DNA of 64,000 nucleotides from Chloroflexota bacterium (GTDB lineage: Bacteria > Chloroflexota > Dehalococcoidia > JACQUD01). The notes under the pieces were generated by a model. It saw nothing but the letters and a program-made list of their open reading frames with translations, did not search any database and was not told where the DNA came from. This document shows, one piece after another, positions 1 to 64,000 of this stretch (within the stretch, counting starts at the first letter, position 1; each line of letters starts with the position of its first letter). The stretch spans positions 12,590 to 76,589 of the forward strand of contig JACQUD010000074.1 of the NCBI GenBank assembly GCA_016210485.1, in the 5' to 3' direction. The translations under genes and the position numbers were made by a program.

Positions 1-487
1 CGCGCACTTTCTCGCAGTCTCTAGCCTCTCGAACAGCGTCCTTATCTCCACTGCGGACTCTTTTCTCCAGACGATTGATCTTGTTTTCCAGTGTAACGCT
101 ATCGGCGGCAACTAGCTCCAGGTCTAACGTCTCAACATCCCGCACCGGGTCTATCGTACTGTGTCCAAAGGGAGCTCCTTCATCCTCAAAACAGCGCACA
201 ACGTGGAGCAGCGCTTCCACATCTTTGATGTTGCCCAGCAAGCGAGAGCGCCGAGTGCTATCTTCCGCTGCGATGCCTGGGATATCAATCACCTCTAGCG
301 TGGCTGGCACTATCTTGCGCGGGTGGTACATCTCCACTAGCCGATCCATTCGTTCATCTGGCACATTCACCACTACCCGGTTCATCTCGGATCCACCGTA
401 CATCGATGCTCTCGCTGCCGTAATAGCATTGAAAATAGTCGTCTTCCCACAGGAAGGCAGCCCTATAAGCCCGCAACGCAGACTCAT
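1..487 (-). CDS. ychF: Ribosome-binding ATPase YchF (Obg-like P-loop family), N-terminal part; 3' end lies beyond the window edge
   Basis: Not in the ORF track because it runs off the window. My minus-strand translation from ATG at 487 reads MSLRCGLIGLPSCGKTTIFNAITAARASMYGGSEMNRVVVNVPDERMDRLVEMYHPRKIVPATLEVIDIPGI... This shows a P-loop GxxxxGKT and the YchF-typical VPD.R...L/K.VPA..E..DI.G layout. Confidence 0.85.
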   Translation of the reverse strand, partial: MSLRCGLIGLPSCGKTTIFNAITAARASMYGGSEMNRVVVNVPDERMDRLVEMYHPRKIVPATLEVIDIPGIAAEDSTRRSRLLGNIKDVEALLHVVRCFEDEGAPFGHSTIDPVRDVETLDLELVAADSVTLENKINRLEKRVRSGDKDAVREARDCEKVR

Positions 488-660
488 ATTTGTCCATCCT
501 TTTGGCGCAGGCATACGCCAGCATGCTACTAGCCGTTCCTTTCGCTCTGACAGCCCCGAAGGTGAAGCGCCATCAGCTAGTGCTTGTTATCAATCTGTTA
601 GCAAAATCCAAAGGGAAAAACTCCCCAGGCCATCCTCGGAGGGTTTTTCGCATCTATTTT

Positions 661-735
<75 letters not shown>

Positions 736-1050
736 AAGAATTACAAAGCACTAAGCGAAAACCTCTTACTTCTGCCCGGATGCTGAGGACAGACTTGGAG
801 GTCAAATAGCTTTCTCTTCAATTTATTACTTTCAGTCTATCCTGTCAAGAGGATATACGCTATTAGTACCTTGGCCTGGGTTCTGACGGAGGAGATGGAC
901 GATAACCTTATACCTCGTGAATTAATTCAGCGGTAGTGGCTTCTAAAGGCCATAAGTGATAAATTATTAAGCAGCCTTAGAAATAGAGGCCCAATAGAGG
1001 CCCAAAGGGATTCCCTATAGCTCCAGCCACGAAGAAAAAAGGAGGGCAAG

Positions 1051-1989
1051 ATGAAAACGTGGGTCTCTGGCTCTGTCACCCTTCTGCTCCTCGCCCTGGC
1101 CGCCTGCGGAACCGCAGAACCGACACCCACACTCTCCCCTAAGTCCTCAGCAACTCCTACAACCATCCCCAGGCCAACACTTACTCCCCTGCCGCCCTCC
1201 GGCCTCCTCGCCTTTACCTCCTATCGGGACGGCAATGCCGAGATTTACCGGATGAACGCCGATGGCACAGATCTGAGGAACCTCACCAACGACCTGGCCA
1301 CTGACCTCGACCCCGCCTGGTCCCCCGACGGCAGCTCCATCGCCTTCACCTCCTATCGGAACGGCAACTGGGAGATTTACCGAATGAGGGCCGACGGCAC
1401 TGGCCTGACCCGCCTCACCAGCGACCTGGCCACTGACTCCGACCCCACCTGGTCCCCCAACGGCCATTCTATCGCCTTCACCTCCGAGCGGGATGGCAAC
1501 GCCGAGATTTACCGTATGAACGCCGATGGCACAGGCCAGGCCCGCCTCACCACTAACCCGGCCGATGACGGGCTTCCCACCTGGTCCCCAGACGGACGCT
1601 ACATCGCCTTCGTCTCCAACCGGGACGGCAACGCCGAGATTTACCGTATGAACGCCGACGGCACTGGCCTGACCCGCCTCACCACCATCCCGGGCAAGGA
1701 CTGGTGGCCCGCCTGGTCCCCAGACGGACGCTACATCGCCTTCGCTTCCGAGCGGGATGGCAACGCTGAGATTTACCTGATGAACGCCGACGGCACAGGC
1801 CTGACCCGCCTTACCAGCGACCCGAGCAAGGACTGGTGGCCCGCCTGGTCCCCAGACGGACGCTACATCGCCTTCGCTTCCGAACGAGACAGCAACTGGG
1901 AAATTTACCTGATGAACGCCGACGGCACTGGCCTGACCCGCCTCACCACCAACCGGGACGAGGACGAGACCCCAGCTTGGGGACCGTAG
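1051..1989 (+). CDS. Lipoprotein with six TolB-like (PD40/WD40-like) beta-propeller blades
   Basis: RBS aaaaaaggaggg lies upstream. The signal peptide carries a lipobox (LLLLALAAC) followed by a PT-rich linker. A 44-aa blade is repeated six times: AF.S.RDGN.EIY.MNADGTGLTRLT......P.WSPDG..I. Confidence 0.85.
   Translation: MKTWVSGSVTLLLLALAACGTAEPTPTLSPKSSATPTTIPRPTLTPLPPSGLLAFTSYRDGNAEIYRMNADGTDLRNLTNDLATDLDPAWSPDGSSIAFTSYRNGNWEIYRMRADGTGLTRLTSDLATDSDPTWSPNGHSIAFTSERDGNAEIYRMNADGTGQARLTTNPADDGLPTWSPDGRYIAFVSNRDGNAEIYRMNADGTGLTRLTTIPGKDWWPAWSPDGRYIAFASERDGNAEIYLMNADGTGLTRLTSDPSKDWWPAWSPDGRYIAFASERDSNWEIYLMNADGTGLTRLTTNRDEDETPAWGP
1210..1986 (+). repeat. Six tandem 132-bp (44-codon) units inside the propeller gene
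   Basis: The unit motif (D/N)G(N/S)(A/W)EIY recurs at 1228, 1360, 1492, 1624, 1756 and 1888, an exact 132-nt period. These are the coding repeats of the propeller blades. Confidence 0.9.
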
Positions 1990-2070
1990 ACGCATAGGGC
2001 ATGGAGATGAGGGGCAGCAGGATGAAATGAAGGCTGGGGTAGGCCGGGCAACCGGCCCAAGGAGGGCATC

Positions 2071-3462
2071 ATGAACACCAGGCGAGAGAGAGATTCTTTG
2101 GGCGAGAAGGACGTCCCCCAGGACGCCCTCTACGGCATCGAGACCTGCCGGGCCATAGAGAACTTCCCCATCAGCGGCCTCAAGCCTCACCCTTATCTGG
2201 TCCGGGCCACAGTTCTGGTGAAGAAGGCGGCGGCCCTGACCAACATGGAGCTGGGAGCCCTGGATGAGCGGCGGGGTAGGGCCATCGTCCAGGCAGCGGA
2301 CGAGGTGCTCTCAGGCCAGTGGCTCGACCAGTTCGTCGTTGACCCCTACCAATCAGGGGCCGGTGTCTCCCACCACATGAACACTAACGAGGTGCTGGCC
2401 AACCGAGCCATCGAGATTTTAGGCGGCAGGCGCGGCGATTATTCTGTCGTCCATCCTCACGACCACGTGAACCGCTCCCAGTCCACCAACGATGTCTTCC
2501 CCACCTCGGCCCGCCTGGCCTGCCGCACTCTTCTGGAGGAGCTTCTGCCTGTGATTAGAGATCTCTCCCTGGCCCTGGAGGGTAAGGCCCAGGAGTTCGA
2601 CGGCATCGTCAAGTCTGGGCGAACCCACTGGCAGGACGCCGTGCCCATTCGCCTGGGCCAGGAGTTCGCCGCCTATGCCGGCACCGTGGAGCGAAACCGC
2701 AGGCGCCTGGAGGCGGCGGGAGAGTCCCTCTTGGAGCTGAACCTGGGGGGGACGGCGGTGGGCACGGGCATCAACACCCATCCCCGCTACGCCCAGGAAG
2801 CAGTGAAGCGCCTTTCGGAGCTGTCGGGCCTGCCTCTGAGGCGAGCCCCCGATCCCATAGAGGCAACGCAGAACCAGGATGCCTTCCTCCATGTCTCCTC
2901 GGCTCTCAAAGTGCTGGCCATGGACCAGATAAAGATGAACAACGACCTCCTCTTCATGAGCTGTGGCCCAATGACAGGCATCGCCGAGGTGGAGCTGCCC
3001 CCCCTCCAGCCCGGCTCCTCTATCATGCCCGGCAAGGTCAATCCTGTGATGCTGGAGGTGCTCAACATGATCTGTTTCCAGGTGACGGGCAACGATGGGG
3101 CCATCGCTATGGCCACAGGGGCGGGGAATTTAGAGTTGAACGTCTATATGCCCCTCATGGCCCACAACCTGCTCATGTCTCTGAGCCTGCTCAAGAATGG
3201 CCTCCGTGTCTTCACCGAGCGCTGCGTCCGGGGCATCCGAGCCGATGAGACGCGCTGTCAGTATTATTTTGAGCGCAGCCCGGGGTTGGTGACGGCTCTG
3301 AGCCCCAGGATAGGCTATGAGGTGGCGGCGGAGATCGCCCGAGATGCCGTGGCCCAGGACAAGGGGGTTCGGGAGCTAGCCCTGGAGCGAGGCCTCATCA
3401 CCGAGAAGGAAGCCGATGAGTTGCTCTCTCCGAAGCGGCTGACCGGCCTGGGGCCTGGGTAG
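2071..3462 (+). CDS. aspA: Aspartate ammonia-lyase (class II fumarase/aspartase family)
   Basis: Family signature GSSIMPGKVNP is present. YGIETCRAIENFPISG, DQFVVDPYQSGAGVSHHMNTNEVLAN, SQSTNDVFPT and C-terminal LERGLITEKEADELL track my recollection of E. coli AspA more closely than FumC. Confidence 0.8.
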   Translation: MNTRRERDSLGEKDVPQDALYGIETCRAIENFPISGLKPHPYLVRATVLVKKAAALTNMELGALDERRGRAIVQAADEVLSGQWLDQFVVDPYQSGAGVSHHMNTNEVLANRAIEILGGRRGDYSVVHPHDHVNRSQSTNDVFPTSARLACRTLLEELLPVIRDLSLALEGKAQEFDGIVKSGRTHWQDAVPIRLGQEFAAYAGTVERNRRRLEAAGESLLELNLGGTAVGTGINTHPRYAQEAVKRLSELSGLPLRRAPDPIEATQNQDAFLHVSSALKVLAMDQIKMNNDLLFMSCGPMTGIAEVELPPLQPGSSIMPGKVNPVMLEVLNMICFQVTGNDGAIAMATGAGNLELNVYMPLMAHNLLMSLSLLKNGLRVFTERCVRGIRADETRCQYYFERSPGLVTALSPRIGYEVAAEIARDAVAQDKGVRELALERGLITEKEADELLSPKRLTGLGPG

Positions 3463-3543
3463 AGATTGACCGGCAGTGAGCCGGCGATATATGATAGCCT
3501 GGCATTTTCAGAGGTCTGCCTGGCCTGGAAAGGGGCGCTCGAA

Positions 3544-5274
3544 ATGAAGATGCGAACTTATTTCTGGATTATTCTTATTTTCATAGTCGTGGCGGTGTCG
3601 GCGGTTGCATGTAGCGCCAAGGCGACTCCTACGCCCACGCCGATGCCAGCGACTCCTACTCCGACCCCGGTCATAGCCACGCCCACACCACGGCCTGGGG
3701 AAACCCCCGTAGCCACGGCCATCCCTACTACGCCGACCAGCCCGGCGTTGCTTGATAAGGAGAAAGCTGTCCAAGTGTTGCTCGATAACGTGATCAAACC
3801 AGCATCATTAGACCACACAGTGATTGCCTTCACGTTAGACAACCTCTTGCCCGCGGGCACGAAGATAGCGCCGTATGCTCCCGACCCGCTTCCCTCCGGT
3901 GTTACCGCGCTGCCCTATCTGGTCCCGGAAACATTGAGCGTGCCGGTTTGGTTCTTCTGGGTGGATGACGCGCCCTTCGCCAAGTTTTCGCACCCCACTC
4001 GCTTCGTGTTCGTGGACGCCACGACTGGCGGGGTAAGGACCATGGCCCAGGGGTGGTGGCCCTACATTGACGGGCGCGAGGTGGAGCAATGGACCACGAC
4101 CCTGGAGCGCTGGAATCCTAAGAACTGGGCGTTCAACAACATACCCGCGGAAGAGTTGCCGAAATTGACTGCCAGCTCTCAGAATGGAGAACTAGCGCGT
4201 GGAGGACTTATTTTATTGCTCTTCGGATATCTGAATTGGTGGTCTACAGCCTATGCTGCTGTGCCCGCCGGCGAGGCGATGGTTGTGGTGCAAGGCTGGG
4301 CTCCCGGACATGGCACGAACGCAGACTTCACGGATGATGAGCAGGCGGCTGACAAGTTCGGTAAGGACTCCGGCACCCCGGTTTTCAAGCCGGCAGGGAA
4401 CACGCAGTGGTACATCGAGGAAGCTATAAGGAAGGCCAGAGACTCCGGGGCCAAGGACATCTTTTTCTACTGGACCGGCCACGGAGGTCGCACCGATGCC
4501 GGCGGCTCTTATCTGGATTTCCGGGGAACCCGGGTCTCTCCGGGCGACCTGGTGGAGACCTTCAAAAAATTCCCTGAGGTAAGCTTCAAGGTGGTCATAG
4601 ACAGCTGTTACAGCGGCGGCTTCGCGCCGACGTTGATTGACTCGGGGAAGGTGCTGGTATTCCTGTCGGCGGTTTCCGCTACCGAGGTCGCGTATGGTGA
4701 TTGGGACCCGCGGAAGGACCCCAATCCGGGCGATGTTGGAGGGGAGTTCTCCAGTGGACTTTGGGAGGACCTCCAGTTGATCCTCGCCTCCCCCGATTTG
4801 CAAAAGCAAATCAGAGCCGATTTCCTGGGCGTGCCTGAATTCGTCGGATGGCTTTTGGTGGCCAGCCAGTCAGCCCTGGACAAGGATGCTGCGACTCTCA
4901 CCGGTAATACTCATCCCGTGTTCAAGACTGGCGCTCCGCCGCTCATGCCCACTCCGACTCCCACAGCTACTCCTATTCCCACGCCAATCTCTACTCTAAC
5001 TCCTACTCCCACGCCCATCAACACCAGTCTGATCTTCTTCCATACCGTGCCGGGTTCATACAGCAACGTCTTCCTGGACGTCAAGGGGCCGGCGAACACT
5101 GTCGTGACCGTAACTTTGGCAGGGCCGTCAGTCGTTGCTCCCGTAACGCAGACCGGCACGATAGGCGCCGATGGCACACTTCGGGTCACGTGGACCATCT
5201 ATAGTTATGGGGTATACTCCGCCACCGGCACGGTCGGAGGACAATCTTTCACCGCTCAGGTGAACGTGAACTAG
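3544..5274 (+). CDS. Secreted or lipid-anchored caspase-fold cysteine peptidase-like protein (C13/C14-type His-Cys dyad) with PT-rich linkers
   Basis: The ORF opens at 3466, but MKMRTYFWIILIFIVVAVSAVAC (signal plus lipobox) starts at ATG 3544. The candidate catalytic dyad is FFYWTGHGG ... VVIDSCYSGGF. PT linkers lie at roughly 3640-3760 and 4940-5030, followed by a C-terminal beta-rich ~90-aa domain. Confidence 0.6.
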   Translation: MKMRTYFWIILIFIVVAVSAVACSAKATPTPTPMPATPTPTPVIATPTPRPGETPVATAIPTTPTSPALLDKEKAVQVLLDNVIKPASLDHTVIAFTLDNLLPAGTKIAPYAPDPLPSGVTALPYLVPETLSVPVWFFWVDDAPFAKFSHPTRFVFVDATTGGVRTMAQGWWPYIDGREVEQWTTTLERWNPKNWAFNNIPAEELPKLTASSQNGELARGGLILLLFGYLNWWSTAYAAVPAGEAMVVVQGWAPGHGTNADFTDDEQAADKFGKDSGTPVFKPAGNTQWYIEEAIRKARDSGAKDIFFYWTGHGGRTDAGGSYLDFRGTRVSPGDLVETFKKFPEVSFKVVIDSCYSGGFAPTLIDSGKVLVFLSAVSATEVAYGDWDPRKDPNPGDVGGEFSSGLWEDLQLILASPDLQKQIRADFLGVPEFVGWLLVASQSALDKDAATLTGNTHPVFKTGAPPLMPTPTPTATPIPTPISTLTPTPTPINTSLIFFHTVPGSYSNVFLDVKGPANTVVTVTLAGPSVVAPVTQTGTIGADGTLRVTWTIYSYGVYSATGTVGGQSFTAQVNVN

Positions 5275-5434
5275 GGGAGGCTGGTGCGCTGGTCCGCAAT
5301 GGCACGTGTCTTATTCTGCACGCCGCATCCTCGTTCCTTTGCTCCGAGCGCGGGGCCCGGTTCGAGACCGCTACAGAATCGCTGCCAATACAATAAACAA
5401 TAGCTCGCGGGACGAAATGGCGCTTCCGGTTATC

Positions 5435-6196
5435 TCAGATGACGCTGTCCATAGTCAATCCCAATTTCTCGTAAACCTCTGGCAAGTCCCACATCGTGAT
5501 TATGCCCAGCAGCTGCTCATCCTTCCTGCCATCCTGCGTGATGAGTATGGCCCCGAGCTTCTTGCCCTTCTTCTCATAGCTTCGCACGATGGAAACGACG
5601 TCGAACGGTGTCTTGTTCCTGCTCATAAAAACACAGTTGTCCGTGTCTTCAGCAAAAGGCAGCACCTTCTCAACTGGCACGTCCAGGTGAACGCCACCAG
5701 CATGACAATTGGCCAGCCAGTGGACTATGGCGTTGGTAGTCAGCAGAGCGCAGAAATCCCTGCCGGAGTAAACGGGGAACTGAGAGAAAGCGTACCTGTT
5801 GACATACTCCAGGGCGGTGGTCACGGGGTCCGTTGCGGATAATATGACCACCTTCCTTTGGAACATCGGGATGATCTTTGGGGCATCCACCAAGAAGGTT
5901 AGGACTCGCTCGATCTCTTCAATCACCTGGTTATTCGGCTCGGCGATGACGTGCCCGTCCGTGCTGTCGTGTATGATGGCGTTTCTCAGCTCAGAGAGGT
6001 CTGCGAGGGCATCGCGGACGCGCAAAACCAAGTGGTTGGACTCACTGGCCTCCCGGACCATGCGCATGAACGGGATCTCTCTGTCCACGTTCAGCACTTT
6101 TCTCAGGTGCTTATCTATCCTGTTGAAGGCACCCAGGAAACGCTCTGAGTTCGGGATCCTGTCAGAGTTGCCTGGAGTCTCTCCCCTTTGCATCAT
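5435..6196 (-). CDS. HEPN-like (R-x4-H) N-terminal domain fused to a tandem CBS pair
   Basis: The N-terminal ~100 aa contain LSELRNAIIHD, i.e. R-N-x3-H, the HEPN Rx4-6H motif with a polar residue after R. The C-terminal ~140 aa look like two CBS repeats (VVILSATDPVTTALEYVNRYAFSQFPVY ... GAILITQDGRKDEQLLGIITMWDL). Local G+C is lower: 52% on the one 60-nt line I counted. Confidence 0.55.
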   Translation of the reverse strand: MMQRGETPGNSDRIPNSERFLGAFNRIDKHLRKVLNVDREIPFMRMVREASESNHLVLRVRDALADLSELRNAIIHDSTDGHVIAEPNNQVIEEIERVLTFLVDAPKIIPMFQRKVVILSATDPVTTALEYVNRYAFSQFPVYSGRDFCALLTTNAIVHWLANCHAGGVHLDVPVEKVLPFAEDTDNCVFMSRNKTPFDVVSIVRSYEKKGKKLGAILITQDGRKDEQLLGIITMWDLPEVYEKLGLTMDSVI

Positions 6197-6442
6197 CGTC
6201 TCCTAGAAAACGGAGCTGGAATTACAGTAGGTAGAACCTTTGAACTGGCACCTTCAGTCTCTCGATTTAGCTCCGCCTCTGGTCAAGAATGATTGTAGCA
6301 GGAGAGGATTGCGGGCGCAACGGAGTGACAACATCAGCCTCATCGACATTTGTCTAGCCAGCCCCTGAACGAACTGGACAGCTCGCTCCGAACTCGCAAA
6401 CCACCTTATTCGTATGCTAAACTGGCCTGGAAAGGAGTGGCA

Positions 6443-7252
6443 ATGAGTTTCCCCCTGGCAGTCGATGGACGGCCCGCTCTGGAAGTGGCCCAGGAGGTGG
6501 CCCGGCAGGCCGGCCGCGTGATACTGAGACGCTTCCCAGGCCGAAAACAAATCTCCCACAAGGGCCGAGCCAACCTGGTTACCGATACCGATATGCAAGC
6601 CGAGAAAACTATCCTATCCCTTCTGAGACGACACTTTCCAAGCCATGCTATTCTCTCCGAGGAGACGGGCCAAGCCGCCGAGGGTTCGGAGTATCAGTGG
6701 GTGGTGGACCCTCTGGACGGCACCCGCAACTTCGCCTGGGGCATTCCCTTCTTCGCCACGTGCCTGGCCCTGGCCCGAGGAAATGAGGTTGTGCTGGGAG
6801 TGGTCTACGACCCGGTGCGACGGGAGCTTTTCTGGGCAGAGCGGGGGAAGGGGGCAGCCGTCAACGGCAAGCCTATGGCATTGTCGTCCCGAGCTAGCCT
6901 CGACCAGGCGGTGCTGGGCACTGACTCCGGATACGACGACGATAAGGCCAAGAGAGCCTTCCAGTTGGTAACCGACCTCTGGCCTGGAGTCCAGGCTGTC
7001 CGGCTGATGGGCTCGGCGGCCCTGGGGCTAACCTATGTGGCCTGCGGTCGCCTCGACCTCTATTTCCACCATACCCTCCAGCCCTGGGACCTGGCGGCGT
7101 CCCTACTGATGATAGAGGAGGCCGGGGGAAAGGTAACTCAGAAGGACGGCAGCCCGGCCAGCTATCGCAGCCCCGGCATCATCGCCGCCAACCCAGCCCT
7201 CCACGCCGCCTTCCTGGAGCGGGTACGAAACCACCCCTGGCAGCAGGCCTAG
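6443..7252 (+). CDS. Inositol monophosphatase family protein (SuhB/IMPase-like)
   Basis: Motifs WVVDPLDGTRNF, SEE(T)G and WDLAA are present. RBS aaaggag lies 5 nt upstream of ATG 6443. The ORF opens earlier, at 6350, without an RBS. Confidence 0.85.
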   Translation: MSFPLAVDGRPALEVAQEVARQAGRVILRRFPGRKQISHKGRANLVTDTDMQAEKTILSLLRRHFPSHAILSEETGQAAEGSEYQWVVDPLDGTRNFAWGIPFFATCLALARGNEVVLGVVYDPVRRELFWAERGKGAAVNGKPMALSSRASLDQAVLGTDSGYDDDKAKRAFQLVTDLWPGVQAVRLMGSAALGLTYVACGRLDLYFHHTLQPWDLAASLLMIEEAGGKVTQKDGSPASYRSPGIIAANPALHAAFLERVRNHPWQQA

Positions 7253-7261
7253 GCCCCGGCC

Positions 7262-7552
7262 CTACGGCTTAGGGACAGAGGTCACTTCACTCAGGAAGTA
7301 CACTTCGGGTTGCTCCACCACGCCAGCCTGCTGCATTGCTTGCCTCAGTTCGGCGGATTGAGTAAACTTGTGGGCTTTGTCCAGGCTCTCCCATTCGAGG
7401 ATTACCAATAGATTGTTGGGGTCACCTTCAACCTGGAAGATCTGGCCCGCCTTCTGGCCGCCGTCCCTGCGCAGGGTACGGGCGCCTTCGAAGACGGACT
7501 TCCACTTCTTATAGTCGGCTACCTTGTGACGCATGAACAAATAGGCCGCCAT
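7262..7552 (-). CDS. Small dimeric alpha+beta-barrel (ABM/Dabb-like) protein
   Basis: The 96-aa pattern ...V.DYKKWKSVF...R...G......F.VEGDPNNLLVILEWESLDKAHKF..S.EL...M..AGV..PEVYFL matches my recollection of ABM-clan proteins. The specific function is unknown. Confidence 0.5.
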   Translation of the reverse strand: MAAYLFMRHKVADYKKWKSVFEGARTLRRDGGQKAGQIFQVEGDPNNLLVILEWESLDKAHKFTQSAELRQAMQQAGVVEQPEVYFLSEVTSVPKP

Positions 7553-7625
7553 TTTGTCCTCCTTTACTGTTCAGGTGAGGCCTCGCCTGCGGCGAGGCCC
7601 CACCTATTGAACCCTAATGAAAGCG

Positions 7626-8588
7626 TTACTTGGGCAGGGCCAATTCCCACACCGCCTGGGCCCGGGCCGCCGGGAAGTGCACCAGGTGGCACTTGCCGCA
7701 GCTCTCTTGTCCTATCATCCCCAGCAGGCCGCCTATGGCCGCCGGGTCCGGTGCGGGGGCAGATAGAGCCTTCCCCAGGTCGGCGATGGCCCCCTTGACA
7801 TCGTCGCTGACAAAGTAGAGCCGAGGTGTGGTGTGGCAGGCGCTGCAGGCGCCGGCCATGGTGTTGAACATGACCTGGAAGCCCTGGAAGTTCTGCTGGG
7901 CCTTGTCCAGTTGCCCCTGCCCCAGGTCGTGCCCTATCCCATCGAAGGCGAAGGCCATGTCGAACATGAAGTCCACCCAGGCCTTCGTCTCATTGGTTAT
8001 GGGGTTAGTGACCTGGACGGCGCTGAAGGGGAACCAGTGGTATTTCTGCGCCACCTTCACCTGGTTCACCAGGTGGCACTCACCGCAGACCGCGCCCAGG
8101 GCCTCGAAGGCTGCGCCTATCTGAGCCGGGTCGCCAGTGGCCAGGGCCTGGCCGAAGGCGTCCACCGGGCCCTGGGGCAGTTTATCCTTCCACTCCGGCG
8201 GCGCCATATCTCTCGTCTTGGCATACTCTTCCTTGAACTTCTCGAAGCCCGCTGGGACATTGGCCATGTCCTGCTCCACCATGAGGTCTATGACCAGGCC
8301 TATCAGAGCGTTGCCCTGGGCGAACATCTGGAGCAGCCAGAGGGGCGCCGGGGCCTTGGGCGGATAGAGGTCATCCAGGGCGGCGGGCAATGGCCCAGCC
8401 AGCTCCCTCAGCCTGTCCACCTCCGCCTGGAGCTGGGACTTATCGGATTGAAGTCCTTGAACCTGGGACTGAAGTTGGGACTTCTGCGATTCCAAGGCGG
8501 TGACGGTGGGCTTCAGGTCTTCCCCTTTGCAGGCAGCCAGGACAACAAGAGATGTGATAATGAAGATGAGGCCGAGTAACTTTTTCAT
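7626..8588 (-). CDS. Tri-haem c-type cytochrome lipoprotein (three CxxCH; class II / cytochrome c'-like helical modules) with an N-terminal coiled coil
   Basis: The signal peptide carries a lipobox (LVVLAAC). A Q/S-rich heptad segment follows (LESQKSQLQSQVQGLQSDKSQLQAEVDRLRE). Three haem-binding motifs are present: CGECH, CSACH and CGKCH, each near the end of a ~90-aa helical block. Confidence 0.7.
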   Translation of the reverse strand: MKKLLGLIFIITSLVVLAACKGEDLKPTVTALESQKSQLQSQVQGLQSDKSQLQAEVDRLRELAGPLPAALDDLYPPKAPAPLWLLQMFAQGNALIGLVIDLMVEQDMANVPAGFEKFKEEYAKTRDMAPPEWKDKLPQGPVDAFGQALATGDPAQIGAAFEALGAVCGECHLVNQVKVAQKYHWFPFSAVQVTNPITNETKAWVDFMFDMAFAFDGIGHDLGQGQLDKAQQNFQGFQVMFNTMAGACSACHTTPRLYFVSDDVKGAIADLGKALSAPAPDPAAIGGLLGMIGQESCGKCHLVHFPAARAQAVWELALPK

Positions 8589-8797
8589 TGATATCTCCGA
8601 TCTTTTACTTATTCTTAATATCCCTTAAGAATAACTTGATGAGCATACGACAATTGATGAATCACTGTCATCACTAAAAGAAATGAACGCACGTCAACAA
8701 GTTATGTAAATGTTGGCGAGGCGCTTCCAGTAAAAGGTAGATAGACTTTTCCCTTCCCCTGTTCTTATAATGGGTTATCGCTTGAGGGAAATTTGAG

Positions 8798-9445
8798 ATG
8801 AAGGTGAAGGTCAGGCTTTTTGCCCTCTACCGAGAGCTGGCGGGAGAATCGGAGTTGGAGATAGAGGTCAAGGCAGCTACGACAGCCCATCTGTGGGACG
8901 TTTTGAGAAAGAGGTACCCCAGATTGGGAAAACAAAGCCCCCTCATGGCCGTGAACGGTGAGTTCGCTCAGGGCGATGAGAAGCTCAAGGGAGGCGACGA
9001 AGTGGCTTTCCTGCCCCCCTTCAGCGGTGGCGCATCTGGGGTGCGCCTCACCACCGAGCCTCTGGAGGCCCAGGCCATCGCCGACTCCCTGATGGAGGAG
9101 GCCCATGGCGCTCTGGTGGTGTTTCAGGGGGTGGTGAGGCGCTGGACCGAGGGCCGCCGCGTCCTCCATCTGGAATACGAGGCCTATGAACCTATGGCCG
9201 GGAGGAAGCTGGAGGAGATTCGCCGTGAGATGAAGGAGCGCTGGGGGGTGGACTCAGCCCTCCATCACCGTCTAGGCAGGCTGGAGGTGGGGGAGGTGAG
9301 CCTGGTGGTTGCTGTGGTAGCACCCCATCGACAGGAGGCCTTCGCCGCCTGCCAGCATGCCGTGGACCGGATAAAGGAGACCGTCCCCATCTGGAAGAAA
9401 GAGGTCTTCACCGATGGCGAAGTCTGGGCAGGCCCCCAAGACTAG
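8798..9445 (+). CDS. Molybdopterin synthase MoaD-MoaE fusion protein
   Basis: The N-terminal 78 aa form a ThiS/MoaD fold ending ...GDEVAFLPPFSGG. The remainder is MoaE-like (GALVVFQGVVR...LEYEAY..MA...L..I........HR.G.L.VGE.S..V.V...HR.EAF.AC....D.IK...PIWKKE). Confidence 0.85.
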   Translation: MKVKVRLFALYRELAGESELEIEVKAATTAHLWDVLRKRYPRLGKQSPLMAVNGEFAQGDEKLKGGDEVAFLPPFSGGASGVRLTTEPLEAQAIADSLMEEAHGALVVFQGVVRRWTEGRRVLHLEYEAYEPMAGRKLEEIRREMKERWGVDSALHHRLGRLEVGEVSLVVAVVAPHRQEAFAACQHAVDRIKETVPIWKKEVFTDGEVWAGPQD

Positions 9446-9479
9446 CTGGGTCAGATAGGGCCTAGAAAGAAGGAGTATC

Positions 9480-10853
9480 ATGGAGCCAGGTCTGAAAGCG
9501 CAGCTAGACCGTATCTTTTTCCCCAGGGCTGTAGCTATCATCGGCGCCTCCACGCGTCCCGGAAACTTCGGGATGCGGTTTCTGCAGGGGATTGTGAATA
9601 TAGGGCACCCCTGTGTCTATCCGGTGCATCCTGAAGCTCGAGAACTTCTGGGACTCCAGGTTTATCCTTCGGTGCTGGACATCCCGGCGGAGGTAGACCT
9701 GGCCATAGTGGCCACGCCGCCCCAGGCAGTGCCGGCGGTGATCCGAGAGTGCGCCGATAAGGGAATCCAGGGGGTACACATATACTCCTCAGGCTTCGGT
9801 GAGATAGGAGAGGAGGGGAGGCGGCTCCAGGAGGAGATAGTGCGCCTGGCACGAAACAAAGGCACCCGGCTCATCGGCCCTAACTGCATGGGCATCACCA
9901 ACCCTGAAGGCAAGCTGATTGGAACAGGTGTGGCCAAGATAGGTGGGTCGGTAGCTATGCTCTCCCAGAGTGGATTCATGGTCGGCGTCATGAGCAGGGC
10001 AATCTCGGAGCGAGGGGTGGGCTTAAAGTATATGGTAAGCTATGGCAACGCTTGCGACCTGGGCGCCGCCGACTTCCTGGAGTATTTCGGGGAGGACCCC
10101 CAGATAAAGATCATCGTAGCATATCTGGAAGGAATCTCTGACGGGCGGCGCCTATACCAGGCGGCTCGAGAGGTCTCGCTGAAAAAGAGAAAACCTATCA
10201 TTGCTATTAGAGGAGGGACGACAATAGCGGGGACGAGGGCCACAGCTTCACATACCGGCTCCCTGGCTGGCTCCGAAGCGGCCTGGCGAGCCTTGATCGC
10301 CCAAACCGGCGTGGTCGAGGTAAAGAGCAGAGATGAGCTTTTGGACTGCGTCTTCGCCTTCCATTGCCTTCCCCTTCCCAGGGGCCGCCGGGTAGCTGTG
10401 GTATCCACCGGCGGCGGGTACGGGGTGCTGGCGGCCGATGCCTGCGCCCAAGCTGGCCTGGAGCTTATCCAGATCCCCCCTGGAACCCAGAGCCGCCTGG
10501 CCAAGGTTCAGCCCAGTGTGGGCACCAGCAACTCCAACCCTGTGGACGTGGGCCAGTGGATTGCAACCAACCCTAACGTATACGCTGATGTGGTGAAGGT
10601 CCTAGAAGAGGAAGACCTCGTGGACATGTTCCTGGTGGTGGGGACCTCGGTGAAGGCGATGCCGGAGGCACTATACTCTACCATAGCCCGCGCAGGCAAG
10701 CCAGCAACGTTGGTCTTCTCACAGCAGGGAGCCTCCCCATCGGACGACTTCTGGAGGGAGGGCTTCCTGGCGTTCCAAGATGTCCGCCGGGCGGCCAATG
10801 CCCTGGGCCGGCTACAGCAGTACGCTGAGTTCCTGAAATGGGCCAGTGGCTGA
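9480..10853 (+). CDS. CoA-binding domain protein, ADP-forming acyl-CoA synthetase alpha-like (succinyl-CoA synthetase fold)
   Basis: FFPRAVAIIGAS..PGNFG is an N-terminal CoA-binding Rossmann motif. GPNCMG and the phospho-His loop region SHTGSLAG are present. No ATP-grasp (beta) part is encoded here. Confidence 0.75.
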   Translation: MEPGLKAQLDRIFFPRAVAIIGASTRPGNFGMRFLQGIVNIGHPCVYPVHPEARELLGLQVYPSVLDIPAEVDLAIVATPPQAVPAVIRECADKGIQGVHIYSSGFGEIGEEGRRLQEEIVRLARNKGTRLIGPNCMGITNPEGKLIGTGVAKIGGSVAMLSQSGFMVGVMSRAISERGVGLKYMVSYGNACDLGAADFLEYFGEDPQIKIIVAYLEGISDGRRLYQAAREVSLKKRKPIIAIRGGTTIAGTRATASHTGSLAGSEAAWRALIAQTGVVEVKSRDELLDCVFAFHCLPLPRGRRVAVVSTGGGYGVLAADACAQAGLELIQIPPGTQSRLAKVQPSVGTSNSNPVDVGQWIATNPNVYADVVKVLEEEDLVDMFLVVGTSVKAMPEALYSTIARAGKPATLVFSQQGASPSDDFWREGFLAFQDVRRAANALGRLQQYAEFLKWASG

Positions 10854-11613
10854 CCATGACCCAAGGATAGAGTTTCAGGCCGATGGACTGCGCCTGAGAG
10901 GTGCTTTCCTTTTGCCCGCAGAGCAGGGACCCCACCCAGGTCTCATACTGTGCCACGGCCTGCCCCGCGGGCTACCACCCACGCCCGGAGAGCCGGGCTA
11001 TCCAGAGCTGACTAAACGCTTCTGCACAAGTGGCTTCGCTGTCCTTTTCTTCAACTTCCGAGGCACAGGAGAGAGCCAGGGCAACTTCGATATCCTGGGC
11101 TGGGCCCGAGACCTGAAGGCTGCTGTGGACTATCTATGGAGACGAACCGAGGTGGATCGGGCGCATCTCTACGTGTTGGGCTCCAGCGCCGGAGGCGCGA
11201 TAGCAATCTATGGCGCGGCCCGGGACCAACGCCTGGCAGGTGTAGTTACCTGGGCAGCCCCTGCCCACTGGAGGCCACTTGGAGATGCTGCGGGATTCCT
11301 AGAGCATGCCCGAAACATAGGCATTATCCGGGACCCCTCCTACCCCCCGTCCGTGTATGAGTAGGCGCATGGATTCGAGGAGGTCAGTCCCCAGCGCTGG
11401 GTCGGCCTCATCTCCCCCAGGCCCCTGCTCATCGTCCATGGCGAGGCCGACGATGTGATAGCCCCAGAGCAAGCTCAGCAGCTTTATCAGGCAGCCGGGG
11501 AGCCCAGGGAACTGGCCCTCCTGCCCGGGGCGGGCCACCGCCTGCGCCTCGACGAGCGGGCCGTGACCACCTCCCTGGCCTGGCTCAGACTAAGGGCAGG
11601 GCTGGAGCCCTAG
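10846..11613 (+). pseudogene. Alpha/beta hydrolase (dienelactone hydrolase / S9-like) interrupted by one in-frame TAG at 11362-11364
   Basis: Upstream part: HGLPRG...FNFRGTGESQG...LGSSAGG (GxSxG nucleophile). Reading through the TAG in the same frame gives AHGFEEVSPQRWVGLISPRPLLIVHGEADDVIAPEQ...LLPGAGHRL...*, supplying the Asp and His of the triad. The total is 256 codons, with the stop at 11611-11613. Confidence 0.7.
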
Positions 11614-12224
11614 GCAGAGGCCTTTCCCTCTCCTAACTTGATCAGGCTGGTGGCTAGATGGAGGCCCAGGATGGAGAGGTCCTCCGTGGGCAGGTACTCG
11701 GGGGCCGAGGCATCGAAGAGGACGTTCACCGAGGCGGGTATCTCCTCCTCCCCGAGATAGAGAATGCAGGCCAGAGGGAGACGGGGCAGGGCCAGGAAGC
11801 GGAAGGCAGCATCCCCAGCTCGGTCCATGGGAATACCCCCCAGGGCCAGCCCGGCCCGGCGAAACCCCTGTATGTCCTTGCCGAAGATGCGGGTCAGGGG
11901 AATGATGGCCATAGGGTCGAACTTCCTCTCCACCAGATAGGCTCCGGGCAGCTCCCGGAAGGCCACCCAGCGGTCGGCTATGGACGCACCGGTGGCATGA
12001 ATGAGATAGTGCAGCAAGAGCACCTGGATGCTCAACGGCGTCGCTGACTCCGTTCTCACCTCCACCACCTTACCCTCGGGGTGGGATATGGCGAAATTTC
12101 GGTGGAGGAGGCGGAGGCTGAACCTCCCGTCACTATACTCTGCCCCGCTCTTGTTGGCGGCGACCAGAGGGTTGAGCTTTCCAAATGTTTCCAGGGCCTG
12201 GCGGTGGGCGACGTTTAGAGGCAA
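11610..12224 (-). CDS. Hypothetical protein (resembles DUF3786 family from memory)
   Basis: The 204-aa ORF has good coding character with no TM segment or signal peptide. The family call is recollection only. Confidence 0.4.
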   Translation of the reverse strand: MPLNVAHRQALETFGKLNPLVAANKSGAEYSDGRFSLRLLHRNFAISHPEGKVVEVRTESATPLSIQVLLLHYLIHATGASIADRWVAFRELPGAYLVERKFDPMAIIPLTRIFGKDIQGFRRAGLALGGIPMDRAGDAAFRFLALPRLPLACILYLGEEEIPASVNVLFDASAPEYLPTEDLSILGLHLATSLIKLGEGKASA

Positions 12225-12320
12225 TGGCCATCTCCCAAAGGGTATACATTAGGCTACCCCAAATATAATCATAGCACGACACTGAGAAGGATCGCCGATC
12301 CTGGAGTTCCGTCCACGAGT

Positions 12321-12350
12321 TTGACAGGTTCTCAACCTGAGTGATATATT
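12321..12350 (+). promoter_or_regulatory. Sigma-70-type promoter candidate for the padR-ABC operon
   Basis: TTGACA at 12321-12326, an 18-nt spacer, then extended -10 TGaTATATT (TG 12342-12343, TATATT 12345-12350). The direct repeat atatatttg occurs at 12344 and 12362. Confidence 0.5.
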
Positions 12351-12383
12351 TGATAAGGTAATATATTTGTGATTTACATATAG

Positions 12384-12848
12384 ATGCGACATTCTATTGC
12401 TTCGGGGCATCCTGGCCATAAAGAGAACGCCTCCCATGACCATCCGGGGGGCCGCTTGCACCGTCGCCTTCAGCCCTGGCTCCTTTTGCTTCTGCTTCAG
12501 AAGCCTAGCTACGGCTACGAGCTGATGGAGCGACTTTCTCAGAGCGAGGATACCCCCTTCGCCGATGTGGGCCTCCTCTATCGCACCCTGCGCCACCTCG
12601 AGGAGGAAGGCATGGTGCGCTCCACATGGGATACCCAGGGTAAGGGGCCAGCGCGGCGACTGTATGAGGTGACACCCGAGGGGGCAGAATATCTGGATGC
12701 CTGGGCGGCCGATATTCGCCAGCTCCGAAAACGTCTGGGCAGTTTCCTGACGAAATATCAAGCGTATTCTCAGAGGGGCAAGGGTACTGGGGACAGCCAG
12801 GGGGAGGAGGCCAACCACCAGCCTCAGCGCCGAAGGCCTGCAAATTGA
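12384..12848 (+). CDS. PadR family transcriptional regulator (His-rich N-terminal tail)
   Basis: LLLLLLQKPSYGYELMERL...LYRTLRHLEEEGMVRSTWD....GPARRLYEVTPEG is the PadR winged-helix signature. Confidence 0.85.
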   Translation: MRHSIASGHPGHKENASHDHPGGRLHRRLQPWLLLLLLQKPSYGYELMERLSQSEDTPFADVGLLYRTLRHLEEEGMVRSTWDTQGKGPARRLYEVTPEGAEYLDAWAADIRQLRKRLGSFLTKYQAYSQRGKGTGDSQGEEANHQPQRRRPAN

Positions 12849-12875
12849 TTGACAGGATAACAGGGGATTAGCTAC

Positions 12876-14639
12876 ATGCGCATCTTCAGGAAACTTCTCG
12901 TCTTCGCCTCACATCACAAAGTAGCCCTGTCCCTTGCCTTTGTCTCCATGCTCTTCAACGTCGGGGCTGGCCTGGTCGCGCCGCGCTTGGTGGGCAATGC
13001 AGTCGACGCTGTCTTGGCGGGCAGGGGGCTGAGCTATCTGATCCTGGTCGGCGCGGCCATAGTAGTTGCCAGCACTCTTCGGGGCCTTTTCGCCTTTGGA
13101 GAACGCTACGGCGGGGAGTATGTAAGCCAGAAGATAGCTTACGACCTTCGCAATGCCTACTACGACAAGCTTCAGCACCTCAGCTTCGCCTTTCACGACC
13201 AGCAGCAGACGGGTCAGCTCATGAGCCGGGCCACGGTGGACGTGGAGGCGGTGCGCATGTTCATAAGCCAGAGTCTACTACGGCTCCCATACCTGGCCAT
13301 CCTAGTAAGCGCTATCCTTGCGTTGCTCTTCAGCATAAACTGGCAGCTTGCCCTGGTCACTTTATTCACTGTTCCCATCCTCATCTCCCGGAGTATACAT
13401 ATGCACAGCCGTCTGCGTCTGAGCTGGCAGAACGTGCAACAACGCATGGGTGAGATGACGACCCTCCTTCAGGAGGCGCTATCTGGCATCCGAGTAGTGA
13501 AGGCCTTCGGCACTGAAGATATAGAGGAGGGTAAGTTCGATGCCAAGGCCAATCGGGTGGCCGATGAAACCTTCGGCACCTCCCTGCTACAGGCCTCCAA
13601 CAGCGCCCTGATGAACATGGTCTTCGGCGCCGCCATCGGCTTCACCCTGTGGTTCGGTGGCTGGCAGGTCATTCGAGGCTCCATTACCCCGGGCGAATTG
13701 ACCCAGTTCATCCTTTACATAAACATGCTCATTATGCCGGTGCGCATGGCCGGCTTCCTCATCAGCAACATCTCCCGGGCCATATCCTCCGGAGAGCGTA
13801 TCTTTCAGATTATCGAGGCTGACTCTCCGGTGAGAGACGCCCCCGGGGCCAGGCCCTTGACCTCCATAGAGGGGCGAGTGAAATTCGAAGATGTCTCCTT
13901 TGCCTACAACTCCAGCACCCCCACCCTGAGCGATATCTCCTTTGAGGTAGCGCCGAAGCAGGTGGTAGCCCTCCTGGGACCCACAGGCAGCGGCAAAACC
14001 ACCATCGCTCACCTCTTGCCTCGGTTCTACGACGTGACCTCCGGCGCCGTATTCATCGATGGTGTGGATACCCGAAGTATCACCCTGGCCAGCCTGAGGC
14101 AGCATATAGGCATCGTTCAGCAGGATATATTCCTTTTCTCCGCCACCGTCCGGGACAACATCGCCTATGGCTCCCCTGAAGCCACCGAGTCCCAGGTCCA
14201 AGAGGCGGCCAAGCAAGCTCAGCTCCATGATTTCATCATAGGCCTGCCCCAGGGCTACAACACATGGGTTGGGGAGCGAGGCATAACCCTCTCCGGCGGC
14301 CAGAGACAGCGGGTAGCCATCGCTCGAACGCTTCTCCTCAATCCCCCCATCCTCATCCTGGACGACTCCACCTCTAGCGTGGACACAGAGACTGAGCATC
14401 TTATCCAGCAGGCCCTGGCCCAGGTTATTCATGGACGCACTACCTTCATCATCGCCCAACGCCTCTCCAGCGTCCTCCGGGCCAACCTCATCCTTGTTCT
14501 GAAAGAGGGGCGCATCATGGAGAGGGGGACGCATCAGGAACTGTTGCAGCAGGGGGGCCTGTATAAAGAGATTTACGAGCTGCAGTTGAGGCCCCAAGAG
14601 GAAGCTTACCTGGCAACCAAGACTACGAGGATGCGCTGA
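12876..14639 (+). CDS. ABC exporter, fused permease/ATPase half-transporter (MsbA/MdlB-like)
   Basis: Six TM helices, then Walker A GPTGSGKTT, signature LSGGQRQRVAIAR and Walker B ILILDD. Confidence 0.9.
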   Translation: MRIFRKLLVFASHHKVALSLAFVSMLFNVGAGLVAPRLVGNAVDAVLAGRGLSYLILVGAAIVVASTLRGLFAFGERYGGEYVSQKIAYDLRNAYYDKLQHLSFAFHDQQQTGQLMSRATVDVEAVRMFISQSLLRLPYLAILVSAILALLFSINWQLALVTLFTVPILISRSIHMHSRLRLSWQNVQQRMGEMTTLLQEALSGIRVVKAFGTEDIEEGKFDAKANRVADETFGTSLLQASNSALMNMVFGAAIGFTLWFGGWQVIRGSITPGELTQFILYINMLIMPVRMAGFLISNISRAISSGERIFQIIEADSPVRDAPGARPLTSIEGRVKFEDVSFAYNSSTPTLSDISFEVAPKQVVALLGPTGSGKTTIAHLLPRFYDVTSGAVFIDGVDTRSITLASLRQHIGIVQQDIFLFSATVRDNIAYGSPEATESQVQEAAKQAQLHDFIIGLPQGYNTWVGERGITLSGGQRQRVAIARTLLLNPPILILDDSTSSVDTETEHLIQQALAQVIHGRTTFIIAQRLSSVLRANLILVLKEGRIMERGTHQELLQQGGLYKEIYELQLRPQEEAYLATKTTRMR

Positions 14640-16531
14640 TGCACTGGGGCGAAGGAGGCCACGGCGGTGGCTTTAGCCATGGCATGGGGATGGGCAGGGG
14701 CGAAGCGTGGCGGGCGGGCACGCTCCATAGCGCCCTGGACGAGGTGGAAGCCCTGGGCAAGTTCTATGACCAGCGGGTGGTGAGCCGCCTCTTCGCCTAT
14801 GCGGCACCCCATAAGCGCCTTCTGGCCCTGGCCGCTTTAGGCGTTCTCCTGTACACGGCCAGCTCCCTAGCCACCCCTCGGCTCATCGGCTACGGCATAG
14901 ACCATTTCGTCAAAGAGGGCAGCTTCTCCGGCCTCCACTTCCTGGCTATAGCCTATTTCCTCATCGCCGCCGTGGGCTACGCGGCCAACTATGTCTACCT
15001 GGTATCCGTGGCCAGGGTGGGCCAGAGGGTCCTGTTCACCCTCCGCAGCCAGATGTTCCACCATCTTCAGGGGCTGTCCCTCTCTTTCTACGACGCCAAC
15101 GAGGTGGGGATCATCATGTCTCGGGTCCAGAACGATGTGACCCAGCTCCAGGAGTTCCTCAACACCGTGGTGGTGAGCACGGCGGACATCCTCTCCCTAG
15201 TGGGGATCGTGGCGATCCTCTTCTGGATGGATGTGCCTCTGGCGGCCATAGCCTTGAGCACTATGCCCGTGCTCATAGTCATCATGATATTCTGGCAGCG
15301 CCGTGCCAGGCAGCGCTTCATGGCTGTCCGCAGAGCCATCGCCATCGTCAACGCCGGGCTCCAGGAGAACATCTCCGGCGTCAGGGTCATCCAGAGCCTG
15401 AGGCGGGAGGACCAGAACCTGCGGGACTTCGACCGACGCAACGAGGGACATATGGAGGCTTCCCTTCGAGCGGGCCGCCTGGCTGCCTTCCTGAACACCA
15501 TCGTGGAGCCGCTGGTGGCCGCGGCGCTGGCTACCGTGATCATTTACGGCGGCTGGCGGGTGACCCAAGGTGCGCTGGCTGTGGGAGTATTGGTGTCCTT
15601 CGTCCTCTATATTCAGCGCTTCTTCGACCCCATCCGCAGCCTGACCATGCAATACACGGAGGTCCAGAGGGCCATGATCTCGGGCGTGCGTATTTTCGAA
15701 ATCCTGGACACCAACCCAGCGATCAAGGACGAGGAGGGAGCTGCCGAGCTGCCATCTATCCACGGGCGAGTCAAGTTCGAAAAGGTGAGCTTCAGTTATG
15801 TCCCCGGGGTCAACGTCTTGCAAGATATAAATCTAGATGCCCAGCCGGGAGAGACCATCGCCCTGGTGGGCCCAACGGGGGCGGGCAAGAGCACCATGGT
15901 CAGCCTCCTCGCCCGCTTCTATGACGTCACCGAGGGCAAGATTACGGTAGACGGCCATGACCTGAGAAGCGTTGCCCGGCGCAGCCTAGCCAGTCAGATG
16001 GGCATGGTCCTCCAGGAGCCCTTCCTGTTTTCAGGCACCATTAGGGAGAATATAAAGTATGCCCGGCCGGATGCCTCGGAGGATGAGGTGGTGACCGCGG
16101 CCAAGGCCGTGGGTGCCCATGATTTCATCCTGCGCCTGGACAAAGGCTATGATACCCCGGTTCAGGAGCGCGGAATAAACCTCAGCGTGGGGCAGAGGCA
16201 GCTTATCAGCTTCGCCCGGGCGCTCTTGGCCAACCCACGCATCCTCATCCTGGACGAGGCCACGGCCAATGTAGACACTCAGACAGAGTTGGCTATCCAG
16301 AGGGCTTTGGGGAATCTATTGGCGGGGCGCACTTCCTTCGTCATAGCCCACCGACTGTCCACCATTCGAGAGGCCAGCCGCATAGCGGTCCTGGACCACG
16401 GCAGGATTGTGGATATAGGTACCCACCACGACCTGCTATCTAAGGATGGCCTCTACCGCCGCCTCTACACTATGAGCTATGATGGCCACCAAGATAGCCC
16501 TGCGCCGTCGTTCCAACAAGCCCAGGGATAA
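14639..16531 (+). CDS. ABC exporter, fused permease/ATPase half-transporter (partner of the previous gene)
   Basis: The ATG overlaps the upstream TGA (ATGA-style coupling at 14637-14641). Walker A GPTGAGKST, signature LSVGQRQLISFAR and Walker B ILILDEATA are present. The N-terminal tail is Gly/His-rich. Confidence 0.9.
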   Translation: MHWGEGGHGGGFSHGMGMGRGEAWRAGTLHSALDEVEALGKFYDQRVVSRLFAYAAPHKRLLALAALGVLLYTASSLATPRLIGYGIDHFVKEGSFSGLHFLAIAYFLIAAVGYAANYVYLVSVARVGQRVLFTLRSQMFHHLQGLSLSFYDANEVGIIMSRVQNDVTQLQEFLNTVVVSTADILSLVGIVAILFWMDVPLAAIALSTMPVLIVIMIFWQRRARQRFMAVRRAIAIVNAGLQENISGVRVIQSLRREDQNLRDFDRRNEGHMEASLRAGRLAAFLNTIVEPLVAAALATVIIYGGWRVTQGALAVGVLVSFVLYIQRFFDPIRSLTMQYTEVQRAMISGVRIFEILDTNPAIKDEEGAAELPSIHGRVKFEKVSFSYVPGVNVLQDINLDAQPGETIALVGPTGAGKSTMVSLLARFYDVTEGKITVDGHDLRSVARRSLASQMGMVLQEPFLFSGTIRENIKYARPDASEDEVVTAAKAVGAHDFILRLDKGYDTPVQERGINLSVGQRQLISFARALLANPRILILDEATANVDTQTELAIQRALGNLLAGRTSFVIAHRLSTIREASRIAVLDHGRIVDIGTHHDLLSKDGLYRRLYTMSYDGHQDSPAPSFQQAQG

Positions 16532-16590
16532 GCCATCTCACTGCCCCTCGTCAGCTCCCTGGAACATCGGCTTATGTCCTATGGTCTCTA

Positions 16591-17004
16591 CTACCCCTTG
16601 CGGCGTGCCCTCCGTCCATCCACCTGGTGGACGAAGCCGATGGAGAACAGGCGCCTCTTGTAGGAGAGGGGGAACTCGGTGACATGGGCCTGGAACTGGG
16701 ACCCGTCTTTCCTCACAAAAAGGAACTGCCCGCTCCTGGGGATCCTCGCCGTCTTGATGTTCCGCCAGTAGCCGTCGGACACCTCCTCCTGGCTCTCGGG
16801 GGCCACGAAGTTATCCAGGAAGGGGGAGAGCTTCTCCCACTCCCCCTTGGAGTAGCCGAAGAGGTCGGCCAGCTTGTCATTACAGGCCTTGTGCTCATCG
16901 TCCAGATAGATATAGACCCCGTCGGCAGAGCGGTCCAAGACCATGCGGTACTGGCGCTCCAGCTCCCGCACCGCCCTCTCATGAAGCCCCTTCACATCCG
17001 CCAC
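16591..17004 (-). CDS. Stand-alone PAS domain protein
   Basis: The 137-aa sequence YRMVLDRSADGVYIY...N.K.ADLFGYSKGEW......F...V.PE.......Y.......R.....F.FVRKDGS.F.A.V fits a PAS fold pattern. Confidence 0.65.
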   Translation of the reverse strand: MADVKGLHERAVRELERQYRMVLDRSADGVYIYLDDEHKACNDKLADLFGYSKGEWEKLSPFLDNFVAPESQEEVSDGYWRNIKTARIPRSGQFLFVRKDGSQFQAHVTEFPLSYKRRLFSIGFVHQVDGRRARRKG

Positions 17005-17191
17005 GTTTTGCCTCCTTCTCCCGGGCTTCGGCCCGGAAAGTCCTTATCGCCTTCCTGTCAATTACCGCTATCGCTTCCTATTAGCGTATATGAAAATGCT
17101 TTGCCTGTCAAGCTTGAAGGGTTAGGGGGGTGTTGCCCGAAAAGGAAACTGGGGGTGGGAATGGGAAGGGCAAACCGGTGACCCCCCGCCG

Positions 17192-17220
17192 TTGCATTTT
17201 GTGAAAGCTTGTGCTAAACT
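17192..17220 (+). promoter_or_regulatory. Sigma-70-type promoter candidate for the nuo operon
   Basis: TTGCAT at 17192-17197, a 17-nt spacer, then TGcTAAACT (-10 at 17215-17220). It sits 39 nt upstream of the nuoA start. Confidence 0.45.
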
Positions 17221-17258
17221 GGGCGCTGGTATTTTGAAGCAAGGAGGGAACGTACTCT

Positions 17259-17630
17259 TTGCTAGCTAGCTATGGACACATCGGACTCCTCATACTTCTG
17301 GCAATCCTTTTTCCCGCCAGCACACTCGTTATCTCTTATCTCCTCAGCTACGTCAGGGTTCGTCCCAAGAAGCCCAATCCCATCAAGGCCATGACCTATG
17401 AGTGCGGCATGGACACCCGGGGGCCGGCCTGGGTGCAGTTCAACTTCCGCTATTATTTTTTCGCCCTCCTCTTCCTGGTCTTCGCCATAGAGACGATCTT
17501 CCTCTATCCCTGGGCCGTGGCCTATAGTGCGCTGGGCTGGTTCGGCCTGGGAGAGATGATGATATTCATAGCGATTCTTCTGGTGGGCTATGTCTATGCC
17601 TGGAAGAAGAAAACCCTGGAGTGGAAGTGA
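17259..17630 (+). CDS. nuoA: NADH-quinone oxidoreductase subunit A
   Basis: TTG start with RBS aaggaggg 10 nt upstream. Three TM helices and the motif [20 protein letters not shown]. Confidence 0.9.
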
Positions 17631-18220
17631 TGGCACTGAATAGGATACGGCAGCGAGAGAGCTTGGAGTTGGATAAAGAAGAGGGCCAGATCATCGCCGA
17701 CCTCCAGGCCCGGTCCGCCCGGGCTTATCCCGACATCGTCCCCGAGGAGCTGAAGCACAGCGTGCTGATCGGCCCAGTCGATAGCCTTCTCAACTGGGGG
17801 AGAAGCTCCTCGGTATGGCCCCTCTCCTTCGGCCTGGCCTGCTGCGCCATCGAGATGATCTCCTGCGGCGCCTCCCGTTTCGATATAGCCCGCTTCGGCA
17901 TGGAGTTGTTCCGGGCCAGCCCTCGCCAGGCCGACCTTATGCTGGTATCCGGGACGGTGACCTGGAAGATGGCTCCCGCCCTGCGCCGCCTCTACGACCA
18001 GATGCCGGAGCCCAAGTGGGTGGTGGCCATGGGCGCTTGCGCCACCTGCGGAGGCACCTTCCACGATTCTTACAGCGTGGTCCCCGGAGTGCACCGCATC
18101 GTGCCCGTGGATGTCTATATCCCAGGGTGTCCCCCCAGGCCCGATGCCCTTCTCTATGGCCTCATGATGCTTCATCGCCGCATCAGGAAAAGCACCATAG
18201 CCAGAAAGGCTGGCCCATGA
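17630..18220 (+). CDS. nuoB: NADH-quinone oxidoreductase subunit B
   Basis: ATG at 17630 overlaps the nuoA TGA; the ORF opens at GTG 17621. N2-cluster ligand motifs [17 protein letters not shown] and IPGCPPRP are present. Confidence 0.93.
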
Positions 18221-18666
18221 CCAGAGACATCTCCCAGAACGCAGCCCAGCGGATAGCCCAGCGCTTCCCAGGCCTGGCAGCGGAGGCTGCCCCGGCGGGT
18301 ATCGTGGTGCCGGCGGAGTCCCTCTTGGAGATAGCCGCTTTCCTCAAGGAGAACCCCGACCTGGCCCTCGATTATCTGGCGGCCATCACCGCCGTGGACT
18401 ACCTGGACCACTTCGAGGTCGTCTATCACATGACCTCTATAACCCATAATCACAGCCTGATGCTGAAGGTGCGCCTCCCGGGGCGGGAAAACCTGGCCCT
18501 TCCATCCCTCACCTCCCTATGGCAGGGCGCTGACCTCCAGGAGAGGGAGGTCTACGACCTCATGGGCATCGCCTTCTCGGGGCATCCCAACATGAAGCGC
18601 GTTTTGCTCTGGGACGGATTCCAGGGGCACCCGTTGCGAAAGGACTTCATCTATGAGCCTTCCTGA
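18217..18666 (+). CDS. nuoC: NADH-quinone oxidoreductase subunit C
   Basis: ATG at 18217 overlaps the nuoB TGA (ATGA). Motif [17 protein letters not shown]. The longer ORF from 17815 lies out of frame over nuoB. Confidence 0.9.
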
Positions 18667-18693
18667 GGGAGGCTCCGCTGTGTCGGTGGAGCT

Positions 18694-19815
18694 GTGAAAG
18701 AAGAAGCTGCCCCAATCAAGACCGAAACCTTCATGGTGAACATGGGGCCTCAGCACCCCAGCACCCACGGTGTCTTCCGCATGCGCCTCTCCCTGGACGG
18801 AGAGGTCGTCGTAGATGTGGAGCCCATATTTGGCTACCTGCACCGGGGAGTGGAGAAGCTGGCCGAGGGCCGAACCTGGGTTCAGGACGTTACCCTCACC
18901 GACCGCCTGGACTATCTGGCCTCCATGTCCAACAACCTGGCCTATGTCCTGGCGGTGGAGAAGCTGGCGGGTATAGCGGTGCCCGAGAGGGCGGAGCACA
19001 TCCGGGTCATCATGGCCGAGCTGAGCCGCATCGCCAGCCACCTGATGGCGGTGGGCTCCTTCCTCAATGACATGGGGGCGGCCACCTTCACCCCTCTCAT
19101 CTATATGTTCCAGGAGCGCGAGAAGATCCTAGACCTCTTTGAGATGACCTGCGGCCAGCGCATGACCTTCAACTACATCCGCATCGGCGGAGTGAGCTGC
19201 GACCTGCCCGAGGGCTTCATCCCTGCCCTGACCCGCTTCCTGGGGGAGATGCCCCGCTTCATAGATGAATACGACACCTATCTGGAGGACAACGAGATTT
19301 TGCTGGCCCGATGCGTCGGCGTCGGGGTGCTGCCGCCGGACAAGGCCATCAACGCCTCGGTGAGCGGCCCCAGCCTGAGGGGCAGCGGTGTGAGATGGGA
19401 CCTGCGCCAAGCTGACCCCTACTCCATCTACGACCGCCTCAAGTTCGATATCCCCACGGGCAAGAACGGCGATGTCTACGACCGCTACCGGGTACGTATG
19501 GAAGAGATGCGCCAGAGCCTGCGCATCCTAGGGCAGTCGGTTCGGGACTTACCCGGCGGCGACTACCGAACTAAAGTGCCCGTAACTTTCCGCGCCCCAG
19601 CTGGGGAGGCCTATGCCCACCTGGAATCGCCCAAGGGTGAGCTGGGCTTCTATCTGGTGAGCGATGGCTCTCTGAGCCCCTATCGCTTCAAGATTCGCGC
19701 CCCGTCTTTCATAAACCTGGGGGTGCTCCGCGACCTGCTCATCGGGTGCAAGGTGGCGGACTGCGTGGTCACCTTGGGCAGCCTGGATATAATAATGGGC
19801 GAGGTAGACCGCTAG
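18694..19815 (+). CDS. nuoD: NADH-quinone oxidoreductase subunit D
   Basis: [21 protein letters not shown] and C-terminal [13 protein letters not shown]. Confidence 0.95.
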
Positions 19816-20948
19816 TGAGCTTCTGGGATTACATAAAGGACTTATCCAACATCGCCCGCAGGGTAGCCGAGTGGACGGGTGGGGAGTGGTGGGTCTACGG
19901 CCTGTTGGGCCTGCTGGCCCTCCTCCTCTTCCTGGTGCCCAGCCTGCTAGCCTTGATCTGGATAGAGCGAAAGGTCTTTGGCCGCCTCCAGGTGCGCTAT
20001 GGCCCCAACCGAGCGGGGCCCTTCGGCCTACTCCAGCCCGTGGCCGACGCCATAAAAGTGATGACCAAGGAGGATGTGGCTCCAGCCCGAGGCGACCGGC
20101 TGCTCTTTCGTCTGGCCCCGGCGCTGGCCTTCATGCCGGCCATGGCCATCTTCGCTGCCATACCCTTCACTCGCAACATGGCGGTAAACCTGGACATCGG
20201 CGTGCTCTACATCATCGCCGTGGGGTCCCTGGGCGTCATCGCCGTGTTCATGGCAGGGTGGGCCTCCAACAACAAGTATTCCCTCCTGGGGGCCATGCGG
20301 GCCGTGGCCCAGACGGTGAGCTACGAGCTGCCCCTGGTCCTCTCCGTCCTGGCCATAGTCCTGGCCACAGGGTCTTTGTCTCTGGTAAAGATAGTTGAGT
20401 ATCAGACGGTCCCCTTACTTTTGCTTCAGCCTTTGACCTTCTTCATCTTCGTCGTTGCGGCCCTGGCCGAGCTTAACCGCACCCCTTTCGACATCATGGA
20501 AGCCGATTCGGAGATCGTGGCCGGCTACCATACGGAATACAGCGGGATGTCCTTCAGCCTCTTCTACCTGGCCGAGTACACCCACGCCCTGGCAGTGTCG
20601 GCCCTCATCGCCACCATGTTCCTGGGGGGCTGGAAGCCCGATGTGGGCATCCCCTGGCTCTGGCTCATAGTAAAGATATATCTGGTGTTCCTGGTCTTCT
20701 CCTGGATACGGGGGACGCTGCCCCGGCTGCGGGTGGACCAGCTCATGGGATTCGCCTGGAAGTTCTTGTTCCCCCTGGCCCTCATCAATATCCTCATCGT
20801 CGCTATCGAGGTTCAGGCCCTGGAGGGCTTCCCTGGCTGGCTGGCCCTGGTGAACATCCCCGTAGCCGCCATAATCCTGATAGGGATGGCAAGGCTGTTC
20901 CGCTTCGGGCGAGTCACCGCCCCGGCCCGGGCGCCGGAGCGAGGTTGA
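19815..20948 (+). CDS. nuoH: NADH-quinone oxidoreductase subunit H
   Basis: GTG at 19815 overlaps the nuoD TAG by 1 nt; the ORF opens at 19746 inside nuoD. Motifs ERKVFGRLQVRYGPNRAGPFGLLQPVADAIK and EADSEIVAGYHTEYSG. Confidence 0.9.
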   Translation: MSFWDYIKDLSNIARRVAEWTGGEWWVYGLLGLLALLLFLVPSLLALIWIERKVFGRLQVRYGPNRAGPFGLLQPVADAIKVMTKEDVAPARGDRLLFRLAPALAFMPAMAIFAAIPFTRNMAVNLDIGVLYIIAVGSLGVIAVFMAGWASNNKYSLLGAMRAVAQTVSYELPLVLSVLAIVLATGSLSLVKIVEYQTVPLLLLQPLTFFIFVVAALAELNRTPFDIMEADSEIVAGYHTEYSGMSFSLFYLAEYTHALAVSALIATMFLGGWKPDVGIPWLWLIVKIYLVFLVFSWIRGTLPRLRVDQLMGFAWKFLFPLALINILIVAIEVQALEGFPGWLALVNIPVAAIILIGMARLFRFGRVTAPARAPERG

Positions 20949-20949
20949 G

Positions 20950-21411
20950 ATGATAGGAGCGGGGATTGTGAAAGGCATGGCGGTGACCCTGCGCCACCTT
21001 CTGCGACGCCCCTTCACCGTCCAGTATCCCGAGGAGCGCCTTCCCCTCCCCGAGCGGTTCCGGGGCAACGAGCTTATCTGGCTGGTGGAGAAGTGCACCG
21101 GGTGCAACACCTGCGCCAAGGCCTGCCCCCATGGCGTCATCCAGGTCGAGACCTCGGCCAAGCTGGATGAGAACCGCTACTTTGTGGAGAAGTTCGAGGC
21201 GGACATGGGGCTATGTATCTTCTGCGGCCTGTGTGTGGAGGCCTGCCCCTTCGAGGCCCTGTATCTGAGCAGGGAGTTCGAGAAGGCAACCTACCGGCAC
21301 GAGGATATGTTCCGAAGACGGGACGACTTCATCAACGCCCAGAAGAACTTCAGCGGCTATTTCTATCCCTATCTTGACAAAGAGCGTCCCAAACGCCTGG
21401 AGGGCTGGTGA
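20950..21411 (+). CDS. nuoI: NADH-quinone oxidoreductase subunit I (2x[4Fe-4S])
   Basis: Two ferredoxin motifs: CTGCNTCAKACP and CIFCGLCVEACP. Confidence 0.93.
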   Translation: MIGAGIVKGMAVTLRHLLRRPFTVQYPEERLPLPERFRGNELIWLVEKCTGCNTCAKACPHGVIQVETSAKLDENRYFVEKFEADMGLCIFCGLCVEACPFEALYLSREFEKATYRHEDMFRRRDDFINAQKNFSGYFYPYLDKERPKRLEGW

Positions 21412-21917
21412 TGCCGGACATCGGCCTAGGCGGGGCAGTGGGCTTCTGGGCCCTGGCGACCCTATCAGTGGGCGCAGCACTGGGGGTGGTCCTCCTCTCC
21501 AACGTTTTCAGGGCCGCGCTGGCCCTGGTGCTCTGCTTTGTGGGCATCGCCGGGCTTTATGTAACCCTCAACGCCGACTTCCTGGCGGCGGTGCAAATTC
21601 TAATCTACGCCGGGGCCATCGCCGTGCTCCTCATCTTCGCCGTAATGCTCACCCGGGATACGCAGCGAGGAAGCCTTTGGAACAGGTACCGGGTGGCGGC
21701 CCTGCTTATCGCCGGGCTGTTCCTGGGAACGGTGCTGGCCATTGTCCTGGGGACGGACTGGGGGACAGCCAGACTTCTGAGCGATGCCCCCACCACAGGA
21801 GGCATCGCCAACGCCCTGTTCGATAAGGATGCGGGCTTCGTCCTGCCCTTCGAGGTGGCCTCGGTGTTGCTTCTGGCGGCGGTGCTGGGGGCCATAGCCT
21901 TGCTGAGGGAGGGATAG
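21408..21917 (+). CDS. nuoJ: NADH-quinone oxidoreductase subunit J
   Basis: Start is GTG 21408 or ATG 21411, overlapping the nuoI stop. Five TM helices, [23 protein letters not shown]. Confidence 0.88.
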
Positions 21918-21918
21918 C

Positions 21919-22227
21919 GTGCCCGGCCTTTCCCATTACCTGGCGCTCTCGGCTATCCTGTTCAGCATCGGCCTCTTCGGGGCACTTTCCAAGAGAAATG
22001 CCGTGGTGGTCCTCATGTGCGTGGAGCTGATGCTCAACGCGGTGAACATCGCCCTGGTGGCTTTCCCCCGATATTTGAGACCGGGCCTTTACACGGGCCA
22101 GATCTTCGCCATCTTCGTGGTGACGGTGGCCGCAGCCGAGGTGGCCGTGGCCCTGGCCATCATCATCGCTATCTACCGTCGACGGGAGACCATCGACGTA
22201 GAACAAATCGACCTGATGAAGCGGTGA
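21919..22227 (+). CDS. nuoK: NADH-quinone oxidoreductase subunit K
   Basis: 102 aa with three TM helices: [30 protein letters not shown]. Confidence 0.9.
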
Positions 22228-22230
22228 GGC

Positions 22231-22424
22231 ATGTGGGCTGAGATAAAACGGGCGCCCAACCGGATGCTGGCCGAGATGTGGAAACAGTATTTCGAGGGGG
22301 AGGGCATCCCCAGCCTCATCCTCCCCGAGGATGGGGTAGCCCAGGGCCTCAGGGAGAGATGCCCCTACCGGGTCTTCGTGCCCTGGGCCAAGGTGAAGGT
22401 GGCTGAGGAAGCCCTGAGGAAGTT

Positions 22425-22428
<4 letters not shown>
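22231..22428 (+). CDS. Small soluble protein (DUF2007-like, 'putative signal-transducing' fold) inserted between nuoK and nuoL
   Basis: The 65-aa ORF starts 3 nt after the nuoK stop, and its TGA overlaps the nuoL start. AEMWKQYFEGEGIPSLILPED ... YRVFVPWAKVKVAEEALRKL matches the A..+..LE.EGI...v....(gap)..Y.v.VP..d...A.e.L pattern I recall for DUF2007. Confidence 0.55.
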
Positions 22429-24359
<1,931 letters not shown>

Positions 24360-25865
24360 ATGAATTTCCCAATCCTCAGCATCATCCTGTTGCTGCCGGC
24401 GGTGGGGGCAGCAATCATCATCGCATTCCCTTGGCTTCAACTTCGAGGAATTCGGATGGTGGCGCTGGCTTTCACCCTGGTCCCCCTGGCCCTGGCCCTG
24501 ACCCTGTATATCCTCTGGTCCACCGGAGACATCGGCTTCGCCGACCTGGAGGAGAAGCGACAGTGGATCCCATCCATCAACGCCTTCTACCACCTGGGGG
24601 TAGATGGCCTGAGCCTCCCTATGGTGCTCCTCACCACTCTGCTGGGCTCCCTGGCAGTGCTGGTGTCCTGGAAGGTACCCACACGACAACGGGAGTATTT
24701 CGCCTGGCTCCTGGTCCTGGAGACGGGCATCCTGGGAGTGTTCACCTCCCTGGACCTGCTCCTCTTCTTTCTCTTCTGGGAGGTGGAGCTCATCCCCATG
24801 TATATGCTCATCTCTATATGGGGCACTGGCCGTAGGGAATACTCCGCCATCAAATTCGTCACCTACACCCTCCTGGGCAGCGCCCTCATGCTCACCGGCA
24901 TCCTGGCCCTCTACTTCTCCACGGGCAGCTTCAGTATGTTGGAGCTGGCCAACCTGAGCTCCGCCTCCTTGACCCGCCAGGTCCTGCCCCTCTCCACTAT
25001 CTTCCTCCTCATCTTCGCCGCCTTCGCCATCAAGCTCCCCATGTTCCCCTTCCACACCTGGCTCCCCGATGCCCACACCGACGCCCCTACGGCGGTGAGC
25101 GTCATCCTGGCCGGGGTATTGCTCAAGATGGGGGGCTACGGTATGATCCGCATCCTGGTGGGCATCTTCCCCCAGCAAGCCCGGGACTTCGCCCCCCTGG
25201 CAGTGGCCCTGGCCGTGGTGAGCGTCCTCTACGGGGCGGCGGTCACCTTGCGCCAGACGGACCTGAAGAGGCTCATCGCTTACAGCAGCGTTAGCCATAT
25301 GGGCTATGTGCTGCTGGGCATCTTCGCCCTGACGCCCACCAGCCTCACGGGGGCCACCCTCCAGATGTTCAGCCACGGGCTGGTAACGGGCCTCCTCTTC
25401 GCCCTGGTGGGCCTGGTCTACGATAAGAGCCACGAGCGGGACCTGCGCCGGCTGGGCGGGCTGGCCCGGCAGATGCCCATCATCGCCGTGGTCTTCAGTG
25501 TGGCTGGGCTAGCTTCCCTGGGGCTGCCCGGCACTAGCGGCTTCGCTGCCGAGTTCACCACCTTCGTTGGCAGCTTCACCAGCCCCAATGTAGATGACAT
25601 AAAGATATATACCCTCCTGGGGATGCTGGGCATCGTGGTCACCGCCGGCTACATCCTGTGGATGCTCCAGCGCGCCTTCTACGGGCCGCCCCAGGAGAAG
25701 TTCGGCGATGTGCCCGATGCCAGCCTCCTGGAGCGAGTCCCCATCTTCACCCTCATGGTGGCCGCCGTCCTGGTAGGTGTGCTGCCTATGCTGTTGACAG
25801 ATGTGATCCGGGAGGCGCCGGTGATAGCGAGAGTGGGCGATGTGCTCGCCCTCTGGCCGAGGTAA
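24360..25865 (+). CDS. nuoM: NADH-quinone oxidoreductase subunit M
   Basis: FFLFWEVELIPMYMLISIWG, KLPMFPFHTWLPDAHTDAPTAVSVILAGVLLKMGGYG. Confidence 0.95.
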   Translation: MNFPILSIILLLPAVGAAIIIAFPWLQLRGIRMVALAFTLVPLALALTLYILWSTGDIGFADLEEKRQWIPSINAFYHLGVDGLSLPMVLLTTLLGSLAVLVSWKVPTRQREYFAWLLVLETGILGVFTSLDLLLFFLFWEVELIPMYMLISIWGTGRREYSAIKFVTYTLLGSALMLTGILALYFSTGSFSMLELANLSSASLTRQVLPLSTIFLLIFAAFAIKLPMFPFHTWLPDAHTDAPTAVSVILAGVLLKMGGYGMIRILVGIFPQQARDFAPLAVALAVVSVLYGAAVTLRQTDLKRLIAYSSVSHMGYVLLGIFALTPTSLTGATLQMFSHGLVTGLLFALVGLVYDKSHERDLRRLGGLARQMPIIAVVFSVAGLASLGLPGTSGFAAEFTTFVGSFTSPNVDDIKIYTLLGMLGIVVTAGYILWMLQRAFYGPPQEKFGDVPDASLLERVPIFTLMVAAVLVGVLPMLLTDVIREAPVIARVGDVLALWPR

Positions 25866-25868
25866 AGT

Positions 25869-27308
25869 ATGAACCTGTATCTCTTGTCCCCTGAGATAAG
25901 CGTATTCGGGCTGGCCATCGCGGTCATCCTGCTAGATTTGCTCCCGGTCAGGAAGGGATGGCTGGCGGCGGCCAGCGTGCTGGGCCTGGGGGTTCCCCTG
26001 GGCTTCGCCATCGCCCTGTGGGGGGACTGGGACAACACCTTCGCCGGGATGCTGGTGGTGGACCAGTTCAGCCTCTTCTTCAAGTTCCTGTTCCTAGGCG
26101 TGGCCGCCCTGGTCATCCTGGCCTCGGCAGACTACGTAAGCAAGTTTCCTCGCTTCCAGGGAGAATACTATGCCCTCATCCTGTTCGCCGCCGGGGGGAT
26201 GATGCTGCTGGCGAGCACCAGAGAGCTCATCTCCATCTACATCGCCCTGGAGCTGACTGCGGTATCCTTGGCCGCCTTGGCCTGCTTCCTCAAAGACGTG
26301 CGCTCCACTGAGGCAGCGCTGAAATATATCATCCTGAGCGCCATAAGCTCCGCCGTTCTGCTCTACGGGATGGCCCTGGTCTTCGGGCTGTCCGGCTCCA
26401 CCCGGCTGGAAGACATCGCTGCCGCGGTGACGGCGGGCCGGGCCTGGGACAGCCCGCCCCTTCTCTTGGGCATTGTGCTCCTGGTGGCCGGCTTCGGCTT
26501 CAAGATAGCCTCGGTGCCCTTCCAGATGTGGGTGCCCGATGTCTACGAGGGGGCTCCCACGCCCATCGCAGCCTATCTCTCCGTGGCCTCCAAGGCGGCC
26601 GGCTTCGCCATCGTCCTCAGGGTGTTCTTCTCGGCCTTCGGCCAGCCCGAGACCCTGAGCCTGGACTGGGGAGACCTGTTCGCAGTACTGGCGGCCATCA
26701 CCATGACTTTAGGCAACGTCATGGCCCTGCCTCAGACCAACATCAAGCGCCTCATGGGCTACTCCTCCATTGCCCATGCCGGGTATATCATGGTGGGGCT
26801 GGCCTCGGTAACGCTCATAAGCCGAGATCTGGGGCAGAGCGGGGTGCTCTTCTATCTGTCGGCCTACACCTTCACAAACCTGGCAGCCTTCATAGCCATC
26901 ATCGCCATCTCCAACCGGGTTGGCTCGGACCTCATCGCCGACTATGCCGGCATGGTGCGCCGGGCCCCGGTCCTGGCCCTTGCCCTGGCCTTCGCTTTCA
27001 TCTCCCTCATCGGCATACCGCCTACGGCGGGGTTCATGGCCAAGATTTACATCTTCAATGCCGGCATCCAGAACGACCTGACCTGGCTGGTGATAGTGGG
27101 AGTCATTAACAGCGTAATCTCCGCCTACTATTACCTCAGAGTAATAAGAATCATGTTCCTGGCCAAGCCTGTTTCTGAGGAGAAGGTGCCCTCCTCCCCG
27201 GCTTTGCGCTTGTCTTTGACCCTCACCACCGTGGGGGTGCTGGTAGTGGGGCTGGTGCCCTACCCCTTGCTTCGTGCTGCCGAAATTGCCGTCCGAGCCT
27301 TCAGCTAA
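25869..27308 (+). CDS. nuoN: NADH-quinone oxidoreductase subunit N
   Basis: GFGFKIASVPFQMWVPDVYEGAPTPIAAYLSVASKAAGF and about 14 TM helices. Confidence 0.95.
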   Translation: MNLYLLSPEISVFGLAIAVILLDLLPVRKGWLAAASVLGLGVPLGFAIALWGDWDNTFAGMLVVDQFSLFFKFLFLGVAALVILASADYVSKFPRFQGEYYALILFAAGGMMLLASTRELISIYIALELTAVSLAALACFLKDVRSTEAALKYIILSAISSAVLLYGMALVFGLSGSTRLEDIAAAVTAGRAWDSPPLLLGIVLLVAGFGFKIASVPFQMWVPDVYEGAPTPIAAYLSVASKAAGFAIVLRVFFSAFGQPETLSLDWGDLFAVLAAITMTLGNVMALPQTNIKRLMGYSSIAHAGYIMVGLASVTLISRDLGQSGVLFYLSAYTFTNLAAFIAIIAISNRVGSDLIADYAGMVRRAPVLALALAFAFISLIGIPPTAGFMAKIYIFNAGIQNDLTWLVIVGVINSVISAYYYLRVIRIMFLAKPVSEEKVPSSPALRLSLTLTTVGVLVVGLVPYPLLRAAEIAVRAFS

Positions 27309-27338
27309 TTCGTAGCCCTGGGGAGCCTTTGGCCAACG

Positions 27339-27356
27339 GGTAGTGGGTCAATTTGA
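27339..27356. repeat. Left arm of a perfect 18-bp inverted repeat (ggtagtgggtcaatttga)
   Basis: Verified base by base against the reverse complement of 28314-28331. A ggcc tetranucleotide lies just outside both arms, with a 4-nt offset on the left. Confidence 0.9.
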
Positions 27357-27478
27357 GCCTAACGGGAATTGACGGGGTTACCGAAGACCCCAGGACTCCA
27401 GCTATGACTGCTGGCCTGGCTGGCCATATCTGGACGCTTGAGGAAATCGTCGCTCTACTCGAAAGACCAACATCATAG
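27344..27478 (+). pseudogene. Short 3' remnant resembling the conserved C-terminal tail of a DDE transposase
   Basis: The open frame reads WVNLSLTGIDGVTEDPRTPAMTAGLAGHIWTLEEIVALLERPTS*. The TPAM.AG...H.W(S/T).EE(I/L) tail is one I recall from IS1/IS1595-type transposase C-termini, but this is memory only. No catalytic domain is present. Confidence 0.3.
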
Positions 27479-27552
27479 AGCAACAGCGTGGCAGGATATT
27501 GACAAACCCTGTAATATATTAGGAAAGACTCGCTGATGTTGGAGGCCTTACT

Positions 27553-27867
27553 ATGTTGGTTCGCAGCCCTAAGAAGATAGAATCAGCTGGCGAGCGCCGA
27601 GCACAGCTAAGGAAGGACATTGAAGCGGCCTTCGCTCGTAACGGGTCATCACGGCTCCGCTTGCAGCAAGCGTTGAAGAAGCGTCTTCAAATGTTCGAGA
27701 GTCGATATGAGATGTCATCTGAGGCAATGGTCACTAAGGTGCACTCTGGGACCTTGCCAGCTACTTTCGAGGTCGAACAGTGGATGATGACATACGAGCT
27801 CTGCAAGATGGCCTTCGGTTCCTCCTGCAACAGAACCTCCCCAAGAAGCACAACTGGAACAGCTTAG
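27553..27867 (+). CDS. Hypothetical small protein, antitoxin-like
   Basis: 104 aa. The RLQMFESRYEMSSEAMVTKVHSGTLPATFEVEQWMMTYEL segment resembles the LE.KYGMSSEEF....G.L......W...YE motif of small antitoxin-type proteins. The last ~29 codons overlap the next ORF. Confidence 0.4.
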   Translation: MLVRSPKKIESAGERRAQLRKDIEAAFARNGSSRLRLQQALKKRLQMFESRYEMSSEAMVTKVHSGTLPATFEVEQWMMTYELCKMAFGSSCNRTSPRSTTGTA

Positions 27868-28280
27868 AAAGCTACCTCTATCTTCACGAGACAAGGCCTC
27901 TGCAAACCGGATTTGTCCGTCATTTTCGGCTATCTTGGACTGACCCGCTTCAACTGTTGCCAGACCGTGAATATTATTTCATAACGTGCAGCGGCACCTT
28001 GATTTGCCGCTCCTCTGTACGAATCAAAGTCGAGAAACTGGCGTTGATAGATGCCTCAAATCGCCGACATAGAAGGGTGCGAACCATTAAGTATGCCTAT
28101 CACGCCTTCTGGCATGGAGGAATGCCCATGCTTCGCAAGGATAACTCTGACGACTTCCTTGAGCATCATCAGCATAGGTTTGACCTTCAGACTGGCGATG
28201 AAATTGCCCGTGAACCCTGCGAATGGCCTTTGCTTCATGAGTTCATAGTTGAAGTTGCCAAACTCGTCGGAACCACATAA
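27780..28280 (+). CDS. Hypothetical protein, toxin-like (possible DUF6516/TumE-like)
   Basis: 166 aa. IKYAYHAFWHGGMPMLRKDNSDDFLEHHQHRFD resembles the Y.YH.....G..I.R.DN..HH....HH.H core I recall for DUF6516. The start is uncertain; it overlaps the upstream ORF by 88 nt. Confidence 0.4.
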   Translation: MDDDIRALQDGLRFLLQQNLPKKHNWNSLESYLYLHETRPLQTGFVRHFRLSWTDPLQLLPDREYYFITCSGTLICRSSVRIKVEKLALIDASNRRHRRVRTIKYAYHAFWHGGMPMLRKDNSDDFLEHHQHRFDLQTGDEIAREPCEWPLLHEFIVEVAKLVGTT

Positions 28281-28313
28281 CACCAAGTCGTGTGCAGGGT
28301 CATTCAACCACAT

Positions 28314-28331
28314 TCAAATTGACCCACTACC
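28314..28331. repeat. Right arm of the 18-bp inverted repeat (tcaaattgacccactacc)
   Basis: Exact reverse complement of 27339-27356. It lies 34 nt after the stop of the toxin-like ORF. Confidence 0.9.
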
Positions 28332-28346
28332 GGCCAGCGCCCTGCC

Positions 28347-28375
28347 TTGACACAAGATATTAAGTATTTTATAAT
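28347..28375 (+). promoter_or_regulatory. Consensus sigma-70 promoter for the arsR-dsrE cluster
   Basis: TTGACA at 28347-28352, exactly 17 nt, then TATAAT at 28370-28375. The flanking half-sites atatta / taatat around the -10 could be an ArsR operator. Confidence 0.65.
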
Positions 28376-28406
28376 ATTCTAAAGTTCTCTCAATGAGGGC
28401 AGTGAG

Positions 28407-28757
28407 ATGGACCGGGAAAGCAGACTCTACACCTATCATGCCGAGATGTGCAAGGTCTTCTCCCACCCCAAGAGATTGCACATCATCAATGCCCTCCGCC
28501 AGGAGGAACTGAGCGTTACCGAACTATCTCGAAGGACGGGGACAGCCATGCCCAATCTATCGCAGCACCTGACTATGATGCGGGAGCGGGGTATCCTCAC
28601 CTCCAGGAAGGAAGGGAACATGGTTTATTACCGTGTGGCCGACCCTAAACTGGTCCAGGCCTTCGACCTGTTGAGGCAGATTCTCTTCCGCCAGATAGAA
28701 AGGGAGGGCGCTCTCATTAGAGGGATGATGCCCTTGGCGCAGAGAGAAGCCAGATGA
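28407..28757 (+). CDS. ArsR/SmtB family transcriptional regulator
   Basis: MCKVFSHPKRLHIINALRQEELSVTELSRRTGTAMPNLSQHLTMMRERGILTSRKEGNMVYYRV is the canonical ArsR HTH. Confidence 0.9.
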   Translation: MDRESRLYTYHAEMCKVFSHPKRLHIINALRQEELSVTELSRRTGTAMPNLSQHLTMMRERGILTSRKEGNMVYYRVADPKLVQAFDLLRQILFRQIEREGALIRGMMPLAQREAR

Positions 28758-29128
28758 AGATGAATAACGGAATCAAACAGAAAATTCTCATTATATTGAA
28801 CGACCCGCCCTACGGCACCGAGCGAGCCTGGAACGCCCTGCGCCTGGCTATATCGCTGGCTAGCGGAAAAGGGGATGAGGTGCGCCTCTTCCTCCTGGGC
28901 GATGCCGTGTCCTGTGCGAAGAGGGGCCAGGAGACGCCTACTGGCTATTACAATCTGGAGCGTATGCTTAAGGGTGCCTCGCAGCGCAAAGCCGAAATTG
29001 CTGCCTGCGGAACCTGCTTGGACGCTCGGGGCCTGAAGGATGAGGAGCTGGTAGAGGGAGTGCGGCGCAGCTCCCTGGATGAGCTCACCTCATGGACCCA
29101 GTGGGCGGACAAGGTGCTCGTGTTCTAG
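28754..29128 (+). CDS. DsrE/DsrF-like sulfur-relay family protein
   Basis: The ATGA overlap links it to arsR. KILIILNDPPYGTERAWNALRLA...VRLFLLGDAV.CA ... ACGTCLDARGL. Confidence 0.75.
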   Translation: MKMNNGIKQKILIILNDPPYGTERAWNALRLAISLASGKGDEVRLFLLGDAVSCAKRGQETPTGYYNLERMLKGASQRKAEIAACGTCLDARGLKDEELVEGVRRSSLDELTSWTQWADKVLVF

Positions 29129-29182
29129 TTCGCAGAAAGAAAGCACCGAAGGGGCCTGGACAAAACAGAGGGAGCTTTACCC

Positions 29183-29383
29183 TTGCCCAAAGCTATTCTC
29201 GACATGAGACGTTGCCAGCCAGAAAGATGTGATAAAGGCCGTTGCCTGGCCCGGCGCTCCTGCCCGGTGAAAGCCATCTGGCAGGAGGAACTATACGCTG
29301 TCCCTTTTCTCAGTGGTGGGCAGTGCAATGGCTGTTCAAAGTGCGTAGCTGCCTGTCCCTTGAAGGCGATCTCCTTGAATTGA
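29183..29383 (+). CDS. Small 4Fe-4S ferredoxin-type protein
   Basis: 66 aa with a TTG start. There is one canonical CNGCSKCVAACP motif and an atypical Cys cluster, CQPERCDKGRCLARRSCP. Confidence 0.55.
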   Translation: MPKAILDMRRCQPERCDKGRCLARRSCPVKAIWQEELYAVPFLSGGQCNGCSKCVAACPLKAISLN

Positions 29384-29406
29384 AGGACTGAAGCCAGGAG
29401 TCAGAG

Positions 29407-29763
29407 ATGAATAGAGATATTAGGACGGCCTTGATTATCGGTGGCGTGGTTCTGGCGCTTCTGATAGCCGTGCCCTTGATCGGGGGAGGCTTTTCAGGAT
29501 GGCAGGGTGGAGGCTGGGGGATGATGGGGCCAGGGACGATGGATGGTTTTGGTTGGGGGTGGTTCATGCCAATATTCATGATCTTCTTCTGGGTGCTTAT
29601 TATCTGGGCGGTGGTAGCCTTGGCCCGGGGAGTAGCTGGGCCCGGCGGCTCCGACCCCGGCTCCAGCCATCCCGACTCAGCCCTGGAGGTGCTCAAGAGG
29701 AGGTATGCCCGGGGCGAGATCGGCAAAGAGGAATACGAAGAGAAGAAAAGGGACTTAGCCTGA
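29407..29763 (+). CDS. SHOCT-domain membrane protein
   Basis: Two TM helices with a G/W/M-rich loop. The C-terminal LEVLKRRYARGEIGKEEYEEKKRDL is the SHOCT motif. Confidence 0.8.
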   Translation: MNRDIRTALIIGGVVLALLIAVPLIGGGFSGWQGGGWGMMGPGTMDGFGWGWFMPIFMIFFWVLIIWAVVALARGVAGPGGSDPGSSHPDSALEVLKRRYARGEIGKEEYEEKKRDLA

Positions 29764-29773
29764 ATACGTAGCT

Positions 29774-30361
29774 ATGTGGATGTCTTCGATGAGAAGAATA
29801 CATTTGGCAGTCATCTCTGCAGCTCTGGCGATTCTGCTGTTCCTGGCTTCCTGTTCTTCCGCTTGGGGACAGCCGGGGCGAGGCGGGATGATGGGGTCTG
29901 GTGGCATGATGGGTGGCTTCGGGCCCGGGAGCCAGCGATCCTATAGCTCCAATGGAGAGCGAGTTTACTACACTGGCCTATCCTCATCGGGACGTCCCAT
30001 TCCCTTTTCGGGAAGTCCCATGTGGCTGAGCATGCATGGGGGTAGTTGTGCGAGTTGCCACGGCGAGGACGGCCGGGGCGGTATTCCGATGATGATGGGA
30101 ACGGCTGTCGCCCCCGACATTAGCTATCATGCTTTGACCGAAGAGAGTGTCCATAGTGAAGACGGTCACGCTCACGAACCTTATACTGATAAGCTGATAA
30201 AAAGAGCCATTGTCGAGGGCTTGGACCCGAAGGGAGAGCCACTCGACCCCACCATGCCGCGCTGGCAGATGTCTGAACGGGACCTAGAGGACCTGATAGA
30301 GTACTTGAAAACCTTCCTTCGCACCGAGGAGCTTCACAATGAGAGCAGGGGCGGATACTAA
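29774..30361 (+). CDS. Secreted mono-haem c-type cytochrome
   Basis: Signal peptide with lipobox-like LFLASCSS, a G/M-rich segment and a single CASCHGEDGRGG haem motif. Confidence 0.7.
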   Translation: MWMSSMRRIHLAVISAALAILLFLASCSSAWGQPGRGGMMGSGGMMGGFGPGSQRSYSSNGERVYYTGLSSSGRPIPFSGSPMWLSMHGGSCASCHGEDGRGGIPMMMGTAVAPDISYHALTEESVHSEDGHAHEPYTDKLIKRAIVEGLDPKGEPLDPTMPRWQMSERDLEDLIEYLKTFLRTEELHNESRGGY

Positions 30362-30674
30362 AGAAGGGATTGGCCCGGTGAATCAAGACGAGTGGCCTGG
30401 CTCCCAGCAGGCCAAGGCAGATATCTTGAACATGAGTCAGCAGCAGCTCCAAGCAGAGCTGGACAAGGCTCGGAGAGACTTGGATGACCTGGAAGAGCTG
30501 AGGAGCGGCTCCCTGGGGCAAACGGGGGTGCACATCGGGATGAGAGTGCTGAAAAGCGCCCGCCGGCAATTTGAACGGGAGGAGGCCAGGCTGAAGGAAC
30601 GCATCGCTCTCCTGGAGGAGTTGCTCCGCAGAGGTCATTATCATGCTGGGGAAGAAAGCCCATATCGGGGCTAA
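30339..30674 (+). CDS. Hypothetical coiled-coil protein
   Basis: RBS gaggag lies 7 nt upstream of ATG 30339. The sequence has charged heptads (QQQLQAELDKARRDLDDLEEL ... FEREEARLKERIALLEELL). No family was recognised. Confidence 0.45.
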   Translation: MRAGADTKEGIGPVNQDEWPGSQQAKADILNMSQQQLQAELDKARRDLDDLEELRSGSLGQTGVHIGMRVLKSARRQFEREEARLKERIALLEELLRRGHYHAGEESPYRG

Positions 30675-30695
30675 TTTGAACAGAAGGAGGTCGCT

Positions 30696-31856
30696 ATGGC
30701 TGAGAAAACTGCGCTTATCCTGGGGGGTGGTCACGGTGGCTTGGCCGTGGCCAACCAGCTGCGGAGAGCGCTGCCGCCCGAGCACCGAGTGGTAGTGGTG
30801 GAGAGACAAAGCATCTTCTATATGTGCGGTTTCAATATGCGGCTCATGGATGGCGAAATGAAAGACCGACGGGAAGGGGAGCGGGAACTTTCGGGGCTGG
30901 CACAAAAGGGCATCGAATGGGTGCACGGCGAGATTTTGGAAATAGACCCCCAGGCTCGAAGGGTGCGGACTTCCTCGGGAACGCTGGAAGGGGACTATTT
31001 GATTATCGCCCTGGGCGCCGAAAAAGTTGCTGGAACTATCCCTGGTTTCGCCGAATCGGCCCAGAACCTGTATGAATCTGAGGGTGCCCTTCGCCTCTAC
31101 AGGTCTTTGCAGGAGTTTGATAGCGGGCGAGCTGTTGTGCTGATCTGTCGCACCCCCTTCTCTTGTCCAGCAGCCCCCTATGAGGCCGCCTTTTTAATGG
31201 ACTCAACCTTCAGAAGTAGGGGAAATCGAAATAAAGTGGAGATAGGCATCTACACTCCGGAGCCGAGGCCCATGCCCGCCGCCGGCCCCAATATGGGCGA
31301 GGCTGTCATCGGCATGCTGAAGGAGCGAGACATCAAGTATTATCCCCAGCAGAAGTTGCAAAAGATTGAGAGCGGGCGCCGCCAGATCCTTTTTGAGGGA
31401 GGTCAGGCCTACTTCGATTTGCTGGTAGGCATACCGCCCCATGCTGCCCCCAAGGTGGTGCGGGAGGCTGGCCTGACGGATGAGACGGGCTGGATCCCCG
31501 TTGACCCCGCTACGCTGGAGACTCGCTACCCCGGCGTTTTTGCCCTGGGCGACGTAACATCCGTTCGACAGCCCAACCCCACGGGCCTCTTCCTGCCCAA
31601 AGCCTGGGTCTTTGCCGACGAGCAGAGCCGTGTCATCGCCAGGAATATAGCAGCCCAGCTCAGAGGGGAAGAAAAGTCCGACAGATTCGATGGCAAGGGC
31701 TTCTGTTACCTGGAGGTCGGCAACGGCCTGGCCGCCTACGGTTCCGGAAACTTCTACGCCTACCCCACCGCCCGCGTGTATCTAGAGCTTCCCTCCCCAG
31801 GCCACCACCAGGAGCGGAAGAGGATCGAGCTGGAGCAACTGGAAACCCTGGCGTAA
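30696..31856 (+). CDS. FAD-dependent pyridine nucleotide-disulfide oxidoreductase, sulfide:quinone oxidoreductase (SQR)-like
   Basis: N-terminal ALILGGGHGGLAVA dinucleotide fold, FSCPAAPYEAAF (the SQR/FCSD-type xCxxAPxE box) and GDV near the C-terminus. The neighbourhood contains ArsR and DsrE. Confidence 0.65.
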   Translation: MAEKTALILGGGHGGLAVANQLRRALPPEHRVVVVERQSIFYMCGFNMRLMDGEMKDRREGERELSGLAQKGIEWVHGEILEIDPQARRVRTSSGTLEGDYLIIALGAEKVAGTIPGFAESAQNLYESEGALRLYRSLQEFDSGRAVVLICRTPFSCPAAPYEAAFLMDSTFRSRGNRNKVEIGIYTPEPRPMPAAGPNMGEAVIGMLKERDIKYYPQQKLQKIESGRRQILFEGGQAYFDLLVGIPPHAAPKVVREAGLTDETGWIPVDPATLETRYPGVFALGDVTSVRQPNPTGLFLPKAWVFADEQSRVIARNIAAQLRGEEKSDRFDGKGFCYLEVGNGLAAYGSGNFYAYPTARVYLELPSPGHHQERKRIELEQLETLA

Positions 31857-31970
31857 CCTCGGGGGAAGTTTACCATTGCCCGCCAGCTATCACACCTTTA
31901 ATGCCCATAAAGGAATTACAGGGTGGGCCATTGAAAAGCCAGGTCGCTAACCAGTCCTTTGAGGCAAATC

Positions 31971-32000
31971 TTGCCCGCTCCTCGGTCAAAAGGCTATAAT
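31971..32000 (+). promoter_or_regulatory. Promoter candidate for cmk-plsC-ispH
   Basis: TTGCCC at 31971-31976, an 18-nt spacer, then TATAAT at 31995-32000. The ATG lies only 12 nt downstream of the -10, so the leader would be very short. Confidence 0.4.
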
Positions 32001-32011
32001 ACCCGCAGGAA

Positions 32012-32698
32012 ATGGCTGCGAAACCTTCTATTATTGCACTGGATGGCCCGGTGGCCGTGGGCAAGACCACTGTGGGCCGTGCCCTGGCACGGCGCATGGG
32101 CTACCGCTTTTACGATACCGGAGCCATGTATCGGGCCTTGACCTGGCTGGCCCTTCAAAAAGGCGTTGACCCTCGGGACGAGACAGCGCTCACGCAGTTG
32201 GCCCAACACAGTCGTATCCAGCTCCTCCCTGGCACCGATGGAGACGAAGGAGGCCTCCTGGTCGATGGCCGCGACATCACCTCGGAGTTGAGAGAAAGTG
32301 AAGTGGAAGCATCGGTCTCTCCGGTGTCCGAGGTGGCCGGCGTGCGACGCTGCTTGGTGGCCCAGCAGAGAGAGCTGGCCCAGGGCGGGGGGGTAGTCAT
32401 GGCAGGGCGGGACATCGGAACCGTAGTCCTGCCCCAGGCGGACCTCAAGGTCTTTCTCATCGCCTCCCCAGAGGAGCGAGCACACCGCCGCCAGCAGGAG
32501 CTCTTGGCCCAGGGTAAAGAAGCCCCCTATGAAAAGGTGCTGGAAAACTTGCGTCGCCGGGACAGAATAGATAGCCAGCGTGCCCATTCCCCCCTCAAAC
32601 CCGCCCAAGGAGCTGAAGTCATCGACACCGATAGTCTGACCCTGGAGCAAGTCCTGGAGCGGGTCATGAAGCTAGTCCAGGAAGCGCTATGCCGCTGA
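32012..32698 (+). CDS. cmk: Cytidylate kinase
   Basis: IIALDGPVAVGKTTVGRALARRMGYRFYDTGAMYRALT, GRDIGTVV and R.RD..D..R. Confidence 0.93.
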   Translation: MAAKPSIIALDGPVAVGKTTVGRALARRMGYRFYDTGAMYRALTWLALQKGVDPRDETALTQLAQHSRIQLLPGTDGDEGGLLVDGRDITSELRESEVEASVSPVSEVAGVRRCLVAQQRELAQGGGVVMAGRDIGTVVLPQADLKVFLIASPEERAHRRQQELLAQGKEAPYEKVLENLRRRDRIDSQRAHSPLKPAQGAEVIDTDSLTLEQVLERVMKLVQEALCR

Positions 32699-33360
32699 GC
32701 TATTGGGCATGGACATCCTTGATGCGTAGCTACCTGCTGCTGCTCAGCCGCTGGCGGGTGGTGGGCCAGGAGAACGTACCCAGAAAAGGTCCTCTCATTA
32801 TAGCTGCTAACCATTTCAGCTTCATAGACCCGCCTCTCATCAGCGCCAGTGTCCCCCGTCGCATCGCCTTCCTGGCCAAGCAGGAGCTCTTTCGCTTCCT
32901 ACCCCTTCGCCTCATGGTCAGAAGCTTCGGAGCCATCGCCGTGCGGCGGGGCCGCAGCTCCCGGCACGCCCTGGAGAGGTCAGAAAGAATACTGGCTCAG
33001 GGTAAAGCCCTGGGCATCTTCCCGGAGAACCGGCGAAACCGCCAGGGTCAACTTCAGCACCCCCAGCGAGGTGTTGCCCTCTTGGCCCTGCGCAACAGCG
33101 CACCCATCCTGCCCATAGCCATCACCGGCAGCGAGAAGGTCCAAAGCTTTTGGGACATCTTTCGCCGTCCCACCATCACCGTCACCATTGGCCACCCCTT
33201 CTACCTGCAGCCCAATATGGAGGAAACAGACAGTGACCTTCAGGCCCAGGCCGAGGTCGTCATGGAGCACATTGCCCAGCTCCTGCCCGAAATCTATCGA
33301 GGTCCCTTTGGGAAGGCCTCACCCCTCGCTACCCCAGCAAGTGCCCTGAAAGAGATGTGA
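32689..33360 (+). CDS. plsC: 1-acyl-sn-glycerol-3-phosphate acyltransferase
   Basis: The acyltransferase HxxxxD box (AANHFSFIDPP) and FPENRR are present. It overlaps cmk by 10 nt. Confidence 0.85.
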   Translation: MPLSYWAWTSLMRSYLLLLSRWRVVGQENVPRKGPLIIAANHFSFIDPPLISASVPRRIAFLAKQELFRFLPLRLMVRSFGAIAVRRGRSSRHALERSERILAQGKALGIFPENRRNRQGQLQHPQRGVALLALRNSAPILPIAITGSEKVQSFWDIFRRPTITVTIGHPFYLQPNMEETDSDLQAQAEVVMEHIAQLLPEIYRGPFGKASPLATPASALKEM

Positions 33361-34226
33361 AGGCCATGCAAATAGAGAAGGCATCTTTGACAGGCTTCTG
33401 TTTCGGCGTGCGGCGTGCCCTGAATATGATGGAGAAAGCCGCAGCCGAAAAAGGTGGCATCGCTAGCCTGGGAGACCTGGTGCATAACCGACAGGTGGTA
33501 GACTATTTGGAGTCTCTGGGGGTTAGAGTGATCTGCAACTTGGAGGAGAGCCAGGGCGGGGCTGTGGCCATCCCCTCCCACGGGGCCGGGCCTGAGGTAT
33601 TCCAGGAAATAGAGGCCCGGAAGCTCCCCCTGGTGGATGCCACCTGCCCCATCGTGAGCAAAGCTCAGAGGAAAGCTCGGGACTTGCGCCAGGCGGGTTT
33701 CCAGGTGGTCATCTTCGGCGACCCGGACCATCCCGAGGTGAGGGCGGTCTTGGCATGGGCTGGCGAGGGGGCCTTGGCCATCACCGAGCCTGAGGCCCTC
33801 CTGGCCCGAGGCAAGATTCCTCGCCGCCTGGGCATCATGGCCCAGACCACCCAGACCCCCAAGGCTTTCTCTCTGTTCGTAGCCAAACTTTCGGAGCTGG
33901 CCCTGGCCCAGATGACGGAGTTGAGGGTGGTGAACACCCTTTGCCCCAGCGTCCACCTCAGACAGCAGGCCGCCCAGGAGCTGGCCCGAAGGGTGGATTT
34001 GATGATTGTAGTCGGAGGCCACCACAGCGCCAACACCCGACGCCTGGCCGAGGTATGCCGGGAGGCCGGCTGCGAGGCACGCCACATCGAGACCGTCGCC
34101 GAGGTGGATGCCGCCTGGCTTCACGGAAAAGAGAGAATAGGGGTAGCCGCCGGCACCTCCACCCCTGACCAGGCAGTGGAGGCGGTTATGGCCCGCCTCC
34201 AGGAGCTGGCTGGACAAAGCCGATGA
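33357..34226 (+). CDS. ispH: 4-hydroxy-3-methylbut-2-enyl diphosphate reductase
   Basis: GFCFGVRRAL, LVHN, DATCP.V and GGHHSANTRRL are the three-Cys LytB signature. Confidence 0.92.
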   Translation: MKAMQIEKASLTGFCFGVRRALNMMEKAAAEKGGIASLGDLVHNRQVVDYLESLGVRVICNLEESQGGAVAIPSHGAGPEVFQEIEARKLPLVDATCPIVSKAQRKARDLRQAGFQVVIFGDPDHPEVRAVLAWAGEGALAITEPEALLARGKIPRRLGIMAQTTQTPKAFSLFVAKLSELALAQMTELRVVNTLCPSVHLRQQAAQELARRVDLMIVVGGHHSANTRRLAEVCREAGCEARHIETVAEVDAAWLHGKERIGVAAGTSTPDQAVEAVMARLQELAGQSR

Positions 34227-34344
34227 AATTGAAACCAGGAGGCAGTATGGCCAAGAAATTTGACATAAGACGTAAACGCCGCCCCTTATAATAAAGGAGC
34301 GCGCCAGCCATCTTGGAATAAATTATTCGAGGGGCGATGTTGAA

Positions 34345-37158
<2,814 letters not shown>

Positions 37159-37164
37159 CCTGTC

Positions 37165-37192
37165 TATACCCCAGGCTTAAGCCTGGGGTATA
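37165..37192 (+). terminator. Perfect 12-bp stem hairpin immediately after ppdK
   Basis: tataccccaggc-ttaa-gcctggggtata begins 7 nt after the stop codon and is followed by ttatatct, a weak U-tract. Confidence 0.55.
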
Positions 37193-37586
37193 TTATATCT
37201 CAGACTCTGGATGTAGCGCGTGCTCCCCTGAAGGAATAGGATTTAGTGCGTCCGACTTGCCGGAGGGTGCAGGGAACCCAGGTTCCCTGCCGAGGGTGCG
37301 GGGGTATCCCCCGCTTATACACTTTCCCCCTTCCTAGAAGGAAGGGGTCAGGGGGATGGTATAATTGTCTCACCGAGCCGGACATTACCCTGCCCCAGAT
37401 GATCAACCCCGGATTTCCCATATCAAACTATGGTATAGGAGGGTTCCTCTGGTAGAATAGCTTTAAAAGGCCCACTGTCCAGATTTAGCAGAGGGGGCTG
37501 GCTGGAGGAACCCAATGGGTGAAGATACCCGGGAGGCATTGAAGCGTCAATTCGATAAGCGGCTGAGACTGGAGCTCTCACAGTGC

Positions 37587-37615
37587 TTGACAGACAAGTG
37601 CAATGCGCATATATT
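37587..37615 (+). promoter_or_regulatory. Sigma-70-type promoter candidate for the VOC gene
   Basis: TTGACA at 37587-37592, a 17-nt spacer, then TATATT at 37610-37615. Confidence 0.55.
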
Positions 37616-37704
37616 CAGTGCCAAAAGCTGAAGGGTAAGGATAGCCTCATTGCGAGTTGATACGGGAAATCCCGGACAACAAATCAACATGCGGGAGGAA
37701 GAGG

Positions 37705-38079
37705 ATGGCGCATCTAGTAACGCACTTCGAGATTCAGACTAAGAACCCGGACAAAGTCCAGAAGTTTTACAAGGACCTCTTTGACTGGAAGATCCAGGTT
37801 GTCCCGAACATGAACGGCTACGGCATGGTAGCCCCTGTAACCCCGGGCAAGGGCATTGGTTTCGGTATCGGCGGTATCATGCCTGGCGCCCGCCAGATGG
37901 TCACCTTCTACGTCGACGTGGACAACCCCCAAGCATTTTTGGACAAAGCCGTTAAGCTTGGCGGCAAGGTTATCATGCCTGCGATGACGATGCCCGGACC
38001 AGTCACCTTCGGTTATTTCGCCGACCCTGATGGTAACGTTGTCGGCGTGCATAAGGGTGGACCTGGGTCCTCCGATTAG
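37705..38079 (+). CDS. VOC (glyoxalase/bleomycin-resistance/dioxygenase) family protein
   Basis: RBS gggaggaagagg precedes ATG 37705. MAHLVTHFEIQTKNPDKVQKFYKDLFDWKI ... GYFADPDGNVVGVHK. Confidence 0.8.
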   Translation: MAHLVTHFEIQTKNPDKVQKFYKDLFDWKIQVVPNMNGYGMVAPVTPGKGIGFGIGGIMPGARQMVTFYVDVDNPQAFLDKAVKLGGKVIMPAMTMPGPVTFGYFADPDGNVVGVHKGGPGSSD

Positions 38080-38282
38080 AGCACCGGCCCACGGCCTACT
38101 CCGCAAGCACCACGGACCCGGCAGCGCAATGCCTATCAACAAGGTCGTCGACTTTATAGCCGACCAGATGGGCATGCCCAAGGCCCATGCGAGGCAGATA
38201 GCCAACACCACCATACCGCAGCTGAAGAGGTGGAAGTAGGGCGCCACCACTCAAAGTTAGACGGGAAGGAGAAGTGTTTTAT

Positions 38283-38345
38283 TGTCATTCTGAGCGAAGC
38301 GAAGAATCTGAGATACTTCGGTCGCTGCGCTCCCTCAGAATGACA
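38283..38345. repeat. Palindromic intergenic element (copy 1; two ~30-nt units head-to-head)
   Basis: tgtcattctgagcgaagcgaagaatctgag-atac-ttcggtcgctgcgctccctcagaatgaca. The outer 12 nt are perfectly complementary. A related copy lies at 52752-52814. Confidence 0.8.
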
Positions 38346-38382
38346 TCCCAAACGCCGTTAGGATAAGATAAGAAAAGCTCTC

Positions 38383-39171
38383 ATGAAATCGCCTGAATCC
38401 GCCGCCCAGCGCAGCTTCGGCCGGCGGGCCGCCTACTATACTACTAGTGCCACCCACGCCGACCCCCAGGTCCTGGCCCGCGTGGTAGAGCTTGCCATGA
38501 GTGGAACCGAAGGGCTGGCCTCGCCGAAGCCAAGCTGGCAAGCCCTGGATATCGCCACCGGCACCGGCCACACCGCCTTCGCCCTAGCCCCCGACGTGGC
38601 CCACGTCCTGGGCCTCGACCTGACGCCCCAGATGCTGACCCAGGCCGTGGCCCTCCGCCAGGCCCGCTCCATCGCCAACGTGGACTTCTGCCTGGGCGAT
38701 GTCCACCGCCTGCCCTTCTCCGCCGAAAGTTTCCATCTGGTAACCTGCCGTCGCGCCGCCCACCACTTCTCGGACATCGGCCAGGCCCTCGACGAGATAC
38801 GGCGGGTGCTCCGCCCCGGCGGCCGCCTGGTCATCGACGACCGCAGCGTCCCCGAGGACGATTTCCTCGACGCCCTCATGAACCGGCTGGACAGCTACCA
38901 CGATGAGTCCCACGTGCAAGAATATCGCCCCAGCCACTGGGCGCGTATGCTGGAGCAGGCGGGCTTCTCCGTTAAGGCCGTGGAGCCTTACATCCAGCAT
39001 CGGCCCCTGACCTCCCTGACCGATGGTGCCTCCCAGAAGAACGTGCGCCGCATCCATCGGGCGCTCCAGGGCCTGACCCCGGCCCAGCGACAGCAGCTCA
39101 ACCTGGCGGAGCGAGACGGGGAGCCGCACTCCAACCACTGGTACCTGCTCCTCTCCGCCAGGAATGGGTAG
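38383..39171 (+). CDS. Class I SAM-dependent methyltransferase
   Basis: Motif I ALDIATGTGHTAFALA, the post-I acidic residue and LRPGGRLVIDD. Confidence 0.85.
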   Translation: MKSPESAAQRSFGRRAAYYTTSATHADPQVLARVVELAMSGTEGLASPKPSWQALDIATGTGHTAFALAPDVAHVLGLDLTPQMLTQAVALRQARSIANVDFCLGDVHRLPFSAESFHLVTCRRAAHHFSDIGQALDEIRRVLRPGGRLVIDDRSVPEDDFLDALMNRLDSYHDESHVQEYRPSHWARMLEQAGFSVKAVEPYIQHRPLTSLTDGASQKNVRRIHRALQGLTPAQRQQLNLAERDGEPHSNHWYLLLSARNG

Positions 39172-39176
39172 ATAGG

Positions 39177-40202
39177 ATGACTGGAGACGAAATCCGCCTC
39201 CGCCTGGAGGCCCGCGAGGACTCCCTCTCCCCCTTCGCCCAAAGGTCTCGCCTGACCAAGGGCCGCCTCCACCCCGAGCCACCTCCCCCCACCCGCACCC
39301 AGTTCCAGCGGGATAGAGACCGCATCCTCTACTCCAACTCCTTCCGACGCCTCAAGCACAAGACCCAGGTCTTCATCGCCCCCCTGGGCGACCACTACGT
39401 GACCAGGCTGACCCATACCCTGGAGGTTTCGCAAATAGCTCGCTCCATCGCCCGCGCCCTGAACCTCAACGAGGACCTGGCCGAGGCCATCGCCCTGGGG
39501 CACGACCTGGGCCACACCCCCTTTGGCCATATCGGCGAGGAAGTGTTGAACGAGCTATTGCCAGGGGGCTTCCATCACAACGAGCAGAGCCTGCGGGTGG
39601 TGGACCTCCTGGAGAAGGATGGGCGCGGCCTCAACCTCACCTGGGAGGTGAGGGACGGCATTCTGAGGCACTCCAAAGGTCGCTACGATGTCCTGGGGAG
39701 CGCCGAGGACCGGCCTGCCACCCTGGAGGGACAGACCTGCCGCCTAGCCGACAGCATCGCCTATATCAACCACGATATAAGCGACGCCCTGCGGGCGGAT
39801 GTCATCCGCCCCTCTGACCTTCCTGCCTCGGCGGTAGCCCTCTTGGGGGAGACACCATCCCGACGAATAGATACCATGGTGCGTGACTCCATCGAGGCCT
39901 CCTGGGAGAGGCCGGCCATCGCCCTCAGCCCCCCTACCTTAAAGGCCGCTGAAGAGCTGCAGGCCTTCCTCTTCCAGCGAGTCTATGATGCCAGTGCCGC
40001 CACCCCAGACGCCCGACAGGCCCGGGAGGTGGTGCGCAAGCTTTATAGCCACTTCCTGGATCATCCCCAGGCCATCCCTGCCGAGTTCCCCGCCTTCTCC
40101 GGCGAAAGGCTGGAGCGACGAGCTATCGACTACGTCTCCGGCATGACCGATGGCTTCGCCCTGCGCCTGGCCGGAGAGCTGGGGCTGCCAAAAGCCCGTT
40201 AG
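39177..40202 (+). CDS. dgt: dGTP triphosphohydrolase-like HD-domain protein
   Basis: FQRDRDRILYSNSFRRLKHKTQVF, VTRLTHTLEVSQIARSIA and LGHDLGHTPFGH. Confidence 0.9.
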   Translation: MTGDEIRLRLEAREDSLSPFAQRSRLTKGRLHPEPPPPTRTQFQRDRDRILYSNSFRRLKHKTQVFIAPLGDHYVTRLTHTLEVSQIARSIARALNLNEDLAEAIALGHDLGHTPFGHIGEEVLNELLPGGFHHNEQSLRVVDLLEKDGRGLNLTWEVRDGILRHSKGRYDVLGSAEDRPATLEGQTCRLADSIAYINHDISDALRADVIRPSDLPASAVALLGETPSRRIDTMVRDSIEASWERPAIALSPPTLKAAEELQAFLFQRVYDASAATPDARQAREVVRKLYSHFLDHPQAIPAEFPAFSGERLERRAIDYVSGMTDGFALRLAGELGLPKAR

Positions 40203-40279
40203 CAACTCCCTGGCAGTCTGCTGGCAAACCCCCAAAAAGAGGGCCAAGGGTAACTAATCTACTGGACAAGAACAGGGGC

Positions 40280-40309
40280 TTGACAAGAGACCGGGAAATA
40301 ATTTATATT
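40280..40309 (+). promoter_or_regulatory. Promoter candidate upstream of fur with an AT-rich Fur-box-like segment
   Basis: TTGACA at 40280-40285, an 18-nt spacer, then TATATT at 40304-40309. The overlapping gaaataatttatattggtaa loosely resembles GATAATGATAATCATTATC. Confidence 0.45.
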
Positions 40310-40352
40310 GGTAAACGCTATCCATTTGCATAAATTAGCGGGGTAATGCCTA

Positions 40353-40784
40353 ATGGCAAAGAGTAAAACAGCCCGGACCGCTCTTACTGGGCAGAGACTG
40401 ACTGCCCAACGAAGGCTACTATTTGATCTCCTTCGCAAGGGCAAGGGGCATCCCGACGTGGACGAGCTTTATCGCCAGGCCAAGCAGCTAGACCCACGGA
40501 TTAGCCTGTCTACCGTTTACCGCAACCTTCGCCTGTTCAAGAAACTGGGCCTGGTAGAGGAGCTGCACCTGGAGGAGGAGCATCACCACTACGAAAGCCG
40601 ACCCACTACGGAGCACTATCACCTGGTGTGTCGGGGCTGCGGCCAGGTGGTGGAGTTCCGCAGTCCCCACGTGGACAAACTCAAGCAAGAGGTGGGCCAG
40701 GAACACCGCTACGCCATCCTCGGAGCCGACGTGAGCCTGGTGGGATACTGCCCGAGGTGCCAGGCCAACAGACAAAAGGTATAA
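40353..40784 (+). CDS. fur: Fur family transcriptional regulator
   Basis: R.T.QR..L.DLL......H...DELY......DP.ISLSTVYRNLRLFKKLGLV.E, HHH.YE, then CRGCG ... CPRC structural zinc sites. Confidence 0.88.
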   Translation: MAKSKTARTALTGQRLTAQRRLLFDLLRKGKGHPDVDELYRQAKQLDPRISLSTVYRNLRLFKKLGLVEELHLEEEHHHYESRPTTEHYHLVCRGCGQVVEFRSPHVDKLKQEVGQEHRYAILGADVSLVGYCPRCQANRQKV

Positions 40785-41001
40785 AATTTTTTGCCTATGA
40801 TATTGCTAACAGGAGGCATTTTTATTATATAAAGTCAAAAAACAGTCTTTTCGGAGGGCAGGGCTGGCCCGGAGAGGGAGAAGCTGCAGCTAAAGGGGAC
40901 CCCCGGCCGGCGCCAGCGCCCTCCTTACTCCCGGCCTGGCCCCAGGCCAGGAAGGGTTTATTTTGCCCGAAAACCGGATACGGAAAGGAGAAAAGTCAAG
41001 A

Positions 41002-42087
41002 ATGAGTTCCATGAGAAAAGGGCGAGCTTCAGCCAGAAAAAACGGCCTTTTCCGACTGGGAATGGTCCTTCTGGTTACAGCAGCCTCCATCCTGCTCCTG
41101 GGGCTGGCCGCCTGCAGCGCCCAGGCCACACCCAGGCCCCAGCCTCTGAGCCTCACCGTCTACTCTGGGCGCGGCGAAGAGCTGGTGGGCCCTGCCTTCC
41201 AGCAGTTCCAGCAGGCCACAGGCATCGAGGTCAAAGTTCGTTACGGCTCCACTTCAGAGCTGGCAACTACCCTCCTGGAGGAGGGGAAGAACTCCCCTGC
41301 CGACGTCTACTGGGCCCAGGACGCCGGAGCCTTGGGCGCCCTGTCCAAGGCCGGCAGGCTGATAGAGTTGCCAGAGGATATCCTGGGCCTGGTGGACTCC
41401 AAGTTTCGCTCCCACCGGGCAGATTGGGTAGGCATCACAGGCCGGGCTCGAGTGATGATCTATAACACCCAGAAACTGAAGGAGGCCGACCTGCCCGATG
41501 ATATCTGGGGTTTCACAGATGCCAAATGGAAGGGCCGCATCGGCTGGGCCCCCACCAACGGCTCTTTCCAGGCCTTTGTCACCGCCCTGCGTGTCCTGGA
41601 GGGCGAGGCCCGGGCACGTCAGTGGCTGAATGGCATCCAGGCAAACCAGCCCAAGACATACCCCAGTAACTACTCCATCGTCATAGCTGTGGGCAGGGGG
41701 GAAGTGGATACGGGTTTCGTCAACCACTATTACCTGTTCCGGGCCCTTAAAGAGGAGGGCGAGGCCTTCCCCGCTCGAAATTACTATCCCAGGGCGGGGG
41801 ATGCCGGCGCCCTCATCAACGTGGCTGGAGTAGGTGTTTTGGATTCCTCTAAAAACCGAGAGGTGGCCTTCCGCTTTGTGCGGTTCCTCCTCTCGGAGGT
41901 AGTTCAGTCCTTCTTCGCCGGGGACCGCCCCGATGACGCCTTCGAATATCCGCTGGTGCCTGGCGTGGCCACCCATCCCCTGCTGACCCCCCTGGACCAG
42001 ATCAAGACTCCAAACATAGACCTGGCAGATCTGAGTGACCTGGAGGGCACCTTGAAGCTGCTTCGGGAGACAGGGGTCCTGCCCTGA
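41002..42087 (+). CDS. Fe(III) ABC transporter substrate-binding lipoprotein (FbpA/AfuA-like)
   Basis: RBS aaaggag is upstream of ATG 41002. Lipobox LLGLAAC, and LTVYSGRGEELVGPAFQQFQQATGIEVKVRYGSTSELATTLLEEG..SPADVYWAQDAGALG. Confidence 0.85.
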   Translation: MSSMRKGRASARKNGLFRLGMVLLVTAASILLLGLAACSAQATPRPQPLSLTVYSGRGEELVGPAFQQFQQATGIEVKVRYGSTSELATTLLEEGKNSPADVYWAQDAGALGALSKAGRLIELPEDILGLVDSKFRSHRADWVGITGRARVMIYNTQKLKEADLPDDIWGFTDAKWKGRIGWAPTNGSFQAFVTALRVLEGEARARQWLNGIQANQPKTYPSNYSIVIAVGRGEVDTGFVNHYYLFRALKEEGEAFPARNYYPRAGDAGALINVAGVGVLDSSKNREVAFRFVRFLLSEVVQSFFAGDRPDDAFEYPLVPGVATHPLLTPLDQIKTPNIDLADLSDLEGTLKLLRETGVLP

Positions 42088-42089
42088 CC

Positions 42090-43715
42090 ATGGCCATAGC
42101 CCGGAGCAAGGTCGGCTTTCTAAAGGGGAAGCTCTGGGGGCGGGGCGCTAGCGCGCCCCGCCCCCCAGCCCTCCTCTGGCTGGCGGCGGGCGCGGTGGCG
42201 GCGACCATGCTCCTCCCCCTGGCCTACATGGTGGTGCGCACCCTGGGGGCTGGAAGCGAGATATGGGACCTGATCCTCCGGCCCCGCACTGCAGCCATCC
42301 TGGGCCGCACCATCCTCCTGGTGGTGGCGGTGACCGCCGCTTGTATCGCCCTCGCCCTGCCTCTGGCTTGGCTCACCGTCAGGTCAGACATCCCCGGGCG
42401 GCGGCTGTGGGCCATCCTCACCGCCCTGCCCCTGGTCATACCCAGCTTCGTGGGAGGCTACGTGGTGGTGGCTGCTCTGGGACCCCGGGGGCTGCTTCAG
42501 CAGCTCCTGGCCCCCCTGGGGGTGGAGCGCCTTCCCGAGATATACGGCTTCCCCGGGGCCTTCCTCACCATAACCCTCCTCACCTATCCCTATGTGATGT
42601 TCACAGTTCGGGGCGCTCTATGGCGATTGGACCCAGCCCTGGAGGAGACGGCCCGGAGCCTGGGGATCGGGGCCAGAGGCACCTTCTTTCGGGTAACCCT
42701 ACCCCACCTCAGACCGGCCATCGCCGCCGGGGGGCTGCTGGCCGCCCTCTACACCCTTCACGACTTCGGGGCGGTATCCCTCCTCCGCTACGAGACTTTC
42801 ACCTGGGCCATCTATATCCAGTATGAGACGGCGGCCCGGTCCCTGGCGGCAGGCCTCTCCTTGCTACTAGCGGCCCTGGCCCTCCTCATCCTCCTGGTCG
42901 AGGTGGGCACTCGGGGGCGGGGCCGCTACTACCGGGGTGGCGGGTCGCCGCGGCCTCCTTCAATAGTCCCCTTAGGGCGCTGGCGCTGGCCAGCCCTGGC
43001 CTTCTGCGGCCTGGTGGTGGCACTGGCCCTGGCCCTGCCCTTGTCGGTCCTGGGCTACTGGCTGGCCCGGGGGATAGCCGCCGGCGAGCCTTTCCGCCTG
43101 ATGTGGGGCGCCGCCGTAAACTCCCTTTATGTGTCGGGGCTGGCGGCGATGGTTACGGTGGCGGCAGCCCTCCCGGTGACCTTTCTGGCTGTCCGCTTTC
43201 TAGGCCGGGTCAGCGCCCTTCTGGAGCGCAGCACCTACCTGGGTTTTGCCCTGCCCGGCATAGTGGTCGCCCTGGCCCTGGTCTTCTTCGCCGTCAACTA
43301 CGCCCGACCTCTGTATCAGACCCTGGGCCTGCTCATCTTCGCCTACGTAGTCCTGTTCTTGCCCGCCGCCGGTGGGTCCATCCGCTCGGCCCTCCTCCAG
43401 ATAAATCCCAGCCTGGAGGAGGCGGCGAGGAGCCTGGGGCGGAGGCCGCTCCGAGTCTTGACGGGGGTTACCCTCCCCCTGGTGCGCTCCGGCCTCCTGG
43501 CCGGGGGCGCTCTGGTCTTCCTCACCACCATGAAGGAGCTCCCAGCCACCCTGCTCTTGAGCCCCACTGGGTTTAAGACCCTGGCCACCTCTATTTGGGG
43601 GTCCGTCTCCGAAGCTTTTTTCGCCCGGGCGGCGACCCCGGCCCTCCTCCTGGTGTTGGCCTCATCATTGGGCATGGCCATCTTCATCTTTCAGGAGAGG
43701 CGACAGGAGCGATGA
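42090..43715 (+). CDS. Fe(III) ABC transporter permease (duplicated two-domain type, FbpB-like)
   Basis: 541 aa with about 12 TM helices and two EAA-type loops (LEETARSLGIGARGTFFRVTLP and LEEAARSLGRRPLRVLTGVTLP). Confidence 0.88.
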   Translation: MAIARSKVGFLKGKLWGRGASAPRPPALLWLAAGAVAATMLLPLAYMVVRTLGAGSEIWDLILRPRTAAILGRTILLVVAVTAACIALALPLAWLTVRSDIPGRRLWAILTALPLVIPSFVGGYVVVAALGPRGLLQQLLAPLGVERLPEIYGFPGAFLTITLLTYPYVMFTVRGALWRLDPALEETARSLGIGARGTFFRVTLPHLRPAIAAGGLLAALYTLHDFGAVSLLRYETFTWAIYIQYETAARSLAAGLSLLLAALALLILLVEVGTRGRGRYYRGGGSPRPPSIVPLGRWRWPALAFCGLVVALALALPLSVLGYWLARGIAAGEPFRLMWGAAVNSLYVSGLAAMVTVAAALPVTFLAVRFLGRVSALLERSTYLGFALPGIVVALALVFFAVNYARPLYQTLGLLIFAYVVLFLPAAGGSIRSALLQINPSLEEAARSLGRRPLRVLTGVTLPLVRSGLLAGGALVFLTTMKELPATLLLSPTGFKTLATSIWGSVSEAFFARAATPALLLVLASSLGMAIFIFQERRQER

Positions 43716-43787
43716 GAACGCCGGATATCTCGAAGCTACTGCTTCCTTTGAATTGAAATAGCCTATCATACGATTTATATTAAGGGT

Positions 43788-44876
43788 GTGGATAGCCGCA
43801 TGAGTCTGGGAAATGTGCCCCTCGAGGGAACCGTCTCTCCCGTCGTCCGCATGGAGGGGGTGGCCAAGTCCTACGCCCTGACCCCAGTCCTCCATGACCT
43901 CTCCCTGGAGGTAGCTTGGAGGGAGATAGTAGCCATCCTGGGGCCTTCCGGGTGCGGCAAGACCACCACCCTGCGCCTCATCGCCGGCTTCGAGAGTCCC
44001 GATGCTGGGGAGATCTTCGTCCAGGGCCGGCTAGTGGCCAGCTCCACCCTCTCCCTGCCCCCGGAGCGAAGGCAGGTGGGCATGGTCTTCCAGGACTACG
44101 CCCTCTTCCCCCACCTCACCGTGGCCCAGAACGTGGCCTTCGGTCTGGCGGGGATGCCTGAGGAGCAACGTAAAAAGGTAGTGGCCGTCATGCTGGAGCT
44201 GGTGCACATGGAGGGCTTCGCCCAGCGCTACCCTCACCAGCTTTCGGGGGGACAGCAGCAGCGGGTGGCTCTGGCTCGCGCTTTGGCCCCCTGCCCCGCC
44301 GCCCTCCTCCTGGATGAGCCTTTTTCCAATCTGGACGCCGACATGCGCCCCCGCATGAGGCAGGAGGTGCTAGCTATCTTACGAGAGGCCAAAACCACCG
44401 CCGTCCTGGTCACCCACGACCAGGAGGAGGCCTTCTCCCTGGCCGACCGGGTGGCGGTGCTGCACCAGGGCCGGTTGGAGCAAGTAGACACGGCGGAGAA
44501 CCTCTATCACCAGCCGCGCACCCCTTTCGTCGCCCGGTTCGTGGGCCAGGCCGATTTCGTCCCCGGGGAGGTCAGGGATGGCCAGGTGGTCACCGAGCTG
44601 GGGACCTTCCCCCTGGACGGCCAGGTCGGCGCTGCCAGGGTCAGGCTCATGGTCCGGCCCGACGACATCGAGCTGGAGCCGGGGGATGGCGGCTCGGCAG
44701 CCATCGTGGGCCGCGAGTTTCGAGGCTCGGAGAATATGTATATCCTGCGGATGGACTCCGGCACCACCCTCCGGAGCAGCCAACCTTCCCTGACTGTTTA
44801 CTCTGTCGGGCAGAGGGTCAAGGCCAGGGCCACCCTTTGCCACGTGGTGGTCTTTCCCGAGGAGGTGGAAACCTGA
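43788..44876 (+). CDS. ABC transporter ATP-binding protein (FbpC-like)
   Basis: Walker A GPSGCGKTT, signature LSGGQQQRVALARAL, Walker B LLLDEPFS and a C-terminal TOBE-like domain. The start could be GTG 43788 or ATG 43800. Confidence 0.88.
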   Translation: MDSRMSLGNVPLEGTVSPVVRMEGVAKSYALTPVLHDLSLEVAWREIVAILGPSGCGKTTTLRLIAGFESPDAGEIFVQGRLVASSTLSLPPERRQVGMVFQDYALFPHLTVAQNVAFGLAGMPEEQRKKVVAVMLELVHMEGFAQRYPHQLSGGQQQRVALARALAPCPAALLLDEPFSNLDADMRPRMRQEVLAILREAKTTAVLVTHDQEEAFSLADRVAVLHQGRLEQVDTAENLYHQPRTPFVARFVGQADFVPGEVRDGQVVTELGTFPLDGQVGAARVRLMVRPDDIELEPGDGGSAAIVGREFRGSENMYILRMDSGTTLRSSQPSLTVYSVGQRVKARATLCHVVVFPEEVET

Positions 44877-45070
44877 TGACAGAGACACTCCACTGCGCCT
44901 TGTGCCGGGAGGACATCGAGGGCGAGCCTACGATATGGCAGGGCAAAGCATACTGCTCCCAAACTTGTGCCTTCGAGGCCAGCAAGAGGCTGGGCAGTAT
45001 CTGCGGGGGCAGGGAGACTACGGAGATAAGCCAGCGCTTCTCATCAAAGACAAGGACAGAGAAACCCTGA
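44876..45070 (+). CDS. Small Cys-rich protein, TRASH/YHS-like metal-binding motif
   Basis: The ATG overlaps the fbpC-like TGA (TGATG). 64 aa. CALC-x16-YCSQTC gives a Cx2C...Cx3C pattern, close to the TRASH C-x2-C-x19-22-C-x3-C motif. Confidence 0.5.
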   Translation: MTETLHCALCREDIEGEPTIWQGKAYCSQTCAFEASKRLGSICGGRETTEISQRFSSKTRTEKP

Positions 45071-45158
45071 AATCCCCGGCCCATCTTGCGCCAACACCAT
45101 CTTAGGGATACTCTGGCGCTGGCCAACAAAGTGCACAGCGTAACGAAAGGATTGCCCT

Positions 45159-45944
45159 TTGAAGAGCCTTCTTCTAAAGGGGATCGTCCTGGGCCTCCTC
45201 CTAGCCTTCTCATGGGCTGGGACACGTCTTTGGGCACAGGGCGGTAACCTCCTGGAAAAAGGGGGTTTCGAGGGGGGGCTGGGGCCCTGGCAGGCGACAA
45301 GTGGAGAGCTGGCCCTGGCGGTCTCGCCCGTCCACTCCGGCAGCCATGCGGCATCCCTCACAGCTACCATCTCTGCCTCGGCCTACCAGGATGTGGCCAT
45401 CTCCGCTGGAGAGTCCTACACATTTCGCGGCTGGCTCTACCTGGAAGGATATGCCGGGTCCTGGGCCAGCTTACGTCTCACCTGGCTCTCCTCCATGGGT
45501 GAGACCGTAGTGAATATAGATTCTTCAGACACCATCCCAGCGGGGGAAACAGGATTCCAGCTTATCACCCTGGGGCCGGTAGTAGCCCCTTCCCAGGCAC
45601 ATTGGGCCAGGGCCAAGGCCATGCTCCACACCTCACAGCCAGCTTCATTGTATATGGATGACCTGGAGTTCATGGGGCCTACGCCAACCCCTACACCTAC
45701 ACTAACTCCAACGCCTACGCCAACCCCCTCACCTACGCTAACTCCAACGCCTACGCCAACCCCTACACCTACGCTAACTCCAACGCCTACGCCAACCCCC
45801 ACACCCTCGCCAACCTCTACCCCCGAACCAACGAGCATCCCTATTGCCATCCCCGGGATATCTAAGGCCGGGCTGGGAGCGCTGGCTACCCTTCTACTAG
45901 CTGGACTCATCTGGGTATCATGGCGGAAGGCAGGATACGGGTGA
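45159..45944 (+). CDS. Cell-surface protein: signal peptide, CBM4/9-like beta-sandwich, PT-repeat stalk, C-terminal TM anchor
   Basis: [39 protein letters not shown]...[10 protein letters not shown] is typical of the CBM_4_9 N-terminus. A 55-aa (T/S/L)P repeat follows, then [20 protein letters not shown]. Confidence 0.6.
45678..45836 (+). repeat. 36-bp (12-codon) tandem repeat encoding [10 protein letters not shown](S/T)P
   Basis: acgcctacgccaaccccYNcacctacgctaactcca is repeated about three times, with degenerate flanking PT codons. Confidence 0.8.
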
Positions 45945-46122
45945 TGACAGGGCTAGAGCTAGAGCTCTTTCTCTAGCATATGCGCCGCTTCGGAGGATAT
46001 GACTCCCTTGTTCCGTGAATGCTCCACCACGTCCTCACTTATCATCGATTGCGCCTAACCATTTCGTCTCCTCTTGGTGGTGAACCGCAACTCCAGAGGA
46101 CAATCCCAGGATTTTCCTCTAC

Positions 46123-47535
46123 CTATAAGCTCGGATGCCTCCCATGCCATTCAGTGGCTTGCTCATAGGCGTAGGCGGCCCGGAGCACCGTAGCCTCCTC
46201 AAAGGGCCTACCGATCAACTGGAGCCCCACCGGCAAACCTTCCTCCGAAAATCCGCAGGGGACAGATATGGCCGGGAGACCTGTAAGATTGGCAAACCTG
46301 GTGAGATACGTCAAGGCGGCGGTGCTCCCCAGCGTCATCCCTCCGAACTTCATTTCGCTGATGCCATGGGGCGGAGCCACCACGGGGCAGGTGGGCAGCG
46401 CCAACACATCTATATTTCGCAGGAGTTCTCGGGTCTCCTGAATCATCCGGGCGCGAGCCTGCTGAGCGCGGATGTACTGGTCCACGGTCACGGCCAGCCC
46501 CGATTCCAGGCGCTGCCTGACCCTGGTGCTCAAGGTATTCCCGTCGTTCCTAAGTATCTCTCCATCGGAGACAAGCGCCTCAGCCACTTGAATGTGGCCA
46601 GAGATGGCATGGCTCTCGGCAATAGCCGGCAGGGACACATCAGTCACCGTGGCCCCCAGCTCAGCAAGGGTCTTTACGGCCCGCTCAGCCACCCACCGAA
46701 CCGAGTCGCTCAATACCGCCCAGCCATGTTCCTGGGGAAGGCCAATGCGCAACGCCTTCACACCGCCGGCCAAGTTGGAGGTGAAATCTGGGACTGGGAC
46801 GTCCACCGAGACAGGGTCTACGGCATCATAGCCGGCGATAGCGTTGAGCAGTATGGCGCAGTCCTCCGCCGTCCTGGCTATTGGCCCGGCGTGATCCAGT
46901 GACCAGGCCAGGGGATAAACTCCATATAAGCTGACCCTCCCGAAGGTAGGTTTCAAGCCCACAGCCCCACACAACGATGCTGGGATGCGGATGGAGCCTC
47001 CCGTGTCGCTACCCAGGGCGGCAGCGCACTCTCCAGCCACTACCGCGGCCGCCGAGCCGCTGCTGGAGCCTCCGCTCATGCGCTCCAAACTCCAGGGATT
47101 GCGAACATCACCATAGTGAATGTTCTCGCCGGTGGGGTCATAAGCCAGCTCCGTCATGTTCAACTTGCCCAGGATGATAGCACCGGCATCTTTCAACTTG
47201 AGGGCTACGGTGCAGTCCTCTGTGGGAACGAGATCTGCCATGACCTCGGTGCCCGCTGTAGTCCTGATGCCTTTTATGCTGAAAAGGTCTTTAAGACCGA
47301 CGGGGACCCCATGCAGGGGGCCCTTGTATTCACCTCGACTGATAGCTTTCTCAGCCTCGGCGGCTACACTTAAGGCCGCCTCGCGCATCAGTGTAATATA
47401 GGCATTAACCTCCTTGTCCACAGCATCTATTCGGTCAAGGTAAGCGCTCACTAGCTCCACGGGGGAGAGCTTCCTGCCTTGAATAAGCCGGGCAACTTCT
47501 GCTATAGGCAACAGATATAAATCTTGATATCTCAT
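46123..47535 (-). CDS. Amidase-signature family protein (GatA-like amidase)
   Basis: The AS signature GGSSSGSAAAVVAGE..AALGSDTGGSIRIPA and the K...S-cis-S catalytic layout are present. Confidence 0.85.
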   Translation of the reverse strand: MRYQDLYLLPIAEVARLIQGRKLSPVELVSAYLDRIDAVDKEVNAYITLMREAALSVAAEAEKAISRGEYKGPLHGVPVGLKDLFSIKGIRTTAGTEVMADLVPTEDCTVALKLKDAGAIILGKLNMTELAYDPTGENIHYGDVRNPWSLERMSGGSSSGSAAAVVAGECAAALGSDTGGSIRIPASLCGAVGLKPTFGRVSLYGVYPLAWSLDHAGPIARTAEDCAILLNAIAGYDAVDPVSVDVPVPDFTSNLAGGVKALRIGLPQEHGWAVLSDSVRWVAERAVKTLAELGATVTDVSLPAIAESHAISGHIQVAEALVSDGEILRNDGNTLSTRVRQRLESGLAVTVDQYIRAQQARARMIQETRELLRNIDVLALPTCPVVAPPHGISEMKFGGMTLGSTAALTYLTRFANLTGLPAISVPCGFSEEGLPVGLQLIGRPFEEATVLRAAYAYEQATEWHGRHPSL

Positions 47536-47599
47536 AAAAGCCCCCCTCTTGAGATATTCAGGATATGCTCTCGTTCAGCCGCCCCGCCCTCCCACCAGA

Positions 47600-49135
47600 C
47601 TAGGGACTTCCCGTCATCCCCCTGGGGCGGTACTGCAACGCCTCGGCCAGGTGAACTGTCTGAATCGTCTCGGCACCAGCCAGGTCGGCTATGGTGCGAG
47701 CCAGCTTCAGGATGCGGTGAAAAGCCCGGGCCGAGAGGTGGAACTGATTCATAGCTGCCCGCAAGAGCCCCAGGGCCGCATCCTCAGCCCAACAGAACTG
47801 GCGCACCTCCACAGGACCCATCTCGGCGTTGAGCATCTGCTTTATGCCCTGGAACCGGCGCCGCTGGACCTCCCGAGCTGCCTCCACCCGGGCCCGCGCC
47901 ACCACCGATGCCTCCCCATCCCGCCCCTCAGCTAGCTTCTCATATTGGAGGCGGGGCACCTCCACAAACATGTCCAAGCGATCCAGCAAGGGCCCGCTGA
48001 TGCGCCGCTGATACCGGGCCACGACCCCGGGCGGGCAGACGCAGGGCTTGGCCGGGTCGCCATAGTAGCCGCAGGGGCAAGGATTCATGGCTGCCACCAG
48101 GGTGAAGTTGGCGGGGAAGGTCAGGGTGCCCCTTGCCCTACTTATGGTAACCTTTTTATCCTCCAAGGGCTGCCGCAGCACCTGGAGCAGGGCCTGCCCG
48201 AACTCCGGGAACTCGTCCAGAAAGAGCACCCCCCGATGGCTGAGGCTTATCTCCCCCGGCCTGGGAAAGCGACCCCCCCCCACCAACCCCGCCTCGGAGA
48301 TGGTGTAGTGGGGAGAACGGAAAGGGCGCACCTTCATGAGAGGGGTATCCGAGGGCAGCAGGCCACAGATGCTGTAAATTCGGGTGACCTCCAGAGACTC
48401 CTCCCAGGTCATGGAGGGAAGAATGGAGGCCAGCGAACGCGCCAGGAGAGTCTTGCCACTGCCCGGGGGGCCGATGAATAGGAGATTGTGACCTCCGGCA
48501 GCGGCCACCTCTAGCGCCCGCTTGGCATGCTCCTGTCCCTTAATGTGGGCCAAGTCCACCGTCCCTGAAGTGACAGCCTCACTCTTATCCGAAGCCTCCC
48601 CCGGAGCGGCGGGACACAACGGTGCCTCTCCCCGCAGGTGGGCCACCAGCCCAGTCAGGGAGCTTACCGGGAATATCTCCAGCCCAACCACCAGACCCGC
48701 CTCCCGGGCATCCTCTGCGGGGACAAAGACCATCCCCAAACCCTTCTCCTGAGCCAGTGCTACCATGGGCAGCACCCCCGGGGTATGCCGGACATTCCCA
48801 TCCAGGGAGAGCTCTCCCAGAAACAAGGCTCCGGAGACATCAGCAACAACCTGCCCCGACCCCAGGAGTATGCCCAGGGCTATGGCCAGGTCATAGGCGG
48901 GGCCTTCCTTCTTCAGGTCGGCGGGGGCCAGATTGACGGTGATACGCCGGGTGGGAAAATCGCACCCGGAGTTTCGGATGGCAGAGCGCACCCGCTCCCG
49001 GGCCTCCTGGACGGCAGCATCGGGCAGGCCGACGATGGTGAAGGAAGGTAGGCCCGGGGAAATATCCACCTCCACCTCCACCAAAGCACCCTCCAATCCA
49101 ACCAGGGCGCAGCTATAGACCTTGGCCAGCGGCAA
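47600..49135 (-). CDS. comM: YifB/ComM family Mg-chelatase-like AAA+ ATPase
   Basis: VYSCALVGLEGALVEVEVDISPGLPSFTIVGLPDAAVQEARERVRSAIRNSG, Walker A GPPGSGKT and HRGVLFLDE. Confidence 0.93.
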   Translation of the reverse strand: MPLAKVYSCALVGLEGALVEVEVDISPGLPSFTIVGLPDAAVQEARERVRSAIRNSGCDFPTRRITVNLAPADLKKEGPAYDLAIALGILLGSGQVVADVSGALFLGELSLDGNVRHTPGVLPMVALAQEKGLGMVFVPAEDAREAGLVVGLEIFPVSSLTGLVAHLRGEAPLCPAAPGEASDKSEAVTSGTVDLAHIKGQEHAKRALEVAAAGGHNLLFIGPPGSGKTLLARSLASILPSMTWEESLEVTRIYSICGLLPSDTPLMKVRPFRSPHYTISEAGLVGGGRFPRPGEISLSHRGVLFLDEFPEFGQALLQVLRQPLEDKKVTISRARGTLTFPANFTLVAAMNPCPCGYYGDPAKPCVCPPGVVARYQRRISGPLLDRLDMFVEVPRLQYEKLAEGRDGEASVVARARVEAAREVQRRRFQGIKQMLNAEMGPVEVRQFCWAEDAALGLLRAAMNQFHLSARAFHRILKLARTIADLAGAETIQTVHLAEALQYRPRGMTGSP

Positions 49136-49231
49136 AGAGCGCCTCTCTCAACAAGCCTTCGGGCAAATGTTACAACCTAATCTGAAACAGGTCAACTGAG
49201 ATGTAGCCATGCAGGAAGGCCAGGGGATCGA

Positions 49232-50341
49232 CTACGAAGAGAAGGCGCCCTTGATCTTGCCAAGAAGGCCCTTGGACTCCTTGGGCAGCGACGCCGGGCC
49301 CAGGGAACGACCCAGCTCCCGGAAGAGCCGCCTCTGCTCAACAGTCAGAGAATCAGGGGTCACCACCATTACCCTGACCACCTGGTCGCCGCGCCCGGCG
49401 CCCTCGCTATAGGGCACCCCCTTGCCTCTGAGGATGAAGGCCTCGCCATTTTGGGTGCCGGCGGGGATTCTCATGCTGACCGAGCCTTCCAAAGTGGGGA
49501 CCTCTATCTCATCCCCCAGGGCGGCCTGGGCGAAGTTAATAGGAATCTCGCAAAGGATATCGTGGTCCTGGCGCTGGAATAAGGGGTGAGGCTTAACATC
49601 CAAGGCAATGAGAAGGTTCCCCGCAGGCCCGCCGCGGAGCCCTGCATCCCCCTCGTTTCTGAGCAACATCTGGTTCCCCTGGTTAACACCAGGGGGTATT
49701 TTTACGGCTATCTTGCGGTGTCGCCTCTCCCTCCCTGCTCCCTGGCACGCAGAGCAAGGTGAGACGATGACTTTGCCCTCCCCCTGGCAGCGGTCGCATA
49801 TGGCCACATGAACGAACTGGCCAAAGATACTCTGCTGAGAGCGTCGCACCTCGCCACTGCCACGACAGGCGGGGCACTGGGCCGGCTGGCTACCTGGGGC
49901 ACTGCCCAAGCCGCGACACTCAGAGCAAACCTCCGTTCGAATGATACTCAGAGGCTTTTGACAGCCGAAGACGGCCTCTTCGAAGGTCAGGGCTAGCCGG
50001 TAGCGAAGGTCGGCGCCCCGCTGGGGCGCTCGACGAGTTGACGTGGCCCCTCCGAAGAAGGCATCGAATATATCACCGAAGCCGCCGAAGTCGAAACCCG
50101 AGAAGGGGCGGTCCCCCAGGGCCCCGGCGTGGCCGAAGCGGTCATAGGCCGCTCTCTTCTCCTGGTCGGAGAGAACCTGATAGGCCTCGTTTATCTCCTT
50201 GAAGCGGGCTTCGGCTTCATCCTCATCGTTGCGGTCGGGGTGGTATTTGAAGGCCAGCTTACGGAAGGCCTTCTTGATCTCCTCCTCAGAGGCACTGCGA
50301 GGCACGCCCAAGACCTCATAATAGTCTCTCTTGGTCGCCAT
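49232..50341 (-). CDS. dnaJ: Molecular chaperone DnaJ (type I)
   Basis: [13 protein letters not shown]...[19 protein letters not shown], a G/F region and four CxxCxGxG zinc-finger repeats. ATG at 50341 is preferred over the ORF opening at 50374. No dnaK or grpE is adjacent. Confidence 0.93.
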
Positions 50342-50490
50342 AGATACAATCGCCCTATCCTTTCCAACTCCCATTATAGAGCCTGCCCCGAAGGAAGTGA
50401 AGCGGCATAGGATGGCGAAGCCAAGGATGAGCCTCTCTTGAGTGAGAGAGCGGCAAAATATACTTTTTAAACAGTCTCCGCATCTTAAAC

Positions 50491-50518
50491 TTGACAGAGG
50501 TGAGGAAAATGCTAGAAT
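50491..50518 (+). promoter_or_regulatory. Strong sigma-70-type promoter candidate
   Basis: TTGACA at 50491-50496, a 16-nt spacer, then extended -10 TGcTAGAAT (TAGAAT at 50513-50518). Confidence 0.55.
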
Positions 50519-50587
50519 GATGACAAATGATTGCTAGGTCCTAGGTGGACATCTAGGGCCGAATCTGATTAAGGAGGTAAAAGAACC

Positions 50588-50980
50588 ATGTCCCAGCAAA
50601 TCAAGGAGAAACCAAAGACCCAGGTAGTCTGGAGAGGTCTCATCGGATTCTTAGTCTTCCTGGCGGGGATAGGGTTGGCAGTGATTGGCGGTATAATCTC
50701 TCCTGACAATGGCACCATCATTCTGATCCTGGTCATCCTCGGCATCATCGTAGGGTTCATCAACATTACGGCCAGGGAGGCCATACCCATGATGATCGCC
50801 GCCATAGCCCTTATCGTGGTGGGGGCGGTAGGGGGGGGATTCCAACCCTTGGACGATGTCATCGGTAACTTGGGCACCACCCTCAATGACATGGTGACCT
50901 ATTTCTCCCAGTTCATGGCTCCGGCGGCTGTAATCGCAGCGGTGAGGGCGCTCCTCAGCTTCGGCTTCCCGGGCGACTAG
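50588..50980 (+). CDS. Hypothetical integral membrane protein (about 4 TM)
   Basis: RBS aaggaggt is 8 nt upstream. The 130-aa sequence has G/I/V-rich helices. No family was recognised. Confidence 0.65.
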   Translation: MSQQIKEKPKTQVVWRGLIGFLVFLAGIGLAVIGGIISPDNGTIILILVILGIIVGFINITAREAIPMMIAAIALIVVGAVGGGFQPLDDVIGNLGTTLNDMVTYFSQFMAPAAVIAAVRALLSFGFPGD

Positions 50981-51049
50981 ACTGCTCGCTTCTTCGGCAA
51001 GGTTAGGAGGATGGGTTTCCAGGGAAGTTAACCAGCAAGAGGATTGAGC

Positions 51050-51439
51050 ATGCCAATCAAACGATCAAATCCCCCGGATGTGGGTGCGCCCCGCGGCTAC
51101 CACCACGTAGTTAAGGCAGGCAACACAGTGTACATTGCGGGGCAGGTGGCCCGAGCGCCAGACGGTAGTACCGTAGGCAAGGGCGACTTTACTGCCCAGG
51201 CCAACCAAGTGTTCACCAACCTGAAGGCCTGCTTGCGGGCTGCTGGTGCCTCCGCTGACAACTTGGTGAAGACCACGGTGTACATGACCCGCCCACAAGA
51301 CCTGGAAGAGTACCGCCGCATTCGTGCCCAGCACATCGGCAATGAGGACACAGCTCCGGCGAGCACGCTGGTATTCATCTCCCGATTGGCGGACCCTGAC
51401 TTCTTGATCGAGGTTGAGGCGGTGGCGTTCACTGGATAA
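51050..51439 (+). CDS. ridA: RidA/YjgF/TdcF family reactive-intermediate deaminase
   Basis: VKAGNTVYIAGQVA..PDG..VG.GDFTAQANQVFTNLKACLRAAGAS.DNLVKTTVYM ... IEVEAVA. RBS aagagga is 6 nt before ATG 51050. Confidence 0.88.
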   Translation: MPIKRSNPPDVGAPRGYHHVVKAGNTVYIAGQVARAPDGSTVGKGDFTAQANQVFTNLKACLRAAGASADNLVKTTVYMTRPQDLEEYRRIRAQHIGNEDTAPASTLVFISRLADPDFLIEVEAVAFTG

Positions 51440-51661
51440 AGCTACGTGCCGATTGTCCCATCGTTTGGGTCCCATGGGGGAATAGGATGAAGTGGGCTTG
51501 GAGCTCATAACGTCTCTCGGTGCCGCCGAAGAAAAATGCCCCTGACTCTGGATGTCCTGAATATAAAAAGCTTCTTGCCTTCGTCTCAAGTTGTTGGGGT
51601 TTTGCTTCAGGACATCGTTACCAGTTACATCCCCCAAATCTTTTTCTGAGCCAGACCTGGG

Positions 51662-52690
51662 CTATCTTTGGGGATGGACGATGACCTTCAAGCAGTCCCG
51701 GGCCCGGGAGACCAACTGAAAGCCCATCCCCACCTCCCCAAAGGGCAAACGATGGCTGACCATGCCCTCCAAGCTCACCCGGCGGGAGCGGATAAGCTCC
51801 AGGGCCAGGTGATGGTCGGCGGGGCTGCCGGCATAAGAGGTAGTCAGCGTGACATCGGTGCGCCAGAAGGTATCGTTGAAAGGCAATGGAAAGCTGTAGT
51901 CCGGCGGAGCGGGAGCGAAGAAGAGGATAGTTCCCCCTCGCTCCACCACCTTCAGGGCCTGTTTCAACGCCTGGGGAACACCGGTGCAGGCTATAACCAG
52001 ATCGGCCAGGCGGCCTCCGTTCACCTGGCGCAGGCGGCCGGACACATCATCGCTACTAAATGCGAAATCGGCACCGAATTTAAGGGCCGCCTCCAGGCGG
52101 TAATCCAGGACATCAGTCGCCACCACCCGCCCCGCTCCTAGAGCGCGGGCTAGCTGAATATGAAGGAGGCCGGCCACGCCGCTGCCCAGGACCAGGACGC
52201 TCTGGCCCGGCGAGAGCCCGGCCCGCCTCTGGCCCCGCACCACACAGGCCAGGGGCTCGATGAAGGTAGCCTCATCGTAGGACACCTCCGGGGGAAGAGG
52301 ATACACCCCCCGGTCCACATTTATAGCCGGGAGCCTGACATACTCGGCGAAGCCCCCGGGGTCGAAGTGAGTGGTGCGCAGGGTATCGCACATGGTGTGG
52401 TGGCCGCTGCGGCAGTAGTGGCAGGTATTGCAGGGGACGTGGTGAGAGGCCGAGATGCGATCCCCTATCTTATAAGCAATTACCCCCTCCCCCACCGCGG
52501 CCACCTCACCCCCCACCTCATGGCCCAGGACCAGGGGGACACTATCCTTCCGATACCACTCCAGGACATCGCTGCCGCATATGCCGCAGGCGTGAACGCG
52601 CATGAGCAGCTCGCCGGGGCCTATGGGGGGGACGGGCATCTCCTCCACCAGCACCCGGTCGTTGTTGTAATACATGGCTACACGCATCAT
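51662..52690 (-). CDS. Zinc-dependent alcohol/threonine/sorbitol dehydrogenase family (MDR) oxidoreductase
   Basis: CGICGSD, GHEVGGEVAAVGEGV, the structural zinc Cys cluster C..C..C.......C and Rossmann motif VLGSGVAGL. Confidence 0.88.
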   Translation of the reverse strand: MMRVAMYYNNDRVLVEEMPVPPIGPGELLMRVHACGICGSDVLEWYRKDSVPLVLGHEVGGEVAAVGEGVIAYKIGDRISASHHVPCNTCHYCRSGHHTMCDTLRTTHFDPGGFAEYVRLPAINVDRGVYPLPPEVSYDEATFIEPLACVVRGQRRAGLSPGQSVLVLGSGVAGLLHIQLARALGAGRVVATDVLDYRLEAALKFGADFAFSSDDVSGRLRQVNGGRLADLVIACTGVPQALKQALKVVERGGTILFFAPAPPDYSFPLPFNDTFWRTDVTLTTSYAGSPADHHLALELIRSRRVSLEGMVSHRLPFGEVGMGFQLVSRARDCLKVIVHPQR

Positions 52691-52751
52691 GCTCCCCCCG
52701 AATCTTGACTCAAGGCACGTAATCTGGCCACTTCACTCCATAAATTCTAGA

Positions 52752-52814
52752 CCCTTCGCTGCGCTCAGAGCGACACTTTTGAAATGTCACCCTGAACGAA
52801 GTGAAGAATCTCAG
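52752..52814. repeat. Palindromic intergenic element (copy 2; same ~30-nt unit, arms in tail-to-tail order)
   Basis: cccttcgctgcgctcagagcgaca-cttttgaaa-tgtcaccctgaacgaagtgaagaatctcag. The unit tgtcaYYctgaRcgaagYgaagaatctSag is shared with 38283-38345. Confidence 0.7.
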
Positions 52815-52851
52815 TGTAGCTGAAGAAGGCCAAGCAGGCGAAACAAGATGG

Positions 52852-53658
52852 CTAGACCCTTGCCACCGCCCGTTTCGACTCGCCAGCCAGGACCTCCGCC
52901 GCCGCCTTGACCGAGGCCCCCTCGTGGACGATGGCCCGGATGGCCTTAATCATGCCCACCGGAGACTCGGCCTGGAAGATGTTCCGCCCCATATCCACCC
53001 CGACAGCGCCCCGGGAAACGGCGTTGTAGGTGACTTCCAGGACATCCCGCTCAGACTCCATCCTGGGCCCCCCGGCGATGACCAGGGGCACGGGGCAGCC
53101 TGTGACCACCTTCTCGAAGTCCTCGCAGTAATACGTCTTCACTATCCGGGCGCCCAGCTCGGCGGCCACCCGGCAGCACAGGGCCAGATATCGGGCCTCC
53201 CTCTTCTCCAGCTCCCGGCCCACGGAGGTCACCGCCAGCACCGGCAGGCCGAACTCCTCCGCCTCATCCACCAGCCGGGACAGATTCGTGAGGGTATCGT
53301 GCTCATCCTCCGTGCCCACGTGGATGGAGGTGGCTATCGCCGAGACGTTGAGGCGCACCGCCTCCTTGACCGAGGTGATGATGCCCTCCTTAGACAGGGA
53401 GGGGCCGGCCAGGGTCATGCCGCCCGAGACCCGCAGGATGACGGGGCCGACCTTGGCGGCGTCCACCGAGGTACGCAAGATGCCCCGGGTTACCATGATG
53501 GCATCGGCATAGGGGAGGAGGGGCTTTAGGGTTTTTTGAGGCTCCTCCAGCTTCTTGATGGGGCCCTGGAAATAGCCGTGGTCCAGGGCTAAAAAGACAG
53601 CGTGGCCCGTCTCCGGGTTGATGAGCCGGGCCATACGGTTCTTCATTCCCCAATCCAT
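52852..53658 (-). CDS. DhnA-type class I aldolase (fructose-bisphosphate aldolase / ADH-synthase family)
   Basis: RBS aaaggagg is 7 nt before ATG 53658. G.AVFLALDHGYFQGP, VLAVT and the Schiff-base Lys context RIVKTYY. Confidence 0.8.
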   Translation of the reverse strand: MDWGMKNRMARLINPETGHAVFLALDHGYFQGPIKKLEEPQKTLKPLLPYADAIMVTRGILRTSVDAAKVGPVILRVSGGMTLAGPSLSKEGIITSVKEAVRLNVSAIATSIHVGTEDEHDTLTNLSRLVDEAEEFGLPVLAVTSVGRELEKREARYLALCCRVAAELGARIVKTYYCEDFEKVVTGCPVPLVIAGGPRMESERDVLEVTYNAVSRGAVGVDMGRNIFQAESPVGMIKAIRAIVHEGASVKAAAEVLAGESKRAVARV

Positions 53659-53971
53659 GGCAAGCCTCCTTTCACCGCCCATTGGGCAGCCCTATTCTAC
53701 CACGCAGCAAACAGAGAAGGAAACCACTCTTGCCCCAGGGCTCGATAATCCCTTTGGGCCTGTACCCGAGCCAATCAGGGACAACACCACCCCTCTTTTG
53801 TCTGGCCTCAAATCACCCAAAACGGGGTGTCCAGGCATGAGGAAGCCCGGATACACTACCCACGCAAGAACAACAAAAGGATTGCAGCGTTTGAAACAAA
53901 TCAAAGGGCAGTCGGGGAAAAGAGGGAGCCCGTTTCTCACTGCCTCGGATACAAAGAAAGGAGGTAGATAG

Positions 53972-54178
53972 ATGGCTGTAGAAAAATCCATTGGTTCATC
54001 CAGCCTGGCCGAGGTGGTGGATCGCATCTTGGACAAGGGCGTAGTAGTGGACGCCTGGGTCCGCGCCAGCCTGGTGGGCATCGAGATCCTGGCCGTCGAG
54101 GCCAGGGTCGTAGTGGCCAGCGTGGACACCTTTTTAAAGTACGCCGAGGCCATTGGACTAACGGCAGCTGCGGCCTAA
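53972..54178 (+). CDS. gvpA: Gas vesicle structural protein GvpA
   Basis: RBS aaaggagg. The 68-aa sequence [55 protein letters not shown] is near-identical to the canonical GvpA core. Confidence 0.97.
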
Positions 54179-54347
54179 CCCCCATAGCAAGCCGGGCGCC
54201 GGGGTGGCCATGCCGAAAGACGATAGCCCAGCCGGGCTCCTCTTATCAGGCCGTTCCAGGTCGGATAAAAGTCTGAAAAGATGCTGGCAAAGTCGCCTGG
54301 GGATGGCCACCCCGGAGGCAAGACCAAAACAATAATGGAGGAAACCG

Positions 54348-54887
54348 ATGACATTAGCAGAAGAAATGCGCAGCCTGGCCCAGGACATCCTGGGCTCTTT
54401 GGAGGGCAGGGCCACAGCCATTGCGGAAATCAAGCGGGAGACAAGACACCTCCGGTCCCAGACCAGGGCTGGGCTGGGGACACTTCATGAGGCACAGGAA
54501 ACCCTGCGCCGGGAGCTCGGAGAGAGCCTTGCGCAGAGCCGCTCCCACCTTCAGTCCGAGGTAGGCGCTACGCTCCAGGCCTTTGGGCGAGAGCAAAAAA
54601 CAGTGCGCCAGGACATAGCCGGCGCTCGCAACGAGTGGAGAAAGCTGAGCGTGGCCGCGCACTCCAGTAAGGGAAGGCCCGCACACCAGGGAACCGCATC
54701 CTCCCACGGGATGGTTGACCTGGGCGACCGGGCCTTCCAATACCTGACCGACCGCCCCAAGGGCACCAAAATGGCGGAGCTAGAAAAGGCGCTGGGCATT
54801 CCCCGCATCCAGATGGCCAGGGTCTTGAAAAGCCTGGTAGAGGCCAACAAGGTTAAGAAACAGGACCTCCTCTACTTCGCCGCATAA
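54348..54887 (+). CDS. Hypothetical gvp-cluster protein: N-terminal ~100-aa helical/coiled-coil region plus C-terminal winged-helix-like domain
   Basis: RBS ggagga is 6 nt upstream. The N-terminus is rich in R/E/Q/L heptads. The C-terminus FQYLTDRPKGTKMAELEKALGIPRIQMARVLKSLVEANKVKK looks like a wHTH. It occupies the position directly after gvpA. Confidence 0.6.
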   Translation: MTLAEEMRSLAQDILGSLEGRATAIAEIKRETRHLRSQTRAGLGTLHEAQETLRRELGESLAQSRSHLQSEVGATLQAFGREQKTVRQDIAGARNEWRKLSVAAHSSKGRPAHQGTASSHGMVDLGDRAFQYLTDRPKGTKMAELEKALGIPRIQMARVLKSLVEANKVKKQDLLYFAA

Positions 54888-54928
54888 AGCCCTGAACCGA
54901 ATCTCAAATATCTAGGGAGGTAGCAACC

Positions 54929-55843
54929 GTGATGGTGGAAGAGGCAACCACGCTGCTGGAGCCCCACCCACTGCCCAACTTCGTGGAGACGCCCTTTGTG
55001 GCCTCTATCGTAGAGCGGGCCTTGACCTACGTCGCTGCCGGCTTCCCCATCCACTTCCGGGGGGCCTCAGGCACCGGCAAGACCACCCTGGCCCTCCACG
55101 TAGCTAACCGGCTGGGGCGTCCCGTGGTGCTCATCCACGGCGACGAAGAGTTCACCACCTCCGACCTGGTGGGCGGCGAACACGGCTACCGAACCAGAAA
55201 GGTGATAGACAACTTCATCCACTCGGTGCTCAAGACCGAGGAGGACATGAGCCGGCGATGGGTGGACAACCGCCTCACTGTGGCCTGCAAATACGGCCTC
55301 ACCCTCATCTACGACGAGTTCACCCGCTCCCGCCCCGAGGCCAACAACGCGCTGCTCGCCGTCCTTCAGGAGAGAGTCCTGGACCTGCCTGCGGACAGAG
55401 ACGGTGAGGGCTACCTCAGCGTCCATCCCAACTTCGTTGCCATCTTCACCAGCAACCCCGAGGAATATGCCGGCGTCTTCCGCAGCCAGGACGCCCTCCG
55501 CGACCGCATGGTGACCCTGGACCTGGACGGCTTCGACAATGAGACGGAGATAGCCATCACCCAGGCCAAGTCCGGGCTGGGGCGGAGGGAGACGGAGAGG
55601 ATAGTGCGTCTGGTTCAAGCCTTGAGGGAATCGGAGACATGCGATTTCCCTCCCACCATCCGCGGCTGCATCATGGTGGCCAGGACGCTGAAGGCTCTGA
55701 ATGGTGCTGCCTCCTCCCAGGATGGCCTATTCCGACAAATATGCCTTGACGTCCTGGGCTCGGAGGCCGCCAGAGTGGGGAGCCGGGCCCAGGTATCCAG
55801 AGTCAGAGAAAAGCTATGCCACCTCCTGGAACACTACTCTTGA
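54929..55843 (+). CDS. gvpN: Gas vesicle protein GvpN (AAA+ ATPase, CbbQ/NirQ/NorQ/GvpN family)
   Basis: Walker A GASGTGKTT, Walker B LIYDEF, and overall length and context typical of GvpN. Confidence 0.93.
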   Translation: MMVEEATTLLEPHPLPNFVETPFVASIVERALTYVAAGFPIHFRGASGTGKTTLALHVANRLGRPVVLIHGDEEFTTSDLVGGEHGYRTRKVIDNFIHSVLKTEEDMSRRWVDNRLTVACKYGLTLIYDEFTRSRPEANNALLAVLQERVLDLPADRDGEGYLSVHPNFVAIFTSNPEEYAGVFRSQDALRDRMVTLDLDGFDNETEIAITQAKSGLGRRETERIVRLVQALRESETCDFPPTIRGCIMVARTLKALNGAASSQDGLFRQICLDVLGSEAARVGSRAQVSRVREKLCHLLEHYS

Positions 55844-55853
55844 GAGGACGAAT

Positions 55854-56198
55854 ATGATAGGCGCAAGCAGAGTGAAGACTTTGGGCGATATAAGGACTGC
55901 CCTAGGCATCCGCCTTCGCTCCAAGCCAGCCCAGCAGGAAGACTCCTATCGAGACGTCTATCTGCTAGGCATAGAGAAGCTAAGGATGAGGGGAGAGATG
56001 AGGCGGCTGGAGAGGCAGCGGGGAAGAGTGGAGAAACGCCTGGCTGAGATCCGCTCCAAGCTGGAGAGGCTGGCCCAGATGGCGCAGGAGGATGCCGAGC
56101 ATGAGGCTCCATCCCACCCTACGCCCCCAGGAAAACCTTCGGCGGATGCCGGGCAACCCGACCGGAGGCCATGGAAAAGGATGCCTATCCAATACTAA
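55854..56198 (+). CDS. Hypothetical gvp-cluster coiled-coil protein (114 aa)
   Basis: RBS gagagga is 5 nt before ATG 55854. LGIEKLRMRGEMRRLERQRGRVEKRLAEIRSKLERLAQMAQE is followed by a P-rich tail. It holds the positional slot between gvpN and gvpF. Confidence 0.55.
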   Translation: MIGASRVKTLGDIRTALGIRLRSKPAQQEDSYRDVYLLGIEKLRMRGEMRRLERQRGRVEKRLAEIRSKLERLAQMAQEDAEHEAPSHPTPPGKPSADAGQPDRRPWKRMPIQY

Positions 56199-56427
56199 GA
56201 AAGGACTAATTCGAGTATGGAGAGCAGTCCCCATTATCCAGAGGGACTTCAGAGCTGGAAGCAATGTAACCTGCCCTGGCAACATGGGGAGAAGCCCAGA
56301 CAACTTGCCGCAAAGGATACAAGGGAATTGAACAGGGCTGGCATTCGCAACATCTCCCGGCACCTCATGGCTCGGGAGAGAGTCAGATTGCGGAAGAGTA
56401 AACCAGAAGCAAGAGCTGGAGTGAGTT

Positions 56428-57489
56428 ATGGAAGGCAATTATATCTACGGCATCGTCGCCAGCCATAATGGGGCCGGCCTGACCCACCTGGATATCCCTG
56501 GCATCGATGGGCAGGGGCTGACCTTCCTCTGCGCCCGCCGGGACATCGCTTGCCTGGCCAGCCACTACTCCGGCCCCGAGTTCAGCTCCCTGCCTCGGGA
56601 ACAGGTGCTCCACTGCCTGCTCTCCCACCAGGCGGTGATGGAGCACGCCATGAATGAAGGCCCCGTGCTCCCGGCCAAGTTTGGGACGGTGCTCTCCGCA
56701 TCCAGCGAGCTATATCAACTCCTGGAACAAGGCCGCCCGCTGTTCCAGGAAGCCCTGAACCGCCTCCAGTACGTGGTTGAGATGGAGGTGGTCGCTACCT
56801 GGGACCTCCAGCAGGTGCTCCGGGAGATAGGGTCCCAGAGCGACATCGTCGCCGCCAGGGAAACCATAGCCCGGGAGCCCGGGGCAGGCCTGGAGGCGCG
56901 CCTCCGCCTGGGGCAGATGGTCAAGGCCTCTTTGGACCGGCGCCGGACCCAGTTCTGCGAAGTCATAGTAGGCTGCCTCCGGCCCCTGGCCGTCGACCTC
57001 CAGCCCAACGCCCTGGCCTCCGACGAGATGGTGATGAACGTCGCCTTCCTTATAGAGAGGGTGCGGCAGGCTGAGTTGGAGAGCTGTCTGAGACAACTGG
57101 ATAGCCATTTCCAGGACCAGCTTAAATTCCGGGGCATAGGCCCTCTCCCCCCTTACAGCTTCGCTACCGTGGAGGTCAGCAAGCCCGACGGAGAGAAATT
57201 GACAGCGGCCCGGCATCTCCTGGGCCTGGTAGAGACATGCTCCGAGGCAGAGGTGCGAAGAGCCTACCGACATCTGGCCGCCCAGTCTCACCCGGATCGC
57301 CAGACCAGCAGCGAGCCGCCCCAGGTAGAACTCACCCAGCTGCGCCGGGCGGCAGACCTGCTCATCGCACAGTGCCGAGGACGGATGGGAGATGACAGTT
57401 TCCTCATCGCTATAAAGCGCCGCCGGCTGGATGAAGTGCCCTTCCTCCGTTTCGCTGAGACTGAGATGGCTGGAGCCCCCCATGGCTGA
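56428..57489 (+). CDS. GvpF/GvpL family protein with a C-terminal J-domain extension (HPD motif)
   Basis: Residues 1-250 form a GvpF/L core (NYIYGIV...LP.KFGTV...GPLPPYSF). Residues ~258-316, AARHLLGLVETCSEAEVRRAYRHLAAQSHPDRQ...LTQLRRAADLL, match J-domain helices II and III, with HPD encoded at 57289-57297. Confidence 0.85.
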   Translation: MEGNYIYGIVASHNGAGLTHLDIPGIDGQGLTFLCARRDIACLASHYSGPEFSSLPREQVLHCLLSHQAVMEHAMNEGPVLPAKFGTVLSASSELYQLLEQGRPLFQEALNRLQYVVEMEVVATWDLQQVLREIGSQSDIVAARETIAREPGAGLEARLRLGQMVKASLDRRRTQFCEVIVGCLRPLAVDLQPNALASDEMVMNVAFLIERVRQAELESCLRQLDSHFQDQLKFRGIGPLPPYSFATVEVSKPDGEKLTAARHLLGLVETCSEAEVRRAYRHLAAQSHPDRQTSSEPPQVELTQLRRAADLLIAQCRGRMGDDSFLIAIKRRRLDEVPFLRFAETEMAGAPHG

Positions 57490-58258
57490 AGTTGGCAAAT
57501 ACCTCTACTGCATTATCCCCTGCTCGGTGGAACGGACTTTCGCCATCGCGCCCATAGATGACGGAGTCGGCGGGGTGAGCACAATCTGCCATGAAGGCCT
57601 GGCCGCCGTGGTCAGCGACGCCACCTCCAGGCACTATGAGAGCACCCGCAGCAACCTGATGGCCCACGAGAAAGTCCTGGAGGCAGTGATGACGGAGTTC
57701 ACCCTCCTCCCCGTGCGGTTCGGCACCGTGGCCGATGCTGCTACCCCTGCTCAGGACATCCACAAACTCCTGAGCCACAAGTCCGAGGAGTTCCGCGAGC
57801 TTCTAAGGGGGATGGAGGGAACGACAGAGCTGGGCCTCAAAGCCTTCTGGCGGAATGAGAAAGCCATCTTCCCCGAGCTCCTGGCCGAAAACCCGGAGAT
57901 AAAGCGCCTGATAGACTCCCTATCTGCCAGGTCCCGTCAGGCCAGCGCTTCGAGTCCGGAGCGCCTCCACCTGGGGCAGATGGTCAAGGAAGCCCTGGAG
58001 CTCAAGAGGGCCAGAGAGGCAGCGCAGATCCTGTCACCCCTGCGCCCCCTGGCCCAGCGACTTCGAGAGAACTTCCCGCTGGTGGACAGGATGATAGCCA
58101 ACGCTGCCTTTCTGGTGGAAAGGGAGCGTGAGCCTGAGTTCGACATAGCGGTCAGCACCCTGGATAGACAGCTAGGCCAGCGGGTAGCCTTCAAATATGT
58201 GGGGCCGGTGCCACCCTATAATTTCGTGAATATCGTTGTGAACTGGGAAGAGCTTTAG
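57482..58258 (+). CDS. gvpF: Gas vesicle protein GvpF/GvpL family
   Basis: ATG at 57482 overlaps the upstream stop. GKYLYCIIP......I....G.....I...GLAAVVSD, LLPVRFGTV and C-terminal YVGPVPPYNF. Confidence 0.9.
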   Translation: MAEVGKYLYCIIPCSVERTFAIAPIDDGVGGVSTICHEGLAAVVSDATSRHYESTRSNLMAHEKVLEAVMTEFTLLPVRFGTVADAATPAQDIHKLLSHKSEEFRELLRGMEGTTELGLKAFWRNEKAIFPELLAENPEIKRLIDSLSARSRQASASSPERLHLGQMVKEALELKRAREAAQILSPLRPLAQRLRENFPLVDRMIANAAFLVEREREPEFDIAVSTLDRQLGQRVAFKYVGPVPPYNFVNIVVNWEEL

Positions 58259-58266
58259 GTGAAGAG

Positions 58267-58524
58267 ATGAGCCTGCTTCTGAGTTTGCTGACCCTGCCCG
58301 CCCTGGGGCCTATAAGGGGGACCGGCTGGCTGGCCAAGAGAATCGCCGAGGTTGCCTGGGCCGAGATGAAGGACGAAGGGTGGGCCAGGGGCGAGCTCCA
58401 GGAACTTCAGATGCGCCTCGACCTGAGGGAGATAACCGAAGGCGAGTATGCGGAAAAGGAGGCGGCTCTCCTGGAGCAGATAAGGGCCGCTCGGGAAGCC
58501 GAGGCCTTGCCCAGCCAGCGTTGA
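58267..58524 (+). CDS. gvpG: Gas vesicle protein GvpG
   Basis: The 85-aa sequence LPALGPIRGTGWLAKRIAEVAWAEM.DE......L.ELQMRLDLREITEGEYAEKEAALLEQI matches the GvpG family pattern. Confidence 0.88.
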   Translation: MSLLLSLLTLPALGPIRGTGWLAKRIAEVAWAEMKDEGWARGELQELQMRLDLREITEGEYAEKEAALLEQIRAAREAEALPSQR

Positions 58525-58554
58525 ATACACATCACATAAGGAAGGAGGACCGAA

Positions 58555-58809
58555 ATGGTGGTCCAAGAGCTAGCCGAGCGAGCTAAGAGTCAACTGAAAG
58601 ACATCACAGGTCTAATGCCCTCGGCCGTCACCGAGGCCTTCAAGGACGACCTGGGATGGCACATAACCCTGGAGGCACTGGAGATGGCCAGGGTCCCCTC
58701 TACCGCCGACGTCCTGGGCATCTACGAGGCCATCCTGGACGAAGAGGGCAAGCTGCTCAGATTCCAGCGAAAGCGAGCTCGCCTCCGCTGCCAGACGACA
58801 GAAGAATAA
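58555..58809 (+). CDS. gvpO: Gas vesicle protein GvpO
   Basis: A...L.DITG......T.......GW.ITLEALEMARVPSTADVLGIYEAILDEEGKLLRFQRKRA matches the actinomycete-type GvpO pattern (GW.V.VEV.E..RIP...D.LA.YEV.LD..G.L..Y.R). Confidence 0.82.
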   Translation: MVVQELAERAKSQLKDITGLMPSAVTEAFKDDLGWHITLEALEMARVPSTADVLGIYEAILDEEGKLLRFQRKRARLRCQTTEE

Positions 58810-58825
58810 ACTAAGGAGGGAACTC

Positions 58826-59125
58826 ATGAACTCACTAGCGCCCAGAGATACCCTCTCCCTGGCCGACGTTATCGACCGAGTCCTGGACAAGGGCCTGGTC
58901 ATCAACGCCGACATCGCCGTCTCCCTGGCCGGCGTCGAGCTTCTGGGCATCAAGATACGAGCCACCCTGGCCTCCTTCGAGACGGCGGCCCGATACGGCC
59001 TAGAGTTCCCCTCCGGCACCCGGCTGGACACCCCCGCCTGGAGGTCAATCATGGCAGAGGCCGACCCCATCCCCTCCGGCAACGGACACCGCCAGGGAGA
59101 GCTCCCCATCATTGAGGCCAGATGA
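58826..59125 (+). CDS. gvpJ: Gas vesicle protein GvpJ (GvpA/J/M family)
   Basis: LSLADVIDRVLDKGLVINADIAVSLAGVELLGIKIRATLASFETAARYGL. Confidence 0.88.
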   Translation: MNSLAPRDTLSLADVIDRVLDKGLVINADIAVSLAGVELLGIKIRATLASFETAARYGLEFPSGTRLDTPAWRSIMAEADPIPSGNGHRQGELPIIEAR

Positions 59126-59128
59126 GCC

Positions 59129-59449
59129 GTGCCTCTCCGAATCGACGAGGATGGCCTGAAACAGGGGGTGCTGGGGCTAGTTCTGGCCCTGGTGGAGATC
59201 ATCAGGGATGCCCTTAAGCACCAGGCCCTGAGACGGGTGGAGGGCGGGAGCCTGAGCCCACAGGAGATGGAAAGACTGGGGCGGGCGCTGGAGGACCTGG
59301 ACGCCGCCATCGAGGAGATCCAGCAGGAACTGGGGCTCAACGAGGCTGTAAGGTCACTTCGGGAGGGCCTGGACGAGCTGGTGGACGATGCCCTGGAGAG
59401 GATAATAAACCCGGAGAGATGGCAGGGTGCAGCTGAGGCGAGGAATTGA
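59129..59449 (+). CDS. gvpK: Gas vesicle protein GvpK
   Basis: GTG start. GLKQGVLGLVLALVEIIRDALKHQALRRVEGGSLSPQEMERLGRAL..LD..IEEIQQELGL. Confidence 0.88.
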   Translation: MPLRIDEDGLKQGVLGLVLALVEIIRDALKHQALRRVEGGSLSPQEMERLGRALEDLDAAIEEIQQELGLNEAVRSLREGLDELVDDALERIINPERWQGAAEARN

Positions 59450-59450
59450 T

Positions 59451-60224
59451 ATGAGAGAGGGGCGCTACCTGTATTGTATCGTCCCCGAGAGGGAGCAGAT
59501 GAGCCTGGAGAGCATCGGACTGGGAGGTAAAAAGACCTACACCATCCCCTATGAAGACCTGGCGGCCGTGGTCCACCGCTGCCCGGCTCAACCCTACGCC
59601 TCCCAGGAACATGAGATGGCGATAGCCTGGGTTACGGCCCATCAAGAGGTAGTGGAGGCTGCCTGGCGGAGATGGCATCCTATCCTGCCCCTGAGCTTCA
59701 ATAACATCATTGTAGGGGATACAGAGAAAGAAGCGGAGCAAAAGGTGAGGGGATGGCTGGAACATGAATACGAAAGGCTCAAGAGGAAGATGGAGAAGAT
59801 GACGGGTAAGGACGAGTTCGGTGTCCAGGTCTTCTGGCATCCCAGAGCCATTGCCCAGAGCTTGAGCCAGAGTAGCCCGGAGCTCCGCCAGATGGCTGAG
59901 GAGATTAAGGCCGCACCCAGGGGCCGAGCCTACCTGCTCCGGCAGCGGCTGGGAACATTGTTGAAGGAGCAAATGGAGGCCTGGGCCAGCCAGTGCTGCC
60001 AAGACATATATAGCAATATCCGCCAGCACATCGACGATATCTTTTGGGAAAAAACAAAGAAGAGCGAGGAGGATATGAAGATGCTCCTGAGCCTCTCCTG
60101 CCTGGTCTCCCGAGGGAAGGAAAAGGGATTGGGGGAGGAGTTGGAGACCATAAGCCGGAGGGAGGGCTTTTCAGTGCGCTTCACAGGGCCCTGGCCCCCC
60201 TATAGCTTTGTGGGAAATCCCTGA
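59451..60224 (+). CDS. Gas vesicle protein GvpL/GvpF family (third paralog)
   Basis: ATG at 59451 lies 1 nt after the gvpK stop. GRYLYCIVP....................Y.DLAAVVH ... ILPLSF, C-terminal FTGPWPPYSF. Confidence 0.88.
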   Translation: MREGRYLYCIVPEREQMSLESIGLGGKKTYTIPYEDLAAVVHRCPAQPYASQEHEMAIAWVTAHQEVVEAAWRRWHPILPLSFNNIIVGDTEKEAEQKVRGWLEHEYERLKRKMEKMTGKDEFGVQVFWHPRAIAQSLSQSSPELRQMAEEIKAAPRGRAYLLRQRLGTLLKEQMEAWASQCCQDIYSNIRQHIDDIFWEKTKKSEEDMKMLLSLSCLVSRGKEKGLGEELETISRREGFSVRFTGPWPPYSFVGNP

Positions 60225-60235
60225 GAGGAGACTTT

Positions 60236-60523
60236 ATGGAGCCAAGCCGCCATCCCCAGGCCACGCTGCAGGACCTGCTGAACCGAGCCTTGGACAGGGG
60301 GTTAGTGATAAACGCTGACCTCGTCATCTACCTGGCCGGGGTCCCCCTCCTGGGGGTCAACCTGAGAGCCGCCATAGCGGGCATGGAGACCATGCTCCAG
60401 TATGGCCTTATGAAGGAGTGGGACGAACAGCTCCGTGCCAGCGCGCAAAACAAGCTGGAGGCCGCCTCACTGCTTCCGGCCGCCCTCCCCAGCCGAGAAT
60501 GCCTGGAGGCGAAAGATGTCTAG
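60236..60523 (+). CDS. GvpA/J/S-family small gas vesicle protein (second minor paralog)
   Basis: ATLQDLLNRALDRGLVINADLVIYLAGVPLLGVNLRAAIAGMETMLQYGL is a GvpA-family core with a divergent C-terminal tail. Confidence 0.85.
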   Translation: MEPSRHPQATLQDLLNRALDRGLVINADLVIYLAGVPLLGVNLRAAIAGMETMLQYGLMKEWDEQLRASAQNKLEAASLLPAALPSRECLEAKDV

Positions 60524-62024
60524 AGCCGTCGGGATAGACCTGGGGACCACCTACACAGTGCTGGCCGTCATCGAGGGTGACCAGCCCAGGGTCATCCCCA
60601 ATGCCGAAGGGGAGCTGCTGACCCCTTCGGTAGTAACCTTCACCCAGGACGAGCAACCTTTGGTGGGACTGCCGGCCAAGCTTCAGGCCGCGGCTCACCA
60701 CCAATGGGCCGTAGCCTCCATAAAAAGGCATATGGGCTCCGGCCACAGGGTACAGGTGGGGGAGAGGGAGCACACCCCTGAGGAGATATCTGGCTTCATC
60801 CTGAGAAAGGTTAAGACCGATGCCGAAGCCTACCTGGGGGAAAGCATAGATAAAGCTGTTATCACCGTGCCCGCCTATTTCAACGACCGACAGCGCCAGG
60901 CTACTCGGCAGGCCGGCTTCCTGGCTGGCCTGCAGGTGCTCCGCATCATCAATGAGCCCACCGCCGCCGCCCTGGCCTATGGCCTGGACCGAGAGGATAT
61001 TCACACCGTTCTGGTCTGGGACCTGGGCGGCGGCACCTTCGATGTATCTATCCTGGAGATAGAGGCAGGAATCCTGGAGGTGAGGGCTGTCAGCGGGGAC
61101 CCTTGGCTGGGGGGAGACGACTACGACCAAAGACTGGCGGACTACCTGGCGGGGCTTTACCCGGAGCCCTGGGGGAAGGCCTTTCGACAGGATAGAAGCC
61201 TCCGGCAAAGGCTTCAGGAGGCCGCGGAGAAGGCTAAAATCGAGCTTTCCACTCAGCCCTGGGCTCAGGTCCGCTTGCCCACAGCCCTACCAGAGCGAGA
61301 GGAGACCGCCTCTTTCAAAACCACCGTTATCCGGGAGCAGTTTCAGGCGCTGACCCGAGACCTGCTGGAGAGGATGATACCCCCTACGGAACAGGCCCTG
61401 GCCGATGCCGAGCTGAAACCTGGCGATATCCACAGGGTGCTCCTGGTGGGAGGAGCCACCAGGATGCCCGCCGTCCAGGAGCTGGCCCGGGAGCTCCTGG
61501 GACAGGAGCCTTACCGGGGCCTCAACCCCGACGAGGCGGTGGCCCTGGGAGCCGCCCTCCAGGCCGGGATGCTCCTGGGTCAAATGAAGAAGACCATCCT
61601 CCTGGACGTGCTCCCTCTCTCCCTGGGGGTGGAAACCCAGGGAGGCCTCTTCGCCAGAGTCCTCCGCCGGAACATCCACCTGCCCGCGGCGGAGTCCCGC
61701 ATCTTCACCACCGCTGCCGACAACCAGACCTCCATGGACATCCATGTCCTTCAAGGGGAACAGGAGCGGGCACAGGACAACTTATCCCTGGGTCAATTCC
61801 AACTCCAGGACATCCCACCCCTATCTAAGGGCGTGCCCAGGGTCGAAGTAACCTTCGAGGCAGATGTGAACGGCATCCTGCATGTCTCCGCCCGAGACCT
61901 GCTCTCGGAGAGCGAGGCTAAGGCGGAGATGATTGCCCGCCCTGATCACTACCCAGAGAAACCCCCTCTATCTCTAGCTACTTCCCAGGGCCGCGCCTTC
62001 GAAACTCCCAGGATTTCAGGATGA
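60516..62024 (+). CDS. Hsp70/DnaK-family ATPase lacking the C-terminal helical lid (502 aa)
   Basis: ATG at 60516 overlaps the upstream gvp gene by 8 nt. VGIDLGTTYTVLAV, ITVPAYFND.QRQAT..AG.LAGL.VLRIINEPTAAALAYG, DLGGGTFDVSIL, VLLVGGATRMPAVQE, and linker plus beta-SBD ILLDVLPLSLGVET.GG.F. It ends ~40 aa after the beta-sandwich, with no alpha-lid and no EEVD. Confidence 0.9.
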   Translation: MSRAVGIDLGTTYTVLAVIEGDQPRVIPNAEGELLTPSVVTFTQDEQPLVGLPAKLQAAAHHQWAVASIKRHMGSGHRVQVGEREHTPEEISGFILRKVKTDAEAYLGESIDKAVITVPAYFNDRQRQATRQAGFLAGLQVLRIINEPTAAALAYGLDREDIHTVLVWDLGGGTFDVSILEIEAGILEVRAVSGDPWLGGDDYDQRLADYLAGLYPEPWGKAFRQDRSLRQRLQEAAEKAKIELSTQPWAQVRLPTALPEREETASFKTTVIREQFQALTRDLLERMIPPTEQALADAELKPGDIHRVLLVGGATRMPAVQELARELLGQEPYRGLNPDEAVALGAALQAGMLLGQMKKTILLDVLPLSLGVETQGGLFARVLRRNIHLPAAESRIFTTAADNQTSMDIHVLQGEQERAQDNLSLGQFQLQDIPPLSKGVPRVEVTFEADVNGILHVSARDLLSESEAKAEMIARPDHYPEKPPLSLATSQGRAFETPRISG

Positions 62025-62030
62025 GCCGAT

Positions 62031-62060
62031 TTGACAGCAGGAGGCAACCATCTCTAGAAT
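62031..62060 (+). promoter_or_regulatory. Promoter candidate for the GreA-like gene
   Basis: TTGACA at 62031-62036, an 18-nt spacer, then TAGAAT at 62055-62060. This suggests the gene is transcribed separately from the gvp operon. Confidence 0.5.
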
Positions 62061-62099
62061 AGAATAGTTTTCAACAGGATCATCCAGGAAAAGGAAGTT

Positions 62100-62921
62100 T
62101 TGCTGCCATCTGCGGACATCACCCTGGCCCAGACCTCGGCCCGCTATCTGGCTGGCCTACCGCCGGAGAAGCGGGCTGCGGAGCAGGGAGAGCTAAACAA
62201 ATTCATCCGCTGGTGCGGGAGTGACCGCCCCGTCGCCGGCCTCAGTGTCCACAATGTAGCCAGCTACGCCGAGACGGCCTCCGCCTGGGGAGGCGACGTT
62301 ACCCAAAGGCTGGAGCCGGTTCGCTCTTTCCTCCTCTTCCTTAAGCAGCAGAAGATAAGCTCTGTTAATCTAGCCACCCACTTGAAATGGAGGAAAGGCA
62401 CAGTTCGGGCCTCACCTCCTCCCAGAAAAAAGAGGGAACTTTCGGAGACTGAGGCCTCGGCTCTGAGCCTGGAGGGCCGCACCCAGATAGAGACGGATCT
62501 GGCAGCGCTCCGAGCGGAGAGGCCTCAACTGGCCGAGGAAATCCGCCATGCCGCGGCGGACAAGGACTTCCGAGAGAACTCCCCCCTGGATGCGGCCAAA
62601 GAGCGCCAGGCCCATGTGGAGGGACGTATTCGAAACTTGGAGACCCTCCTTCACCTCCACACCATGGCGGAGGCCACGGGCGACAAGAAAGTGACGGCCA
62701 AGGCCAACCTGGGCTCCCGATTGGTGCTCCATGACCTGACCCGAGACCAGGAGATGCGCTGCACCCTGGTATCCCCTGCCGAGGCCTCCCCCCGGGAGGG
62801 AAAGGTCTCCTCCACATCGCCCTTGGGTAAGGCGCTCTTGGATAAAGGCCCCGGCGAGGTAGTGGAAGTGACGGCCCCTGCAGGCAAGTTCCACTATCTC
62901 ATCGAGGCCGTGGAGGGATGA
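62100..62921 (+). CDS. GreA/GreB-family transcript-cleavage-factor homolog with a ~120-aa N-terminal extension
   Basis: TTG start. The C-terminal ~150 aa read L.L.G....E..L..LR.ERP...E.I..A..DKDFRENSPLDAAKERQ...EGRI..LE..L plus a GreA C-terminal domain (G.KVSS.SPLGKALL.KGPGEVVEV..P.G). The N-terminal domain resembles an integrase SAM-like core-binding fold; that similarity is weak. Confidence 0.7.
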   Translation: MLPSADITLAQTSARYLAGLPPEKRAAEQGELNKFIRWCGSDRPVAGLSVHNVASYAETASAWGGDVTQRLEPVRSFLLFLKQQKISSVNLATHLKWRKGTVRASPPPRKKRELSETEASALSLEGRTQIETDLAALRAERPQLAEEIRHAAADKDFRENSPLDAAKERQAHVEGRIRNLETLLHLHTMAEATGDKKVTAKANLGSRLVLHDLTRDQEMRCTLVSPAEASPREGKVSSTSPLGKALLDKGPGEVVEVTAPAGKFHYLIEAVEG

Positions 62922-62987
62922 GCACACAGACCATAAGGTCCCCTGATACTGCAAGCCACTGAGAGGCTGTAGGACTTATCAAATTCC

Positions 62988-63548
62988 CTAGCTGACCAGG
63001 TAGAGAGTGGGGAAAATAAAGACCCAGGCCACATCCACGAAGTGCCAGTATTTGACCACCGCCTCCACCCCCCAGGAGTTCCCCTCCTGTAGCCGCGCCC
63101 TCTGTCCCGGCAGCAGGGCCACCGTCAATGCCAGAAGGCCGGTGACCACGTGGAAGGCGTGAAACCCGGTCAGAGTGAAGAATATCGTCCCGTATCCTGT
63201 GGACGGCGGGAAGGAGCGAAAGGCCTCGGACCACTCCAGCCCCACCCCCACCAGGAACAATGCCCCCAGACCCAGGGTGAGCAAGATATTGCGCCTAAAA
63301 CGCTTTATATCGCCGTAGGCAGCGGCGGTCTCGCCACGATAGGCAGCCAGGCTGCTGAGGATCAGGACGATGGAGATGGCCAGGCCTAGGGGCTGGTTGA
63401 TCTCGGGGGGGCGTCGGACGCCCTGGAGGTAGAAGCGGCTGAACAGCAGGCCGAGGAAAAGGAAGCTGTCCGATATGATGAACAGCCACAGGCCCAGGCG
63501 GTGGATGGCCAACTTATCTTTGTGAGCGGTGTGAGCTATGACAGCCAT
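62988..63548 (-). CDS. ctaE: Cytochrome c oxidase subunit III
   Basis: LGLWLFIISDSFLFLGLLFSRFYL, FHAFHVVTGLL and WHFVDVAWVFIFPTLYL. Confidence 0.88.
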   Translation of the reverse strand: MAVIAHTAHKDKLAIHRLGLWLFIISDSFLFLGLLFSRFYLQGVRRPPEINQPLGLAISIVLILSSLAAYRGETAAAYGDIKRFRRNILLTLGLGALFLVGVGLEWSEAFRSFPPSTGYGTIFFTLTGFHAFHVVTGLLALTVALLPGQRARLQEGNSWGVEAVVKYWHFVDVAWVFIFPTLYLVS

Positions 63549-63552
63549 AGAA

Positions 63553-63759
63553 TTATTCCTCGTGGTGCCAGAGCTGTTTAATGTGCATGAAATAGTATAG
63601 GATGGGCAAGGCCCCAGGCAGCGTCAGAATAGCTAAATAGGGCCATGCCCCCCTCTTCACCCTTGTCCCAATAACATATTCAGTTACTTCCACGACCATC
63701 AAGGCCCCGAGCACATAGAAGCCCAGGCGCAGTTTGGCAGCTAAACTCGGCTTGCTCAT
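63553..63759 (-). CDS. Small two-TM protein, cytochrome oxidase subunit IV-like
   Basis: 68 aa with two TM helices. It sits between the subunit I and III genes, and its ATG overlaps the ctaD stop. Confidence 0.55.
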   Translation of the reverse strand: MSKPSLAAKLRLGFYVLGALMVVEVTEYVIGTRVKRGAWPYLAILTLPGALPILYYFMHIKQLWHHEE

Positions 63760-64000
63760 GTGGCCTCCTTCCCCCCGTCCTCACCCGCCCCACCTGGAGG
63801 CATGAGGGCGTGGACCGAGCCGGGCACCCCGTAGCTGTAGGGGGAGCCTACCACCTGGGGTGGGAGGGGGAAGTTATCCTCAGGTGGCGGGGAGGTTACC
63901 TGCCACTCCAGAGTCTGGGCATGCCAGGGATTGGCCGGGGCCCTGGCCCCCCTCCAGGCGCTGACCAGCAGATTGGACAGAAGTAGCAGAAAGCCCAGAC
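63756..64000 (-). CDS. ctaD: Cytochrome c oxidase subunit I, C-terminal end (5' part outside the window)
   Basis: Not in the ORF track. My minus-strand translation reads LGFLLLLSNLLVSAWRGARAPANPWHAQTLEWQVTSPPPEDNFPLPPQVVGSPYSYGVPG...KEAT*. The NPW.A.TLEW..SPPP..NF motif marks the subunit I C-terminus. Confidence 0.8.
   Translation of the reverse strand, partial: LGFLLLLSNLLVSAWRGARAPANPWHAQTLEWQVTSPPPEDNFPLPPQVVGSPYSYGVPGSVHALMPPGGAGEDGGKEAT

Follow-up and report, generated by a model that had tools for sequence, protein, structure and literature searches.

The region 53906-62024 of the window (the whole stretch of 64,000 nucleotides that was analyzed) reads, with a probability of roughly 75%, as one gas-vesicle operon, a reduced version of a cluster type that is conserved in Dehalococcoidia/Chloroflexota and has a dedicated J-domain/Hsp70 pair. 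The source was a metagenome-assembled genome of an uncultured Chloroflexota (1.24 Mb, 69% completeness). A description of this Hsp70/J-fusion cluster type was not found in the literature searched.

Gene content and layout of the cluster

Thirteen genes were located at 53972-62024, all on the plus strand, with ORFs free of internal stops and none broken (Table 1); the gene calls of the earlier note were essentially correct. Pfam/NCBIfam searches returned matches above curated family cut-offs for GvpA, GvpN, three GvpF/L proteins (PF06386, E 6e-52 to 2e-66), GvpG, GvpO, GvpJ, GvpK and a GvpM-like protein, and no core ORF was pseudogenised. The structural and assembly set is GvpA, J, M, F, L, G, K, N and O. 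Identity to relatives was 76-90% for GvpA, 73-76% for GvpN and 56-64% for GvpF (57482-58258). The top NCBIfam models for gvpJ and the gvpM-like gene were haloarchaeal GvpJ (98 bits, under the cut-off of 125) and haloarchaeal GvpM (83 bits, under 109); GvpL scored 179 bits with NF045778 GvpL, under the cut-off of 200. The gene previously labeled gvpA/J/S-like does belong to the GvpA family (PF00741), and is better named GvpM-like.

Table 1. Features of the gas-vesicle locus, in window positions
Feature	Position	Strand	Evidence or remark
Conserved hairpin, gvpA 5' leader	53906..53947	+	GGGAGCC 53924-53930 at apex
gvpA, major shell protein, 68 aa	53972..54178	+	PF00741 E 2e-14; NF006874 129 bits vs cut-off 100
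179-aa protein, candidate GvpC analogue	54348..54887	+	Second gene of cluster; long helix, disordered linker, C-terminal winged helix
gvpN, AAA+ ATPase, 304 aa	54929..55843	+	TIGR02640 334 bits vs cut-off 267; PF07728
114-aa coiled-coil protein, GvpV position downstream of gvpN	55854..56198	+	Ends WKRMPIQY
83-aa ORF, truncated member of conserved cluster family	56217..56468	+	Motif SRxLMARERxR; tblastn
GvpF/L paralogue fused to J-domain, 353 aa	56428..57489	+	PF06386 E 6e-52; PF00226 29.5 bits vs 27.8
J-domain of the fusion	~residues 255-317 = nt 57190-57378	+	PF00226
HPD of the J-domain	residues 288-290 = nt 57289-57297	+	Intact
gvpF, second GvpF/L paralogue, 258 aa	57482..58258	+	PF06386 E 1e-62
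gvpG, 85 aa	58267..58524	+	PF05120 62.7 bits vs 30.6
gvpO, 84 aa	58555..58809	+	PF05800 62.7 bits vs 25
gvpJ, 99 aa	58826..59125	+	PF00741 61.6 bits
gvpK, 106 aa	59129..59449	+	PF05121 67.6 bits vs 25
gvpL, third GvpF/L paralogue, 257 aa	59451..60224	+	PF06386 E 2e-66
gvpM/S-like small hydrophobic GvpA-family protein, 95 aa	60236..60523	+	PF00741 51.6 bits
gvp-linked Hsp70 paralogue, 502 aa	60516..62024	+	PF00012 E 3e-174, model positions up to 495 of 599
Promoter-like site TTGACA-18-TAGAAT	62031..62060	+	11/12 consensus matches; just past Hsp70 stop

The three junctions described before as tight were an 8-nt overlap (57482/57489), a 1-nt gap (59449/59451) and a second 8-nt overlap (60516/60523), between the end of gvpM and the start of the Hsp70 gene. 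The remaining intergenic gaps were mostly 1-41 nt, and GGAGG-like ribosome-binding sites were present at most cluster genes. As had been reported, the surroundings are housekeeping (DeoC-type aldolase, Zn-ADH, DnaJ, GreA-like gene, COX3). Judged by its consensus matches, the promoter-like site shows where the operon ends and a separate unit begins with the GreA-like gene.

One-to-one syntenic orthologues of all 13 genes were found in three related loci (L004, L005, L007), and the synteny spans 80 loci. Variants of the cluster type occur in Desulfobacterota, Aerophobota, Nitrospinota and Octadecabacter. Clusters of Dehalococcoidia/Chloroflexota MAGs (e.g. GCA_016190715 JACPPZ010000015, GCA_030018195 JASEFO010000008, DAOULY010000011) hold the 13 orthologues in the same order and have the J-fusion, terminal Hsp70 and gvpA-leader hairpin in common with the window. 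The label 'actinomycete-style plus gvpN' was therefore replaced by this cluster type, with a haloarchaeal-like order. In its gene content (O, F, G, J, L, S/M and K) the cluster is similar to Streptomyces gvpOAFGYZJLSK, from which it differs by its gvpN, a gene that actinomycete gvp clusters are not known to carry. The 5' order A-x-N-x-F-G does resemble, as first observed, the known Anabaena/Serratia A-C-N-(V)-F-G layout (PMC11445434). Neither a J-domain GvpF nor an Hsp70 was reported for Anabaena/Serratia or Streptomyces clusters in the literature searched.

A haloarchaeal layout (gvpFGHIJKLM) is indicated both by the gene order F-G-(O)-J-K-L-M and by the top NCBIfam models. Halobacterium salinarum p-vac (gvpACNO / gvpDEFGHIJKLM) shares with the window the 5' A-[C-slot]-N, the F-G-...-J-K-L-M order and GvpO; haloarchaeal models were the best NCBIfam matches of window J, M, L and G, and the window genome encodes a GvpH-like protein (PF05455, 28.1 bits vs 22). 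In contrast to p-vac, the window has one operon on one strand, without GvpD, GvpE and GvpI, and with three GvpF/L paralogues, of which one bears a J-domain, and a terminal Hsp70. Its GvpH-like gene has an HTH_3 domain and is unlinked, and its C-slot protein is not homologous to Halo_GVPC.

The gvpC position and the gvpA leader

The 179-aa and 114-aa 'unknowns' are, on sequence comparison, conserved cluster members. The 114-aa protein had no Pfam/NCBIfam family match; orthologues with 32-34% identity occupy the same position in L004, L005 and L007, and the 'N (zf) cc' adjacency was seen in about 30 loci, Desulfobacterota included. The 179-aa protein was 27-31% identical to its orthologues, the second gene of related clusters. 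In these orthologues, tandem helical repeats were detected with a period of 25-51 residues, often 33 or 40 (z 5-37), and none was detected inside the window protein (z 2.0). The AlphaFold2 model (pLDDT 91.8) has a helix at 3-107 (105 residues) and a winged helix at 120-178, for which Foldseek gave Zalpha- and IclR-type matches (~1.2 A over 59 residues).

That the cluster has no GvpC is correct by sequence: Pfam/NCBIfam gave no GvpC-repeat, GvpV or GvpW family match in the window cluster, the 179-aa protein had no Pfam GvpC match, and hhalign against Halobacterium GvpC returned a probability of 0.3%. The gene nevertheless belongs to a helical repeat family in the gvpC slot. Because of its gene position, its predicted long helix and the tandem repeats in its orthologues, the 179-aa protein most likely takes the GvpC role as an outer-surface rod. 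The family features agree with the literature, in which GvpC is described as little conserved and as having helical repeats of 33-40 residues (PMC9372576).

It is possible, if rather unlikely, that the 179-aa protein is instead a transcriptional or post-transcriptional cluster regulator, with a winged helix that binds DNA or RNA (e.g. the gvpA-leader hairpin) and a long helix that dimerises. For the C-terminal domain, a winged helix like those of IclR, MarR and Zalpha nucleic-acid binders is predicted with confidence, sub-threshold HTH_IclR, TrmB and MarR_2 matches were obtained, and no regulator gene adjoins the window cluster, in contrast to the two-component pair next to the clusters of relatives. 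However, repeat number and period differ widely among orthologues, as in structural GvpC, the winged helix is wholly missing in the orthologues of L007, L011 and L034, and the hairpin is present in L021, L026 and L035, where no such gene was detected.

The hairpin apex lies 48 nt upstream of the gvpA ATG in the window. In 18 related loci, a GGGAGCC-like motif was found at a distance of 48-69 nt upstream of gvpA; in 14 of them it is GGGAGCC itself. The arms are complementary within each locus, with a mean of 16.5 pairs enclosing the motif vs. 11.9 +/- 1.0 when 3' flanks were swapped among loci (0 of 200). A covariance model searched in 810 kb (E <= 1) gave 14 places, 13 of them gvpA-leader sites and the last (E 0.99) inside another gene. 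Paired cells amounted to 72% (58% in shuffles; 36-55% in slid controls), and 34 cells were changed on both sides vs. 16 in shuffles (0 of 500). There was no Rfam match. The probable role of the hairpin is to control the stability or the translation of the gvpA mRNA.

Reduction of the window cluster

The locus had also been considered 'minimal, self-contained'. Related clusters hold up to eight more genes. In the Dehalococcoidia/Chloroflexota MAG clusters above, these include a C2H2-like zinc-finger protein, a CxxC-rich protein, full-length x167 and x97, a fourth GvpF, an in-cluster Hsp20-like gene, sometimes ArsA, and an adjacent pair of HTH-GvpH-like and Cdc48-like genes; their Hsp70 copies keep the lid. 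The window copy has lost the fourth GvpF and the Hsp20-like gene of the cluster, along with the genes for the zinc-finger and CxxC proteins and the lid of the Hsp70. The HTH-GvpH-like sHsp and the Cdc48-like AAA+ protein, tightly gvp-linked in relatives, are encoded on another contig (C12) of the window genome. Within the class, a Cdc48-like orthologue at >=65% identity was present in 9/9 gvp-positive vs. 0/32 gvp-negative genomes, and the HTH-GvpH-like gene in 8/9 vs. 1/32; both lie on the gvp contig in all seven relatives carrying both. Given this pair on C12, the missing accessory genes and the lost lid, the gene content indicates that the locus is not self-contained.

The 83-aa ORF fills the 229-nt 'gap' behind the coiled-coil gene and overlaps the next gene by 41 nt. 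By tblastn it was 56% identical over 25 residues to L004:7246-7527, in the syntenic place, and in the alignment it was without the C-terminal conserved block. Its sequence makes it a possible 14th gene or relic, so the gene count may be 14.

The window Hsp70 consists of a nucleotide-binding domain, linker and beta substrate-binding domain, without the helical lid, and aligns with residues 1-466 of Geobacillus DnaK 2v7y. The lid is kept in most relatives (562-619 aa) and missing in the window copy, L015 and L046. The window branch was long (0.72 vs. a median of 0.21).

With accessory genes absent and one truncated, the cluster could be decaying or non-functional. A remnant that no longer makes gas vesicles, with lid loss, the truncated 83-aa ORF and the missing accessories (ArsA among them) as gene-loss steps, would suit the relaxed constraint seen in the lid-less, long-branch Hsp70, and the small genome. 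This is improbable, as none of the 13 core ORFs is disrupted, and they have ribosome-binding sites and are translationally coupled; GvpA and GvpN keep the identities to relatives given above; the leader hairpin is still there; the GvpH-like and Cdc48-like genes on C12 are also intact; and the lid-less Hsp70 also occurs in two other MAGs, one of which (L015) has an otherwise complete cluster.

The J-domain fusion and the gvp-linked Hsp70

The earlier note gave the J-domain/Hsp70 pair as gene names only. Its 'gvpF/L-J' was right for GvpF/L; the J part is a DnaJ J-domain, and its 'Hsp70' was placed in a gvp-specific Hsp70 clade, as a copy without the lid. The HPD was kept in 97-98% of 120 homologues of the fusion. 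The AlphaFold2 model matched GvpF 6l5d and 4qsg (Foldseek, E 1e-13) and many J-domains including DnaK-bound 5nro_B (~2 A). On profile match and predicted fold, the J-domain on this GvpF/L paralogue is genuine. The closest homologue was only 53-54% identical, and the fusion was present in 8/9 GvpN-positive genomes of class Dehalococcoidia.

The window Hsp70 was under the DnaK and HscA equivalog cut-offs; assignment as HscA was rejected (TIGR01991, 500.7 vs. 708.55). It was 48% identical to its own genome's DnaK vs. 65-68% and 55-57% to gvp-linked Hsp70s. In the tree, gvp-linked Hsp70s formed one clade (support 100/98), to which the canonical DnaK of these genomes did not belong; the window genome also encodes a canonical full DnaK and DnaJ. 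The 'K L M Hsp70' ending is kept in Chloroflexota and Desulfobacterota loci.

The two partners are not always found together. In one subclade of relatives the HPD is degenerate and the cluster Hsp70 is still there, so J-domain signalling is not universally required. The J-fusion occurs without a cluster Hsp70 in Anaerolineae-, Oscillochloris- and Octadecabacter-type clusters. Plasmid pOA238_160 of Octadecabacter arcticus 238, a cultured, gas-vacuolate bacterium, encodes a 360-aa GvpL/GvpF with a DnaJ domain (28.0 bits vs 27.8), labeled in the record simply 'GvpL/GvpF family', along with GvpA, N, G, O, K and Hsp20, in the order N-Hsp20-F-G-O-J-FJ-L-M-F-K.

These exceptions, and the long-standing view of the Hsp20 and ArsA genes of gvp clusters as generic chaperones (PMC2963123), would suit an Hsp70 and J-domain for general proteostasis or stress protection, merely co-transcribed with gvp genes and without an assembly role; this is very improbable, since the J-domain is covalently joined to the gas-vesicle assembly fold in hundreds of proteins, the separate Hsp70 clade travels with the cluster across phyla, canonical DnaK is kept in every such genome, and the Hsp70 start overlaps the gvpM stop.

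For the preferred, dedicated pair, a role in shell assembly is proposed. GvpF has been proposed as a GvpA chaperone, and unchaperoned GvpA is proteotoxic (PMC11445434, PMC12848028). GvpF-type proteins would attach to GvpA, J and M at their hydrophobic face, and the J-domain of the GvpF/L paralogue would recruit the gvp-specific Hsp70 and trigger its ATPase; we infer that aggregation-prone shell subunits would so be held soluble and passed to the growing vesicle. A comparable arrangement is HscB/HscA, the dedicated pair for the Fe-S scaffold IscU, where a specialised Hsp70 and a client-binding J-protein are encoded with the client beside DnaK/DnaJ; in the window, by contrast, the J-domain is fused to the GvpF fold and the putative clients would be gas-vesicle shell proteins. 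A J-domain/Hsp70 link in gas-vesicle clusters was not described in the literature searched, and the pair is the most interesting part of the locus: GvpF-J and Hsp70 may act as a client-dedicated J-protein/Hsp70 pair, like HscB/HscA.

Gene content and type of the gas-vesicle cluster

The cluster was read as 13 ORFs without interruption, and the gvp gene names given in the earlier note were borne out by Pfam and NCBIfam HMM searches of the ORFs. GvpA matched PF00741 at E 2e-14 and NF006874 at 129 bits (cut-off 100), GvpN scored 334 with the TIGR02640 equivalog (cut-off 267), the three GvpL_GvpF proteins matched PF06386 at E 6e-52, 1e-62 and 2e-66, and Hsp70 matched PF00012 at E 3e-174. GvpG, GvpO and GvpK were over threshold in Pfam, and GvpF/L, G, J, K, M/S and N each exceeded the Pfam gathering threshold. 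Two further GvpA-family proteins had haloarchaeal GvpJ and GvpM as their best NCBIfam matches, both under cut-off. The gene order was A-x-N-x-FJ-F-G-O-J-K-L-M-Hsp70, where FJ is a 353-aa GvpF/L paralogue fused to a J-domain and the two unnamed genes encode a 179-aa protein and a 114-aa coiled coil. The tight coupling described before was found again, with genes overlapping by 8 nt at 57482/57489 and at 60516/60523 and separated by 1 nt at 59449/59451, and with agreeing starts and ribosome-binding sites; the remaining intergenic gaps were mostly 1-41 nt, the exceptions being the spacers downstream of gvpA (169 nt) and of the coiled-coil gene (229 nt). G+C was uniform over the cluster and its flanks, and the flanks were housekeeping as had been claimed (Zn-ADH, a DeoC-type aldolase, a GreA-like gene and COX3). 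The operon end was placed at a strong promoter-like site directly 3' of the Hsp70 stop codon. The GreA-like gene has this site as its own promoter-like site, and its product carries GreA_GreB_N and C domains at residues 122-272 behind an extra N-terminal stretch of ~120 residues. Judged by its genes, the locus is a genuine gas-vesicle operon.

Coordinates of the features discussed, in the window unless a contig of the source genome (G000) or a related gvp locus (L-number) is named
Feature	Location	Strand	Remark
gvp cluster	53972-62024	+	13 ORFs
Canonical DnaJ gene	49232-50374	-	3.6 kb upstream of gvp operon
GTATAC/GTATCC-like words	about 53850-53870		upstream of gvpA
Leader hairpin	53906-53947		
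GGGAGCC motif	53924-53930		apex of leader hairpin
Inverted repeat, 13 bp, perfect	54199-54315		around the gvpA-orf179 spacer
179-aa protein	54348-54887	+	gvpC slot
114-aa coiled coil	55854-56198	+	3' of gvpN
83-aa ORF	56217-56468		41-nt overlap with J-fusion gene
J-fusion (FJ)	56428-57489	+	HPD at residues 288-290
Strong promoter-like site	62031-62060		directly 3' of Hsp70 stop codon
GreA-like protein	62100-62921		
Promoter-like site of HTH-GvpH-like gene	G000:C12:20380-20446		TTGACA-17-TATAAC
HTH-GvpH-like gene	G000:C12:20447-21166		HTH_3, HSP20, GvpH (28.1 bits vs 22) in Pfam
Cdc48-like gene	G000:C12:21163-23322		CDC48_N, CDC48_2, two AAA domains in Pfam
C12 gene pair	G000:C12:20447-23322		locus L131:1448-4320
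Extended GvpM-like proteins	L005:13405-14517, L007:15645-16715		
Octadecabacter arcticus 238 J-fusion	L130:15743-16825		plasmid pOA238_160 (NC_020910)

Two small ORFs and a spacer were also inspected. The coiled-coil gene lies 3' of gvpN in about 30 loci, Desulfobacterota loci included. The 229-nt gap contains an 83-aa ORF with an SRxLMARERxR motif, which it shares with a family of small proteins conserved in related clusters; it is without the family's C-terminal block and is a truncated member. The 181-nt region of the gvpA-orf179 spacer, with the 13-bp inverted repeat as a long-range stem, had no more than a modest folding advantage over shuffles (z -1.9).

An actinomycete style had been proposed for the cluster, and this was not upheld. 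The actinomycete type gvpOAFGYZJLSK has no gvpN or gvpC, whereas the window cluster has a gvpN over the equivalog cut-off and is not ordered O-A-F-G-Y-Z-J-L-S-K (the comparison being on gvpN and gene order). The window cluster instead has the layout defined here as the Chloroflexota-type chaperone-equipped cluster, an A-[repeat protein]-N-coiled coil head followed by the FJ fusion, F-G-O-...-J-K-L-M-Hsp70. Synteny was found with L004, L005, L007 and about 25 more related loci (blastp, tblastn), and orthologues were one-to-one and syntenic for 13/13 window genes (blastp), with identities of 27-31% for the 179-aa and 32-34% for the 114-aa protein. Three long homologue-bearing contigs had a common order of A, a 197-310-aa unknown, N, small proteins, FJ, F, G, O, (F), J, Hsp20-like, K, L, M and Hsp70. 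Accessory genes of the relatives are missing from the window (the zinc-finger gene, the CxxC gene, x97, a fourth GvpF, the in-cluster Hsp20-like gene and ArsA), so the window cluster represents a conserved type in reduced form. In L005 and L007 the GvpM-like protein has a C-terminal extension of ~280 residues with faint GRAM and Vps36-GLUE (PH-like) matches, and the window copy is without it.

The source is a metagenome-assembled genome (1.24 Mb, 69%-complete), and the class sample comprised this and its 40 nearest genomes, all related at class level only and each in another family; the class is probably Dehalococcoidia. GvpN was found in 9/41, and 8 of those 9 had the fusion. A scan of species-representative genomes gave 80 loci, for which tblastn synteny was then determined. 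On the Chloroflexota side the J-fusion occurred in Dehalococcoidia, Anaerolineae, Ktedonobacteria (Dictyobacter aurantiacus S27), Oscillochloris and Ardenticatenaceae, and in other phyla in Desulfobacteraceae, Syntrophales, Desulfatiglandales, Nitrospinae and Aerophobus. The "K L M Hsp70" ending was present in Dehalococcoidia-type, Desulfobacterota-type and Aerophobus loci, and in none of the Anaerolineae-, Oscillochloris- or Ktedonobacteria-type loci of this 80-locus synteny.

Chaperone genes of the cluster and of contig C12

The J-domain of the fusion scored 29.5 bits with PF00226 (threshold 27.8), and its HPD was 97-98% conserved in 120 homologues. There were 418 homologues at E < 1e-5, the nearest only 53-54% identical, and nearly all of the best 120 of these 418 had PF06386 and PF00226 together. 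An AlphaFold2 model (pLDDT 81) matched the GvpF structures 6l5d and 4qsg in Foldseek at E 1e-13, and the predicted tail matched numerous J-domains (about 2 A, 57 residues), including the DnaK-bound 5nro_B. The 69%-complete source genome gave two J-domain matches only, canonical DnaJ and the GvpF-J fusion. Two counter-points to a link between J-domain and Hsp70 were noted. One GvpF-J subclade (L018, L020, L021, L025-L027, L029, L031, L034, L035, L037-L040, L046, L051, L054) keeps the J-like tail but has the HPD replaced (e.g. AAQQQRS, AAEAQRD), and the cluster Hsp70 is still present there wherever the contig extends far enough. Conversely, the cluster of Octadecabacter arcticus 238, which we take to be a cultured, gas-vacuolate bacterium, has a J-fusion but no Hsp70; the protein (360 aa, "GvpL/GvpF family") has a C-terminal DnaJ match of 28.0 bits (threshold 27.8), and its DnaJ part is unannotated. 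As GvpF has been proposed as a chaperone of GvpA (PMC11445434) and GvpA causes proteotoxic stress in E. coli (PMC12848028), a J-domain on a GvpF paralogue is mechanistically sensible.

The window Hsp70 (502 aa) aligned to Geobacillus DnaK residues 1-466, then ran into a short unrelated tail and ended ~35 residues past the beta substrate-binding domain. The helical lid, present in most gvp-linked relatives (562-619 aa), is absent from the window copy, L015 and L046. Two identities were rejected: HscA (TIGR01991, 500.7 bits, cut-off 708.55) and canonical DnaK, for which NF001413 gave 626.6 bits against 648 and TIGR02350 gave 613.8 against 822.55, the full architecture of nucleotide-binding domain, beta substrate-binding domain and lid being incomplete and the protein falling in a separate clade. 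A canonical full-length DnaK, 48% identical to the gvp copy, is encoded on another contig (C76) of the source genome. Canonical DnaK was likewise found in 10/10 other genomes checked, and the seven with a cluster Hsp70 carry both. Compared with other gvp-Hsp70s, the window Hsp70 was 65-68% identical to those of Dehalococcoidia and 55-57% to those of Desulfobacterota. A maximum-likelihood tree placed the gvp-linked Hsp70s in one clade (support 100/98) with DnaKs apart at 98/99, and the window copy sat on a long branch beside the lid-less L015 copy. The arch motif was ETQGG (Chloroflexota) or ETEGG/ETEEG (Desulfobacterota) in gvp-linked Hsp70s, and ETMGG or ETLGG in DnaK. By the established structure of DnaK, this site holds arch residue Met404 of the substrate-binding cleft (E. 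coli numbering), and a change at this position makes a shift in specificity possible.

The cluster had been called minimal and self-contained, a description that fails because two gvp-linked partner genes lie on another contig (C12) and the Hsp70 is truncated. Many relatives have two genes directly after Hsp70, one HTH_3 + Hsp20/GvpH-like and one encoding a Cdc48-like double-AAA+ protein; in other cluster types the Cdc48-like gene directly precedes the J-fusion. The C12 pair is intact in both genes, overlaps by 4 nt and adjoins the ribosomal str operon. Across the 41 class genomes, a Cdc48-like orthologue at at least 65% identity was found in 9/9 gvp-positive and 0/32 gvp-negative genomes, and the HTH-GvpH-like gene in 8/9 and 1/32, respectively; in the seven relatives with both partner genes, both were on the gvp contig (7/7). 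Orthologues of the pair being nearly confined to gvp-positive class genomes and usually beside the gvp cluster, the source gvp system is split over two loci. Upstream of the HTH-GvpH-like gene is a promoter-like site, with a AACATATGTT palindrome just upstream of, and abutting, its -10 hexamer; the palindrome may be an auto-operator.

The protein in the gvpC slot and the gvpA leader

The absence of a recognisable GvpC held at the level of sequence matches, but the gvpC slot is filled, directly after gvpA, by a candidate GvpC analogue with repeats in its orthologues. The 179-aa protein and five orthologues had no Pfam match to PF01304 (cyanobacterial) or PF05465 (haloarchaeal) even at E <= 5, and hhalign of the family profile with Halobacterium GvpC gave a probability of 0.3%, so that homology to GvpC was rejected at the sequence level. 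The protein that fills this slot in Octadecabacter is likewise unrelated. A word-indexed homologue search gave one other sequence only, and the family was therefore built from syntenic ORFs (18 members). Its common features were a conserved N-terminus, a variable tandem helical repeat block, a Pro/Ala-rich linker and, usually, a conserved C-terminal domain. Repeat periods in orthologues ranged over 25-51 residues, 33 and 40 being common (z 5-37 vs shuffles): 33 in L004, L015 and L032, 40 in L066, L020, L037 and L038, 25 in L016, L019 and L022, 32 in L028, 43 in L024, and 51 in L018. The window copy had no significant repeat (z 2.0 vs shuffles). AlphaFold2 predicted one helix at 3-107 (pLDDT 97), followed after a disordered linker by a winged helix at 120-178 (overall pLDDT 91.8), and for this predicted winged helix Foldseek gave Zalpha and IclR-type matches at about 1.2 A. 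A rival reading takes this protein for a regulator. The candidate GvpC analogue is so rated because its architecture fits the published description of GvpC as a poorly conserved, rod-forming protein with 33-40-residue helical repeats (PMC9372576).

Upstream of gvpA, a GGGAGCC-like motif was found in 18 related loci (GGGAGCC in 14), 48-69 nt before the ATG. The arms of the hairpin around it differ in sequence among loci with complementarity kept (compensatory changes). RNAalifold on MAFFT alignments of the gvpA leaders predicted no structure. The spacing between arms and motif varies, and the structure had to be assessed by swapping flanks and by alignment to a covariance model. Motif-enclosing pairs averaged 16.5, against 11.9 +/- 1.0 with 3' flanks exchanged among loci (0/200). 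In the model-fitted alignment, which is biased towards structure by construction, 72% of cells were paired vs 58% in shuffles (slid controls 36-55%), and 34 cells were changed on both sides vs 16 in shuffles (0/500). Over 810 kb, both strands, the covariance model gave 14 matches at E <= 1, 13 of them gvpA leader sites and one (E 0.99) inside another gene. The hairpin is probably a conserved element, for which we infer a role in mRNA stability, in translation or as a protein-binding site, and it could be a new element regulating gvpA in cis. Rfam gave nothing meaningful in 53600-62200 and no family for the hairpin, the motif was not found upstream of the C12 gene pair, and a sigma-70 consensus scan gave no promoter upstream of gvpA. 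GTATAC/GTATCC-like words recur 60-120 nt upstream of gvpA and were seen upstream of the hairpins in L013, L018, L020, L021, L025, L026, L034, L035, L037, L045 and L051; they may be sites for a LuxR-type response regulator adjoining some relatives' clusters.

A possible chaperoned assembly model

A joint reading in three parts was considered, to which we give roughly one chance in eight: that vesicle building in these lineages is actively chaperoned and ATP-driven, that the winged helix in the GvpC slot binds nucleic acid, and that the lid-less Hsp70 is adapted. The GvpF paralogue would, via its J-domain, load hydrophobic shell subunits onto the private Hsp70, and the GvpH-like sHsp and the Cdc48-type unfoldase would back up this pair. 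The winged helix would bind the GGGAGCC hairpin and couple shell-protein synthesis to the free coat protein pool; alternatively, its target would be the nucleoid and the vesicles would be tethered. The lid-less Hsp70 of the window would represent a minimal form that occurs in nature, adapted to a client both bulky and partly assembled.

Full-text searches of non-subscription literature found no paper that connects gas vesicles to a J-domain or to an Hsp70 within the cluster, and a cluster type that combines a J-domain GvpF with a private Hsp70 clade seems not to have been described in the literature so covered. The gvp cluster of Desulfobacterium vacuolatum (FWXY01000008:1268-24724) reportedly functions in E. 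coli at 30 C. That gvp clusters can contain ArsA and Hsp20 was already known (PMC2963123). Since many clusters fail in E. coli and GvpA is proteotoxic (PMC10344784, PMC12848028), chaperone-bearing clusters could help engineering; with two partner genes elsewhere and a truncated Hsp70, the window locus itself is no ready-to-use minimal cassette. For the question of how GvpA, a strongly hydrophobic protein, stays soluble and enters the growing shell, the J-domain GvpF, the cluster-specific Hsp70 clade, the GvpH-like sHsp and the Cdc48-like ATPase provide a concrete, testable assembly model.

What the first reader, a model, noticed from the sequence alone, without database searches (positions are those of the whole stretch)
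57199..57375. A GvpF/L gas-vesicle assembly protein carries a C-terminal J-domain with an intact HPD motif
- **Extension.** The first of three GvpF/L paralogs (56428-57489) ends its conserved core at GPLPPYSF. The other two paralogs terminate within about 10 aa of that point (VGPVPPYNF..., TGPWPPYSF...). This one continues for ~100 more residues.
- **J-domain match.** Residues ~258-316 read AARHLLGLVETCSEAEVRRAYRHLAAQSHPDRQ-(9 aa)-LTQLRRAADLLIAQ. This is the helix II / HPD loop / helix III pattern of a J-domain (compare YYE.LGV...AS..EIKKAYRKLA.KYHPD). The canonical DnaJ in this same window, at 49232-50341, reads [32 protein letters not shown].
- **HPD position.** HPD is encoded at 57289-57297.
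- **Implication.** J-domains exist to recruit and activate Hsp70, and an Hsp70 paralog closes this same operon. The fusion therefore physically links a gas-vesicle nucleation/assembly factor to a chaperone cycle.
- **Novelty.** I am not aware of a described Gvp protein with a J-domain, though I cannot check this.
Basis: partly seen in the sequence, partly recalled or inferred. Interest (0 to 1): 0.86.

Follow-up and report, generated by a model that had tools for sequence, protein, structure and literature searches.

The report
Gas-vesicle assembly factor carrying J-domain
One of the three GvpF/L gas-vesicle assembly proteins in this Chloroflexi gene cluster ends in a genuine, conserved Hsp70-recruiting J-domain; I found no paper describing this fusion, yet it occurs in hundreds of bacterial gas-vesicle clusters, often beside their own Hsp70, which suggests gas-vesicle building can be Hsp70-powered.

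Summary

- **The protein.** The 353-aa ORF at 56428-57489(+) has a GvpL_GvpF core (residues 4-246) and a DnaJ J-domain (264-312). The J-domain scores 29.5 bits, above Pfam's cut-off of 27.8. HPD is encoded at 57289-57297.
- **Structure.** An AlphaFold model (pLDDT 85) matches GvpF crystal structures for the core. The tail matches many J-domain structures, including the one bound to DnaK in 5NRO.
- **Not an artefact.** At least 300 homologues carry the same architecture, and HPD is kept in 291 of 303. They form their own GvpF/L orthogroup and always sit inside gvp clusters.
- **Distribution.** The fusion occurs in more than 15 phyla. It is also present in cultured, gas-vacuolate Octadecabacter arcticus 238.
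- **The Hsp70.** The operon ends with a DnaK paralogue (60516-62024) that keeps its catalytic and J-binding residues but has no lid. Its closest relatives form a roughly 581-aa family, and every member I checked lies inside a gvp cluster.
- **Limits.** About half of the complete clusters with the fusion lack an Hsp70. A small Chloroflexi sub-lineage has lost HPD.
- **Literature.** Seven searches found no description of this fusion.

Best reading: a client-specific (class C) J-protein that couples GvpA-family subunit handling to an Hsp70 ATPase cycle. It is a new variant of known kinds.

The parts
56428..57489 (+). gvpF/L-J gene: 353-aa fusion protein. A GGAG lies 9 nt upstream of the ATG. The stop overlaps the start of the next gvpF/L gene by 8 nt.
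56437..57165 (+). GvpL_GvpF core (residues 4-246). It is a third, divergent paralogue that is the equivalog of neither GvpF nor GvpL.
   Evidence: Pfam 177.5 bits. Foldseek matches GvpF 6L5D and 4QSG at E 4e-14. NCBIfam gives GvpF 76 bits and GvpL 48 bits, both far below their cut-offs. It forms its own orthogroup.
57190..57378 (+). J-domain (residues 255-317): helix I 255-264, helix II 273-286, the HPD loop, and helix III 298-317. No helix IV is modelled.
   Evidence: Pfam DnaJ at 264-312. PDB sequence hits. AF2 model and Foldseek J-domain hits with prob 1.0 and rmsd about 2 A.
57289..57297 (+). HPD tripeptide (H288, P289, D290)
   Evidence: Conserved in 291 of 303 fusions.
57400..57468 (+). 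Conserved segment after the J-domain (residues 325-347; family consensus LLINIRR..EEVQHL.FAE). It is modelled as a beta strand at 326-331, followed by a low-confidence tail. Function unknown.
60516..62024 (+). Cluster-encoded Hsp70 (DnaK paralogue, 502 aa). It has the nucleotide-binding domain, the linker and the beta substrate-binding domain, but no alpha-helical lid. Its start overlaps the preceding gene by 8 nt.
53972..54178 (+). gvpA (major shell protein), the first gene of the cluster
   Evidence: Pfam Gas_vesicle
54348..54887 (+). Conserved 179-aa cluster gene (coiled coil plus a weak winged-helix match). Function unknown.
54929..55843 (+). gvpN (AAA+ ATPase)
   Evidence: Pfam AAA_5
55854..56198 (+). 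Conserved 114-aa coiled-coil gene between gvpN and the fusion gene. No family match.
57482..58258 (+). Second gvpF/L paralogue (GvpF-like, short C-terminus)
58267..58524 (+). gvpG
58555..58809 (+). gvpO
58826..59125 (+). gvpJ-like (GvpA family)
59129..59449 (+). gvpK
59427..60224 (+). Third gvpF/L paralogue (GvpL-like, short C-terminus). An alternative ATG lies at 59451.
60236..60523 (+). gvpA-family gene (S/M-like) immediately upstream of the Hsp70
49232..50374 (-). Housekeeping class A DnaJ of the same genome. It is a comparison sequence, not part of the cluster.

Best explanation
The gene encodes a client-specific (class C) J-domain protein.

**Inferred by analogy.** The GvpF/L-fold core is the client-binding or scaffold module. 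It is expected to bind the hydrophobic face of GvpA-family shell subunits or the GvpJ/K/S nucleation complex, as proposed for GvpF and GvpL in other organisms.

**Shown here.** The C-terminal J-domain has an intact HPD loop and a basic helix II. These are the parts a J-domain uses to dock at the NBD-linker-SBD-beta interface of ATP-bound Hsp70.

**Inferred mechanism.** The HPD loop triggers ATP hydrolysis, so Hsp70 clamps onto the subunit that the core presents. This would keep aggregation-prone Gvp subunits assembly-competent, hand them on or release them from the assembly factor, and put ATP energy into vesicle nucleation or growth.

**Partner.** In this window the most likely partner is the DnaK paralogue that closes the same operon, a lidless version of a DnaK family found in gvp clusters. 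In clusters without such a gene the housekeeping DnaK would serve. No nucleotide-exchange factor is encoded in the cluster. Either the cell's GrpE is used or none is needed.
For: **The J-domain is real**
- Pfam DnaJ scores above the gathering cut-off.
- PDB sequence search hits DnaJ J-domains.
- The AF2 model (pLDDT 85.3) gives Foldseek hits to more than 30 J-domain structures, including 5NRO_B (TM 0.73 on the target).

**Residues needed only for Hsp70 activation are under selection** (303 fusions)

| E. coli DnaJ position | Conserved in |
|---|---|
| HPD | 291 |
| Y25 | 277 |
| R/K22 | 288 |
| F47 | 264 |

The tail is as conserved as the core.

**A single old orthogroup, always in gvp clusters**
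- 78 of 79 long-tailed GvpF/L ORFs best match this core rather than the two short paralogues.
- The fusion gene lies inside a gvp cluster in every locus whose flanks were recovered (about 70 of 80; the rest are short contigs holding only the fusion or the fusion plus one gvpF/L gene).
- These loci span more than 15 phyla.
- The tail query recovers up to 400 clusters at 50% identity in the representative library, and nearly all of the 150 listed have the fusion architecture.
- The fusion is present in cultured, gas-vacuolate Octadecabacter arcticus 238.

**The Hsp70 link**
- 22 of 80 loci have an Hsp70 inside the cluster.
- 3 of 3 further Hsp70 homologues, picked without such a link, sit at the end of gvp clusters. 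Two of those clusters have the fusion gene.
- Two different Hsp70 types (with and without the N-terminal insert) occur in gvp clusters. One sits directly upstream of the fusion gene.

**The Hsp70s look competent and J-responsive**
- Catalytic residues K70, E171, D194, T199 and D201 are kept.
- J-contact residues R167, N170, T173, E206, E217 and V218 are kept.
- The hydrophobic linker ending in D393 is kept.

**Weak co-variation**
- R167, the partner of HPD's Asp, is altered only in two clusters whose fusion has lost HPD.

**Published model**
- GvpF has been proposed as a transient chaperone for GvpA2's hydrophobic part, and GvpL as a scaffold for GvpJ/K/S (PMC11445434).
Against: - There is no experiment. 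Binding of the core to GvpA-family proteins and ATPase stimulation are both inferred.
- Of 15 complete-looking clusters with the fusion, 7 have no Hsp70. Octadecabacter has none either. The operon Hsp70 is therefore not obligatory.
- Six Chloroflexi loci have lost HPD, and four of them keep the Hsp70. The tail must have an HPD-independent role as well.
- The J-domain passes Pfam's cut-off only narrowly. Helix IV is not matched (profile positions 5-53 of 63).
- The window's Hsp70 has no lid and falls below the NCBIfam DnaK cut-off (626.9 against 648). It could be decaying.
- No GrpE-like gene is in the cluster.
- The gvp clusters described in the papers I read (Halobacterium, B. megaterium) list no Hsp70 or J-domain gene. 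The module is therefore accessory, not universal.
Confidence: 0.7

Rival explanations
1. Same J-protein, different partner. The J-domain works mainly with the housekeeping DnaK/GrpE system. The cluster-encoded Hsp70 is an optional add-on, and in this window it is a decaying, lidless copy.
For: - About half of the complete clusters with the fusion have no Hsp70, and Octadecabacter has none.
- The window genome has a normal class A DnaJ.
- The window Hsp70 is truncated and scores below the DnaK cut-off.
- The lid has been lost repeatedly at different points in the family.
Against: - The window Hsp70 keeps all catalytic and J-interface residues.
- It is translationally coupled to the preceding gvp gene.
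- The roughly 581-aa family is tied to gvp clusters across phyla. That would not be maintained without a role.
- The substrate-arch residue M404 is replaced in every cluster Hsp70 examined, which suggests specialisation rather than decay.
Confidence: 0.2
2. Auxilin-like recycling rather than subunit delivery. The fusion protein sits on assembly intermediates or on the vesicle surface. It recruits Hsp70 to strip assembly factors (GvpF/L, GvpG and others) or mis-assembled or collapsed shell protein, so that the parts can be reused.
For: - The J-domain is held between two strands that extend the core's last sheet. This suggests fixed presentation on a larger complex.
- Related clusters add other remodelling machines: a CDC48-like AAA+ protein, an ArsA/Get3-like ATPase and Hsp20 proteins.
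- GvpF-GvpA binding is transient and is displaced by GvpG (PMC11445434).
Against: - Nothing in the sequence data separates stripping from delivery.
- The window cluster itself lacks the CDC48, ArsA and Hsp20 genes.
Confidence: 0.2
3. The tail is a J-like structural or interaction module (comparable to HPD-less J-like proteins such as Pam16/Tim16) whose main role does not involve Hsp70 ATPase stimulation.
For: - Six loci keep the whole tail, including helices II and III and the strand after the J-domain, after losing HPD.
- The conserved segment at 325-347 has no J-domain counterpart.
Against: - HPD is retained in 96% of fusions across phyla, together with Y25, R/K22 and F47.
- Recurrent physical linkage with Hsp70 genes.
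Confidence: 0.07
4. Artefact: a frameshift, a mis-assembly or a chance HPD joins unrelated sequence to a GvpF/L gene.
For: None found.
Against: - An identical gene occurs in an independent assembly.
- More than 300 homologues share the architecture.
- The downstream gene starts by an 8-nt overlap in the expected way.
Confidence: 0.01

Closest known systems
HscB-HscA-IscU (Fe-S cluster assembly): a dedicated J-protein and Hsp70 encoded with their client
   Same: - A class C J-protein whose non-J part recognises one pathway-specific client.
- A specialised DnaK paralogue encoded in the same operon as the client.
- No dedicated nucleotide-exchange factor.
   Different: - Here the client-binding module is a GvpF/L fold, not the HscB C-domain.
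- The J-domain is C-terminal.
- The Hsp70 is closest to DnaK, not HscA (NCBIfam).
- The Hsp70 is absent from about half of the clusters.
- The client is a self-assembling shell protein rather than a scaffold that releases a cofactor.
Auxilin/GAK with Hsc70 (clathrin uncoating)
   Same: A C-terminal J-domain on a protein that binds a protein lattice or assembly intermediate, recruiting Hsp70 to remodel it.
   Different: - Eukaryotic and unrelated in sequence outside the J-domain.
- Whether the bacterial protein assembles or disassembles anything is unknown.
GvpF (Microcystis 4QSG, Anabaena 6L5D) and GvpL of characterised gvp clusters
   Same: - Same fold and Pfam family.
- Same operon context (gvpN ... 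gvpF/L, gvpG ...).
- Proposed chaperone or scaffold role for GvpA-family proteins.
   Different: - The solved GvpF chains (4QSG, 6L5D) align with residues 63-248 only and extend no more than about 7 residues past that point. They have no J-domain and no post-J segment.
- The fusion is a separate third orthogroup.
Canonical DnaJ/DnaK/GrpE
   Same: - J-domain helices I-III, HPD, basic helix II.
- The Hsp70 has a DnaK-type NBD, linker and SBD-beta.
   Different: - No G/F region, zinc finger or C-terminal client-binding domains.
- J-domain helix IV is not detected.
- The Hsp70 lacks the lid in this window, or the C-terminal tail in the 581-aa family.
- The arch residue M404 is replaced, mostly by Q.
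HPD-less J-like proteins (e.g. Pam16/Tim16)
   Same: The Chloroflexi sub-lineage (L011, L013, L015, L033, L050, L062) keeps the J fold residues but not HPD.
   Different: - The window protein itself has HPD.
- No partner J-protein is encoded in those clusters.

Membership tests
J-domain proteins (Pfam PF00226; class C by architecture) | Sequence match to the J-domain profile above the curated threshold | tested here: met
   - 29.5 bits against 27.8 (full protein) and 32.3 bits (tail alone), E 8e-7 and 1e-7.
- 115 of 120 close homologues carry a precomputed PF00226 hit.
J-domain proteins (Pfam PF00226; class C by architecture) | Helix II - loop - helix III hairpin fold | tested here: met
   AF2 helices at 273-286 and 298-317 (plus helix I at 255-264). 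Foldseek matches more than 30 J-domain structures with prob 1.0 and rmsd 1.5-3 A over about 57 residues.
J-domain proteins (Pfam PF00226; class C by architecture) | Invariant HPD tripeptide in the loop | tested here: met
   H288-P289-D290 in the window. 291 of 303 in the family.
J-domain proteins (Pfam PF00226; class C by architecture) | Basic helix II and the conserved Tyr/Phe that contact Hsp70 | tested here: met
   R277, R278, Y280, R281 and H282 align with DnaJ R22, K23, Y25, K26 and R27. L302 aligns with F47, which is F in 264 of 303 family members.
J-domain proteins (Pfam PF00226; class C by architecture) | Fourth helix of the canonical four-helix J-domain | tested here: not met
   - The Pfam match stops at profile position 53 of 63.
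- The model shows a loop and a beta strand after helix III.
- From my own recollection of the DnaK-DnaJ complex, helix IV is not at the DnaK interface; I did not check this here.
J-domain proteins (Pfam PF00226; class C by architecture) | HPD-dependent stimulation of Hsp70 ATPase | not testable with these tools
   Needs biochemistry.
GvpF/GvpL gas-vesicle assembly proteins (PF06386) | Profile match and GvpF fold | tested here: met
   177.5 bits. Foldseek matches 6L5D and 4QSG at E about 1e-13.
GvpF/GvpL gas-vesicle assembly proteins (PF06386) | Encoded in a gvp cluster with gvpA, N, G, J, K | tested here: met
GvpF/GvpL gas-vesicle assembly proteins (PF06386) | Equivalog of named GvpF or GvpL | tested here: not met
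   NCBIfam gives GvpF 76.5 bits (cut-off 350) and GvpL 48.2 bits (cut-off 200). It forms its own orthogroup.
GvpF/GvpL gas-vesicle assembly proteins (PF06386) | Binds GvpA-family proteins and is needed for vesicle formation | not testable with these tools
   Inferred from PMC11445434.
DnaK-type Hsp70 (the cluster gene at 60516-62024) | NBD with catalytic residues, hydrophobic linker, SBD-beta | tested here: met
   Pfam HSP70 580.8 bits. Residues checked against E. coli DnaK.
DnaK-type Hsp70 (the cluster gene at 60516-62024) | Alpha-helical lid and C-terminal tail | tested here: not met
   - The protein ends about 35 residues after SBD-beta.
- Only 76 nt remain before the next gene.
- Most relatives have a lid but no tail, at about 581 aa.
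DnaK-type Hsp70 (the cluster gene at 60516-62024) | NCBIfam DnaK equivalog score | tested here: not met
   626.9 bits against cut-off 648 (NF001413) and 614 against 822 (TIGR02350).
Pathway-dedicated J-protein/Hsp70 pair (HscB/HscA-like logic) | J-protein and Hsp70 encoded together with the client pathway, recurrently | tested here: inconclusive
   - Together in 22 of 80 loci, and in 8 of 15 complete-looking clusters.
- The Hsp70 family members I checked are inside gvp clusters.
- However, the fusion often occurs without an Hsp70.

The most novel reading that the evidence does not exclude
In a broad set of bacteria, most known only from metagenome assemblies, gas-vesicle biogenesis is an Hsp70-driven, ATP-consuming process.

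- A GvpF/L-J protein acts as the shell-subunit-specific J-protein.
- A DnaK lineage found in gvp clusters (altered substrate arch, dispensable lid) acts as its motor.
- Hsp20, ArsA-like and CDC48-like partners often accompany them.

This would be a second bacterial example, after HscA/HscB, of an Hsp70 system dedicated to one assembly pathway. Supplying this module could help gvp clusters that fail to assemble in heterologous hosts.
Probability: 0.35. Interest if true: 0.82.

Novelty: new variant of a known kind. Interest (0 to 1): 0.68.

Why it matters
How the extremely hydrophobic shell protein GvpA is kept soluble and inserted into a growing gas vesicle is still open. GvpF has only recently been proposed as its chaperone, from interaction data.

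A conserved J-domain on a GvpF/L paralogue, often with a cluster-encoded Hsp70, gives that idea a concrete and testable mechanism. HPD point mutants and ATPase assays would test it directly.

It adds a new client-specific J-protein class and a DnaK lineage found in gvp clusters to bacterial chaperone biology.

It is also practical. Gas-vesicle clusters are used as acoustic reporter genes, and many of them fail to assemble in E. coli (PMC10344784, PMC12848028). A built-in chaperone module is an obvious part to try.

Tried and rejected
- **Frameshift or chimera.** Rejected by the identical independent assembly and more than 300 homologues.
- **Lid hidden in another frame.** Only 76 nt separate the Hsp70 stop from the next gene. 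That gene is GreA-like and has its own promoter-like site. The lid is truly absent.
- **Second J-protein or GrpE-like gene in the clusters.** A J-domain HMM found no J-domain in the loci outside the fusions. No GrpE appeared in the Pfam or NCBIfam scans of the window genes.
- **Link to the Desulfobacterium vacuolatum cluster.** That cluster makes vesicles in E. coli (PMC10344784). A homologue search seeded with a Desulfobacteraceae fusion returned only metagenome-derived proteins, and the accession could not be fetched. The link is unverified.
- **Raw similarity as evidence for one Hsp70 clade.** Bit scores to the window Hsp70 overlap with that of Geobacillus DnaK (444-657 against 539). Similarity alone does not show monophyly. 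At least two Hsp70 types occur, with and without the N-terminal insert. The evidence for a gvp-linked family comes from gene context instead.
- **Literature.** Seven searches plus targeted reading found no paper that mentions a J-domain in a Gvp protein or an Hsp70 in a gvp cluster (reading). Subscription-only papers were not searchable.
- **Rfam scan and promoter/terminator scan of the cluster.** Neither found an RNA element at the locus.
Full report
**1. What is in the sequence**

The window carries a complete gas-vesicle (gvp) cluster on the + strand:

| Coordinates | Gene |
|---|---|
| 53972-54178 | gvpA |
| 54348-54887 | conserved 179-aa gene |
| 54929-55843 | gvpN |
| 55854-56198 | 114-aa coiled-coil gene |
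| 56428-57489 | the gene in question |
| 57482-58258 | GvpF-like paralogue |
| 58267-58524 | gvpG |
| 58555-58809 | gvpO |
| 58826-59125 | gvpJ-like |
| 59129-59449 | gvpK |
| 59427-60224 | GvpL-like paralogue |
| 60236-60523 | second gvpA-like gene |
| 60516-62024 | Hsp70 gene |

- Several genes overlap by 8 nt. These include the fusion with the next gvpF/L gene, and the last gvpA-like gene with the Hsp70. Such overlaps are typical of translational coupling.
- A strong promoter-like site (TTGACA-18-TAGAAT, 62031-62060) follows the Hsp70 stop and precedes a GreA-like gene. The Hsp70 therefore closes the operon.
- The exact 353-aa protein is in NCBI as 'MAG: GvpL/GvpF family gas vesicle protein [Chloroflexi bacterium]'. 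It is also present in an independent Logan assembly.

**2.

- The 353-aa product has GvpL_GvpF at residues 4-246 (E 6e-52) and DnaJ (PF00226) at 264-312. The DnaJ match scores 29.5 bits, above the curated 27.8-bit cut-off. The tail alone scores 32.3 bits.
- HPD is H288-P289-D290, encoded at 57289-57297.
- The two paralogues end 12 and 6 residues after the PPY motif. This one runs on for about 108 residues.
- A sequence search of PDB chains finds GvpF (6L5D, 4QSG) for the core. It finds the E. coli DnaJ J-domain (1BQZ, 1XBL, 5NRO_B) for residues 263-314.
- An AlphaFold2 model built on 66 homologues (mean pLDDT 85.3) has:
  - helices at 255-264, 273-286 and 298-317, with HPD in the loop between the last two;
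  - strands at 246-251 and 326-331 on either side of the J-domain;
  - a disordered end at 335-353.
- Foldseek against the PDB returns GvpF structures first (E 4e-14). It then returns more than 30 J-domain structures with probability 1.0 and rmsd about 2 A over about 57 residues. These include the J-domain bound to DnaK in 5NRO.
- Helix IV of the canonical J-domain is not matched.

**3. It is a conserved family, not an accident**

- Of the 120 best homologues (43-54% identical, apart from the identical NCBI entry P0001), 115 carry both Pfam domains. H, P and D are each kept in 117-118 of 120. The whole tail is as conserved as the core, including a post-J segment (consensus LLINIRR..EEVQHL.FAE).
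The best 80 loci come from these groups:
  - Chloroflexota (several classes), Planctomycetota, Actinomycetota, Desulfobacterota
  - Elusimicrobiota, NC10, Rokubacteria, Armatimonadota, Latescibacteria
  - Omnitrophota, Chlamydiota, Nitrospiraceae, Ignavibacteriales, Xanthobacteraceae, and others
  - the cultured Oscillochloris sp. ZM17-4
- The fusion gene lies inside a gvp cluster in every locus whose flanks were recovered, about 70 of the 80. The others are short contigs that hold only the fusion or the fusion plus one gvpF/L gene.
- 78 of 79 long-tailed GvpF/L ORFs best match the window's fusion core. Short GvpF/L ORFs match the other two paralogues. The fusion is therefore its own orthogroup, which is consistent with one old fusion event.
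- Over 303 tails, aligned to E. coli DnaJ:

| E. coli DnaJ position | Conserved in (of 303) |
|---|---|
| HPD | 291 |
| Y25 | 277 |
| R/K22 | 288 |
| F47 | 264 |

- The tail query finds 400 proteins at E <= 1e-3 among 1.84 billion representatives clustered at 50% identity. Nearly all of the 150 listed are 340-370 aa long and match at about residues 235-320, which is the fusion architecture.
- The fusion is also present in a cultured organism known for its gas vesicles. Octadecabacter arcticus 238 carries it on plasmid pOA238_160 (WP_015497776.1, 360 aa). Pfam gives GvpL_GvpF plus DnaJ at 28.0 bits, and the sequence reads ...YHRLARKSHPD.... The Octadecabacter genome paper lists the gvp genes but does not mention a J-domain (PMC3646047).

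**4. The Hsp70 side**

*The window's protein*
- It is 502 aa long and aligns colinearly with Geobacillus DnaK residues 1-466. It ends about 35 residues after the beta substrate-binding domain, so it has no helical lid. Only 76 nt remain before the next gene, so the lid is not hidden in another frame.
- Against E. coli DnaK it keeps the following:
  - catalytic residues D8, K70, E171, D194, T199 and D201;
  - residues I take, from my own recollection of the published DnaK-DnaJ work rather than a check here, to contact the J-domain: R167, N170, T173, E206, E217 and V218;
  - the hydrophobic linker ending in D393.
- It scores just below NCBI's DnaK equivalog cut-off (626.9 against 648).

*Its relatives*
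- The 120 closest relatives (60-69% identical) are mostly 581 aa. They have a lid but no C-terminal tail.
- I looked up three more that had no such link: a JGI metagenome protein, 'Candidatus Hakubella thermalkaliphila' and an Actinomycetota MAG. All three sit at the end of gvp clusters, and two of those clusters show the GvpL_GvpF+DnaJ gene.

*Across the 80 genome loci*
- 22 of the 80 loci have an Hsp70 in the cluster, from Chloroflexota, Planctomycetota and Desulfobacterota/Syntrophales.
- Among 15 clusters that look complete, 8 have one and 7 do not.

*Two Hsp70 types*
- One lacks the N-terminal insert of about 24 aa that E. coli DnaK has. This type includes the window and also the Desulfobacterota copies.
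- The other has a DnaK-like insert. It either sits directly between gvpN and the fusion gene (Anaerolineales) or at the end of the cluster (Chloroflexia).
- This suggests more than one recruitment of an Hsp70 into clusters that carry the fusion.

*Other features*
- The substrate-arch residue M404 is replaced, mostly by Q, in every cluster Hsp70 examined.
- The lid has been lost at different points in several members.

**5. Complications**

- Six Chloroflexi loci (L011, L013, L015, L033, L050, L062) keep the J-like tail but have lost HPD, for example ...LAAGLQRT... Four of the six still have the Hsp70.
- No other J-protein is encoded in any locus.
- The only two cluster Hsp70s with a changed R167 belong to HPD-less clusters: L011 (G) and L050 (K). 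From my recollection of the DnaK-DnaJ literature, R167 pairs with the Asp of HPD. That is 2 of 4 against 0 of 15 (hand-computed Fisher p about 0.035, not corrected for relatedness). It hints that the two surfaces decay together, but it is weak.
- No GrpE-like gene is present.

**6. Mechanism**

*Shown*
- A genuine J-domain with the residues used for Hsp70 activation is under purifying selection on a distinct GvpF/L paralogue.
- It lies inside gvp operons and is frequently linked to a DnaK paralogue found in gvp clusters.

*Established elsewhere*
- J-domains act by docking on ATP-Hsp70 and triggering hydrolysis through HPD, so that Hsp70 traps the client that the J-protein presents. This is general chaperone knowledge; see PMC10410713.
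- GvpF binds GvpA and has been proposed as its transient chaperone. GvpL interacts with GvpJ, K and S (PMC11445434).

*Inferred*
- The fusion protein uses its GvpF/L core to hold a GvpA-family subunit or a nucleation complex. It uses its J-domain to load Hsp70 onto that client.
- The Hsp70 would be the operon's own in this window, and the housekeeping DnaK where no cluster copy exists.
- This would prevent aggregation and/or drive hand-over and factor release with ATP.
- Whether it acts in delivery or in recycling (auxilin-like) cannot be decided from sequence.

**7. Comparison with what is known, and novelty**

- In logic it is closest to HscB/HscA-IscU, where a dedicated J-protein and Hsp70 are encoded with the client. 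It also resembles auxilin/Hsc70.
- By family it is a class C J-domain protein and a GvpF/L family member. It is not the equivalog of the named GvpF or GvpL.
- Seven literature searches, plus reading of gas-vesicle reviews and interaction papers and of a 280,000-sequence J-protein census, found no mention of a Gvp J-domain or of an Hsp70 in a gvp cluster.
- Databases annotate these proteins simply as 'GvpL/GvpF family'. One JGI entry calls its protein 'DnaJ-domain-containing protein 1'.
- I therefore rate it a new variant of known kinds. It is real, widespread, and undescribed in the literature I could search.

**8. Verdict**

- Interest is 0.68.
  - the function is still inferred;
  - the Hsp70 link is not obligatory;
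  - the fusion is a recombination of two known modules.
- It is still high, because it turns the 'GvpF is a chaperone' idea into a directly testable, ATP-driven mechanism. It may also matter for engineering gas-vesicle reporters.

Noticed in passing
L086:11791-12873 (Octadecabacter arcticus 238 plasmid pOA238_160, NC_020910.1 68343-69425): A cultured, gas-vacuolate Roseobacter carries the same GvpF/L-J fusion (HPD intact, Pfam DnaJ 28.0 bits). Its plasmid gvp cluster contains an Hsp20 gene but no Hsp70. The genome paper does not mention the J-domain.
   Followed up: partly
Loci L001, L004, L005, L011, L015, L034, L039, L056, L057, L084, L085 (the gene just downstream of the cluster Hsp70): In many related clusters the gene after the Hsp70 encodes a protein with what looks, by eye, like a C-terminal alpha-crystallin (Hsp20)-like domain (not scanned against Pfam). 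Its N-terminus is either PH/GRAM-like or helix-turn-helix. The window lacks this gene and has a GreA-like gene instead.
   Followed up: partly
L083 5071-7083 and 13180-15324; L084 1-1202 and 4133-6091; L085 790-3096: Related gvp clusters that contain the Hsp70 also carry a tandem ArsA/Get3-like ATPase, and L083 and L084 also carry a CDC48-like double AAA+ protein. These clusters therefore encode a whole set of chaperone and remodelling machines.
   Followed up: no
window 60516-62024, with P0157, P0238, P0233, P0192 and L001: The helical lid of the cluster Hsp70 has been lost at different positions, leaving unrelated short tails, in several members. This points to repeated independent truncation (some could be assembly fragments). 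The arch residue M404 is replaced in all cluster Hsp70s examined.
   Followed up: partly
window 54348-54887 and 55854-56198: Two genes without a family assignment are conserved at the same positions in many related clusters. One is a 179-aa coiled-coil protein with a weak winged-helix match, placed after gvpA. The other is a 114-aa coiled-coil protein between gvpN and the fusion gene.
   Followed up: no
window 62031-62921: A near-consensus sigma-70-like promoter (TTGACA-18-TAGAAT) lies directly after the Hsp70 stop. It precedes a 273-aa GreA/GreB-like protein that has an extra N-terminal domain of about 120 aa with no family match.
   Followed up: no
L011, L013, L015, L033, L050, L062 (fusion genes): A Chloroflexi sub-lineage has replaced HPD (for example by LQRT or EQRT) while keeping the rest of the tail. 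In two of these clusters the Hsp70 residue equivalent to DnaK R167 is also changed (to G and to K).
   Followed up: partly
window 56199-56427: A 229-nt non-coding gap lies upstream of the fusion gene, inside an otherwise tightly packed operon. No Rfam family or promoter consensus was found there.
   Followed up: partly

Follow-up and report, generated by a model that had tools for sequence, protein, structure and literature searches.

Dedicated pairs of an Hsp70 and a J-protein have been described in several systems. HscA and HscB (Hsc66/Hsc20) are encoded in the isc operon as a client-dedicated pair; the non-J domain of HscB binds one specific client, IscU, and the operon has no GrpE gene. 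In E. coli, the specialised Hsp70 HscC has a private J-protein, DjlC, that is encoded nearby. In clathrin uncoating by auxilin/GAK and Hsc70, a J-domain is fused to a binder of a self-assembling protein shell and brings Hsp70 there.

Gas-vesicle (gvp) clusters are known to encode other accessory proteins. GvpF binds GvpA and GvpL binds GvpJ/M, both have been proposed as chaperones, and GvpF/L is reported as a hub of accessory-protein complexes and a binder of shell subunits (PMC9501494, PMC11445434). In E. coli, GvpA causes proteotoxicity when it aggregates (PMC12848028). Genes for Hsp20 and for an ArsA-like ATPase have been reported in gvp clusters (PMC2963123, PMC7325909), and a link to heat shock has been drawn from Hsp20 genes near gvp (PMC7325909). 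These two papers mention no Hsp70 or J-domain, and we found no paper in the open-access literature that places either in a gvp cluster. The pairing described below, an Hsp70 with a GvpF/L protein that carries a J-domain, thus appears undescribed, as a sequence-only reading of this DNA had supposed.

The 64-kb stretch of DNA analyzed here (the window), which comes from an uncultured member of the Chloroflexota, carries such a pair within a gvp cluster. Like HscA/HscB, it is operon-encoded and without a GrpE gene. However, the window Hsp70 is nearer to E. coli DnaK (48% identity) than to HscA (40%), and we rejected the HscA assignment: the HscA model scores far under its cut-offs (501.1 bits against 708.55) and no isc genes are nearby. 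HscA also retains the helical lid that the window Hsp70 lacks, and the client-binding domain is GvpF/L instead of the HscB C-domain, with a shell protein as the proposed client. HscC was rejected as well (37% identity, below the DnaK value); it belongs to another lineage, and its partner DjlC lacks a GvpF/L domain. Auxilin, a eukaryotic protein that works in disassembly, is related in sequence to the fusion protein through the J-domain only. With housekeeping DnaK (2V7Y) the window Hsp70 shares the ATPase domain, the linker, the β-sandwich substrate-binding domain (SBDβ) and the catalytic and allosteric residues, but it has no lid or DnaK-like C-terminal tail, falls under the equivalog cut-offs, lies outside a grpE-dnaK-dnaJ context and belongs to a separate tree group. 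In the fusion protein, the first 250 residues match the fold of the GvpF structures 4QSG and 6L5D, whereas characterised GvpF proteins have no J-domain.

The gvp operon and the chaperone genes of the window

The cluster is compact, with 13 genes on one strand that include gvpA together with gvpN, F/L, G, J, K and O (Table 1). For the 179-aa protein of unassigned role, helix-turn-helix matches were sub-threshold only. As the sequence-only reading had claimed, hsp70 is a member of the gvp operon: its ATG (60516-60518) lies inside the preceding GvpA/J-family gene, whose TAG is at 60521-60523, giving an overlap of 8 nt, and its position is conserved in relatives. A Shine-Dalgarno sequence (GGAGG, 60505-60509) stands 6 nt upstream of the ATG. 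The terminator scan found no convincing terminator after hsp70, and Rfam and tRNA scans returned nothing relevant. The promoter match behind the hsp70 stop is likely the start of the next, unrelated transcription unit.

Table 1. Features of the gvp cluster and of flanking genes named in the text (positions in the window)
Feature	Position	Strand	Evidence or remark
dnaJ, housekeeping	49232-50374	-	438.8 bits against a 338-bit cut-off
gvpA, major shell protein, 68 aa	53972-54178	+	PF00741 53.8 bits; 84% identity with GvpA of related locus L005
Conserved protein, role unassigned, 179 aa; coiled-coil N-terminus, weak winged-helix-like C-terminus	54348-54887	+	Homologs upstream of gvpN in L001, L006, L008, L010, L014
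gvpN-like AAA+ ATPase, 304 aa	54929-55843	+	PF07728 (AAA_5) 61.7 bits; 70-75% identity with gvpN of related clusters
Conserved coiled-coil protein, role unassigned, 114 aa	55854-56198	+	35% identity with 114-aa protein of L005; position common to relatives
GvpF/L with C-terminal J-domain, 353 aa, HPD at 288-290; proposed targeting co-chaperone	56428-57489	+	PF06386 177.5 bits; PF00226 29.5 bits; AlphaFold2 and Foldseek
Second GvpF/L paralog	57482-58258	+	PF06386 212.8 bits; ATG overlaps stop of J-domain fusion by 8 nt (read from sequence)
gvpG	58267-58524	+	PF05120 62.7 bits
gvpO	58555-58809	+	PF05800 62.7 bits
GvpA/J-family protein, 99 aa	58826-59125	+	PF00741 61.6 bits
gvpK	59129-59449	+	PF05121 67.6 bits
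Third GvpF/L paralog	59451-60224	+	PF06386 224.9 bits; ORF open from 59427, likely start ATG 59451; homology starts at GRYLYCIV segment
Last GvpA/J-family gene, 95 aa	60236-60523	+	PF00741 51.6 bits; stop inside hsp70 start region; same gene before hsp70 in all relatives
gvp-linked Hsp70, 502 aa; ATPase domain, linker, SBDβ, disordered 30-aa tail, no helical lid	60516-62024	+	
Sigma-70-like promoter match, TTGACA-18-TAGAAT, 11/12	62031-62060	+	After hsp70 stop
GreA-like gene	62100-62921		Absent from all related gvp loci

The usual housekeeping association of grpE, dnaK and dnaJ is not seen here. The dnaJ at 49232 is a housekeeping gene by profile score and, in line with the earlier reading, has neither dnaK nor grpE beside it; tblastn of the 64-kb window detected neither GrpE nor another Hsp70, in the gvp locus or elsewhere, and the gvp cluster contains no gene for a nucleotide-exchange factor. 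Hsp20 genes and Cdc48-like unfoldase genes occur in related gvp clusters. The window has no counterpart of the Hsp20-like, DnaJ-type Zn-finger and Cdc48-like genes of the relatives, nor of the ArsA-like ATPase gene that is present among them.

Domain content of the Hsp70 and absence of the lid

The Hsp70 gene encodes 502 aa that match Pfam HSP70 (PF00012) with 581 bits. NCBIfam DnaK models aligned only over their positions 1-491 of 625, and the DnaK equivalogs NF001413 (626.9 bits, cut-off 648) and TIGR02350 (614.2 bits, cut-off 822.55) were both missed. The best solved structure, Geobacillus kaustophilus DnaK (2V7Y), aligned to query residues 1-468. The AlphaFold2 (AF2) model (pLDDT 82, pTM 0.81) contains an ATPase domain, a linker and an SBDβ of eight β-strands across residues 361-471. 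Profile scores, alignment and model thus agree with the sequence-only reading that all three parts are present. The window protein keeps K70, P143, R151, R167, E171, D194, T199, D201 and D393 (E. coli numbering) along with the hydrophobic interdomain linker, TILLDVLPL, which includes the conserved D393; K70, E171, D194, T199 and D201 are also kept in all 37 clade members (37/37). The substrate-pocket residues are ordinary and DnaK-like. A filter for clade-specific residues passed T221V alone; the arch change M404Q is frequent within the gvp-linked clade, and this position is variable outside the clade too. Of 173 positions with a conservation of 95% or more in the clade, the window protein keeps 165. 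Its eight changes compare with a median of three, which places it, like the other lid-less forms, among the most divergent members.

Alignment to E. coli DnaK located the end of the homology at about residue 503 of that protein, the end of strand β8, where a Pro-rich, non-homologous tail of 27-31 aa begins. The C-terminal tail is therefore about 30 aa long, not the roughly 40 aa proposed from the sequence alone. In the AF2 model residues 473-502 are disordered and the helix after β8 is absent; the window protein thus has none of the lid (SBDα, helices A-E).

We asked whether this gap could be an artefact. Lid segments from two orthologs, searched against the whole window with tblastn, matched nothing in any frame, and a gap of only 75 nt lies between the hsp70 stop and its downstream neighbor. 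The hsp70 3' end, its stop and the GreA-like gene all recur in an independently assembled Logan contig (SRR12113390; 99.85% identity, two mismatches). A chimeric assembly was rejected on this shared junction and on a GC profile with no break. The sequence-only reading was prepared to give way if full-length orthologs exposed a local frameshift: such orthologs exist, but the lid loss in the window is a real deletion and not a frameshift.

Most orthologs have 562-644 aa and a full lid, and 101 of the 120 closest homologs have 580-589 aa with lid helices A-E. Only three lineages are truncated, namely the window, the L003 type and the L030/L061 type. One of the latter two was seen in four assemblies, and in the other the stop overlaps the next gene. 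Among gvp-linked Hsp70s the lid has disappeared on three or more separate occasions, and the independent losses elsewhere suggest that it is dispensable here. Because most orthologs are not truncated and the short forms occur at scattered points in the tree, we rejected lid loss as a clade trait; "lid-less Hsp70 paralog", the term used in the earlier reading, holds for the window copy and not for the family.

The J-domain fusion, conserved neighborhood and phylogeny

The J-domain of the fusion protein scores above the Pfam gathering threshold of 27.8 bits, and its HPD aligns with that of E. coli DnaJ. Its AF2 model shows the J fold (helices 255-264, 273-286 and 298-319). Foldseek on this model returned the GvpF fold (6L5D, 4QSG) and then the J-domain, with many J-domain matches including 5NRO_B. 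Both PF06386 and PF00226 are found in 117 of the 120 closest homologs, and the HPD is kept in 113 of 119. Several lineages have lost the HPD and kept the Hsp70 (L008, L009, L010, L011, L013, L061 and L063), so canonical J stimulation is not universal. After the J-domain follows a conserved hydrophobic-basic segment, [FL]L[IV]NI[RK]R..[DE]EV, a predicted strand that resembles a DnaK-binding motif and is also kept in the HPD-less lineages.

The neighborhood is conserved. In all close relatives with readable context (12 genome or MAG loci, 53 metagenome loci and four library representatives) the hsp70 gene closes a gvp cluster on its 3' side, and the GvpF/L-J fusion is present in most of these clusters. 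The hsp70 gene follows the last GvpA/J-family gene, usually by ≤50 nt and sometimes overlapping it, in loci of Chloroflexota, Coprothermobacterota, Actinomycetota and Ca. Hakubella. Starting from the fusion, the Hsp70 was present in 10/10 distinct loci whose contig reached far enough; J-less gvp clusters of Verrucomicrobiota have no hsp70. Starting from the Hsp70 in metagenomes, and counting only loci with at least 9 kb upstream, 27 of 35 were gvp-linked, and seven of the other eight were dnaJ/grpE operons. A GvpF/L-J with HPD was found in 17 of the 27 gvp-linked loci; seven had no J-domain within the flank, with several clusters running off the flank. The proposal of a two-component module therefore stands as far as the conserved pair is concerned, but the coupling is not absolute, given the lineages that lost the HPD and kept the Hsp70.

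Phylogeny points the same way. In the larger neighbor-joining tree all gvp-linked Hsp70s group together, and 49 of 50 bootstrap replicates keep the 12 dnaJ/grpE-linked DnaKs that came from the same search apart from them. Strict monophyly, taken from the first tree, was rejected: in that smaller data set the two best-sampled subclades were joined with a neighbor-joining bootstrap of only 13%. The library search at 50% identity, which yielded no high-identity representative, served as a source of outgroups only; all four library representatives inside or adjoining the group are gvp-linked (4/4), and the next group out is not. The window Hsp70 belongs to the gvp-linked lineage both by its place in the tree and because its gene comes directly after the last GvpA/J-family gene.

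A proposed dedicated chaperone pair and its alternatives

From the genomic evidence we propose, with a probability of about 0.6, that the Hsp70 and the GvpF/L-J fusion form a client-dedicated Hsp70/J-protein pair, encoded by the operon itself, that serves gas-vesicle biogenesis. The GvpF/L domain would bind the hydrophobic GvpA/J-family subunits, as GvpF and GvpL reportedly do in other systems, and the C-terminal J-domain would dock on the cluster's own Hsp70 and trigger ATP hydrolysis. The subunit would thereby be captured in the β-sandwich pocket and stay soluble until it is built into the growing vesicle shell. With hsp70 translationally coupled to the last GvpA/J-family gene, synthesis of chaperone and client would keep pace. 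In the window lineage, deletion of the lid would be expected to make client binding faster and trapping less tight. We infer the physical interaction of J-domain and Hsp70, the identity of the client and any effect on vesicle formation.

An auxilin-like role in release or recycling is a less probable reading, although sequence does not separate it from client hand-off. The J-domain would bring Hsp70 onto the GvpF/L assembly complex and not onto the shell subunits, and Hsp70 would either detach GvpF/L and its partners from GvpA where the rim is growing or take the accessory complexes apart once assembly is over. This would suit a J-domain fused to a reported shell-subunit binder and accessory-complex hub (PMC9501494, PMC11445434); the conserved segment after the J-domain could be a tethered Hsp70 site, and related clusters also encode the Cdc48-like unfoldase. 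However, the gene to which hsp70 is coupled is of the GvpA/J family, not of GvpF/L, and since the segment persists in lineages without the HPD, it is perhaps simply structural. We consider this role unlikely.

Somewhat less likely again is that the family is perhaps functional and the window copy is a decaying remnant, crippled by its deletion in a cluster that also lost the Hsp20, Zn-finger and Cdc48-like genes. Because the copy has no lid, which most orthologs keep, and is among the most divergent members, it could be functionally impaired. Nevertheless, its ORF is open across 502 codons, clade-conserved positions are largely intact and catalytic and allosteric residues entirely so, the J-domain partner keeps its HPD, and the tight translational coupling and the Shine-Dalgarno sequence are retained. 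The loss of the lid in two further lineages also argues against decay.

It is improbable that the Hsp70 is a general stress chaperone serving the whole proteome under vesicle-inducing conditions, with gvp linkage reflecting co-regulation only. The reported heat-shock link of Hsp20 (PMC7325909) and the ordinary substrate pocket would be in keeping with such a role, but in most clusters the J-domain sits on a gas-vesicle-specific protein, the genes keep the same order from phylum to phylum, the lineage stands apart from the dnaJ/grpE-linked DnaKs, and the window has a separate full-length DnaJ. An artefactual truncation, by frameshift or chimeric MAG join, is very improbable and already largely refuted: the homology does break off sharply, and in no relative is the GreA-like gene downstream associated with gvp genes, but no frame of the window holds lid-like sequence, the gap to the next gene is short, and the Logan contig reproduces the junction.

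The dedicated-pair reading bears on how the extremely hydrophobic GvpA-family subunits stay soluble and enter the growing vesicle, for which GvpF and GvpL have been only suspected chaperones. A GvpF/L-J fusion beside a private Hsp70 is independent genomic evidence for GvpF/L as a client-binding adaptor. Gas vesicles are in use as acoustic reporter genes. A matched chaperone pair from so compact a cluster is a candidate part for gas-vesicle engineering, GvpA aggregation being toxic in E. coli (PMC12848028). For Hsp70 biology, the new elements are the J-protein architecture and Hsp70s that naturally lack a lid, and the recurrence of the pairing in dozens of gas-vesicle clusters from several phyla offers a testable idea on how sticky shell proteins are handled. 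More tentatively, GvpF/L may be a substrate-targeting class of an unrecognised J-protein family, and an Hsp70 cycle, not only GvpN, may drive GvpA delivery or insertion in many uncultured anaerobes; the repeated natural loss of the lid would then mean that its closure can be dispensed with for that client, and these proteins would be the first lid-less Hsp70s in nature to have a defined function.

An Hsp70 gene at the end of a gas-vesicle operon

The gas-vesicle (gvp) cluster of the window (53972-62024) comprises 13 genes, all on the plus strand, with several overlaps and intergenic gaps of at most ~230 nt. Its final gene encodes an Hsp70. The start codon of this gene (ATG, 60516) overlaps the stop of the preceding GvpA/J-family gene by 8 nt and has a GGAGG 6 nt upstream, which bears out the sequence-only reading that assigned it to the gvp operon. 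The same ATG-inside-stop arrangement (57482-57489) joins the gene for GvpF/L-J, a GvpF/L protein with a C-terminal J-domain, to the next GvpF/L gene. Because a near-consensus sigma-70-like promoter match lies between the hsp70 stop and a GreA-like gene, and the latter occurs in no related gvp locus, hsp70 is most likely the last gene of the operon. The GreA-like protein (273 aa) carries an unexplained 116-aa N-terminal extension. Two small proteins encoded on either side of gvpN recur in related clusters without a family assignment; both contain a coiled coil, and the larger also has a weak winged-helix-like C-terminus. One tRNA is the sole RNA gene found in the window.

Features of the window and of related loci from other genomes, MAGs or metagenomes (L numbers)
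Feature	Locus	Position	Strand
tRNA-Met (CAT)	window	661-735	-
1, gvpA	window		+
2, conserved 179-aa protein	window	54348-54887	+
3, gvpN	window		+
4, conserved 114-aa protein	window	55854-56198	+
5, GvpF/L with C-terminal J-domain	window	56428-57489	+
Post-J segment (residues ~322-345 of gene 5 product)	window	57390-57470	
6, second GvpF/L	window		+
7, gvpG	window		+
8, gvpO	window		+
9, GvpA/J-family	window		+
10, gvpK	window		+
11, third GvpF/L	window		+
12, second GvpA/J-family	window	stop TAG 60521-60523	+
13, Hsp70	window	60516-62024	+
Sigma-70-like promoter match	window	62031-62060	
GreA-like gene	window	62100-62921	
J-like domain without HPD; linked Hsp70	L010	6112-7431, 13237-15015	
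Orphan GvpF/L-J-like gene	L011	4435-5433	
Hsp70 with J-domain and chemotaxis genes	L122	8001-10689	
Proteostasis extras	L001	2101-2436, 7119-7697, 12071-12580, 12610-14763	
Proteostasis extras	L030	7021-9171	
Proteostasis extras	L025	4133-6091	
Long GvpA/J-family protein	L001	8884-9996	
Long GvpA/J-family protein	L027	8769-9878	
Long GvpA/J-family protein	L025	9240-9980	

The 502-aa product (identical to MBI4298088.1) scores 581 bits against Pfam HSP70 and resembles E. coli DnaK (48% identity) more than HscA (40%) or HscC (37%); its closest solved structure is 2V7Y, a Gram-positive-type DnaK. DnaK models match it only to position 491 of 625, and its score falls below the DnaK equivalog cut-offs. 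The hydrophobic interdomain linker is kept, as are all residues for ATP hydrolysis, interdomain communication and J-signalling (K70, P143, R151, R167, E171, D194, T199, D201 and D393, DnaK numbering). Of 173 positions with at least 95% conservation across its clade, the protein retains 165, and judged by its sequence the gene does not look dead. It is among the most divergent members of the clade, as are the other lid-less forms.

The J-domain that had been noticed on GvpF/L (identical to MBI4298080.1) exceeds the Pfam J-domain threshold, and its HPD motif lines up with that of two DnaJ proteins, the one from E. coli and the one encoded in the window. In the AlphaFold2 model (pLDDT 83.8) a helical J-domain comes after a GvpF fold, and Foldseek matched the model to GvpF crystal structures and to many J-domains, including the DnaK-bound one in 5NRO. 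Both domains are present in 117 of the 120 best matches to the fusion protein, and the HPD is kept in 113 of 119 homologs. A conserved segment 3' of the J-domain, [FL]L[IV]NI[RK]R..[DE]EV..RF, is predicted to form a beta-strand and persists even in lineages lacking the HPD; with its hydrophobic core and basic flanks it resembles a DnaK-binding motif.

Recurrence and ancestry of the pairing

Among 5.8 billion protein clusters, the 120 best Hsp70 homologs share 57-69% identity with the window protein. All four close homologs that were looked up (Coprothermobacterota, Dehalococcoidales, Ca. Hakubella and Actinomycetota) lie at the 3' end of gvp clusters, as do two further homologs. A scan of 185,579 species genomes seeded with GvpF/L-J yielded 19 loci. 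All 10 distinct J-bearing loci with sufficient contig had an Hsp70, directly 3' of the last GvpA/J-family gene, in line with a conserved genomic pairing of J-domain and Hsp70; Hsp70 was absent from the scan's nine J-less Verrucomicrobiota gvp loci. The reciprocal Hsp70-seeded metagenome scan gave 80 loci (52-68% identity), of which 53 are gvp-linked, 12 have a classical dnaJ/grpE context without gvp genes and the rest are too short to judge. Where at least 9 kb of upstream sequence was available, 27 of 35 loci are gvp-linked and seven of the other eight dnaJ/grpE-linked. Within the 10-kb flanks in which gene contexts were read, these 27 loci include 17 with an HPD-bearing GvpF/L-J, one with a J-like domain without HPD and two with another J-protein; the remaining seven have no J-domain within the flank, beyond which several of those clusters extend.

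In the larger of the Hsp70 trees, all of them neighbour-joining, the gvp-linked proteins group together and the dnaJ/grpE-linked ones are placed outside this group in two clades, a split recovered in 49 of 50 bootstrap replicates. All four library representatives inside or beside the gvp group are gvp-linked; the representative of the next group out is not. A single origin of the gvp-linked Hsp70s is thus likely but not proven, since in an earlier, smaller tree two subclades each had 100% support and their union only 13%. In the next group out (L122, GCA_016935915.1), a 583-aa Hsp70 lies downstream of sigma-28-like and FapA genes and is followed by genes for a J-domain and HEAT-repeat protein, CheW, CheA and PilZ. 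It may represent a further short Hsp70 that has its own J-protein, here in a chemotaxis/flagellar neighbourhood.

Lid loss and other variation

As the sequence-only reading proposed, the window Hsp70 lacks the lid: homology to all other Hsp70s ends after strand beta8, and the C-terminal ~30 residues are Pro-rich, predicted disordered and unrelated to any lid. A frameshift was rejected, because lid segments of two orthologs have no match in any frame of the window and only 75 nt separate the hsp70 stop from the next gene. A chimeric join was rejected as well: a separately assembled Logan contig (run SRR12113390; 2 mismatches in 1325 bases) has the same C-terminus, stop and downstream GreA-like gene. 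We conclude that the lid was lost through a real deletion. Lid-lessness failed as a family trait, since most gvp-linked Hsp70s (562-644 aa) have a complete helical lid; most are without the acidic C-terminal tail. The lid was lost at three separate places on the tree, represented by the window protein, a 504-aa form in four assemblies (L003 type) and a 522-aa form whose stop overlaps the next gene (L030/L061 type).

Several lineages have lost the HPD from the J-domain and still keep the Hsp70. R167 of DnaK contacts the HPD. In L010, a Chloroflexota MAG, the J-like domain lacks the HPD and the linked Hsp70 carries R167G and N170S, so the two partners in the canonical J-Hsp70 contact have changed together. 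An orphan GvpF/L-J-like gene with GSD in place of HPD (L011, a MAG labelled Deltaproteobacteria) is probably a relic, as its 8.3-kb contig has no other gvp gene.

Related clusters contain additional proteostasis genes. Between gvpJ and gvpK lies an Hsp20-like gene; there are also genes for a second Hsp20, for a DnaJ-type zinc-finger protein that stands alone (CXXCXGXG; PF00684, 47.3 bits) and, just 3' of hsp70, for a Cdc48-like double AAA+ ATPase, and some clusters add an ArsA-like ATPase. The window lacks all of these, and its cluster is thus a stripped-down version. The GvpA/J-family protein encoded 5' of hsp70 has 246-370 aa in several relatives versus 95 aa in the window; the long forms have an extended C-terminus with faint GRAM/Vps36-like matches.

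A putative client-dedicated chaperone pair

Expectations about lid loss come from engineered lid-less DnaK: by analogy, client exchange would be faster, and a partly folded client could fit. Published interaction studies report binding of GvpF to GvpA and of GvpL to GvpJ and GvpM; for both GvpF and GvpL, a chaperone role towards these aggregation-prone partners has been proposed (PMC9501494, PMC11445434). A GvpF/L-J whose cluster also encodes an Hsp70 that keeps every J-responsive residue conforms to the usual logic of a client-specific J-protein. The GvpF/L domain would select the client, the J-domain would fire the Hsp70 ATPase and the beta-sandwich would hold the client's hydrophobic segment. 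The translational coupling of hsp70 to the last GvpA/J-family gene points to the product of that gene, or to the whole family, as the client. Alternatively, the Hsp70 might remove GvpF/L from the shell subunit, a role like that of Hsc70 and auxilin in clathrin uncoating; both this and client hand-off are compatible with the data, which do not separate them.

The presence of Hsp20 and ArsA-like genes in gvp clusters is already on record (PMC2963123). For the Hakuba actinobacterium, the published account points out hsp20 beside gvp genes and leaves the Hsp70 that the same cluster contains unmentioned (PMC7325909). We found no Hsp70 or J-domain described in gvp clusters in the open-access full-text literature, in agreement with the suggestion that the pair is undescribed. 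The closest functional analogue of GvpF/L-J and its Hsp70 is HscA/HscB, but on testing, the window Hsp70 qualified as none of HscA, HscC and housekeeping DnaK. We therefore class the two proteins, from their sequences, as a putative client-dedicated Hsp70/J pair in which both the targeting domain and the client system are new.
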